This document shows positions 1-39,337 of a stretch of 39,337 bases of DNA, piece by piece. A program made the position numbers and the translations under genes. Below the pieces are notes generated by a model. It saw only the letters and a list, made by a program, of their open reading frames with translations. It searched no databases and was not told the DNA's origin. Source of the DNA: Halobacteriaceae archaeon. Lineage in GTDB: Archaea; Halobacteriota; Halobacteria; Halobacteriales; Halobacteriaceae. The stretch covers positions 1-39,337 of the forward strand of contig JBDGTS010000034.1 in NCBI GenBank assembly GCA_042216675.1, in the 5' to 3' direction. Within the stretch, counting starts at the first letter, position 1. Each line of letters opens with the position of its first letter.

Positions 1-200
1 TCGACGCCGTCGAGCGACTGAATCCGGTCGGTGACGCGGCTCAGCAGCTCCCCGGTGTCCGCCACCTCGAACTCGACGATGACGTCGTACTCGCCGGCGA
101 CGACGTGTGCACTCTCGACGCCGTCGAGGGCCGTTATCTCCGGGAGAACGTGCTGTGAGGCGCCGGCAGCGGTGGTCACCATGACGTACGCGTGTACCAT
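1..200 (-). CDS. Stand-alone Lrp/AsnC ligand-binding (RAM) domain protein, 3' end outside the window
   Basis: Manual translation from ATG at 200: MVHAYVMVTTAAGASQHVLPEITALDGVESAHVVAGEYDVIVEFEVAD...; the HVVAGEYDVI motif is typical of the family. Not in the ORF track. Confidence 0.85.
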   Translation of the reverse strand, partial: MVHAYVMVTTAAGASQHVLPEITALDGVESAHVVAGEYDVIVEFEVADTGELLSRVTDRIQSLDGV

Positions 201-281
201 GCGGCATCGTACGGCCGAGGAGCCCATAACCGTTCGCACCGCGTGGAAGGGTTTTTGAGGGAATCGCCCCCACGTTGGGGC

Positions 282-1478
282 ATGAATCGCGCCCTCCTGC
301 TCGTCGGGTGTCTCCTCTGTCTCGCCCTCCCGGCGGCGGCGATGGCCGGTCCGGCCGCCCCCGCCGCCCTCGACGAGTCGCCGCCCGCCGCGACCGAACC
401 GACGCAGGTTCTCAACGAGACGCCGCGAATGCTCACGCTCGGGGAACCGACGGCACAGGGGTACAACGCCACCGAGTTCGACCCCGGTGTCGCATTCAGC
501 ATGGACGGCGCCGAACTGGACGGCACGTTCGAGCGGTATCGCCTCGTCGCCGACATCGAAAACGCGTCCACCGACGCGGAGCGACAGCGGGCGCTCTCGA
601 CCGCACTCGGCCGACTCGAATCCCGCGTGGACGCCCTCCGCCAGCGAGAGCGGGCGGCGGCGCGGGCGTACGCCGCCGGCGACATCTCGGAGCGAGCGTT
701 CCTCCAGCGTCTGGGCCGCATCCACGCCTCCGCGACGACGCTCAAGGACACGGCCGACGCCGTTCTCGCCATCTCCCGAACCACCGGCGAAGCCGAGTTC
801 CAGCGCGCGAACACCGTCTCGCGCGCCGCCGAGGCCCTGACAGGCCCCCTCCGCAGGACGCTCGCGGCGGGACTCACCGCCCGGGCGGGCGCCGAAACCG
901 TCTACACCGCCGTGACGCCAAACGGCGTCGTGTTGGCGACGGTCGAAGACCGCACGGGCGGCGTGACGTACGTGCGTGAGACGGTTCGCTTCGACAACCG
1001 CGACGACGACGGGTCGACGACGTTCGAGTCGGCCTCGGCCTTCTACGAGTTCATGGCCGACCGCTACCCGATGGCCACGTCGGGACCACCGAGTCTCTCC
1101 ATCGCGTTCCCGGGGAGTATCCACCGCTTCGACGTCCGGCACGCGCAGGGGACCCTGACCGCCTACACCGACGGGAGCACCCGCGCCGTGTTCCGCGAAG
1201 TCCACACGCTCCGCGTCGCGGACCTCCCCGTCGAGGCGAGCGCGAACACCACCGAAGACGGCCTCGCGGTTCGGGTGAACCGGACGTTCCCGGGCGGTCC
1301 CGTCGAGGTGACCGTCCGGAACCGACTGGGCGACCCGGTTAGCGCCACCGTCCACGTCGCCGACCGGCGCGTCGGCGGGACGGGACCGGACGGCCACGTC
1401 TGGACCGTCGCGCCCCACGGCACCTACACCGTCACGGCGACGAGCGGCGAGGCCACGGTAAATCTGACGGTCGGTTAG
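282..1478 (+). CDS. Secreted/surface haloarchaeal hypothetical protein
   Basis: ATG at 282 gives a signal peptide (MNRALLLVGCLLCLALPAAAMA), then a helical region and a beta-rich C-terminus (VRVNRTFPGGPVEVTV). Confidence 0.75.
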   Translation: MNRALLLVGCLLCLALPAAAMAGPAAPAALDESPPAATEPTQVLNETPRMLTLGEPTAQGYNATEFDPGVAFSMDGAELDGTFERYRLVADIENASTDAERQRALSTALGRLESRVDALRQRERAAARAYAAGDISERAFLQRLGRIHASATTLKDTADAVLAISRTTGEAEFQRANTVSRAAEALTGPLRRTLAAGLTARAGAETVYTAVTPNGVVLATVEDRTGGVTYVRETVRFDNRDDDGSTTFESASAFYEFMADRYPMATSGPPSLSIAFPGSIHRFDVRHAQGTLTAYTDGSTRAVFREVHTLRVADLPVEASANTTEDGLAVRVNRTFPGGPVEVTVRNRLGDPVSATVHVADRRVGGTGPDGHVWTVAPHGTYTVTATSGEATVNLTVG

Positions 1479-2431
1479 AGGAGCGCGCCGCCCCGGAGCG
1501 CGGCGATGAGGACAGTCACGACGGGAATCGCGCCGAGCGTCGTCAGCAGAATCGTCGTGCTCAGGTAGGCCGGCCCGGAGACGCCCTCCGCTCCCTCGGC
1601 CGACGAGAACTCCACGAGGAGCGCCAGCGGCGTGATGGCGACGGGTGCAGCCGTCTCCAGCGCGAACGTCCGTGCGACGAGTGGCTCCTCGAACCCGACT
1701 GCCAGCGCCACCGCGAGGCCGATAGCGGGCGCGACGAGGACCTTCAGCGCGACGGCGGGCGTGGTCTGCCACGCCGCCGCGGGGTTCGCCTCGGCGAGTT
1801 CGAGGCCGAGAACGACGAGGAACACCGGAATCGAGGCGTTGCCGACGAGTTCCAGCGTCCGCATCGCCGTCCCGCCCGCCGGTGGCGCGGCGCCCGCGGC
1901 GTTCACGACGACGCCGAGCGCGACGACGTAGAGCAGCGGGAGCGAGACGACCTGTCGGAGCGCGCCGCGGGTCGTGTAGCGCCCGCTGGAGGCCACGTAG
2001 ACGCCCAGCGTGTAGAGAAACACCTGCTGGCCGGCGACGAACAGCACCGCCGTCGTGCGGCCCGTCTCGCCGAACGCGAACTCCGAGACGGGGATACCGA
2101 AGTTGCCGACGTTCGGGAACGACGCCGCGAGGACGAGCGCGTTCAGTTTCGTGCCCGCGAGGCCGAGCGCCCGGCCGACGCCGTAGGAGAGCCCCAGCAT
2201 CACGAGCGTGAACGCCGCGATGGCCCCGAACAGTCGAACCGCCGCGTCCCCGCCCAACGGCGTCGTGAGGAGGCTGTGAAGGATGAGCGCCGGCAACAGC
2301 AGATACAGCGTCACCGTGTTCAGCGGCCCCACGTCCAGGTCCCGAAACTGCCCGAGGACGTAGCCGGCACCGGCGATAGAGAGAACCGGCAGGAGCGTCC
2401 CGACGAACACGTCCACCACCGACGCGGTCAT
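1475..2431 (-). CDS. AEC (auxin efflux carrier) family transporter
   Basis: About 10 hydrophobic segments; FPNVGNFGIP and GNASIPVFLVVLG motifs; ATG at 2431. Confidence 0.85.
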   Translation of the reverse strand: MTASVVDVFVGTLLPVLSIAGAGYVLGQFRDLDVGPLNTVTLYLLLPALILHSLLTTPLGGDAAVRLFGAIAAFTLVMLGLSYGVGRALGLAGTKLNALVLAASFPNVGNFGIPVSEFAFGETGRTTAVLFVAGQQVFLYTLGVYVASSGRYTTRGALRQVVSLPLLYVVALGVVVNAAGAAPPAGGTAMRTLELVGNASIPVFLVVLGLELAEANPAAAWQTTPAVALKVLVAPAIGLAVALAVGFEEPLVARTFALETAAPVAITPLALLVEFSSAEGAEGVSGPAYLSTTILLTTLGAIPVVTVLIAALRGGALL

Positions 2432-2655
2432 GTCCGGGCAAACCGGGAGCGCCAGCAAAAGCCCTGTGAGTCGCGTCTCCCGCCCGAAATCGGAGTTATC
2501 GGTTCTCCATCGGTTGTGAACTTTTTGCGAGTCGCTAAACACGTCGTGAAACGTTTTCGTCTCGATTCGGCTCGGGTGAACGGACCGAAAAACGACCCAA
2601 CGGTCAGCGGTATATATGGTGTCGGCACCCCAACGGATGAGTGAGGTGACCCCCC

Positions 2656-2910
2656 GTGTCAAACTCCACCCGTGACCACGCCCCACCCGCCGCAGACGGG
2701 TCGCCGCTCCGAGCGACCCTGCTCTCGGGCCCTCTCGCCGCCGCCGGCTTCTGGACCGGCATCGCCCTGCCGTTCCTCTACGTTCCCCTCCTGCTGGCGG
2801 GGCCCAGCGGCGTCGCCGAACAGCAGATCGCCTTCGTCCTCATCGCCCTGCACGGCGTGGCCCTCCTCGTGGGCCACAATCACCGGCAGGACGCCGCGCA
2901 GGAGGATTGA
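2656..2910 (+). CDS. Small membrane protein (hypothetical)
   Basis: TATATA at 2611-2616, GAGGTGA Shine-Dalgarno before GTG, two hydrophobic helices (GFWTGIALPFLYVPLL). Confidence 0.7.
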   Translation: MSNSTRDHAPPAADGSPLRATLLSGPLAAAGFWTGIALPFLYVPLLLAGPSGVAEQQIAFVLIALHGVALLVGHNHRQDAAQED

Positions 2911-2951
2911 GTCGGCAACAGACATATTATACCCCGGAACTGAGACGTAGT

Positions 2952-3572
2952 ATGGCCGCACACGGCCGCCGTCGGCTCCGCGACCTGTTCGACGAGTCTC
3001 CCACCCCCCACATCGCCCACGCGCCGCGAACACACCGCCGTGACTTCTACGTCGCCACGGACGGGTCGTTCGCGGCCGACGGGAGCGGACTCGGCGCCAT
3101 CATCGAGACCCAAGACGGCGAGCGCGTCGCCCGCGTGTCGCTCCCCGACGACGCCCCGGACAACAACGTCGCGGAGTACCGCGCGCTCCACCTCGGCCTC
3201 GACGTCCTCGCTGCGCGGACCCCCCGCGACGCCCGCGTCGGCGTCCTCCTCGACCACGACCAACTCGCGGAGAACGTCAACTCGGCGGTCCTCGCGGACC
3301 GACAGACCGACTACAAGCCCCTGAAGCCGGTGTCGGTGCCCGCTGAGAGCGGTCACCACTGGCGCGGCATCCGCGCCCGCCTCGCCGGCTTCGACGAGGT
3401 GCGGGCGGCCCGCATCGACAGCGACCTGAACCCCGCCCACCCCCTCGCGAACGCGCCCGAGCGGTACGCCCACGTCAACGACGAGAGACCCTCGTGTCCG
3501 CTCCCCTCGCTGGAGTCCGACGAGCCACAGATTCCGCCGCCGTCGCGGGCGGACCGGGGGGTTTCGGACTAA
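2952..3572 (+). CDS. Ribonuclease H-fold protein (haloarchaeal RNase HI-like)
   Basis: YVATDGS, GLGAII, NNVAEYRALHLGL, LLDHD and NPAHPLA motifs follow the RNase HI order. Confidence 0.8.
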   Translation: MAAHGRRRLRDLFDESPTPHIAHAPRTHRRDFYVATDGSFAADGSGLGAIIETQDGERVARVSLPDDAPDNNVAEYRALHLGLDVLAARTPRDARVGVLLDHDQLAENVNSAVLADRQTDYKPLKPVSVPAESGHHWRGIRARLAGFDEVRAARIDSDLNPAHPLANAPERYAHVNDERPSCPLPSLESDEPQIPPPSRADRGVSD

Positions 3573-3615
3573 CCACCTTTTTGCGCCGCCTCGGCGCAAA
3601 AAGCTGGACCAAAAA
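3573..3615. repeat. Irregular hairpin element, copy 1
   Basis: CCA-C-CTTTTTGCGCCG-CCT-CGGCGCAAAAAG-C-TGG-ACCAAAAA, followed by two further GC hairpins (about 3618-3638 and 3643-3663). Confidence 0.9.
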
Positions 3616-3706
3616 GGCGGCGCGGCGTCGCCGCGCCGTGAACCGGCGGCCCCCGGCCGCCGGATGCGTTTCCACGGCCGCTACCGGGAACCGCTACTGC
3701 ACCGCC

Positions 3707-3767
3707 ACCGCCCTCAGTTTCCGTTCTGCGCGTCCACCACCGCGACGGCCGCCAGATTCACGATGTC
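3707..3767. repeat. 61-bp duplicate of the maeB 3' end
   Basis: 59/61 identical to 3812-3872; reads [17 protein letters not shown] on the minus strand. Confidence 0.95.
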
Positions 3768-3771
3768 ACTG

Positions 3772-3812
3772 CCACCTTTTCGAGCGAGGCGCTCGAAAAG
3801 CTGGACCAAAAA
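3772..3812. repeat. Irregular hairpin element, copy 2
   Basis: CCA-C-CTTTTCGAGCG-AGG-CGCTCGAAAAG-C-TGG-ACCAAAAA; same outer arms as copy 1, different but fully paired inner stem. Confidence 0.9.
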
Positions 3813-3818
3813 CCGCCC

Positions 3819-6074
3819 TCAGGTCCCGTTCTGCGCGTCCACCACCGCGACGGCCGCCAGATTCACGATGTCTTGGACGTCGTCGCCTCGCTGGAGGACG
3901 TGGACCGGCTTGTCCATCCCGACGAGCATCGGGCCGATGGCGTCCGCACCGCCGAGTCGCTGGAGCAGTTTGTAGCCGATGTTGCCCGCTTCGAGGTTCG
4001 GGAAGACCAGTAGGTTCGCCGGATCGTCGAGTTCCGAGAACTCGTAGGTGCCCCGGAGGATGTCCTCCACGACGGCGGTGTCGGCCTGCATCTCGCCGTC
4101 GACCGGGAAGTCGATGCCCTCCTCGTGGAGGAGTTCGACGGCCTCGCGGGACGCCGCGGTACTCTCGTTCGAGACGCTTCCGAAGTTCGAGTAGGAGAGC
4201 ATCGCCGCGCGCGGTTCGACGTTGAACTGCCGGGCGAGGTCCCCGGAGTGGCGGGTGATTTCGGCGAGCGTCTCGGCGCCGGGGTCGACGTTGACCGTGC
4301 AGTCCGCACAGAAGACGACGCGGTTCTTGAACGCGAGCATGTAGACGCCGGCGACCCGTTCGGCGTCCGGCGCGGTGCCGATGACCTGCAGGGGCGGGCG
4401 GAGTGCCGAGGGGTAGTGGTGGGTGAGGCCGGTCAGCATCGCGTCGGCGTCGCCGGACTCGACCATCACGCTCCCGAGGTAGTTGGGGTCGCGCCGGATG
4501 AGGTCCCCCGCCTCGCTCCGCGTGACGCCGCGACGCTTCCGGAGTTCGTACAGTCGGTCGGCGTACTCGTCGAATCGCTCGTCGTCGCCGTCCGTGTCGA
4601 TGACCTCCGGATCGAAGTCGAGACCCAAGTCGTCGATGGTGGCGTCGATGACGTCGCTGTCCCCGAGCAGGACCGGTTCGGCGATGCCCTCCTCGATGAG
4701 TTGGTACGCCGCGCGGATCATCTTCTCGTCGTCGCCCTCCGAGAGCGCGACGCGCTTGGGGTCCTGTCGGGCCTTGTTGATGACGACGCGCATCATCTCG
4801 CGGGACTTGCCGAGGCGCGCCTCCAAGCGCTCCCGGTACTCCTGCTCCTCGATGTCGGTGCGGGCGACGCCGCTCTCCATCGCCGCCAGCGCCACGGCGG
4901 GCGCCACCTCGAACAGCACCCGGGGGTCGAGTGGCTTCGGGATGATGTACTCGGGGCCGAACTGGAGGGGCTGGTCGCCGTAGGCCCGCACGACGGCGTC
5001 GGGCACGTCCTCGCGTGCGAGGTCCGCGAGGGCGCGGGCCGCGGCCACCTTCATCTCCTCGTTGATGTCGGTGGCGCGCACGTCCAGCGCACCCCGGAAG
5101 ATGAACGGGAAGCCGAGTACGTTGTTCACCTGATTCGGGTAGTCGGAGCGCCCCGTCGCCATGATGACGGTGTCGTCGCGGGCGCTCTTGGCCTCCTCGT
5201 AGCCGATTTCGGGGTCGGGGTTCGCCATCGCGAAGATGATGGGGTCGTCGGCCATCGACCGCACCATCTCCTGATCGACGATGCCGGCGACGGAGAGACC
5301 CACGAAGACGTCCGCACCCTCCATCGCGTCCGCGAGGTCGCCCTCGGGCACGTCGCGGGCGAACTCCCGCTTGTACTCGTTCACCTCGTCGGCGCGGTCC
5401 TCGGTGATGATGCCCGTCGAGTCCACCATCGTCACGTTGTCTGGGTCGACGCCCAGCGAGATGTAGAACCGCGCGGAGGCGATGGCGCTCGCGCCGGCAC
5501 CGGAGAACACCACCTCCACTTCCTCGAGGTCCTTGTCGGCGATGTCGGCGGCGTTGAGGAGTGCCGCGCCGGAGATGATGGCCGTCCCGTGTTGGTCGTC
5601 GTGGAACACGGGCACGTCCATGCGCTTTCGGAGTTCGGACTCGATTTCGAAGCACTCCGGGGCCTTGATGTCCTCGAGATTCACGCCGCCGAAGGTCGGC
5701 TCCATCGCCGCGATGGACTCGATCATCGCGTCGGCGTCGTCGAGGTCCAACTCCACGTCGAACACGTCCACGTCGGCGAAGCGCTTGAACAGGACTCCTT
5801 TGCCCTCCATCACGGGCTTGCCGGCCTGTGCGCCGATGTCCCCGAGGCCGAGGACGGCGGACCCGTTCGAGACGACGCCCACCATGTTGCCCTTGCTCGT
5901 GTACCTGAACGCGTCGTCGGGGTTCTCCGCGATTTTGCGGCAGGGGGCCGCGACCCCCGGCGAGTACGCGAGGCTCAGGTCGCGTTGGGTGTTCGTGGGC
6001 TTCGTCGTCGTGATGGCCAGTTTCCCCGGCGGGTCGCGCTCGTGGTAGTCGAGCGCATCTTCGTCCAGTCCCAT
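3819..6074 (-). CDS. maeB: NADP-dependent malic enzyme with C-terminal phosphotransacetylase-like domain
   Basis: 751 aa; [46 protein letters not shown]; PTA-like DGEMQAD and FPNLEAGNI. Confidence 0.97.
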
Positions 6075-6184
6075 AGCGGTGTCACCGCGCCGGAGGGCAA
6101 AAAGGTACGTTCTCGGGCACTAACTGTTCTCGCGCCGCCGGAAGAACCGAACCGGACTAATACGTCGACTCCCAACCCCGGCGT

Positions 6185-6988
6185 ATGGCCCGGTTCCGCA
6201 GCGCAGTCACCGCGACGGCCGCGCTCGTCTTTCTGACGGTGCTGTTGGGCGTCTCGACGAAAGCCGCCGGCGCGGGCTTGGCGTGCAACGCCCGCTGGCC
6301 GCTCTGTGACGGCGGCTTCCTGAACCTCTTCCCCGCGACAGTCCCAAGCGCCTTCGAGTGGTTGCACCGCGTCGTCGCGGGCGTCACCGGTCTCGCCATC
6401 CTCGGCACGGCGGCGCTCGCGTGGCACGACGGCGAGTCGCGGGCGATCCGCTCCGCGACGACGCTCGGTCTCGCGCTGACGCCCGTGCAGGTGTATCTCG
6501 GCCGACAGACTGTCACGGTGTTTTCGGACCCCATCCTCGCCGCCCACTACTGGACGGCGATGGGCATCTTCGGTTCCTTCGCCGTCGCGACGACGCTCGC
6601 GTGGCGCGACGCGCTGACGCCGACCCACGCCCGGCGCGCACTTCTGGCCGCGGCCGTCCTCGTCCCCGTGCAGGTGGCCGTCGGCCCCCTCGTCGTCGCG
6701 ACGTACACGCCGCCGGTGCAGGCCCTCCACTACGCCATCACGCTGTTGCTGTTCGCGGCCATCTACGTCGCGGCGACGGTGGGATGGGAGACGTTCGGCC
6801 CGGAGAAGTACGCCGTGGCCGGTGCGCTGGCGCTGACGCCCGTGCTGGTGTCGGTGGGCCGCGCCATCTTCGTGTCGCCGTCGCTGGTCCCGGTGTACGA
6901 ACTCGTCGCCGCGGTGATGTTCGTCGCCCTCGCGGGCGCGGCGGTGGCGACGCGACGCGCTCAGGTGAAGTCGGCCAGCCCGGTCTGA
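6185..6988 (+). CDS. ctaA: COX15/CtaA family (heme A synthase-like) membrane protein
   Basis: GAGLAC...WPLCDG, FEWLHR, QVYLG and conserved membrane His residues. Confidence 0.85.
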   Translation: MARFRSAVTATAALVFLTVLLGVSTKAAGAGLACNARWPLCDGGFLNLFPATVPSAFEWLHRVVAGVTGLAILGTAALAWHDGESRAIRSATTLGLALTPVQVYLGRQTVTVFSDPILAAHYWTAMGIFGSFAVATTLAWRDALTPTHARRALLAAAVLVPVQVAVGPLVVATYTPPVQALHYAITLLLFAAIYVAATVGWETFGPEKYAVAGALALTPVLVSVGRAIFVSPSLVPVYELVAAVMFVALAGAAVATRRAQVKSASPV

Positions 6989-8352
6989 GCCTCGGAGTTC
7001 TCGTCCTCGTCCTCGCCGTCCGCCTCCTCCTCGACTGTCGGCGTCTCGCTCTTCTCGGCGCCGTGACTGCCCGCGAAGGCGTCGCCGGCGTGTTCGGTGA
7101 CGGCCGCCTCGCGCATCTCCTCGGCGTCCGCGACGATGGACTGGACCTTGTTCGTCGTCTCGCCGCTCCCGGTGACGAAGGCGACGTGTTCCTCCTCGAA
7201 GTCGTAGGCCGCGGCCATCGCCACCGTCAGTTCGCGGGGCTTGCAGTGGTGGGTCATCGCCGCGAGGAACGGGAGGACGTCCCGGCGTGCGGTGCCCACG
7301 GAGACGCCGCTCTCGGCCGCGATTCGCTCGGCCACGTAGTCCCGTACCCCGTCCTTCGAGGAGCGGTAGGGGGCGCCGCCGTACCGGGTCCACCCGCCGC
7401 GCGTCTCCTCGCGGGCCGCGGCGACGCCCGCGGCGAGGTTGTCGGTGGCGTAGCGCCAGTAGGAGTAGTTCTGGGTCGCGCGCACCCGGCCGAGCCACCG
7501 GTCGGCGTTCGCCATGAACTCGTAGGCGGCGGCGAGTTCCTCGGTGTCGTACACCTTCGGCGCCTTGTCCTCGACCCACAACAGCAGGTCGTCCGGCGTC
7601 TCGTCCACGTCGTAGGTGGTGTAGAGCGCATCCTCCGCGGACTTCTCCTTGAGGACGGCGTCGAGGAACGACCAGATGTCCGCCGAGCGGTCGCGCTCGC
7701 CGGTCACCACGTCGTCGGCCGTCAGCGTGCGGTCGGTCTCCACGAGGGCCTGCAGGTCGTTGACCGCGGAGCGGAGGTCCCCGCTGTTCTTCTCCGCGAG
7801 GGCGTCGAGGGCCTCGGACTCGAACTCGATGCCCTCCTTCCGGCAGATGTCTCGGAGCACCGGGACGATGGAGCGCTTGGACACGTCGCGGAACTCGATG
7901 TCATCGACGCGCCGCCGGATGCCGTCGGGCATCTCGTACTGGTCGTTGACGATGAGGACCACCGGCTGTGCGGCCTCCTTCACGATGTCCGAGAGCGCCC
8001 GCGCGCCGCCGGCGTCGCTCCGGTGGAAACTGTCCGCCTCGTCCACGATGAGCAGTTGGCGGTTCTCCGCGCCGCCCAGCGTGGTGTTGCGGGACGCGCG
8101 CCCGACCAGTCGCTCCACGGCGTCGGTGTTCCGGGTGTCGCTGGCGTTGACCTCCACCCGCTCCCAGCCCATGTCGTTGGCGAGGGCGTGCGCGGCGGAC
8201 GTCTTGCCGACGCCGGGGCTGCCGGCGAGGATGACCGCGCGGCCCTCGTCGGGCCACGCCTCCGCCCACTCGCGGAGGGCGTCCCGGGCCTTGTCGTTGC
8301 CCCGCACCTCCGTGAGCGTCTCCGGGCGGTGTTTCTCGGTCCAGTCAGACAT
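6961..8352 (-). CDS. rfcL: Replication factor C large subunit
   Basis: WTEKHRP, Walker A GSPGVGKT, NASD, DEAD, GDLRSAVNDLQ, acidic tail ending in PIP box QTGLADF. The 3' end overlaps ctaA by 28 bp. Confidence 0.95.
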   Translation of the reverse strand: MSDWTEKHRPETLTEVRGNDKARDALREWAEAWPDEGRAVILAGSPGVGKTSAAHALANDMGWERVEVNASDTRNTDAVERLVGRASRNTTLGGAENRQLLIVDEADSFHRSDAGGARALSDIVKEAAQPVVLIVNDQYEMPDGIRRRVDDIEFRDVSKRSIVPVLRDICRKEGIEFESEALDALAEKNSGDLRSAVNDLQALVETDRTLTADDVVTGERDRSADIWSFLDAVLKEKSAEDALYTTYDVDETPDDLLLWVEDKAPKVYDTEELAAAYEFMANADRWLGRVRATQNYSYWRYATDNLAAGVAAAREETRGGWTRYGGAPYRSSKDGVRDYVAERIAAESGVSVGTARRDVLPFLAAMTHHCKPRELTVAMAAAYDFEEEHVAFVTGSGETTNKVQSIVADAEEMREAAVTEHAGDAFAGSHGAEKSETPTVEEEADGEDEDENSEAQTGLADFT

Positions 8353-8395
8353 TACACCGTGATAGGCGACTCCCGCGTTTAGTGATTGCGGAGAG

Positions 8396-8770
8396 TTACT
8401 CTTCCTCCGCGAGCGCCGCCAAGTCGAGGTGGTCGACGACGCCGTCGTAGGCGCCGTCGCTGGACGCGATGGTGTCGCCGTCCGCCTCGACGAGGTGAAG
8501 CGCGTCGAAGGGGGTGAAGCCGTGGTCAGCGACGTAACTCGCGGCCGCAACGACGGAGTCCACGTCGCCCCGCACCTCCACGAGGCTCGCCGCGTTGGCG
8601 ACGACGCGCTCTACGTCCCGGTCCTCCCGATAGGCGACCAACAGCAGTTCGACCAGCGTGAACCGCGAGGTCCACAGGTCGTCTCGCTCCCGGTACACCG
8701 TCTCCGCGGCCTCGCCGAGCCGATCGTCGTCCTTGACGAGAGCGAGGAGGAAGTCCGTCTCCACGTACAT
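8396..8770 (-). CDS. vapC: PIN-domain (VapC) toxin
   Basis: MYVETDFLLAL, LVELL, TPFDALHL, SSDGAYD; overlaps the antitoxin stop by one base. Confidence 0.88.
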   Translation of the reverse strand: MYVETDFLLALVKDDDRLGEAAETVYRERDDLWTSRFTLVELLLVAYREDRDVERVVANAASLVEVRGDVDSVVAAASYVADHGFTPFDALHLVEADGDTIASSDGAYDGVVDHLDLAALAEEE

Positions 8771-9000
8771 CAGCGGCCGGCCTCCTCAAGCGCCGTCTCA
8801 CGTGCCCCCTCGCGGAGGGCCTCGGCCGACGCGTCCGTTTCGGCGAACTCCTCGCGGAGCGCATCGAGGGGCTCCGCAGCCACCGGAATCAGCTTGATGC
8901 CGTCGTGGAGCGCCACGACCCGGTACCGGTCGCCGTACCGCTCCCGGAGGTCCTTCGGGAGCGTCAGCCGACCCCTGTCGTCGAGCGTCGTGTCCGTCAT
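8770..9000 (-). CDS. vapB: AbrB/MazE-type antitoxin
   Basis: MTDTTLDDRGRLTLPKDLRERYG is an AbrB swapped-hairpin signature; directly upstream of the PIN gene. Confidence 0.88.
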   Translation of the reverse strand: MTDTTLDDRGRLTLPKDLRERYGDRYRVVALHDGIKLIPVAAEPLDALREEFAETDASAEALREGARETALEEAGR

Positions 9001-9013
9001 GGCCAGCCATACG

Positions 9014-9057
9014 GTGGGAAAGGGGAAAATTTTCCCCGAATTTCGGAATTTACCCAC
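9014..9057. promoter_or_regulatory. Palindromic candidate operator of vapBC
   Basis: Perfect palindrome GGGGAAAATTTTCCCC (9022-9037), CCGAA-T-TTCGG (9036-9046), outer GTGGG...CCCAC. Confidence 0.6.
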
Positions 9058-9430
9058 TCTCCTCGACGAGGACCAACAGCACGCCGCTCACCAACCCGCC
9101 GTGCAGAGCCCCGACGACGCCGCCGACGCTGAAGCCGAAGGAGAGCGACCCCGAGACGAGCCACGCCGTGCCGGCGCCGGACGCCGCCCCGACGACGAAC
9201 CCGGCGACGAGCGTCGCCACCGCGACGCGCGGGAGCGTCTCCGGTTCGTCGGCCGCGAGCGACGTGAGGCGCCCGCCGAAGGAGCCGACGAGGAGGCCCC
9301 CGGCGAGGCCGAAGCCCACGACGACAGCCAGCCATCCCGTCACACCCGCGGCGAGCGCCGCGAACAGGCCGACGACGGCGCCGAGTGCGAGGCCGACACC
9401 CGCGCCGCGTCGGCGGAGCGAATCTACCAT
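9050..9430 (-). CDS. Small Gly/Ala-rich membrane protein (hypothetical)
   Basis: 126 aa, about 4 hydrophobic segments, fills the gap between neighbours. Confidence 0.6.
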   Translation of the reverse strand: MVDSLRRRGAGVGLALGAVVGLFAALAAGVTGWLAVVVGFGLAGGLLVGSFGGRLTSLAADEPETLPRVAVATLVAGFVVGAASGAGTAWLVSGSLSFGFSVGGVVGALHGGLVSGVLLVLVEESG

Positions 9431-9507
9431 GCCGACGCGGGGGTGCCCACGAACTTAGGCGATTCGACCGACCGAAGCGTTTTGCCACCCGTCGCCGAAG
9501 CCCCGGC

Positions 9508-10596
9508 ATGGACGAGACAGGCCGACTGGCGTATCTCCGTGGTCCCGAGGACGTGGCCCTCCGGGCGTACGACGTGCCCGACGCCGAACCGGGGGCCGTC
9601 GTCACCGAGGTGGTGCGGGCGAACGTCTGTGGCTCGGAACTCCACATCTGGAGCGGCGAGCATCCGCTCATCCGCGACGGGGTGCTGGGCCACGAGGCGC
9701 TGTGTCGCGTCGCGGAACTCGGCGAGGGGGTCGAGACGGACTACGCGGGCGAACCGCTCGCGGAGGGTGACCTCGTGGTGCCCGCCTACTTCGCCACCTG
9801 TGGCCGCTGTGACTTCTGTGGCGACGGGGAGTTCCGCCTCTGTGAGAACGCCTACGAGTACTGGTCGCGAGAACCCGACGAGTGGCCCCACTTCCACGGC
9901 ACCTTCGGCACCCACTACTACGTCCACCCCGACCAGTACCTCTACCGCGTCCCCGAGGGGGTTCCCGAATCCGTCGCGGCCAGCGCCAACTGCGCGCTCT
10001 CGCAGGTGCTCTGCGGGATGGACAAAGTCGAGGTGACGCCCGACGAGACGGTGGTGATACAGGGCGCTGGGGGCCTCGGTCTCGCCGCAACGGCCGTCGC
10101 CACCGAACGCGGCGCCGAGACGATCGTCGTCGACGGCGTGGACGCGCGCCTCGACAGGGCCGCGGACTTCGGCGCGGACCACACCGTCCACATGAGCGAG
10201 TACGACAGCGTCGACGCGCGGGCGAAGCGAGTCCGCGACCTCACGGACGGCCGCGGCGCGGACGTCGCAATCGAGGTGACGGGTGTTCCGGACGCGTTCG
10301 CGGAGGGCATCGACCTCCTGCGGAAGGGGGGACGCTACCTCGAAATGGGCAACATCGTTCCCGGGCGCACCACCGAGTTCGACCCCGGCGCGATGACCCG
10401 GAAGTCCATCACCGTCGAGTCGCTGATGCGCTACGACCCGTGGTATCTCCGCTCGGCGCTCTCCTTCCTCGCGGACCACCACGACGACTACCCCTTCGAC
10501 GCGCTGCTGGACCGGGAGTTCCCCCTCGACGACGTGACCGACGCGCTCGAACACTCCGCCGACCGGTCGCTGACGCGGGCGACGCTCATTCCCTAG
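9508..10596 (+). CDS. Zinc-dependent medium-chain alcohol dehydrogenase
   Basis: CGSELH, GHE, structural zinc motif CGRCDFC-x7-C, GAGGLG Rossmann motif. Confidence 0.92.
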   Translation: MDETGRLAYLRGPEDVALRAYDVPDAEPGAVVTEVVRANVCGSELHIWSGEHPLIRDGVLGHEALCRVAELGEGVETDYAGEPLAEGDLVVPAYFATCGRCDFCGDGEFRLCENAYEYWSREPDEWPHFHGTFGTHYYVHPDQYLYRVPEGVPESVAASANCALSQVLCGMDKVEVTPDETVVIQGAGGLGLAATAVATERGAETIVVDGVDARLDRAADFGADHTVHMSEYDSVDARAKRVRDLTDGRGADVAIEVTGVPDAFAEGIDLLRKGGRYLEMGNIVPGRTTEFDPGAMTRKSITVESLMRYDPWYLRSALSFLADHHDDYPFDALLDREFPLDDVTDALEHSADRSLTRATLIP

Positions 10597-11266
10597 ACTC
10601 GCGGAGGCGCGCCGCGGTCATCGCCGTGCCGAGGACGACGAGAAACAGGTCCCGACCCGACTGGACCAGCGTGAACGTGCGCTCGACGGTCGCGGACTCT
10701 TTGCCGGCGGCGGGGTCCACGCCCGTCTTGAAGTGCGTGTTGTTGGTGGACCCGACTGCCTCGCCGACGACGGTTTTCGTGTCGTCGCCACCCGCGCCAC
10801 CGCTCGCGGCGTCGGTGGTCGGCGGACGCAGTTCCACGAACGTCTGGACGAAGCCGTCCTTCGTCGAGAGGAGCGCCTCGCCGTCGATGACGTAGAACTG
10901 GTCGTGGAGCGGGTAGAACACGTTGACACCGTTCGTGAACATGTCCGGCGCGATGCCGGCGAAGACGAGAGCGGCGAACGCGGCGCCGGCGGTTCGGGTC
11001 CCCCGCGGCCCCCACCGGGCGCGGATGGCCGACTCGTCGCGCAGGCGGAGGTCCCAGACGAGGACGGCACCGAGGACCAGCGGCAACAGGAACGTGTGCA
11101 ACAGGGCTCGGTGGCCGCCCTGCACCCAGAGGCCGAGTATCGTGTCCACGTCCGGAAACGCCGCCGCCGCGAGGACGACGGCGAGAGTGCGCCCGTCGAA
11201 CTGGGGACCCAACAGCGCGGCCGCGACCAGCCCACCGACAGCGAGGTGCACGAGGAGGGATGGCAT
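10586..11266 (-). CDS. Membrane-bound metal-dependent hydrolase (YdjM-like)
   Basis: MPSLLVH, FPDVD, HRALLH, PDMFTNGVNVFYP motifs; ATG at 11266. Confidence 0.8.
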   Translation of the reverse strand: MPSLLVHLAVGGLVAAALLGPQFDGRTLAVVLAAAAFPDVDTILGLWVQGGHRALLHTFLLPLVLGAVLVWDLRLRDESAIRARWGPRGTRTAGAAFAALVFAGIAPDMFTNGVNVFYPLHDQFYVIDGEALLSTKDGFVQTFVELRPPTTDAASGGAGGDDTKTVVGEAVGSTNNTHFKTGVDPAAGKESATVERTFTLVQSGRDLFLVVLGTAMTAARLRESRE

Positions 11267-11365
11267 AGCACGCGGTAGTGTCGCTGTGGGCTTGAGCGTA
11301 CCGTTCGTCAGTCGTCGAACCCGCGTCTCGACAATCTTTTGGAGAGCCGCGCCGTCACGTCGGCC

Positions 11366-12076
11366 ATGGCAACGGAGAGCGCCCGCGCGAACCTCGCGGA
11401 ACACATCGCGGGCGAGGTGGTCCTCAGCGACGACCCCGGGGGGACCCTCCGGAAGTGGCGCACCGACTTCGACGTGTCCCAGACGGAACTCGCCGCGCAG
11501 ATGGACGTCTCCTCGTCGGTGGTCAGCGACTACGAGTCCGGCCGGCGCGCCAGCCCCGGCATCGCCGTCGTGCGCCGCATCGTCTCGGCGCTGTTGGACA
11601 TCGACGAGCGACGCGGCGGCCAGCGCATCCGCCAGTACGAGCGCGTCCTCTCGGCGGGGTTCGACAGCGAGGTGGTCCTCGATTTGCGCGAGTACGACGC
11701 GACGACGGCCCTCGGGAACTTCTACGACGCCGTGGGCGCGACGGAACTCGTCGGCGGCGAGCGGGATCAGGTGAGCGGCCACACCGTCATCGACAGCATT
11801 CAGGCCATCACGCGCCTCTCCAGCGACCAGTTCTACCAGCTGTACGGCCAGTCCACCAGCCGCGTCCTCACGTTCACGGGCGTCTCCCGCGGCGAGTCGC
11901 CGCTCGTGGCCCTTCGCGTCATCAATCCGACGCCCAACGCCGTCCTCCTTCACGGCATCGACGAGGACGACCTGTGGGACCACGCCCCGGACCTCGCCGC
12001 CATCGACGGCTACTCGCTGGCGGTGTGTGACACCCCACCAGAGCAGTTCCTCGGGGACCTGCGGGAGTTCCCCTGA
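11366..12076 (+). CDS. XRE-type HTH transcription regulator (conserved archaeal family)
   Basis: IAGEVVLSDDPGGTLRKWR, SQTELA, VVSDYESGRR HTH, GESPLVALRV. Confidence 0.88.
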   Translation: MATESARANLAEHIAGEVVLSDDPGGTLRKWRTDFDVSQTELAAQMDVSSSVVSDYESGRRASPGIAVVRRIVSALLDIDERRGGQRIRQYERVLSAGFDSEVVLDLREYDATTALGNFYDAVGATELVGGERDQVSGHTVIDSIQAITRLSSDQFYQLYGQSTSRVLTFTGVSRGESPLVALRVINPTPNAVLLHGIDEDDLWDHAPDLAAIDGYSLAVCDTPPEQFLGDLREFP

Positions 12077-12077
12077 G

Positions 12078-12581
12078 TCAGACGGTCTGTGACTTCTTCG
12101 CCGCCCACAGGACTAGCGACCCGACGCCGTAGCCGAGAATACCGAGGACGAGGGCGAGCCACACCCCGGAGCCGAGCACGTAGTCGAGAGCGCCGTGCAG
12201 TTCAGCACGGGCGGAGACGTACGCGTAGCCGGCCATCCGTGGGTGGCCGTACCGACTGGCCGGAGCCCACGCGCCGGTGAGATAGCCCACCAGCGGCGGG
12301 AAGACGTAGCCCCAGAGGATGACGAGCCACAGCGAGAGGGCCGTCGGCAGGAGGCCCGCGCCGACGACGCCCGCGACGGTGGGGAGGGCGACGACGAGCA
12401 CGAGCCAGCCCGCGAACTCGTAGAGGCCGACGGAGAAACCGAGGAGGAACGCGACGGATGCGAGACCGAGGACGGTGACGGTGAAGCCGAGAAGCGCCCA
12501 GCGGGGGCGCGGGTCGCCGTAGAGCGTTCGCCACGCGTCGTCGGCGTCGAGGGAGACCATACGGGCCGTCCGGTCCGACAC
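12078..12581 (-). CDS. Hypothetical membrane protein
   Basis: About 4 hydrophobic segments; start uncertain (GTG 12581 or ATG 12560). Confidence 0.6.
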   Translation of the reverse strand: MSDRTARMVSLDADDAWRTLYGDPRPRWALLGFTVTVLGLASVAFLLGFSVGLYEFAGWLVLVVALPTVAGVVGAGLLPTALSLWLVILWGYVFPPLVGYLTGAWAPASRYGHPRMAGYAYVSARAELHGALDYVLGSGVWLALVLGILGYGVGSLVLWAAKKSQTV

Positions 12582-12608
12582 CAGTTAGGCGTTTGCCACG
12601 TCCGCGGC

Positions 12609-13949
12609 TCAGACGTACTCGTACGTCCGCTCGTCCATCTCGCCGCGCCCGGTGAGGACGAACTCGCCGTCGGCCTCGGTGAACGGGTCCACATCCACCT
12701 CCTTGCCGTGGGTGTGGCTGGCGTGGATGGCCTCGTACTCCTCGAACGTGATTTCCCGGCGGTTCGCGAGTTGTTCGTCGACGTCGAGGGCCTCGATTTC
12801 CCCGCGCCAACCGTCGGCGACTCGCTCGGTGTGAATCTCGGCCTGCGCGCCGGAACCGTAGGAGCCGACGAGCAGGCGGTCACCGGTCACGTCCTCGCCC
12901 GCCTCGGCGGCGCGCTTGAGGGCGCTGGCGCGGGCGACGTGGACCGACCCGGTGTACCAGTTGCCCACCTCGCGGGCGACGTCGAGTGTCGGTTCGATTT
13001 TCGCTTCGTACCAGTCGCGGTACGTCTCCGTCTCCGCGAGGTCGTCGACGTAGTCGCGCATCGCCGCCTCGTAGGCCTCGCGGTCCGCGAAGTCGTCCTC
13101 GCGTGGCTGGAGGCCGATGTCGTCGGCGAGTTCTTCCTCGATTTCGGTGTCGCGCATGACGTGCCGGTAGCCCAGCACCGCCGCCTTGCGCACCATCCCC
13201 GGGAACGGCGTGTGGAAGGGGACAAAGCGGAAGTCGTCGGGGTGGGTGTCGCCCGCGACGGCCTCGTAATCTTCGAGGGCCTCGCGCATCCGGGCGAGGT
13301 ACACCTGCACCGAGCGCTCGCCGTCGACGGAGGGGAACTGCTGATTCGGCTTCAGGAAGTCCGTCTCGTCGGCGCTCCCGTAGCCCTGTTCGGTGGAGAG
13401 TTCGACGAGGCTGGGGTTCTCGGTGACCCACATCGCGACGGCGCCCGCCCCTTGAGTCGCTTCGCCGGCGTCGCCCCGAGCGTAGAGTGCGGTGTCGGTG
13501 GCGATGACCAGCGCCCCCCGCCCGCGGTTGCGCCCCGCGCGAATCCAGTTGTACGCGTCGTCCAGACTCTGCGTGCCGGCGATGCACGCGAACTTCCGTT
13601 CGCCCTTGTTCGCGTGGTGGAAGTCGCCGCCGTACACGTCTTCGAGACAGCCGGCGACGTAGGTTGAGACGGGCTTGGAGTTGTCGAACGCGGACTCGGT
13701 GGCCACGTCGATGCGCCCCACGTCGTCGGGTTCGAGGCCCTTGCGCTCCATCAGGCGGTGCGCCGCGTTCGCCGCCATCGTCACGATGTCCTCGTTCGCG
13801 TCCGGGAACGACGAGGAGTGGAGTCCCAGCCCCTTCGTGTACTTCTCGGGGTCCTCACCCTTCGCGGGCGCGAACGTCCCCGCGAGGTCGAGTTCGAGTT
13901 TCCCCGTCCAGATCTCGACGGCGTCGATGCCGACCGGCGTCTCGCTCAT
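12609..13949 (-). CDS. hmgB: Hydroxymethylglutaryl-CoA synthase
   Basis: ATESAFDNSK, KFACIAG (catalytic Cys), GEATQGAGA, FHTPF, GNWYTGS, SYGSG. Confidence 0.95.
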   Translation of the reverse strand: MSETPVGIDAVEIWTGKLELDLAGTFAPAKGEDPEKYTKGLGLHSSSFPDANEDIVTMAANAAHRLMERKGLEPDDVGRIDVATESAFDNSKPVSTYVAGCLEDVYGGDFHHANKGERKFACIAGTQSLDDAYNWIRAGRNRGRGALVIATDTALYARGDAGEATQGAGAVAMWVTENPSLVELSTEQGYGSADETDFLKPNQQFPSVDGERSVQVYLARMREALEDYEAVAGDTHPDDFRFVPFHTPFPGMVRKAAVLGYRHVMRDTEIEEELADDIGLQPREDDFADREAYEAAMRDYVDDLAETETYRDWYEAKIEPTLDVAREVGNWYTGSVHVARASALKRAAEAGEDVTGDRLLVGSYGSGAQAEIHTERVADGWRGEIEALDVDEQLANRREITFEEYEAIHASHTHGKEVDVDPFTEADGEFVLTGRGEMDERTYEYV

Positions 13950-14022
13950 TACCGACTAGTGAGGGGAGTCGGACTATAAGGGTTGTCGATGTCGGGTTCG
14001 GCAATCGTGGAAGTCAGGATCT

Positions 14023-16485
14023 TCACGGGGTCGCCGTGAACGTCTTCTGACTGCCGTCTTGGAACCCGAGCGTTATGGTGATTGACTCGCCGTTCATATT
14101 CGCCGGAGTGATATTCGACCCGCTACCACTCGAATCGAACTGATACGCTGTGATAGTCGCGGTGTTGCCGCCTGAAATCGTCGCCGTACTCGACAACGTG
14201 ACGGTGGTACCGATGTTGTAGGACCCCTTATTCGGCTTGTTGTCCCCTGCCTCGTGGTAGCCATAACTGGAGCCGTTGACCCTGATTTCACGGCCCGTTC
14301 GGGTGTCATCACCGTTCGCCTCGAATATCCGCGCGGCGGCGCCCGTGTCGATGGTGATGTTCTGCACGCTGACGCTCTGGCTCCCGGTGTTCGATACCGT
14401 GAGTTCCACGCCGGCATTGTTCGTTCCGAAGGTCGCCGCGTCGTTGTTGTACGAGACGTTACTCGCCGCGGTACTTCCACCGCCCCCCACGTTCACCGTC
14501 GTCGTCGCAGTGTCCGAGTTCCCGTTCCCGTCGCTGACGGTCACCGACGCGGTGTAGGTCCCCGAACTGGCGTAGCTATGGGTCGCGTTGTCAGTGGGGT
14601 CGCTAGTCGTTTGGTCCACCGTGCCGTCGCCGGTCCAGTCCCATTCGTACGTCAGTGCGTCGCCCTCCGGGTCGCTCGACCCGCTCGCGTCGAAGGTGAC
14701 CGACTGGCCGGCGGAGGGGTTCGACGGCGAGTACGTGAAGTCTGCCGTCGGGGCCTGATTCGTCCCCCCGGTCGTGGGCGCCACGAAGTACGTGGCCGTC
14801 TGCCCGTTGTCGAAGACGACGGACATCACGAAGAAGTCGCCTTGTATGACCTCGAACGGCGTGGTGAGAGAACTCGTCTGATAGAACTCCAACGAGATCC
14901 CCGTGGTGTTCCCAGGCCCTATCGAGACGGTGACCGGCTGATACTGGCCGCCGGAGCTCGCAGAGAGGAGCGTCTGGGTTCCGCCGCCGGTCGTGTTGTG
15001 GAATCTGACCGCCTCGGGCGGATTGCGCTGATTCCCCTGACCGCCGCTCTGGCGGTCCACGGAGTAGAAGTTGAACCGAGCCACGTCGAACTGCCGGGTC
15101 TGGTTGCCGTCGGTGTTCTTCAGCCTGACTTCGACGTGGCAGTTCGTGTTGCCGCCGCAGTTCGTGTTCGAGAGCGTCGCGCCCTGGAGAATCACCGCCC
15201 CGGGCGCGCTCGGGTTGATGTTCGACCCGGTGCCGCTACCCGCCCCCGTCCCGCTCCCGTCGCTGTTCGCAACGGTCACCGTCACCGTCGCGTTGCGGGG
15301 CGTGCGCGGGTCGTATCCGGACCCGAGCAGTGCCGCCGGACCGTGGTCGAGGCCGACGCGGATTTTCACCGTCTTCGTCGTGGACCCGGTCACGTTCGGG
15401 GCGCGGTAGGTGAACGAGACGCGGCCGGCAGCGTCGGTCAGCATTCCGGTTCGGTTCCGGGTGTCGGCGCCCGTCGAGATCGCGCCGCTGTCCGTGCCGA
15501 CCAGCGTCGCGTTGAGCGACGCGCCAGTCACCGGATTCGTGAATCGGTCCTTGACCGCCAGCGAAATCTGCTGCGCGCCGCCCTCGGCTACCGTCGCGTT
15601 CTGTCCCTCGACCGGCGTCACGTAGGCCGCCCGCGGATCGTCGGTGGCGTGTCCCACGCCCACCCGCGCGAGTCGGAGGCGGTACGTCGTGGGTTCGAGT
15701 TCGATGACGACGCCGCCGGTCGCGTTGCGCACGTCGACGACGTAGCGGCCGTCAGCGCCGCCATCCGGCGAGGCGTCGTACTGCGCCGAGAGCGTCTCGT
15801 TCCACGTCGCGGCCGACAGTTCGCTCGGCAGGAAAATCGTCGGGGTCCCGTTTGGCGTGAGCGTCGTCTCGGTGGTGGAGACGCTCAGTCGCTGCGGGTC
15901 GACCGTCGTGGCGCCGGTTCCGCTCCGGGTGAGCGTGCCGTTCACCGTCACCAGCGTGAGGCGGTTGCCCGAGACGATGGGCTGGTCAGTGCGGGTGACG
16001 TTCGCGTCGTCGAACTGCGTGTAGAAGAGGCCGTGTTCGATGCGGTTCCGGGGGTCGTCACCCGAGACGTGGTAATCAGTTCGGTGGACGAGCGCCCGCG
16101 TCGAGAACGACGCGTTGGCGCTCCACGCGTCGTTGGCGTCGGCGTCTGCCAGCGCCGTGCCGTTTATCCAGACTGTCTGCGGTGGCCCGGTGGTGAGTCG
16201 CGCCGAGACGGGGGGCGGATTGACGAAGAAGGTGCGGTCGGGGTAGCGCATCCCGAGCGGGACGGACTGTGGCGCCGCGCCGCTTCCGACGCCCGCGCCG
16301 AGGAGCGCGTTCCGCAGGTCACTCAGACCCTCGATGACGCGTTCGCTGTGGCGGAACTCGACTTGCTTGTTCTCGGCGGGCACGACCTGTGCCTGATAGC
16401 CCGCCATCGCGACGACGAGGAAGCCGAAGAGAATCACGGCTCCGACCTGCACGGACTGTGCGCGGTCGTCGCCGAGCAGAGACAT
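14023..16485 (-). CDS. Large pilin-like surface protein with PKD domain
   Basis: Class III-like signal (DDRA|QSVQVGAVILFGFLVV), Ig-like segments, PKD motif FDASGSSDPEGDALTYEWDW; minus-strand TTTATA at 16511-16516, about 25 nt upstream of the ATG. Confidence 0.85.
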   Translation of the reverse strand: MSLLGDDRAQSVQVGAVILFGFLVVAMAGYQAQVVPAENKQVEFRHSERVIEGLSDLRNALLGAGVGSGAAPQSVPLGMRYPDRTFFVNPPPVSARLTTGPPQTVWINGTALADADANDAWSANASFSTRALVHRTDYHVSGDDPRNRIEHGLFYTQFDDANVTRTDQPIVSGNRLTLVTVNGTLTRSGTGATTVDPQRLSVSTTETTLTPNGTPTIFLPSELSAATWNETLSAQYDASPDGGADGRYVVDVRNATGGVVIELEPTTYRLRLARVGVGHATDDPRAAYVTPVEGQNATVAEGGAQQISLAVKDRFTNPVTGASLNATLVGTDSGAISTGADTRNRTGMLTDAAGRVSFTYRAPNVTGSTTKTVKIRVGLDHGPAALLGSGYDPRTPRNATVTVTVANSDGSGTGAGSGTGSNINPSAPGAVILQGATLSNTNCGGNTNCHVEVRLKNTDGNQTRQFDVARFNFYSVDRQSGGQGNQRNPPEAVRFHNTTGGGTQTLLSASSGGQYQPVTVSIGPGNTTGISLEFYQTSSLTTPFEVIQGDFFVMSVVFDNGQTATYFVAPTTGGTNQAPTADFTYSPSNPSAGQSVTFDASGSSDPEGDALTYEWDWTGDGTVDQTTSDPTDNATHSYASSGTYTASVTVSDGNGNSDTATTTVNVGGGGSTAASNVSYNNDAATFGTNNAGVELTVSNTGSQSVSVQNITIDTGAAARIFEANGDDTRTGREIRVNGSSYGYHEAGDNKPNKGSYNIGTTVTLSSTATISGGNTATITAYQFDSSGSGSNITPANMNGESITITLGFQDGSQKTFTATP

Positions 16486-16527
16486 GTGTCGGAAGATGGC
16501 GTGGCCGACGTATAAATCCGCGGGCGG

Positions 16528-17103
16528 TCAGTCCTCCTCGACGACCTCGGGGTCCGCGAGCGCGCTTTCGAGACTGTCGAGGCCGTTCATCCACTCGGTG
16601 ACGAGACCGTACTCGATGTCCTCGGCGACGTCCATGTCGACGTGTTCGCCGTCGATGACGCGCGTGCCGGCACAGACCGCCAGCCCCAGCGCCCGGTCGA
16701 GGTCGTCCTCGGCCTCGGCGTCGGCGGCCGCGCGGATGTAGCCCTCCACGTCGGCCTCGTCGGCGACGCCGTCGGCGACGAACTGCTCGGCGGCGTAGAA
16801 GACGCAGACGAGGCTGGTCTGGACGCCGTCGAGCAACATCATGGTGTCCTCGTCCTCGACGTCCGGTTCCGAGAGCACGATTTCCCGAATCTCTTCGAGT
16901 TCCTCGGCCGCGCGCTCGGCGTCGATGTCGCCGTCGTCGTAGGCGGTCACGATTTTCGCGACCGCGATTGCGACGTCGTCCTGCAGGTTCAGGAGGAGGC
17001 GGGCGGACTCCTCGTCTTCCGGGTCTAGGTCCTCGTCACGGAGGCGGTCGAGCCAGTTCTGCCACCGTTCGGCGGAGTAGAACTCCTCGACGGGCTCGCT
17101 CAT
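16528..17103 (-). CDS. DUF2150 family protein
   Basis: EFYSAERWQNWL and LLNLQDD motifs; typical position after the TatD-like gene. Confidence 0.8.
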   Translation of the reverse strand: MSEPVEEFYSAERWQNWLDRLRDEDLDPEDEESARLLLNLQDDVAIAVAKIVTAYDDGDIDAERAAEELEEIREIVLSEPDVEDEDTMMLLDGVQTSLVCVFYAAEQFVADGVADEADVEGYIRAAADAEAEDDLDRALGLAVCAGTRVIDGEHVDMDVAEDIEYGLVTEWMNGLDSLESALADPEVVEED

Positions 17104-17146
17104 ACCGATAGGCGGTCGGGACGCGGCAAAAGGCCTTCCCTTCCGC

Positions 17147-17992
17147 TCACCGGTCGAGCGTGGCCCGCGTGGCTACGCCGTAGGCTCGCGCGGGCGTCTC
17201 GACGTGCGCCCGCTCCACAGCCTCGTCGTACCCTTCCTCCAGCAGCCACCGGGCTCGACGGGGCACCGTCTTCGGGCCCATCACAGCGCCCGGCCGGTCG
17301 GGGTCGTCCACGAAGTCCGTCTCCATCATGAACGGCTCGCCGGACTCGGCGGCCTCGCGCAGGTCGTCTTTGTCGCACATCACGCTCGGCGTGACCCCCG
17401 CGAGCGTCCCGCCGGCGTAGTGCTTGACGACGCGTTCGGGTTCGAGGCCGGCGTCTTCAGCCCAGTCGGCCACCTCCGTCAGGTCCTCGGTGGCCTCGGT
17501 GTGGAGTTGGACCGACACCCCCGCTTCCGCGGCGCGCGCGAGGCCGTGCCGGAGAACGGCGTTCGAGGCGTCCCAGACGGCCTCGGCCACGTCGTAGTGC
17601 GGGCGCCCAGTCTTGAGGGCCACCGCCGGCCCCTCGGCGGCGTACTCCGCGGCCACGTCGAGGCCGCCACGCATCAGGTCGGCCGCCTCGTCGGCGTCGT
17701 AGCCCCGGTCCAGCAGGCGCGAAATCAGGCCGGGATGGACGCCCAGCACCGGCCACGCCGTGCCGTCGAGCAGTTCGGCCGCCCGTTCGACGACGTCGAC
17801 GGTCGTCTCGAACACGGTGCGGAAGTCCGCGGGCGTCTCCACCTCGACGCCGAGGTGCCACGAGGGCTTGTTGCAGACGAGGAGATGGGTGCCGCCGAGG
17901 TGGGCGAACTCCTCGACGGCGTCGAGGCCGCGGCCGCGGTCCGGGTCGAGGTGGAGGTGGTCGTCGAGGACCGGCGTGTCGAGGTCGGTCAT
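17147..17992 (-). CDS. TatD-family metal-dependent hydrolase
   Basis: DDHLHLDP, GVHP, GRPHY, QLHTE, VKHY, METDFVDDPDRPGAV. Confidence 0.9.
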   Translation of the reverse strand: MTDLDTPVLDDHLHLDPDRGRGLDAVEEFAHLGGTHLLVCNKPSWHLGVEVETPADFRTVFETTVDVVERAAELLDGTAWPVLGVHPGLISRLLDRGYDADEAADLMRGGLDVAAEYAAEGPAVALKTGRPHYDVAEAVWDASNAVLRHGLARAAEAGVSVQLHTEATEDLTEVADWAEDAGLEPERVVKHYAGGTLAGVTPSVMCDKDDLREAAESGEPFMMETDFVDDPDRPGAVMGPKTVPRRARWLLEEGYDEAVERAHVETPARAYGVATRATLDR

Positions 17993-18029
17993 GGGCGACT
18001 GTGGGGCCGCCGGGCCGAAAAGCGGTTCG

Positions 18030-18473
18030 TCACTCGCTGAGGGTGACGGCGCCGTGCGCGGCGTTCGCGAGGGCGTCCGAGCGGCCGTGTTCGCCGGGCG
18101 CGACGGCGAGCGTCTGGACGCCGCGGCGCGCCGCCACCTCGAAGACGGGCTTGAAGTCGGTGTCGCGGGACGCGAGAACGAGGACGTCCGCCTCGCCCTC
18201 GACGACGAGTTCCGTCGCGTCGATGGCGAGTTTCACGTCCACGTCGCCGCTGGTGATGCGCACGTCGAAGCCGCGGGCCTCGGCGGCCTGAATCAGGCCC
18301 GGCGTGGCGTGTTCGTCGAGGTAGAGGCGCGTGACGGCGAGGCGACCCGCGTCGCTCGCGGCCTCGCGCACGTCGTCGAGGTCCACGTCGAACTCCTCGC
18401 GGAGGACGTTCGGCCCGTCGACGAACAGGGCCACGCGGGGGTGGCCCCCGACGCGGCCGCCCGGTTGCGTCAT
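18030..18473 (-). CDS. NYN domain protein
   Basis: LFVDGPN, GDVDVKLAID, SRDTDF acidic motifs. Confidence 0.9.
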   Translation of the reverse strand: MTQPGGRVGGHPRVALFVDGPNVLREEFDVDLDDVREAASDAGRLAVTRLYLDEHATPGLIQAAEARGFDVRITSGDVDVKLAIDATELVVEGEADVLVLASRDTDFKPVFEVAARRGVQTLAVAPGEHGRSDALANAAHGAVTLSE

Positions 18474-18559
18474 GGCTCCCGGTGTGGGTCGCGGCCGCTT
18501 AGCCGTGACGGTCGAGTCGAGTGCCAACCATTACGTCGCCCCGGCGCCCGGCTTCAGGT

Positions 18560-19639
18560 ATGACGCTCCGAACGCCGCCCCTACGGGCGGTCCACGCCGA
18601 CGCGGGCGCGAGTTTCACCGAGTTCGGGGGCTGGGAGATGCCGGTGGACTTCGGGTCGATTCAGGACGAGCACCGCACCGTGCGCGAGGCCGCCGGCAAG
18701 TTCGACGTGTCCCACATGGGCGAAGTCGTCGTCGGCGGCCCCGACGCCGCGGCCCTGTGCCAGCGGCTGACGACGAACGACGTGACCGAACTCGCGCCCG
18801 GCGACGCACAGTACACCGCGATGACCGACGACGAGGGGACCTTGCTGGACGACAGCGTCCTCTACCGTCGGCCGGCCGGGGACTACCTGCTCGTCCCCAA
18901 CGCCGGCACGGACGCGGCGACGGCCGAGCGATGGCGCGCGCACCGCGACGACGCGGCCCTCGACGCGACGGTGGAGAACCGCACCGAGGACGTCGCGCTG
19001 TTCGCCGTGCAAGGCCCCGACGCCGTCGCCCTCGTGGACGCGCGGGCCGACGCCGACCTGAGCGCCCTCGCGCGCTTCGAGTGCGCGGCGGCGACCATCG
19101 CCGGCGCGGACTGCCTCGTCTCGCGCACGGGCTATACCGGCGAGGACGGGTTCGAGGTGTTCTGCGCGCCCGCCGACGCCGCGGCCGTCTGGGACGCGTG
19201 TGACTGCCCGCCGTGTGGCCTCGGCGCGCGCGACACCCTCCGCATCGAGATGGGGTTCCTGCTCGCGGGACAGGACTTCGACGCCGAGGACGACCCGCGC
19301 ACGCCGTTCGAGGCGGGCATCGGCTTCGTCGTGGACCTCGACACGGCGTTCGTGGGACGCGACGCCCTCACCGAGCGAACGGACCCCGACGAGCGGTTCA
19401 CGGGCGTCCGCCTCTCGGAGCGAGCGGTGCCGCGCCACGGCTACGAAATCGCGGACGCCGACGGCCACCCCGTCGGCGAGGTGACCAGCGGAACCCTGAG
19501 TCCGACGCTCGGCGACCCCCTCGCACTCGGCTACCTGCCCGCCGACGCCACCCCGGGAACGGCCGTGTCAGTCGTCGTCAGGGGCGAACCCAAAAGCGGA
19601 AAGGTTGAGGCGCCGCCGTTTCTGGATGGAGACGAATGA
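18560..19639 (+). CDS. gcvT: Glycine cleavage system T protein
   Basis: [39 protein letters not shown]. Confidence 0.96.
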
Positions 19640-20010
19640 GTTTCGACGTGCCTGCGGACCGCCGGTATCGCGAGAGCCACGAGTGGGTCCGACCGGCGGA
19701 CGGCCGCGTGGGGATCAGCGACTTCGCACAGGACGAACTGGGTGACGTGGTGTTCGTCGAACTGCCCGGCGAGGGCGACCACGTCGAACGGGGGGACACC
19801 TTCGGCGTCGTCGAGAGCATCAAGGCCGTCTCGGACCTGTACGCGCCCGTCTCTGGGGAGGTCGTCGCGGTCAACGACGCCCTCGAACAGGCGCCCGAGT
19901 TGGTCAACGAGGACCCGTACGGCGAGGGGTGGCTCCTCGAAGTCGAGTTCGACGAGGCCGACCTCGACGCACTGCTGACACCGGAAGCGTACCGGGACCA
20001 GATCGAATGA
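19636..20010 (+). CDS. gcvH: Glycine cleavage system H protein
   Basis: [26 protein letters not shown] (lipoyl Lys), [10 protein letters not shown]. Confidence 0.97.
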
Positions 20011-21332
20011 CGGGCGACGCGAACCCCTACGTCTCACACGACGCCACCGAACGCGCGGCGATGCTCGACGCTGTCGGCGTCGACTCCGTGGCGGCCCTGT
20101 TCGACGTGCCCGAGAGCGTGCGCTTCGACGGCGACTTCGGCATCCCCAGCCGCGACGAGCGAACCGTCCGCGCGGAGGTGCGGAACACGCTCGGCGAGAA
20201 CGCCGACGTGACGGAGTTTCTCGGCCGCGGGCACTACGCGCACTACGTCCCGGCCGTCGTCGACGACTGCGCCGACCGCTCGGAGTTTCTCACCTCCTAC
20301 ACGCAGTATCAGCCGGAAATCGCGCAGGGCTTCCTGCAGGCCCTCTTCGAGTACCAGTCGCTCCTCGTGGAACTGACCGGTCTCGACGTGGCGAACGCGT
20401 CGGTGTACGACGCCGCGACCGCACTCGGCGAAGCGGCGCTGATGGCCGACCGGGTGCGCGCGACGGACGGCGACACGGTGTTCGTGCCCGAGACACTCCG
20501 CGAGGAGCGACGCGCGGTCCTCGACACGTACGTCGCCGGCCCCGCCCTCGCGGTGGAGACGTACCCCACCGAGGAGGGCACCGCCGACGTCGGGGGCCTC
20601 CGCGAATCGCTCCACGGCGACGCGATTCTGGTCTACGCCGAGACGCCGACGGTGCGGGGCTGTGTCGAACCCGCGCTCACGGCCGTCGGCGACGCCGCCG
20701 AGGACGCGGGCGCCCTGTTCTGCGTCGGCTCGGACCCCATCGCGCTCTCGCTCCTCGAACGCCCCGCCGACGCGGGCGCGGACGTGGTGGTGGGCGACGC
20801 GGGCGTCCTCGGCCTCGGCGCGAGTTTCGGCACCGGCCTCGGGATGTTCGCCACGCGCGAGGCGTTCCTCCGGCAGGTGCCGGGCCGCCTCGTCGGCGCG
20901 AGCGAGGACGCCGGCGGCCGGCGGGCCTACACGCTCACCCTCCAGACGCGCGAACAGCACATCCGGCGCGAACGGGCGACGAGCAACATCTGCACGAATC
21001 AGGCCCACCTCGCGCTGCGGGCGGCCGTCCACGCGGCGTGGCTCGGCCCCGAGGGCCTGACGGACCTCGCGGAGCGGTGTGTCGAACTGCCCCGTGACCT
21101 CGCGGCCGCGTTCGACGCAGTCGAGGGCGTCACCGCGCCGGTCGACGACCGACATCCCTTCCGGGAGTTCGTCGCCGAGACGGACCGGCCGGCCGACGCG
21201 GTGGCCGACGACTTGCTGGAGGCCGGGTACGCGGTCCACGCCGTCGACGACCACGAGATACAGGTCTGCGTGACCGAGGTCACCGAAGGCGAGACGGAGG
21301 GCCTCGTCGCGGCGCTGACGGAGGTGGCCTGA
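20007..21332 (+). CDS. gcvPA: Glycine dehydrogenase subunit 1
   Basis: [40 protein letters not shown]. Confidence 0.96.
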
Positions 21333-22741
21333 TGCGCCACGACCAAGCGCGCTGGACCGAGGACGGCGCGTACGAACCGCTCCTCTCGGAGAAGCGCACC
21401 GCGACGGCCGAGAGTGAGGGGGTCCTCCCCGACGACCTGACTCGAGACGAACTCTCCCTGCCGGCGCCCGCCGAACCCGAAGTCGCGCGCCACTACACCC
21501 GCCTCGCGCAGATGACCTACGGCGTCGACTCGGGACCGTTCCCGCTTGGGTCCTGCACGATGAAGTACAATCCCAAGTTCACGGACGCCCTCGCCGGGCG
21601 TCCGGAGGGGGCGGTCCACCCGGACCGACCGGACGAGGCCCTGCAGGGGACCCTCGCGGTCTGTCACGGCCTCCAGCGCTACCTCGCCGACATCGGCGGG
21701 ATGGACGCGGTGACCCTCCAACCGCCCGCGGGCGCCGCGGGCGAGTTCACCGGCATCCACGTCGCGCGGGCCTACCACCGCGCGAACGACGACGAACGGA
21801 GCGAGGTGCTGGTGCCCGAGGGCGCCCACGGCACGAACTTCGCCACGGCCGCGATGGCCGGGTACGACGTGGTGGAGGTGCCCGCCGGCGACGACGGCCG
21901 CGTGGACGTCGACGCCCTCCGCGCCGCGGCCGGGCCGGAGACGGCGGCGCTGATGCTCACGAACCCGAACACGCTCGGGCTCTTCGAGCGCGACATCGAA
22001 GAAATCGCCGACGTGGTTCACGACGCCGGCGGCCTCCTCTACTACGACGGCGCGAACCTCAACGCTCTGCTCGGCCGGGCGCGCCCCGGCGACATGGGCT
22101 TCGACGTGATGCACTACAACGTCCACAAGACGTTCGCGACGCCCCACGGCGGCGGGGGACCGGGCGCCGGCCCCGTCGGCGTCACGGACGAACTCGCGCC
22201 GTACCTCCCCGCGCCCGTCGTGGAGCGCGACGGGGGGACGTTCCGCCGCGTCGCCCCCGAGCGCTCCATCGGGAAGGTGCATGGCTTCCACGGCAACTGG
22301 CCGGCCGTGATTCGGGCCTACGCCTACATCGCGCGCCTCGGCGACGAGGGCCTGCGCGCCGCGAGCGCGAACGCCGTCCTCAACGCGAACTACCTCGCAG
22401 AGCAGATCGACTTCGACATCCCCTACGGCCCGTTCCACCACGAGTTCGTCGCCAGCGCCGACCGCGACGCCGCGGACGTGGCCAAGCGGATGCTCGACTA
22501 CGGCGTCCACCCGCCGACGACGAAGTGGCCCGAGGCCGTGGACGAGGCGCTGATGACCGAACCCACGGAGGCGGAGTCGCTGGCGGACCTCGACAGACTC
22601 GCGGAGGCCTTCGACCAAGTGGCCCGCGACGAGGACGAGACGCTGCGGAACGCGCCCGAGCGAACCGCGGCGCGGCGCGTCGACCAGACGGAAGCGGCGC
22701 GGAATCCGCGCCTGTCGTGGCAGGCCCTCGACGAAGCGTAG
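21332..22741 (+). CDS. gcvPB: Glycine dehydrogenase subunit 2
   Basis: PLGSCTMKYNP, HGTNFA, LTNPNT, NVHKTFATPHGGGGPG. Confidence 0.96.
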   Translation: MRHDQARWTEDGAYEPLLSEKRTATAESEGVLPDDLTRDELSLPAPAEPEVARHYTRLAQMTYGVDSGPFPLGSCTMKYNPKFTDALAGRPEGAVHPDRPDEALQGTLAVCHGLQRYLADIGGMDAVTLQPPAGAAGEFTGIHVARAYHRANDDERSEVLVPEGAHGTNFATAAMAGYDVVEVPAGDDGRVDVDALRAAAGPETAALMLTNPNTLGLFERDIEEIADVVHDAGGLLYYDGANLNALLGRARPGDMGFDVMHYNVHKTFATPHGGGGPGAGPVGVTDELAPYLPAPVVERDGGTFRRVAPERSIGKVHGFHGNWPAVIRAYAYIARLGDEGLRAASANAVLNANYLAEQIDFDIPYGPFHHEFVASADRDAADVAKRMLDYGVHPPTTKWPEAVDEALMTEPTEAESLADLDRLAEAFDQVARDEDETLRNAPERTAARRVDQTEAARNPRLSWQALDEA

Positions 22742-24082
22742 CTACCGGTCGGCGAGGTGGCCGGGCACCCACTCGCCGTCGAACTCCTCGTGGGTGAACG
22801 GCGTCGCGTCCTCGCCGGCGTAGGAGGCGACGACGTGGCCGTCGCCCTCGATGTGGTACTTGTAGGTCGTCAGCCCCTCCAGTCCGACGGGGCCGCGGGC
22901 GTGGATTTTGCCCGTCGAGATGCCGACTTCGGCGCCGAGGCCGTAGCGGTAGCCGTCGGCGAAGCGGGTGGAGACGTTGTGGAACACGCTCGCGGAGTCG
23001 ATGGAGCGCATGAACCGGCCCGCGCGGTCCGCGTCTTCGGTGACGATGGACTCCGTGTGCTTCGACCCGTGGGTCGTCACGTGGTCCACCGCCGCGTCGA
23101 GGGAGTCCACGACGCGCACGGCGACGATGAGGTCACCGTACTCGGTGTCCCAGTCCTCGGGCGTGGCTTCCTCGGCGTCGATTATCTCGCGGGTGGCCTC
23201 GTCGCCGCGAATCTCGACGCCAGCGTCCTCGTAGCGGGCCGCGACGTCCGGCAGGAAGTCCGCGGCCACGTCCTCGTGGACGAGCAGCGTCTCGACGGCG
23301 TTGCAGACGGCGGGGTACTGCACCTTCGCGTCGTAGGCCACGTCGCTGGCCATGTCGAGGTCCGCCTCGCTGTCGACGTAGACGTGACAGATGCCCTCGG
23401 TGTGCCCGAGGACGGGGATGGACGTGTTGTCCTGAATGTACTGGACGAACTCGGAACTGCCCCGCGGCATCAGGAGGTCCACGGACTCGTCCATCTCCAG
23501 CACGGTGTCCACGTCCTCGCGGGCCTCGACGAGTTGCGCCCAGCCCTCGGGCGCGTCCACGGCGTCGACGATGGTCTCGTAGAGGACGCGATTGGACTCG
23601 CTGGCCTCGCTCCCGCCCTTGAGGATGACGCTGTTGCCGGACTTCAGCGCGAGCGCCGCGATCTGGACGAGCGCGTCCGGCCGGGACTCGAAGACGGTGC
23701 CGATGACGCCGATGGGCACCGAGACCTTGTACAGTTCGAGGTCCGCGTCGAGTTCGCGGGCCGAGAGCGTCTTGCCCAGCGGGTCGTCCTGTTCGGCGAC
23801 GCTCCGGACCATCTCGGCGATGTCTTCGAGTTTGGACTCCGAGAGCTTCAGGCGGTCCACGAGGGCCTGACTGTACTCGCCGCGTTCGAGCATCTCCTCG
23901 GCCTCTTCGACGTCCGCCTCGTTGGCGTCGAGGATGGCGTCGGCGTTTGCCTCGATGGCGTCGGCCGCGTCGTGAAGCGCCGCGCGCCGCCGGTCGTCCG
24001 ACAGTTTCGCGAGGTCGAGCGACGCGGCCTCGGCCAGTTCGACCTTGCGCTCCGTCGTGCGTTCGCCGGCAGTGTCACTCAT
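22742..24082 (-). CDS. proA: Glutamate-5-semialdehyde dehydrogenase
   Basis: [47 protein letters not shown]. Confidence 0.96.
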
Positions 24083-24908
24083 CGTCCTCACCGTTGATGG
24101 GGACGAATATTGTGCCCACCGATTCGGCCGCGGCGATGCGCGCCAACACGTCGGGCGCCGTCGACTCCGCGATGATGGCCGGACTGCCGTGTTCGCTCAC
24201 GTCGCGGGCGCCCTCGACCTTCGTGCGGATGCCGCCGAACTGGTCGCTGGCGCTGTCCTCGACGAGCCGTTCCACCTCGTCGTAGTTCCGGCCGACGGCG
24301 TCGATGCGCTCCGCGTCGGGGTTCTCCTTAGGGTTGGCCGTGTAGACGCCGCCCACGTCGGTGAGCGTCACCAGCAGGTCCGCGTCGACGCCGACGGTGA
24401 CGGAGGCGGAAATCATGTCGTTGTCGCCGATGCGAATCTCCTCGGTGGCGACGGCGTCGTTCTCGTTGATGATGGGAACGACGCCCCAGTCCAGTAGCGT
24501 CTCGACGGTGTTCCGGAAGTTCGTGAACCGTTCGGGGTTGTCGAGGTCGTGTTGAGTGAGGAGAATCTGGGCCACCTTCCGGCCGTGGCGCCCGAAACTC
24601 TCCGTGTAGCGGTGCATCAGGTGGCTCTGGCCGACCGTCGAGAGCGCTTGGGCCTCCTCGACGGTGTTCGTCGGCTGGTCGACGCGGCCCTGTCCCGCGC
24701 CGACGGCGCCCGAGGAGACGAGCAGGACCTGCTTGCCACGCGAGAGGAGGTCCTCCACGTCGTCGACGAGTTTGTCGAGTTTCGCGTCGTCGAGGTTCGA
24801 GTCCGCGTCGGTGAGCGAGTTCGTACCGGCCTTCACGACGACGCGCTCTGCCGACGCGGCCTGTTCGCGGGCCGCGGCCACCGCGTCCGCCTCGGCGGCC
24901 TCACTCAT
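24075..24908 (-). CDS. proB: Glutamate 5-kinase (short form, no PUA domain)
   Basis: [36 protein letters not shown]; ATG at 24908. Confidence 0.95.
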
Positions 24909-25677
24909 CGCCGACACCCTCGGCGAGTTCCCGTGACCGCTCCTCGGCGGCGGCGACGGCGGCGGCCACGGCGTCGTCGGCGTCGCTGTCCCACAGCACC
25001 TCCATCCCCTCGATGGTGGTGCCGTTCGGCGAGCAGACGGCGTCGATGAGGTCCTCGATGGACTGCTCGGACTGCAACACCGTCTCCGCCGCGCCCTTGA
25101 ACGTCTGTGCGGCGAGCGTCTCGGCCTGTCCGGGGTCGAGTCCCGCGTCGACACCGGCGTCCCGCATCGCCTGAATGAGATAGAAGACGAAGGCCGGACC
25201 GCTCCCGTTCACCGCCGTCGCCACGTCCATGCGCTCCTCCTCAATCTCGACGAACTCGCCCGCGTCGTCGAGCAAGGTCCGCACGGCGTCGTTCACGTCG
25301 CCGGTGGCGGCCGCGGCCATGTTCCGCGTCTCGGCGGCGAGATTCGGCATCACGCGCACCACGTCGGCGTCGGTGCGCGGTTCGACGAAGTCCGTCGAGA
25401 CGCCGGCCGCAATCGTGACGAGCGTCTGGGACGGGTCCAGGTTCAGGTCGTCGAGGACGTAGGGCACCACGTCCGGTTTCACCGCGACGACGACGACTTC
25501 GGCGTCGGCCGTCGCCTCGGCGGCGTCCGCCGTCGTCTTCGACACGTACTCCGACACGGATTCGAGCGCGTGCGGGTCCTGGTCGCAGGCGACGAGTTCG
25601 TGGCCGCCCGCCGCGGCGAGTCCCTTCAACAGGGCGCTCCCCATGTTCCCGCACCCGATGACGCTCACTCGTACCAT
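24901..25677 (-). CDS. proC: Pyrroline-5-carboxylate reductase
   Basis: [30 protein letters not shown]. Confidence 0.96.
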
Positions 25678-25763
25678 CTTATGTCCGTGCAGGGGACTCA
25701 GCGGTGATACCTACTGCGGTTTTCGCTCGGGGGAGTTATGCCCGCGCGGCCGGTAGCACGACC

Positions 25764-26477
25764 ATGCGGGAACTCGTCTTCACCTTGGACTACGCGTCGG
25801 GGGAGAACGCGGTGGCCGACGCCCTCGCGGCCCACCCCGAGGCGCGCATCCGGTCGCTGTCCCTGCACGCCACCGCTGAACGCCTCTGGCGGGTGGACCA
25901 CGCGACGGGGCCGGACGACGCGCTGACGGCCGTCGAGGCGGCGTTTCGGGGCGCCGACTACTACGCAGACTGCCTCGCCACCGAGGACTGCGGCGCGACG
26001 CAACGGACGCAGGTGGTCGAGCGCTCGCCGGAGACGTTGGTCCTGTACTCCGACTGGGAGCGCACGCCGGCCTGCGCCTCCGTCCCCCACATCGCCTTGG
26101 ACCACCTCGGCGCGGGGGTCCTCTTCGACACGCGCCACGAGGGCCGGCAGTACACGTGGCGACTCATCCACTCCGGCGAGGGGGACGTGAGCGCGTTCTT
26201 CGACGCCCTCGACGCCGCCGTCGGCGACTGTGCGGAGATGGCGATGCGCCGCGTTCGCGACGCGGGCGACGACGGGGGCCTGCCGCCGGCCCAACGCGAG
26301 GCGCTCCGGGCCGCCGTCGACCACGGCTACTACGAGACGCCGCGCGAGACTGACGCGGCCGAACTCGCCGACGTGCTCGGGGTTCCGCGCTCCACGCTCA
26401 CGTATCGGCTCCGGCGCGCGGAGGCTCACCTCGCCACGGGCCACGTCGCCGAGGAGCGACCCGACGCGGTGCTGTAG
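25764..26477 (+). CDS. HTH-10 (Bat-like) transcription regulator with Cys-containing N-terminal domain
   Basis: C-terminal QREALRAAVDHGYYETPRE...LTYRLRRAE; N-terminal DCLATEDC and ACASVPH. Confidence 0.88.
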   Translation: MRELVFTLDYASGENAVADALAAHPEARIRSLSLHATAERLWRVDHATGPDDALTAVEAAFRGADYYADCLATEDCGATQRTQVVERSPETLVLYSDWERTPACASVPHIALDHLGAGVLFDTRHEGRQYTWRLIHSGEGDVSAFFDALDAAVGDCAEMAMRRVRDAGDDGGLPPAQREALRAAVDHGYYETPRETDAAELADVLGVPRSTLTYRLRRAEAHLATGHVAEERPDAVL

Positions 26478-26481
26478 CGGG

Positions 26482-26497
26482 GTTGGAACATTCCAAC
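26482..26497. promoter_or_regulatory. Inverted repeat upstream of the ATPase promoter
   Basis: GTTGGAA-CA-TTCCAAC directly before the BRE/TATA-like CGAAGGCTTAT. Confidence 0.6.
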
Positions 26498-26532
26498 GAA
26501 GGCTTATCGGCACGCCGCCCCTAGATTCGACG

Positions 26533-28761
26533 ATGACAGCGGATTCGGCCGCCGACGAGGGACACGTGACGCTCTCGCTGGCGGTGCCGGAGATGGACTG
26601 CCCCTCCTGTGCGGGGAAGGTGGGCAACGCCCTCGACGGGGCCGAGGGCGTCGTCGACACGACGCTCAAGCCAACGACTGGGACCGCGACGGTGACGTTC
26701 GACCCCGAGCGCACGTCGCGGGCCGCCGTCGTCGCCGCCATCGAGAGCGCGGGCTACGACGTCGTCGGCGAGGACGACGAGGAGGACATCGCGCCGCCGA
26801 CGGCCGTGTGGACGAGTCCGCGGGCCGTCAAGACGGGCGTCGGCGCGGTGTTCCTCACGCTCGGTCTCGTGTTGGAGTTCGTCGCCGGGCCGAACCCCGA
26901 AGTGGCGTCGGTCCTCGCCCACCCGCTGACGCTCGCCGACGGCCTCTTTCTCGTCGCCGTCGTCGCCAGCGGCCTCCCGGTGATTCGGGGCGGCTACTAC
27001 TCCGCGCGTAACCGGAGCCTCGACATCGACCTGCTGATGGGCACCGCCATCATCGCGGCCAGCGGCATCGGCTACTTCGTCGAAGCGGCGACGCTCGCGG
27101 TGCTGTTCAGCGTCGCCGAGATGCTGGAGACGTACGCGATGGACCGCGCGCGGAACTCCCTGCGCGAACTGATGGACCTCTCGCCCGACGAGGCCACGGT
27201 CCGGCGCGACGGCGAAGAAGTGACTGTCCCCGCCGAAACCGTCGCCGTCGGCGAACGCGTCGTCGTCCGCCCGGGCGAGAAGGTGCCCCTCGACGGGACC
27301 GTCGTGGAGGGAGCCAGCGCCATCGACGAGTCGCCCATCACCGGCGAGAGCGTGCCCGTCGACAAATCCCCCGGAGACGACGTGTTCGCCGGCACCATCA
27401 ACGAGACTGGCTACATCGAATTCGAGGCGACGGCACCGGCCGAGGACTCGACGCTCTCGCACATCATCGAGATGGTGCAGGGCGCCCGCGAGAAGCAGAC
27501 GGAGAAAGAGCAGTTCGTGGACCGCTTCGCGGACTACTACACGCCCGTCGTCGTGGTGCTGGCGATCCTGACCGCCGCCGTCCCGCCGATAGCGCTCGGG
27601 TGGCCGTGGCAGACGTGGTTCGTCCGCGGTCTCACGCTGTTGGTCATCGCCTGTCCCTGCGCGTTCGTCATCAGCACGCCCGTCTCCGTCGTCTCGGGCA
27701 TCACGAGCGCCGCCCGCAACGGCGTCCTCATCAAGGGCGGCAACCACCTCGAAGCGATGGGCGACGTGGACGCCGTCGCACTCGACAAGACGGGGACGCT
27801 CACGAAGGGCGAACTCGCCGTCACCGAGGTGGTTCCGCTGGGCGACGCCACCGAGAGCGAGGTGCTCCGCTACGCCGCTGGCCTCGAACGCCAGAGCACC
27901 CACCCCATCGCAGACGCCATCATGGCGCGGGCGGCGAGAGCGGGCATCGACGACCCGCCGCGGCCCGAGGGCTTCGAGAGCCTCACCGGTGAGGGCATCC
28001 GCGGCGAGTTCGACGGCGAGACGTACTACGCCGGCAAGCCGGCGCTGTTCACGGACCTCGGCATCGACCTCTCGGCGCTGCGCACCGACGGGGGACAGTC
28101 CGTCACGGCGTCCTCCGCGGCCGCCATCGGGCGCTTCGAGTCCGCCGGCAACACCGTCGTCCTCGTCGGCACCGAGACGGAGGTACTCGGCATCATCGCC
28201 GTCGCGGACGAGGTGCGCCCGGGCGCCGCGCGAACCGTCGAGCGACTCCACGAACTCGGCGTGGACCACGTGGCGATGCTCACCGGCGACAACGAGCGGA
28301 CGGCACAGGCCATCGGCGAACAGGTGGGCGTCGACGAGGTGCGCGCGGAACTCCTCCCCGAAGAGAAAGTCGCCGCCGTCGAGGCCCTGCAGGACGCCCA
28401 CGGCGAGGTGGCGATGGTCGGCGACGGCATCAACGACGCGCCCGCCCTCGCCACCGCCGACGTGGGCGTGGCGATGGGCGCGGCGGGCACGGACACGGCG
28501 CTGGAAACCGCCGACATCGCGCTGATGGGCGACGACGTGGGGAAACTGCCCTACCTCTACGCGCTCTCCCACCGGGCGAACGGCGTCATCCGGCAGAACA
28601 TCTGGGCCAGCCTCGGCGTGAAAGCCCTCCTCGCGGTGGGGGTCCCCCTCGGCCTCGTCACCGTCGCCGTCGCCGTCGTCGTCGGGGACATGGGGATGAG
28701 TCTGGGCGTCACCGGCAACGCGATGCGCCTCTCGCGCCTGACGCCCGAGCAGGTGGACTAA
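26533..28761 (+). CDS. cadA: Heavy-metal (Cd/Zn/Pb-type) P1B ATPase
   Basis: MDCPSC HMA domain, TGES, CPC, DKTGT, HP, GDGINDAP; LIKGG and a C-terminal DMG suggest the P1B-2 subtype. Confidence 0.92.
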   Translation: MTADSAADEGHVTLSLAVPEMDCPSCAGKVGNALDGAEGVVDTTLKPTTGTATVTFDPERTSRAAVVAAIESAGYDVVGEDDEEDIAPPTAVWTSPRAVKTGVGAVFLTLGLVLEFVAGPNPEVASVLAHPLTLADGLFLVAVVASGLPVIRGGYYSARNRSLDIDLLMGTAIIAASGIGYFVEAATLAVLFSVAEMLETYAMDRARNSLRELMDLSPDEATVRRDGEEVTVPAETVAVGERVVVRPGEKVPLDGTVVEGASAIDESPITGESVPVDKSPGDDVFAGTINETGYIEFEATAPAEDSTLSHIIEMVQGAREKQTEKEQFVDRFADYYTPVVVVLAILTAAVPPIALGWPWQTWFVRGLTLLVIACPCAFVISTPVSVVSGITSAARNGVLIKGGNHLEAMGDVDAVALDKTGTLTKGELAVTEVVPLGDATESEVLRYAAGLERQSTHPIADAIMARAARAGIDDPPRPEGFESLTGEGIRGEFDGETYYAGKPALFTDLGIDLSALRTDGGQSVTASSAAAIGRFESAGNTVVLVGTETEVLGIIAVADEVRPGAARTVERLHELGVDHVAMLTGDNERTAQAIGEQVGVDEVRAELLPEEKVAAVEALQDAHGEVAMVGDGINDAPALATADVGVAMGAAGTDTALETADIALMGDDVGKLPYLYALSHRANGVIRQNIWASLGVKALLAVGVPLGLVTVAVAVVVGDMGMSLGVTGNAMRLSRLTPEQVD

Positions 28762-29273
28762 GCCTCCTCGACCCGAAGCCGACCCCCGCAGTCGCCACAG
28801 CGGTACGTTTCGGGGTTCTTGACCAGTTTCGAGCGCCGATAGCGGGCCAGCCGTGCGTCGCAGTCGGTACAGACGACCCAGTACGCGGGCGGCGTGAACC
28901 GCTCGCAGTGGACGTGGGTGTCCAGTCGCTCGGCGAGGCGGCGGAACGCCGGCCCGTGCCCGCCGTCGCCCTCCGCGGTGAGTAAGTGGACGTGCGCGAG
29001 TTCGTGGCGCACCGTCGCGGCCGTCGCCCGCCAGCCCTCGTTCTCGAACTGCCGCCACGCGAGGGTGACCCGCTTCGGGTCGCCGTCGCGGTGGTGGACC
29101 GCCCCGGCGCGGCGCTTGGCGCGGGCGCTGACCGACCAGTCGAGGGCGCTCACGTCCGCCGAGAGGTCGTGGCGCTCGACGACGGCGCGGGCGTACAGTT
29201 TGACTGCCGCGAGAAACTCTGCGCGGCTACACGCCGGCGTGACGGCGTAGCGCGCCACGGGGTCGTCCGCCAT
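28758..29273 (-). CDS. SprT-like zinc metalloprotease with C-terminal zinc ribbon
   Basis: RAKRRAG, HELAH, GHGPAF, CTDC...CGDCGG. Confidence 0.85.
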   Translation of the reverse strand: MADDPVARYAVTPACSRAEFLAAVKLYARAVVERHDLSADVSALDWSVSARAKRRAGAVHHRDGDPKRVTLAWRQFENEGWRATAATVRHELAHVHLLTAEGDGGHGPAFRRLAERLDTHVHCERFTPPAYWVVCTDCDARLARYRRSKLVKNPETYRCGDCGGRLRVEEA

Positions 29274-29311
29274 CGTCGGCCCGTCGACGCGCCGGGATAA
29301 TGGCGTTTCGG

Positions 29312-30247
29312 TCACTCAGAGTCGGCCTCGTACTCGGACTCGATGTGCCGGAGGATTTCGAGCGCGCGCTCCTCCCTGCTCGCCGGGTCCTCGTGCCCGT
29401 ACCGGACTTCGTTGAACAGGTCCGTGAGTTCCATCACGTCGTCCTCGTCGAGGCCGAAGTCGATGGCCGCGTCCGCGAAGTCCATCGGACTGCTGGTGTC
29501 CGGGTCGGGGATGGCGAGCAGTTGCGTCATCTCGAACCACGCCCGGTAGACGGCGTTGTCCACCGCGACGTTGGCCTCCTCGATGCGATCGGCCGCGCGG
29601 CCCGCCGCCTCCGCGAAGTCGGCCTCGTCGGGCGAGCCGGTCACGCCCTCGTCTTCGAGGGGTTCGTACTCCTCGTCCTCACCGGTGACGGCGTACAGCA
29701 TCACCGCGGCGAGGCCGAGGACGGCGACGAGAGCAGCGCCCAGCACCGTCGGCGGGATGTTCGGGGCGTTGACGCCCGCTCCGGGACCCGGAATCCAGCT
29801 CGGCGGCCCGCCCGACGGCGGCCCGCTGTTGTCCATGGAGGTCTGACAGTTCGTGAGGAAGAAGTACGACCCCAGCACCACGGGCACGACGCCGGACCCG
29901 ACCATCAGGGCCGTCGCGCCGTTCCAGCGGCGCTGGACGCCGTAGAAGAGGGCACCCATCGCGCCGAAGAGACCCACCACCGCGACTGGCGTGGTCAGGA
30001 ACTCGATGCAGAACCGGAGCGTCGGCCCGTCGTTACCGGGTCCGGGGAAGACCCCGGGGCCGGAGCCGTTGCCGGGTCCCGGGCCCGGACCGCCACCGCC
30101 GCCGCCCGGCGGCTCACCGACGATTGGGGCACCACCGGTCGGTCCGCCGACGGTGTTGCCGATTGTCGCCGCCGTGGCCGAGAGCGCGAGCAGCGCGACC
30201 ACGATCAGGACGATGGACGGCGCCTTTCGCCTGTCAACGACACTCAT
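29312..30247 (-). CDS. DUF4129-domain membrane protein
   Basis: N-terminal TM helices, Gly/Pro linkers, C-terminal NAVYRAWFEM...LTDLFNEVRYG; ATG at 30247. Confidence 0.82.
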   Translation of the reverse strand: MSVVDRRKAPSIVLIVVALLALSATAATIGNTVGGPTGGAPIVGEPPGGGGGGPGPGPGNGSGPGVFPGPGNDGPTLRFCIEFLTTPVAVVGLFGAMGALFYGVQRRWNGATALMVGSGVVPVVLGSYFFLTNCQTSMDNSGPPSGGPPSWIPGPGAGVNAPNIPPTVLGAALVAVLGLAAVMLYAVTGEDEEYEPLEDEGVTGSPDEADFAEAAGRAADRIEEANVAVDNAVYRAWFEMTQLLAIPDPDTSSPMDFADAAIDFGLDEDDVMELTDLFNEVRYGHEDPASREERALEILRHIESEYEADSE

Positions 30248-30465
30248 GGTGAGACAGAGGCCATCGGCGAATAAATGGCCTTGGATGACTAACACGTCCG
30301 TTTGACCCATCGGCCGAGCGGCGCGACGAGCGGAGCCTGAACGGGTGAAGGCGTCGTGCGACCGCCGAGGCCGCTGACGGCCGGCGCAGACGGTCGCTGT
30401 GCGCAGCATCGGTGGGATATTTCGTATCGCGTATTCTGGTTTATCGTCGGCGCTGTGTGAATTCT

Positions 30466-30492
30466 TATTACTCAGCGGGGGCTGAGTTAATA
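30466..30492. promoter_or_regulatory. Candidate NikR-type operator TATTA-N17-TAATA
   Basis: TATTA-CTCAGC-GGGG-GCTGAG-T-TAATA spanning the TATA box up to the nikR start codon. Confidence 0.6.
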
Positions 30493-30493
30493 C

Positions 30494-30919
30494 ATGACAG
30501 TCGTCAGCGTCTCGATGCCGGACGAGTTGCTGGAGCGCATCGACACGTTCGCGGACGAACACGGCTACACCGGGCGGAGCGAGGTGGTGCGGGAGGCGGC
30601 GCGGAACCTCCTCGGCGAGTTCGAGGACCGGGACCTCGCGGGCCGCGACCTCATCGGCCTCGTGACGGTGGTGTTCAACTACGAATCGACGGACGTCGAG
30701 GAGAAACTGATGGGCCTGCGCCACGAGTACGAGGACCTCGTGACCTCGAACGTCCACAACCACGTGGGCAACCACTACTGCATGGAACTGTTCGTCCTCG
30801 AAGGGACTCTGGAGGACGTGTCGACGTTCGTGGGCCGCATCCGGGCGACGCGGGACACCCTCACCGTCGACTACTCGGTGATGCCCGTGGACGACTTTCC
30901 CCTCTCCGAACTCGAATAG
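30494..30919 (+). CDS. nikR: NikR-family metal-responsive ribbon-helix-helix regulator
   Basis: [11 protein letters not shown]...[12 protein letters not shown]; RHEY...HNH...C ligand pattern. Confidence 0.88.
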
Positions 30920-32947
30920 ATGAGCGACGACGCACGCGCCGGCGTCGACGTCGGCGGCACCTTCACCGACGTCGTGACCGTCAGCGACGGCGAGGTACAG
31001 GTCCTCAAGACGCCCTCGACGCCCGACAGCCCGGACGAAGGCGTGCGAACCGGGCTCGAAGCCGCGGCCGAACGGGGGCCGGACCTCGACGCTCTCTCCT
31101 TCTTCGGTCACGGCACGACGCACGCCACGAACGCCGTCCTCGAAGGCGAGTGGGCCGAGACGGCGCTCCTGACGACCGAGGGCTTCCGCGACGTCCTCGA
31201 AATCGGACGGCAGACCCGCCCCGACCTGTACGACCTGTTCGCCGAGAAGCCGGCCCCGATCGTCCCCCGTGACCGGCGCCACGAGGTTCCCGAGCGACTC
31301 GACGAACGCGGCGGCGTCCGCGAGGCACTCGACGAGGACGCGGTGCGCGCTCTCGCGGGCGAGGTAGACGCCGAGAGCGTCGCCGTCTGCCTGCTCTTCG
31401 CGTTCGAGAACGATGCTCACGAGCGCCGCGTCCGCGAGATTCTGCGCGAAGCGGGCGTCGAGGCGCCGATTACGCTCTCCGGCGAGGCCCACCCCGAAAT
31501 CCGGGAGTACGAGCGGACGGTGACGACGGCGCTCGACGCCGCCCTCCGCCCGACCATGGAGCGCTACATCGACCGCCTCGACGGCTGGCTTCGGGACCGG
31601 GGCGTGCCCGCACCGCTGACCATCATGGCCTCGAACGGGGGCCTCGTCGCCGCGGACGACGCCGCGGCGCATCCGACGACGACGCTCCTCTCGGGGCCTG
31701 CCGCGGGCGTGCAGGGCGCCACGCACGTCGCAGAGCGCCACGGATTCACGGACCTGCTGACGATGGACATGGGCGGCACCTCCTGTGACGTGTCGCTCGT
31801 CACCGACGGCGACCCCCAAATAACGACGGACGCCACCGTCGGTGACTACCCGGTCGGGTCGCCGGCCGTCGACGTCCACACCGTCGGCTCCGGTGGCGGG
31901 TCCATCGCCCGCGTCGACGCCGGGGGTGCGCTCCGCGTCGGGCCGGCCTCGGCGGGCGCTCAGCCGGGGCCAGTCTGCTACGGGCGCGGTGGCGAGACGC
32001 CGACGACGACGGACGCACACGCTCTGCTGGGCCGCATCGACCCGAGCCGGTTCCTCGACGGCGCGGCCAGCGAGGGGACGGTCCGGGCGGCCGTGCGCGA
32101 GTACGTCGCCGACCCCCTCGATTCTACGGTCGAAGAGGCTGCACAGGGGATTCTCGACGTGGCCGCGGCGAATCTGGAGCGCGCGCTCCGGGTCGTCTCC
32201 GTCGAGCGAGGGCGCGACCCGCGTGAGTTTACGCTCGTCGCCTTCGGCGGCGCGGGACCGCTCCACGCGCCCCGCATCGCCGAGCGATTGGACGTACCAC
32301 GCGTCCTCGTACCGCGCCACGCGGGCGTCCTCTCGGCCGTGGGCTTGCTGGTGGGTGACGTGCGCTACCATCACGCCACCTCCCGGGTCCGTCCGTGGGA
32401 CGACGTCGAACCGGCGGCGCTGGAGACGGCGTTCGAGAGGCTCGAATCGCAGGGCGAGGCGGACCTCGACTCGGCGGGTATCGCTCCGGAGCGGCGCTCG
32501 CTGGAGCGGTCGGCCGACCTGCGCTACGCCGGCCAGTCGTTCTCGCTCTCGGTGCCGGTGCCCGAATCGCTCGACGCGGCGGCGCTCGCGGGCGTCGCGG
32601 ACCGCTTCCACGAGGCCCACGAGCGCCGATACGGGCACGCCGACGCGGACGCCGACGTGGAGGTAGAGACCCTGCGCGTCCGGGCCCGCGGCCGGACCGA
32701 GGCGCCGGACCTGTCGGCGTCGGACCCCGGCGGAACCGTGACCGACGCGCGCCGCGAGACGCGGGCCGTCGGCTTCGCCGGCGAGCGCATCGAGACGCCG
32801 GTCTACGACCGCGAGCGTCTGCCACACGGCGGCGAAATCGAGGGACCGGCCGTCGTCGAGGGCGGCCAGACCACCTGCGTCGTTCGACCCGAGCAGCGAG
32901 CGCGGGTGGCCGACGACGGCAGTCTGCTCGTGGAGGTGGCCCCATGA
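30920..32947 (+). CDS. Hydantoinase A / 5-oxoprolinase ATP-binding subunit
   Basis: DVGGTFTD, HGTTHATNA, REYERT, LSGPAAG, DMGGTSCD, GSGGGSIA, SAGAQPGP. Confidence 0.93.
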   Translation: MSDDARAGVDVGGTFTDVVTVSDGEVQVLKTPSTPDSPDEGVRTGLEAAAERGPDLDALSFFGHGTTHATNAVLEGEWAETALLTTEGFRDVLEIGRQTRPDLYDLFAEKPAPIVPRDRRHEVPERLDERGGVREALDEDAVRALAGEVDAESVAVCLLFAFENDAHERRVREILREAGVEAPITLSGEAHPEIREYERTVTTALDAALRPTMERYIDRLDGWLRDRGVPAPLTIMASNGGLVAADDAAAHPTTTLLSGPAAGVQGATHVAERHGFTDLLTMDMGGTSCDVSLVTDGDPQITTDATVGDYPVGSPAVDVHTVGSGGGSIARVDAGGALRVGPASAGAQPGPVCYGRGGETPTTTDAHALLGRIDPSRFLDGAASEGTVRAAVREYVADPLDSTVEEAAQGILDVAAANLERALRVVSVERGRDPREFTLVAFGGAGPLHAPRIAERLDVPRVLVPRHAGVLSAVGLLVGDVRYHHATSRVRPWDDVEPAALETAFERLESQGEADLDSAGIAPERRSLERSADLRYAGQSFSLSVPVPESLDAAALAGVADRFHEAHERRYGHADADADVEVETLRVRARGRTEAPDLSASDPGGTVTDARRETRAVGFAGERIETPVYDRERLPHGGEIEGPAVVEGGQTTCVVRPEQRARVADDGSLLVEVAP

Positions 32948-34578
32948 GCGGCGCCGATCCGGTGACGCTGGAAGTCGTTCGCAACGCCTGCATGGCCGTC
33001 GCCGAGGAGATGACGGCCACGCTCGTCCGGACGGCGTACTCCCCGAACGTCAAGGAGCGCCGCGACTGCTCGTGTGCCCTGTTCGACGCCGCCGGGCGGA
33101 TGGTGGCGCAGGCCGAGACGATTCCGGTCCACCTCGGCGCGATGCCGTTCTCGGTGCGGGCGGCCGTCGAGGCGTTCCCCGCGGAGACGCTGAATCCCGG
33201 GGACGCCGTCCTGCTGAACGATCCGTTCCGCGGCGGCGCGCACCTCCCCGACCTCACCCTCGTGACGCCCGTCTTCGCCGATGGCGACGTGATTGCCTAC
33301 GCCGCGAACCGCGCGCACCACGCCGACGTGGGCGGCGCGACGGCGGGGAGCGTCGGCGCCGAGTCCACCGAAATCTACGAGGAGGGCCTGCGCATCCCGC
33401 CGGTGAAACTGCTGGATGGTGGCGACTACGACGAGAGCGTCCGCGAACTGCTGTTCGCGAACGTTCGCACCCCCGACGAGCGACGGGGGGACCTCAGGGC
33501 GCAGGTGGCCGCCAACGAGACGGGCCGGGAGCGCACGGCCGAACTCGTCGAGCGACACGGACGCGAGACGTTCGACGATGCCCTCGCCGGCGTCCAGACG
33601 TACTCCGAGCGGCGGATGCGAGCGGAGATCGACGCGCTCCCAGATGGCACCTACGAGTTCACGGACGTCCTCGACGACGACGGGCGCGGGAACCGCGACC
33701 TGCCCGTCAGCGTCGCCGTCACCGTCGACGGCGAGGACGTGACCGTGGACTTCGCGGGTACCGCCGAGCAGACGGAGGGGCCGGTCAACGCGGTGCTGGC
33801 GGTCACCACCTCCGCGACGTACTACGCGCTCCGGTGTGTGACCGACCCCAATATCCCGCCGAATCACGGCTGTTACCGGCCGATTACGGTCGAGGCGCCC
33901 GAGGGGACCATCGTCAACGCCGAACCACCGGCGGCCGTCGTCGCGGGCAACCTCGAAACGTCCCAGCGCGTGACCGACGCCGTGTTCGGGGCTCTCGCGG
34001 AGGCGGTCCCGGACCGCGTGGCCGCCGCCGGGCAGGGGACGATGAACAACCTCACTGTCGGCGGCACGGACCCGCGGGACGGCGAACCGTTCGCCTTCTA
34101 CGCGACGCACGGCGGCGGGGCCGGCGGCCGGGCGGGCGCCGACGGGATGGACGCGGTCCACGTCCACATGAGCAACACGCAGAACACGCCCGTCGAGGTG
34201 CTGGAGACGGCGTATCCGCTCCGCGTGGAGCGCTACGAACTCCGGTCGGGGTCCGGGGGCGACGGCGAGTACCGTGGCGGCCTCGGCCTGCGCCGCGACG
34301 TGGCCGTGCGCGGCGACGCGACGGCCAGCCTCCTCGCCGAGCGCCATCGCTCACAGCCCTACGGTCTCGCCGGCGGGAAGTCGGGGGCGCCGGGCGCGGC
34401 CTACCTGTTTCCGGACGGCGACGAGGACGAGGCCGAGCGCCTGCCGGCGAAGACGACACTCGACCTCGACGCGGGCGACGTGCTGAGCATCAGAACGCCC
34501 GGCGGCGGAGGGTACGGCGACCCCGAAGACAGGGACCCGGCCGACAGAGCGCACGAGGAACGGCTGGGCACGGACTAG
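32944..34578 (+). CDS. Hydantoinase B / 5-oxoprolinase subunit
   Basis: RTAYSPNVKERRDCSCA, PVHLG, NDPFRGGAHLPD, HHADVGG, TPGGGGYG; ATG overlaps the upstream stop. Confidence 0.93.
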   Translation: MSGADPVTLEVVRNACMAVAEEMTATLVRTAYSPNVKERRDCSCALFDAAGRMVAQAETIPVHLGAMPFSVRAAVEAFPAETLNPGDAVLLNDPFRGGAHLPDLTLVTPVFADGDVIAYAANRAHHADVGGATAGSVGAESTEIYEEGLRIPPVKLLDGGDYDESVRELLFANVRTPDERRGDLRAQVAANETGRERTAELVERHGRETFDDALAGVQTYSERRMRAEIDALPDGTYEFTDVLDDDGRGNRDLPVSVAVTVDGEDVTVDFAGTAEQTEGPVNAVLAVTTSATYYALRCVTDPNIPPNHGCYRPITVEAPEGTIVNAEPPAAVVAGNLETSQRVTDAVFGALAEAVPDRVAAAGQGTMNNLTVGGTDPRDGEPFAFYATHGGGAGGRAGADGMDAVHVHMSNTQNTPVEVLETAYPLRVERYELRSGSGGDGEYRGGLGLRRDVAVRGDATASLLAERHRSQPYGLAGGKSGAPGAAYLFPDGDEDEAERLPAKTTLDLDAGDVLSIRTPGGGGYGDPEDRDPADRAHEERLGTD

Positions 34579-34844
34579 TCGCCGTCCCGAAGCGAGTACA
34601 CCCGCTTGCGGGCGTCGGGGATGAACACGTCCTCTTCGACGAGGTCCGCGTCGGTCAACTCAGAGAGCGCGTAGCGCGTCGTGCGTTTCGAGAGTCTGGT
34701 CTTCTCGGCGATTTCGGACTGCGTGAGCGGCGCCTCCGTCTCCAGTACCTTGTACACGAGTTTCGCGCTGGGGGGCAACGCGTCGAGACGGGCGCGGTGC
34801 TGTTCAGGCGTCACGTCGGACCCCGACGCGGCAAAAGCGATCAC
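34575..34844 (-). CDS. Small winged-helix (MarR/TrmB-like) regulator; start ambiguous
   Basis: LPPSAKLVYKVL...LTQSEIAEKTRLSKRTTRYAL...DARKRVY. Confidence 0.8.
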   Translation of the reverse strand: MIAFAASGSDVTPEQHRARLDALPPSAKLVYKVLETEAPLTQSEIAEKTRLSKRTTRYALSELTDADLVEEDVFIPDARKRVYSLRDGD

Positions 34845-34893
34845 TCGCCATGGGCAACTCCCACCTCGGAGACGACGACAAAGGGGTTTTCGG

Positions 34894-35058
34894 TCAGGCT
34901 TCCGCAGAGTCGATGCCGTTCACGAGGACGAGGCCGTAGTCACACTCGGGACAGCGCCACTTCGTCTTCGTCCCGAGATGCAGCGTCGTACTCGCCGTGC
35001 GGTAGAACGTCTGCTCCTCGCCGCAGTCGGGGCAAGCGTGGTCCAGTTCCCGTGCCAT
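34894..35058 (-). CDS. Small CPxCG-related zinc-finger protein (54 aa)
   Basis: Manual translation MARELDHACPDCGEEQTFYRTASTTLHLGTKTKWRCPECDYGLVLVNGIDSAEA*; shorter than any ORF in the track. Confidence 0.88.
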   Translation of the reverse strand: MARELDHACPDCGEEQTFYRTASTTLHLGTKTKWRCPECDYGLVLVNGIDSAEA

Positions 35059-35388
35059 GCTGACGACTCACCGCCCGTCGCAGTTGAACGTACTGGTTCG
35101 TACAGTGCGATAAACTACATATCGCGATAGCAAATCGCCCGTGGTCACCGACGCCGCGGCCGGCGGTACCGACACGCCACGGGGACTGACCTCTGCGGGG
35201 CGGTCGTCGGGCCTTCGCGTCGTGGAGAGATCTAGCCCACCACGCGTACAACTCCCGTGGAGTTTGGAACAGATGGCTTTGATTTATGTAAAGTTGATTT
35301 TAGCCACGGCGACGAGACGGCCGGTTTCACGCAACTACGGCGGAATTAAGGCAAAATTATTTGAACTGTGCGGCCACAGGACACGGTG

Positions 35389-36195
35389 ATGACAGACGGG
35401 GCCGACGACGGCAGCGTGCTACAGAGCAAGCGCAACGCGACGCGCTACCAGATCCTCGTCGAAATCGCGGAGCGCCAACCGGCCGTCAGCCAGCAGGAAA
35501 TCGCCGACGCCATCGGCATCACCGCCCAGGCGGTCAGCGACTACCTGCAGGGCCTCGTCGAACGGGGCCACGTCGAGAAGCACGGTCGCGGCCGCTACGA
35601 GGTGACCAAGGAGGGCGTCGACTGGCTCATCACACAGACGGACGACTTGCGGGACTACGTGGATCACGTCTCCGAGGACGTCATCGGGCAGGTGGAAATC
35701 GACACGGCCATCGCGACGGCCCCGGTGTCGGAGGGCGACGCCGTCTCGATCTCGATGCAGGACGGCGTTCAGCGCGCGACGCCCGGCGAGAGCGGGAGCG
35801 CCACCGGCGTCGCCGTCACCGACGCCGAGGCCGGACAGGACGTGGGCGTGACGAACTGGACCGGCGTCCTCGACTACGAGTTGGGAGCCGTGACGTTCGT
35901 CTCGATTCCCCGCGTCCAGAACGGCGGGAGCAGGGCCGCCGACCCGGACCGTATCGCCGCCCTCGCAGAGGACTACGACTTCGTGGCCGTCGCCGGGACG
36001 GAGGCGCTGGCCGCCGCGAACGCCGCCGACGTCCCCCCGGACGTTCGCTTTGGCACCGCCGCGGCGGTGCAGGAGGCCGCCGCGCGCGGGCAGGACGTGT
36101 TGGTGGTGGCGGTGACGACGGCGCTCTCGGCACACACGGACCGCCTGCGGGAACACGACATCAGCTACGAAGTCGTGGACGTGGGCGAGGACTGA
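35389..36195 (+). CDS. MarR-like wHTH transcription regulator (conserved archaeal family)
   Basis: TRYQILVEIAERQPAVSQQEIADAIGITAQAVSDY...GRGRYEVT. Confidence 0.85.
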   Translation: MTDGADDGSVLQSKRNATRYQILVEIAERQPAVSQQEIADAIGITAQAVSDYLQGLVERGHVEKHGRGRYEVTKEGVDWLITQTDDLRDYVDHVSEDVIGQVEIDTAIATAPVSEGDAVSISMQDGVQRATPGESGSATGVAVTDAEAGQDVGVTNWTGVLDYELGAVTFVSIPRVQNGGSRAADPDRIAALAEDYDFVAVAGTEALAAANAADVPPDVRFGTAAAVQEAAARGQDVLVVAVTTALSAHTDRLREHDISYEVVDVGED

Positions 36196-36235
36196 CCGGG
36201 CGAACTACTTTGTCGGCGGCCCCCGAAGGTCAGGT

Positions 36236-36475
36236 ATGGCGATGGAACTGTACGCACTCGACGGCTGTCCCTACTGCGAGAAAGTCCACGACGCCCTCGA
36301 TGCGGCGGGCGTCGACTACGAGACACACTGGGTCGGCGGCCGCCACTCCGAGCGCGACGAGGTGAAACGCGTCAGCGGTCAGCGCGGCGTCCCGGTCCTC
36401 GTCGACGGGGACCGTGGCGTCGTGATGCCCGAGAGCGACAACATCCTCGACTACATCGAGCGAACGCTCGCCTGA
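36236..36475 (+). CDS. Glutaredoxin-like protein
   Basis: CPYC, SGQRGVPVLVD, MPESDNI. Confidence 0.9.
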   Translation: MAMELYALDGCPYCEKVHDALDAAGVDYETHWVGGRHSERDEVKRVSGQRGVPVLVDGDRGVVMPESDNILDYIERTLA

Positions 36476-36476
36476 C

Positions 36477-37013
36477 ATGCGCATCTACACCGGCCGGGGC
36501 GACTCCGGCGAGACGGACCTGATGGATCAGTCCCGCGTCTCGAAGGCGGACCCGCGCATCGAGGCCTACGGGACCGTAGACGAACTGAACGCCCTCGTGG
36601 GAAAGGTGCGCCCCACCGGCGAGGGCGACATCGACGACCATCTCCACGCGGCCCAGAACCACCTCCACGTCCTCTCCGCGGACCTCGCGAACCCCGACGT
36701 GGAGGACGGCGAGGGGCCGCGCATCGACGAGACGCACGTCGAGACGGTGGAGGACTGGATCGACTCCTTCGACGAGGAACTGGAGCCGCTCGAACAGTTC
36801 ATCCTCCCGGGCGGCGGCGTCTCCGGGTCGGACCTCCACCACGCCCGCACGGTGTGTCGCCGCGCGGAGCGCCGTCTGGTGGCGCTCGGAGCGGCAGAGG
36901 GCGTGAACGAAGACGCGCTGGCGTACGTGAATCGGCTCTCCGACGCACTCTTCGTGTTCGCCCGCGCGATCAACCAGCGCACGGGCCACGTCGAGGAGCA
37001 TCCGACGTACTGA
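36477..37013 (+). CDS. pduO: PduO-type ATP:cob(I)alamin adenosyltransferase
   Basis: IYTGRGDSGET, EAYGTVDELN, FILPGG, ARTVCRRAER, NRLSDALF. Confidence 0.95.
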   Translation: MRIYTGRGDSGETDLMDQSRVSKADPRIEAYGTVDELNALVGKVRPTGEGDIDDHLHAAQNHLHVLSADLANPDVEDGEGPRIDETHVETVEDWIDSFDEELEPLEQFILPGGGVSGSDLHHARTVCRRAERRLVALGAAEGVNEDALAYVNRLSDALFVFARAINQRTGHVEEHPTY

Positions 37014-37053
37014 CGCCACAAGGGATATATTCGCCGTCCACGTATCACTTCGT

Positions 37054-37317
37054 ATGAACAAGCACTTCGAAGACGCGCGCTACTATCTCGGCCGAGCGAC
37101 GGAAACCGCCAAGGAAGGCGTGAAAGAGGAGCTAGAGCCGGTTCGAGAGCGCTTCGGCGAACTCACCGGCGAGGAAGAAGAGGCCGAACCCGAGGAGGGG
37201 CGACTGGAGAAGATGCAGTCCGAGATTCAGGAACTCGAAGAGAAGGCCGAAGGCGAGGCACGGCGGGCGCTCACGAGCGCTCGCGGCCGCATCGAGCGCT
37301 ATCGGAAGGACGACTGA
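37054..37317 (+). CDS. Small helical haloarchaeal hypothetical protein
   Basis: MNKHFEDARYYLGRA..., Glu/Lys-rich; GATATATT TATA-like box about 25 nt upstream. Confidence 0.8.
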   Translation: MNKHFEDARYYLGRATETAKEGVKEELEPVRERFGELTGEEEEAEPEEGRLEKMQSEIQELEEKAEGEARRALTSARGRIERYRKDD

Positions 37318-37322
37318 GGTTC

Positions 37323-37335
37323 CGAAATCTTAAGT
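37323..37335 (+). promoter_or_regulatory. BRE/TATA promoter of the tRNA
   Basis: CGAAATCTTAAGT about 25-38 nt upstream of the tRNA 5' end. Confidence 0.65.
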
Positions 37336-37360
37336 CCACGCTCACGAAGAGTGTGGTAGC

Positions 37361-37435
37361 GGGTCGGTGGTCTAGTCCGGTTATGACGGCTCCTTCACAC
37401 GGAGCAGGCCGGCGGTTCGAATCCGCCCCGACCCA
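37361..37435 (+). tRNA. tRNA-Val (anticodon CAC)
   Basis: Acceptor GGGTCGG/CCGACCC plus A; anticodon arm GCTCC-TTCACAC-GGAGC; T arm GGCGG-TTCGAAT-CCGCC; CCA not encoded. Confidence 0.97.
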
Positions 37436-37447
37436 TCTGATACTCAC

Positions 37448-37469
37448 ACGGACCGTAAGGGTCCGTTTT
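37448..37469 (+). terminator. Hairpin plus T-tract after the tRNA
   Basis: ACGGACC-GTAAG-GGTCCGT followed by TTT. Confidence 0.4.
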
Positions 37470-37957
37470 CATCCGTTTCAGAGCGCGTAGCGGCAGATTC
37501 GTTATTTTCGGGACGTTTTTCGCGGGTCGCTAGGACGCGGATTCCAACAGGCTATCGAACGGGGGTCAGCGCCGTCCGTTGGTTCCGGAGATTGATACCG
37601 CGCGCAAGGTTATGAAAGTGGGGCTTCGAGTGATCCATACCCTAGGAGAGTCGCTACCTCAGCAGCACGTTACGTACCATTCGAGAGGTATCGCGTTTGC
37701 CTCAAACCATACGGAATGAGTTATGGGCACTGCTTCGAGGTCAGATCCCCTCGTCGTTACCTGTCGCTCACACAGCCACTACACATCTGGCGCATTATCT
37801 GTATAGTATGTTTATTTTGTGTTGATAGAACCGGATCACGATCTCCATCGAGTACGTGACTCGAAATGGTTACCAGAGTCTCCAGTTTTGTCGGGGTCGG
37901 CCTCCGGATAAACGAATTCTATTCACTCGGGGCTAGTTTTGGTGCGGACGTACCAAC

Positions 37958-39082
37958 TCAGTCTGAAGAGTTCCTCTCGCCCTGATCCGTCTCGCTCGCC
38001 GGTATTGCTTCTCTCAAGGCCTCGATTTCTTTGTCCGCCTGCTTCTCAATATTACTTCGATGGGACGTATCCTCTGAGCTACTTGCTTCATCACTGTCCG
38101 ACAGCTGATTAGCAATTCGAAGCGCAGTCTCGTTGACCCACTCTGCTTCTCTTGCTTGCTCACCACTGACTTTGAGAAAGCCATCGTCAAACCAGAACCC
38201 GTTATCGGAAGTTTCGTTGGCTATCTCACGGTACAGTGACCGAACTGTGCTAGCCTTGGGACGCCCCTCGAGAATGGAGCATCCCTCGGACGGGGACATC
38301 TTGAGTTTTCGTTGCGGTTTCTGGTCCAGCTCCCGAAGGGCTTCAACTTTGATCGCCGTGCGCTTCTCTTCTCTCGACATCGCGTGATAGGGAAGTCGAG
38401 CTGGGTCGATAGGTCCAGAGTCGGACGCGCTCCCTCTTGGAACGAACGTCTCTGGGGCTCCCGGAGCAGGGATGACATCTTTCGTATCAAGAACGCCTGG
38501 GAGATACTCCTCTAACGCGTATTTCTTCGTCCCGATCCCCTCTTTCTCTGCGGCATCCAGAAATTCTCGTTGGGTGAACGAGTCATCAAGCCTCGAAGCG
38601 ATTCGATCGGTGGTGGTCATCTCGTCGTCATCTTGATAAGCGAGTTCCTCGGCAAGATCGTTCACAGTCTCAGCAATCCTCACGAGTTCCCCGTCCGTTT
38701 CGGCGTATCTCATCATGACGGCCTCGACAAATTCGCCGGCCGAACGAAACGCGTCGGACTGCTGTTCCTTGATCGCATCACGGATGTCTTCGGCCACTCG
38801 ATAGCGAACGACGGTCGTGTCTCCGTTCCGAGCGGAGAAGTATTCGGGAGTACTCTGGCGCTCGTCTTTTTCGCGGGAGGTGTTTTCGATTGACTCGGCC
38901 AAGTCCTCGACGGCCTCTCGAACGGTTGCGACGTGACCTTGCCCAAGTTCGGCACGGAGTTCGCGCTCCAATACGAATCCGGCGTACGAGTCGCTCGTCC
39001 CGTACTCATCGGCCACTGCGGCGTCGAACGCCGTCTTCGCGTCTTGACTGACGCGGAAGTTGAGGGCGACGCGGTCAGCCAC
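37958..39082 (-). CDS. Hypothetical protein with two ribbon-helix-helix-like motifs
   Basis: GTG at 39082 with GGAGGTG Shine-Dalgarno; RVALNFRVSQDAKTAFD and TTVVRYRVAEDIRDAIK...SAGEFVEAVM; acidic composition. Confidence 0.75.
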   Translation of the reverse strand: MADRVALNFRVSQDAKTAFDAAVADEYGTSDSYAGFVLERELRAELGQGHVATVREAVEDLAESIENTSREKDERQSTPEYFSARNGDTTVVRYRVAEDIRDAIKEQQSDAFRSAGEFVEAVMMRYAETDGELVRIAETVNDLAEELAYQDDDEMTTTDRIASRLDDSFTQREFLDAAEKEGIGTKKYALEEYLPGVLDTKDVIPAPGAPETFVPRGSASDSGPIDPARLPYHAMSREEKRTAIKVEALRELDQKPQRKLKMSPSEGCSILEGRPKASTVRSLYREIANETSDNGFWFDDGFLKVSGEQAREAEWVNETALRIANQLSDSDEASSSEDTSHRSNIEKQADKEIEALREAIPASETDQGERNSSD

Positions 39083-39337
39083 GGAACCCACCTCCAGTCA
39101 GAATTGGGCGAGAGTCCTCGTCACAAGACTGTGACAGAGTGGTCGTACTACTAACTACTACGTAACGAGAACGTAACGAAGAGAGAGAAGACGAGGATGG
39201 AGAACGAATCCGAACGAGGTTGCGGAAGATCCTGCGGCCTCGCTTGCTGGTGGCTTCCCCTCTCGACTGGACGTCGGTCGCGCGCGTTCTCAACACCCGC
39301 CGCGAAAAAGAACCGACAGACGCCCTCATGCAGAGAC

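Follow-up and report, generated by a model that had tools for sequence, protein, structure and literature searches.

A class-wide family of structure-conserved hairpin repeats at gene ends in Halobacteria, with long duplications of the adjoining gene end

Two imperfect hairpins lie between a pair of convergent genes in the 39,337-nt stretch of DNA that we analysed (the window; assembly GCA_042216675.1, contig JBDGTS010000034.1), and they belong to a family of small, non-coding repeats with conserved structure that spans the class Halobacteria; its full-length copies carry one or two additional GC hairpins. On balance we consider it probable that this repeat is non-autonomous, lands at gene ends with a long duplication of the target and is kept there as a two-way oligo-T terminator. 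A first-pass annotation of the same DNA had described a two-copy element, which our analysis bears out, and had missed the 61-nt repeats around the second copy as well as the duplications that recur across the family.

Both copies were confirmed between the convergent genes, with the structure previously described (Table 1). The hairpin of copy a is made up of CCACC, T5, a 6-bp stem, a CCT loop, A5 and GCTGG with one C-C mismatch, and that of copy b, a minimal form without the accessory hairpins H2 and H3, has T4/A4, the stem CGAGCG and the loop AGG. The corresponding inverted repeats have arms of 16 nt at 94% (copy a, I2) and 15 nt at 93% (copy b, I3), and the sole non-pair in each is a C-C at an equal stem position in the two copies, whose inner stems differ at four of six pairs. 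The motif CCACCTTTT-N10-25-AAAAGCTGG was found twice in the window, compared with a mean of 0.00 in 100 dinucleotide-preserving shuffles (0/100 with the motif). H2 and H3 are GC hairpins 3′ of copy a, with GTGAAC between them and GATGC after them; on the minus strand H2 is followed by CCTTTTTGG, giving a hairpin and a T-run. The left half of copy b is 80% complementary to 3884-3903 (I1), which by a rough estimate is at chance level in an 800-nt G+C-rich stretch.

Table 1. Features of the convergent gene pair and the repeat copies between its members (window coordinates).
Feature	Coordinates	Strand	Details
RNase H-like ORF	2907..3572	+	weak PF13456 RVT_3 match, E=1.9e-4; TAA stop 3570-3572 abuts copy a
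Copy a	3573..3615	+	hairpin 3573-3607, tail ACCAAAAA 3608-3615; order CCACCTTTTT-GCGCCG-CCT-CGGCGC-AAAAAGCTGG-ACCAAAAA (3573-3615); R1 score 73.1 bits
Right-hand modules of full-length composite	3616..3706	+	H2 3618-3638, (G)TGAAC 3638-3643, H3 3644-3662, GATGC 3663-3667, tail to 3706
Displaced duplicate of malic-enzyme 3′ end	3707..3767	.	direct repeat D1; ends 4 nt from CCACC of copy b
Copy b	3768..3812	+	4-nt spacer ACTG, hairpin 3772-3804, tail ACCAAAAA 3805-3812; order CCACCTTTT-CGAGCG-AGG-CGCTCG-AAAAGCTGG-ACCAAAAA (3772-3812); R1 score 53.6 bits
Gene-continuous repeat copy	3812..3872	.	real malic-enzyme stop (complement of 3819-3821) and last 17 codons
NADP-malic enzyme fused to PTA domain	3819..6074	-	Pfam malic, Malic_M, PTA_PTB; stop 6 nt from copy b tail

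The family consensus is CCACC-T4-5-(variable paired stem)-A4-5-GCTGG-ACCAAAAA, with units of 41-135 nt, inverted outer arms CCACCTTTT(T) and (A)AAAAGCTGG and no coding capacity. We found nine good copies in the 2.15-Mb genome, eight by pattern search and the ninth by the covariance model R1, together with two weak ones, and a whole-genome search placed the half-motifs within elements, bar one stray CCACCTTTT. The form in this genome is unusually short, with a 6-bp inner stem, and the T-runs are invariant in every copy. The loops of the nine copies are CCT, AGG, AAG, ATG, AAG, CTT, CTT, ACG and ATT, among which AAG/CTT and CCT/AGG are complementary pairs; the flipped core reported for the window is present as stated (CCT and AGG), but it is not a rule across the nine loops. 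Within this genome, copies C17a, C27 and C30 are the only ones accompanied by the H2/H3 module, whose H2 part is identical over 29 nt in C27 and C30. The right flanks of C27, C1 and C30 share with the right arm of copy a one 15-nt word and two rare 10-nt words, and the 13-nt GCTGGACCAAAAA recurs at unlinked loci. The 29-nt H2 module and the rare 10-15-nt words indicate that the unlinked copies C27, C30 and a share a common origin.

The stems of the family covary. Cells were paired in 98.3% of cases, compared with 84.5% in shuffles and 41-47% with slid partners, and two-sided changes were present at five pairs; the covariation score of 0.345, versus 0.086, was reached by 0/500 shuffles. Between orthologous copies after the Lhr helicase gene, GGACC/GCTCC changes to GAACC/GCTTC with the C-C mismatch kept. 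Covariation in a DNA palindrome can come from template-switch correction of quasipalindromes without selection on structure. Family matches were found in 33 of the 56 genomes of the same taxonomic family and, among the sampled Halobacteria, in 69/151 genomes, 35/58 genera and 8/9 families, while genus g20 gave 0 matches in 19 genomes. Of the initial proposal, a modular, non-coding haloarchaeal family with conserved structure is upheld by the nine copies and those in relatives, by the covariation, by three copies with extra modules and by the spread across genera. No description of such a repeat was found in the literature, where the supplementary element and terminator tables of PMC3119063 and PMC7237163 could hold entries. 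Viral contigs scanned for TTTT-N12-40-AAAAKCTGGACCAAAA yielded 52 stretches, all of 16-42% G+C, and no high-G+C halovirus, and only one of them (L183) was element-like.

The element had also been said to sit at gene ends, in many cases between convergent genes. A gene-end position holds for eight of the nine copies in this genome, where copy C5 sits between divergent genes, and for the family, in which a coding-like gene end points at the element from within 200 nt in 60 of 85 copies. A same-strand stop codon lies 0-6 nt before the hairpin in 25 of the 85, and it is TAA in 20 of these 25; some copies directly follow tRNA-type ends. In the window, a plus-strand T5 occupies 3578-3582, 5 nt after the TAA of the RNase H-like ORF, and a minus-strand T5 (complement of 3808-3812) lies 6 nt after the malic-enzyme stop. 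Both strands thus carry what defines an archaeal oligo-T terminator, five or more sense T soon after the stop, and we suggest from position and T-runs that the element probably stops transcription both ways. The five-T run near the stop, here on both strands, resembles that of oligo-T terminators such as T5C, for which PMC7237163 gives 95% termination in a Haloferax volcanii reporter. Ordinary oligo-T terminators, in contrast, form no covarying sequence family at unlinked loci and come with no duplicated gene ends. In addition, the first T-run precedes the inner hairpin in both directions, and a terminator role therefore leaves the conservation of the hairpin, the C-C mismatch and GCTGGACCAAAAA unexplained.

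The repeat might instead work mainly at the RNA level, as a structured 3′-UTR or read-through element acting in stability, processing or protein binding through a bulged C-C hairpin, with its DNA features as by-products. The covarying helices with a conserved internal mismatch, the placement directly after stop codons and tRNA-type ends and predicted folds that are significant on both strands (z -4.5 and -4.2) all agree with this possibility. However, the best Rfam match to the window copies reached 17.5 bits, far under threshold, and a search of 20 loci with long-form copies returned tRNAs only. The malic-enzyme gene bears the element in either orientation, depending on lineage, which together with the complementary loop pairs argues against a single functional RNA strand, and transcripts ended at the first T-run would exclude the hairpin. 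We consider an RNA-level role unlikely. Even less likely is a binding or cruciform site at which a host protein would act on DNA in chromosome organisation, replication or recombination, with placement unrelated to transcription. A near-palindrome with conserved outer arms, a sequence-free inner stem and no fixed orientation is what such a site might look like, but the tight post-stop position, the invariant T-runs, the low copy number and the lack of any match in genus g20 speak against it.

Two 61-nt direct repeats bracket copy b and are identical at 59/61 positions (97%; 58/60 in a second comparison), and the displaced one, read on the minus strand, encodes the last 17 codons and the stop of the malic enzyme. 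A 118-nt unitig spans 3738-3855 with no difference in two public runs, which may be the window's own source, and this unchanged bridge indicates that the copy b junctions are not an assembly artefact. Since the 61-nt repeats are 97% identical and the hairpins differ at four of six inner pairs, copy b is not a tandem copy of copy a; no donor identical to copy b was found in the 80% complete genome. The high identity of the repeats need not mean that they are recent, since gene conversion in polyploid haloarchaea could also have produced it.

Such duplications are found across the family. Flank repeats scoring 24-74, and 24-77 nt in length, accompany 25 of 85 unselected copies, compared with a control maximum score of 12, and the other 60 lack a flank duplication. 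Overall the duplications are 24-86 nt long, variable and mostly 97-100% identical, and the displaced copy abuts the CCACC end of the element. The displaced copy begins at GACATCGT in three glutaredoxin paralogues and, in at least five lineages, in the malic-enzyme gene; in L033 it begins at GAGATCGT. As this start is not shared by other loci, no target consensus was set. At the left junction, 12/18 loci show a match between the final 3-5 nt ahead of CCACC and the target immediately past the repeat, as against 13.7% of mismatched locus pairs (P about 4e-7), whereas right-junction microhomology was seen in 1/22 loci versus 7.8% in controls. A small scar is present at the CCACC junction, on one side only. 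We also considered the ATPADD*/PATDD* tails before C27, C30 and C31 as antisense remnants of a malic-enzyme end that had travelled with the element. The shared 18-mer does not establish this, being low-complexity and present in the genome in 2 exact copies and 10 with one mismatch.

Empty orthologous sites, which the first-pass annotation had suggested looking for, were found at malic-enzyme loci and among glutaredoxin paralogues. Malic-enzyme relatives are 73-82% identical proteins in 80 haloarchaeal loci, and the RNase H-like ORF is the orthologous convergent partner of this gene in relatives. At four of the malic-enzyme loci (L098, L050, L072 and L101) the two genes converge with no element between them. 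Three glutaredoxin paralogues provide both filled and empty sites, and the displaced copy at paralogue C retains the stop of the empty ortholog. The converging stops are 0-4 nt apart at L098 and at the empty site of glutaredoxin paralogue B in genome G048, which means that the element sequence must come from elsewhere.

These sites bear on the possibility that there is no mobility at all, and that ordinary palindromic terminators duplicate locally through replication slippage or unequal exchange at the hairpin, pass on vertically and stay alike because a terminator or protein-binding motif is under selection. Copies are kept at the orthologous TFS, Lhr, GDH, GuaA and DHODH genes across species or genera, and because of this conservation across genera much of the family is vertically inherited and not recently moved. 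Tandem arrays of identical units, spaced at 92-145 nt, are common in many genomes, and the repeat at L146, L033 and L044 extends into the 3′ part of the element itself. Local slippage is as compatible with these two observations as insertion is, and it also agrees with the left-junction microhomology. Nevertheless, a process without mobility does not readily account for element-free orthologous sites with nearly abutting stops, for GCTGGACCAAAAA and an identical 29-nt H2 module at unlinked loci, or for window repeats that are nearly identical around a hairpin so unlike copy a in its inner stem. In addition, an element upstream of the displaced copy is lacking at 15 of the 22 loci that carry a duplication. 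We therefore regard the absence of mobility as improbable.

The first-pass annotation had attributed movement to an HUH (Y1) enzyme encoded elsewhere, acting in trans on a REP/REPIN-like or IS200/IS605-derived palindrome moved as ssDNA. An irregular extragenic hairpin with a conserved mismatch and conserved flanks fits that model, PF01797 (Y1) genes are present in 17 of the 33 element-positive genomes of the taxonomic family, and the GCA_042216675.1 genome is only 80% complete. Even so, we found 0 PF01797 matches in this genome and none in 16 of the 33 carriers, six of which are 96-99% complete (G010, 99% complete with 8 matches, and G020, G044, G015, G055 and G061), while seven genomes with Y1 genes have no element; the expected co-occurrence with a Y1/RAYT gene thus fails. 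IS200/IS605- and REP-type elements leave no target duplication, in contrast to the 24-86-nt duplications described here. With about nine copies per genome and no GTAG/CGTC head as well, mobilisation by an HUH enzyme is highly improbable, and the attribution is not sustained.

Comparison with other repeats and insertion sequences likewise shows partial resemblance. Bacterial REP/BIME/REPIN sequences are also short extragenic imperfect palindromes, often in gaps between convergent genes, with stems kept by paired changes, an arrangement as singlets, doublets or clusters and proposed roles in termination or mRNA protection. The present family differs from REP/REPIN-RAYT systems in being archaeal, in its copy number (about nine versus tens to hundreds), in its target duplications and in the missing RAYT/Y1 gene. 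IS1630/IS30-type and IS1634-type elements make long variable direct repeats, target gene ends or terminators and duplicate whole terminators; they are bacterial and encode a transposase, and no such gene is linked to the element here. Integron attC core sites have the form RYYYAAC/GTTRRRY, and none was found at the hairpin foot, which is CCACC/GCTGG. No insertion sequence with CCACCTTTT or AAAAGCTGG ends was found in the 80% complete genome. Like MITEs, the family has terminal inverted repeats and no coding capacity; MITEs, however, have a short fixed duplication and a parent IS, and the duplications here are long and variable. Copies of the family start with CCACC and lack the GTAG/CGTC head described for REP in PMC3733652. 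The MITE, PATE and SMR elements of Haloquadratum walsbyi are similarly small, non-coding and non-autonomous, with inverted-repeat ends and presence or absence between relatives; according to PMC3119063, MITE duplications are short and set by the transposase, and PATE, SMR and IS200/IS605-type elements make none. PATE, derived from IS200/IS605 according to the same paper, combines the lack of a duplication with a TnpA (Y1) partner, and neither holds for this family.

The reading that we prefer, in which a non-autonomous repeat inserts at gene ends and is retained as a two-way terminator, would account for the locus as follows. Copy a, the full-length composite, would have come first, filling a gap of 0-100 nt between the converging genes. 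Copy b, the minimal unit, would later have landed 6 nt past the malic-enzyme stop and duplicated about 60 nt of target, and owing to this duplication the malic-enzyme gene would have kept an intact end. The element may then be kept because of its oligo-T stop in both directions: transcripts from the plus strand would end at the T5 located 5 nt past the RNase H-like stop, and those from the minus strand at TTTTTGGTCCAGCTTTT, which begins 6 nt past the malic-enzyme stop, with H2 and its T5, and then the T5 of copy a, as possible backup.

Spread would be non-autonomous and independent of HUH enzymes. A classical transposase is a poorer fit to the long variable duplications and to the CCACC junction, with its 3-5-nt microhomology and small scar, than either a template switch in replication or repair or a nuclease whose cuts are widely staggered. 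More specifically, and only tentatively, we propose a transposase-free process in which a hairpin-centred template switch, or a structure-specific nuclease cutting 25-85 nt apart, copies a ready-made two-way terminator into a gene end and duplicates that end, which lets the gene survive. If true, mobility of this kind would be new, with a selfish repeat earning its place as an insulator between convergent genes that are closely packed.

Neither archaeal termination signals nor small non-coding repeats have been well charted. This family can be searched for with a single covariance model, has matches in nearly half of the sampled Halobacteria and is placed exactly where transcription must stop. 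It offers a testable candidate set of two-way terminators for haloarchaeal genetics and a natural record of terminator gain between converging genes that otherwise abut. Its unusual footprint, in which long variable gene-end duplications are combined with one-sided microhomology and a small scar, provides a way to approach a mechanism of insertion or duplication that matches none of the catalogued transposases. For annotators, short pseudo 3′ ends and odd C-terminal tails beside these hairpins can be recognised as by-products of the element.

Both hairpins stand where the first-pass annotation placed them, and a repeat finder returned each as an inverted repeat whose single non-pair is a C-C mismatch. 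The two further GC hairpins described beyond copy a are also present. None of 100 shuffles reproduces the gapped motif, of which the window has two occurrences.

Coordinates of the hairpin copies, gene ends and repeats
Feature	Position	Strand	Detail
Copy a hairpin	3573-3607	+	CCACC-TTTTT-GCGCCG-CCT-CGGCGC-AAAAA-GCTGG
Copy a tail	3608-3615	+	ACCAAAAA (sequence reading)
Copy b hairpin	3772-3804	+	CCACC-TTTT-CGAGCG-AGG-CGCTCG-AAAA-GCTGG
Copy b tail	3805-3812	+	ACCAAAAA (sequence reading)
GC hairpins continuing copy a	3618-3638 and 3644-3662		linker GTGAAC, then GATGC
RNase H-like ORF	2907-3572	+	TAA stop; next base starts copy a
Malic enzyme/PTA gene	3819-6074	-	stop 6 nt from end of copy b tail
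Left 61-nt repeat	3707-3767		displaced duplicate (...QNGN*), ending 4 nt before CCACC of copy b
Right 61-nt repeat	3812-3872		true 3' end of malic-enzyme gene (17 C-terminal residues)
Tails of aconitase C-terminal fragment, ABC ATPase and Thi4	C27:290-314, C30:24742-24770, C31:230-254 (loci L004, L005, L006)	C30: -	GACGACTAA immediately before CCACC
Shared start codons of spare end	3759-3767 and 3864-3872; also loci L036, L038, L043, L128, L130, L033		GAC-ATC-GTG (GAG-ATC-GTG in L033)

Exact and relaxed pattern searches of the assembly (2.15 Mb in 58 contigs, 68.8% G+C, 80% complete, the window being one entire contig) yielded eight copies, on contigs C1, C5, C17 (the window's two), C25, C27, C30 and C31. 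A covariance model built from these eight, R1, added C19:13208-13256 (46 bits) and two weak copies on C57 and C8; with nine good copies, the possibility that only two exist, which the first-pass annotation had raised against itself, falls away. All copies have the outer arm, T run and A run in common, and most have GCTGGACCAAAAA; four variable inner pairs differ in sequence between copies and retain their pairing. Paired cells amount to 98.3%; shuffling gives 84.5 ± 2.3%, and sliding the partners 41-47%. Double-sided changes occur at five pairs, and the proposed covariation is strong, with a score of 0.345 against 0.086, matched in 0 of 500 shuffles. The weak C57 copy carries a paired outer-arm change (CGACC/GCTCG) and retains the A-T pair and the C-C mismatch. 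The loops of the nine copies read CCT, AGG, AAG, ATG, AAG, CTT, CTT, ACG and ATT; the "flipped core" seen in the window therefore recurs as complementary pairs (CCT/AGG, AAG/CTT) but is only one of several loop states. Modules of the form H2-GTGAAC-H3-GATGC, where H2 and H3 are the extra GC hairpins, are found at copy a, C27 and C30, and elsewhere in the genome the search gave only coding-sequence false positives. Within this region C27 and C30 have an identical 29-nt stretch; copy a has a 15-nt word in common with C27, and 10-nt words of low frequency (5-6 in the genome) link it to C1 and, at the same offset, to C30. Thus, unlinked copies are homologous over up to ~135 nt.

Within the same family, 33 of 56 genomes (12 of 15 genera) have R1 matches at E <= 1e-3; at E <= 1e-4 matches occur in at least 69 of 151 sampled Halobacteria, at least 35 of 58 genera and at least 8 of 9 families (genomes at least 90% complete; 40 candidates scored per genome, making these tallies lower bounds), and the suggested repeat family in haloarchaea is borne out. 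Among the matches listed the spread over genera is uneven (g20, 0/19 genomes; g32, at least 9/10; g37, 5/5). Other genera carry a long form of 60-85 nt, CCACC-T5, 5-bp stem, TCGGGT, GC hairpin, ACCRCTC, stem, A5, G/TCTGG-ACCAAAAA, usually followed by a second GC hairpin, and the 6-bp-stem form is peculiar to our genome. The outer arms also covary in relatives (CGACC/GCTCG, GGACC/GCTCC, GCACC/TCTGC). Certain genes keep a copy in more than one species or genus, namely TFS (three genera), Lhr helicase, glutamate dehydrogenase, GMP synthase and dihydroorotate dehydrogenase, and orthologous copies differ by paired changes. No Rfam family matched, and searches of full-text literature turned up no account of such a repeat. 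The family is apparently unpublished, and the window is a clean instance of it.

An IMG/VR viral contig (L183, 26.5 kb, local G+C 0.42) carries at 401-440 CCACCTTTTTGCCGAAAAAGCTGGACCAAAAAA, which has the outer arms and tail of the element and hardly any inner stem; it is the sole element-like hit among 52 pattern matches in viral contigs. At three loci in family genomes (L028:1500-1960, L034:1500-1790, L041:1210-1570) the element follows a duplicated tRNA 3' end (~22 nt) lying 140-310 nt downstream of the real tRNA, with an inverted T-arm-like copy between; in L028 a unit of 140-150 nt is repeated twice.

Eight of the nine copies in this genome lie at gene ends, either directly after the stop codon (RNase H-like, aconitase C-terminal fragment, ABC ATPase, Thi4 and TFS genes) or between convergent genes. 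The latter placement, noted for the window pair, extends to two further gene pairs, HTH regulator/glutaredoxin and 6-phosphogluconate dehydrogenase/BadF-type ATPase; the C5 copy is the exception, between divergent purU and purS. We took 85 copies regardless of flanks, 77 from relatives and 8 from this genome. For 60 of them a coding-like gene end within 200 nt is directed at the element, such ends being called crudely (open frame of at least 45 codons, GC3 >= 0.8, GC2 <= 0.6); in 25 the hairpin begins 0-6 nt after a stop codon on the same strand, TAA in 20 of them. The aconitase C-terminal fragment, ABC ATPase and Thi4 are unrelated proteins whose C-termini read ATPADD*, PATDD* and ATPADD*, respectively. 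GACGACTAA occurs 11 times in the genome, three of them at those element flanks; the last codons and stop of these genes may come from the left flank of the element. Just downstream of the C30 copy, a 171-aa ORF (C30:24021-24536, minus strand; L005:2322-2837) carries a CarboxypepD_reg-like domain, its C-terminus being an (ES)n run that ends in DDD. In genomes G016 and G003 (L007/L018:1490-1650, L008/L021), two elements spaced 90-92 nt apart separate a gene ending ...HFDVDDIQLT*, which by gene order we take to be nusA, from the rps12 start; the inner copy ends ~11 nt upstream of a TTTAAGTA box. The members of the pair are identical in G016 and have diverged in G003.

A 61-nt direct repeat, 59/61 identical by the repeat finder and unnoticed at first pass, flanks copy b. 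The intergenic order is therefore stop, copy a with two hairpins and tail (3573-3706), spare gene end, copy b and real gene end. A 118-nt unitig across 3738-3855, from contigs of two public runs that may be the window's own source, shows zero differences. With a depth of 8.6 and 24.9, near the 10.8 and 24.5 measured for the flanks, it establishes the arrangement as real in those two samples. In a soil metagenome run (X3), a malic-enzyme end, window-like up to 3872, is joined without a gap to a long-form element (CCACCTTTTTCCGCTCGGGG...) on a contig from another organism, the same gene-end/element junction in an environmental relative.

We aligned 130 nt left of each copy with 260 nt to its right, using reversed sequence as controls (maximum 12). 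This maximum was exceeded by 37 of 92 copies, or 30 of 85 without the seven picked via malic or glutaredoxin genes, and 25 of the 85 (22 loci) scored 24-74, their left repeat stopping a few bases at most from CCACC. Repeat length ranges from 24 to 86 nt, and identity is mostly 97-100% (lowest 84-92%). At all loci read, the gene-continuous repeat is on the ACCAAAAA side with its gene on the opposite strand, and CCACC has the spare copy next to it; C25 resembles copy b in that the end of the convergent gene is duplicated on that side. The right repeat begins 0 to ~100 nt from the tail, H2/H3-type modules filling the gap.

Empty orthologous sites exist at both malic-enzyme and glutaredoxin loci. 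Eighty malic-enzyme loci were compared; the best matches of the protein, at 79-82% identity, come from Halobacterium, Halarchaeum and a MAG labelled "Halobacteriaceae archaeon". In the closest relatives (L098, L050, L072 and L101) the two genes converge as they do here, their stops lie 4-30 nt apart and the element is missing. The element is oriented as in the window, and accompanied by a gene-end duplicate, at five loci: L102, L080, L079, L096 (which shows two rounds) and L059 (where three tandem units have degenerated beyond the reach of R1). In L086 and L089 it lies in the opposite orientation directly after the malic stop with no duplicate. L082 has a copy ~100 nt downstream. Every spare copy at the malic loci agrees with the C-terminus of its own genome. 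In a Halobacterium-like genus, filled and empty orthologous sites occur at each of three glutaredoxin paralogues: at paralogue B the convergent stops abut at the empty site and the filled site has a 39-nt duplication ending exactly at the stop, and at paralogue C the spare copy ends GCC-TGA like the empty ortholog, the two gene-side copies ending GCG-TAG. These comparisons show the element to be an addition and the spare copy to be the old gene end. The spare end starts at GAC-ATC-GTG (Asp-Ile-Val) in the malic gene and all three glutaredoxin paralogues, or 4 nt later in L102 and L044; insertion may favour this start as a target, but other loci do not have it.

In 12 of 18 loci, the last 3-5 nt between spare copy and CCACC, preceded by 1-5 odd bases, match the target just beyond the repeat, as against 13.7% in mismatched locus pairs (P about 4e-7; 10/15 loci with the malic gene counted once). 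The other junction showed no microhomology (1/22 loci versus 7.8%). Upstream of the spare copy, 7 of 22 loci have another element or remnant, the repeat extending into the element's own 3' part in three of them (L146, L033, L044), and tandem arrays of identical units are frequent. The mobilisation in trans by an HUH/Y1 enzyme that had been envisaged finds no support in co-occurrence: the genome, at 80% completeness, has no PF01797 match, and 16 of 33 element-bearing family genomes lack one, including G010 (99% complete, 8 matches), G020, G044, G015, G055 and G061. Across the 56 family genomes, 17 have both, 7 have Y1 alone and 16 have neither; where present, Y1 genes are multi-copy, as in IS200/IS605 insertion sequences. 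No half-sites hinting at a longer autonomous element were found in this genome. The element works like bacterial REP/BIME but, tested for membership, came out as neither REP-RAYT, MITE nor PATE. We suggest that replication or repair would account for the junctions and arrays no less well than a transposase; such a route would involve template switching, with later expansion by slippage.

Position just past stop codons and T-runs invariant on both strands suggested a terminator. In PMC7237163, a T5C run gave 95% transcript termination in a Haloferax reporter. Polymerase exiting the RNase H-like gene would meet T5 5 nt past the stop; from the malic gene it would meet TTTTTGG 6 nt past the stop, then TTTT, and on read-through H2 with CCTTTTTGG after it (hairpin and T-run), as well as copy a's T5. 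At empty sites the convergent genes have hardly any spacer between them, and a stop acting in both directions would be of use. Termination does not explain the paired inner stem, which lies after the first T-run in both directions, nor the C-C mismatch and ACCAAAAA tail. Palindromes can self-correct by template switching, mimicking covariation; retention of the mismatch through paired changes of its neighbours argues instead for selection, judging by the aligned copies. Inner stem, mismatch and tail may point to recognition of a folded single strand, either as DNA during spread or as read-through RNA.
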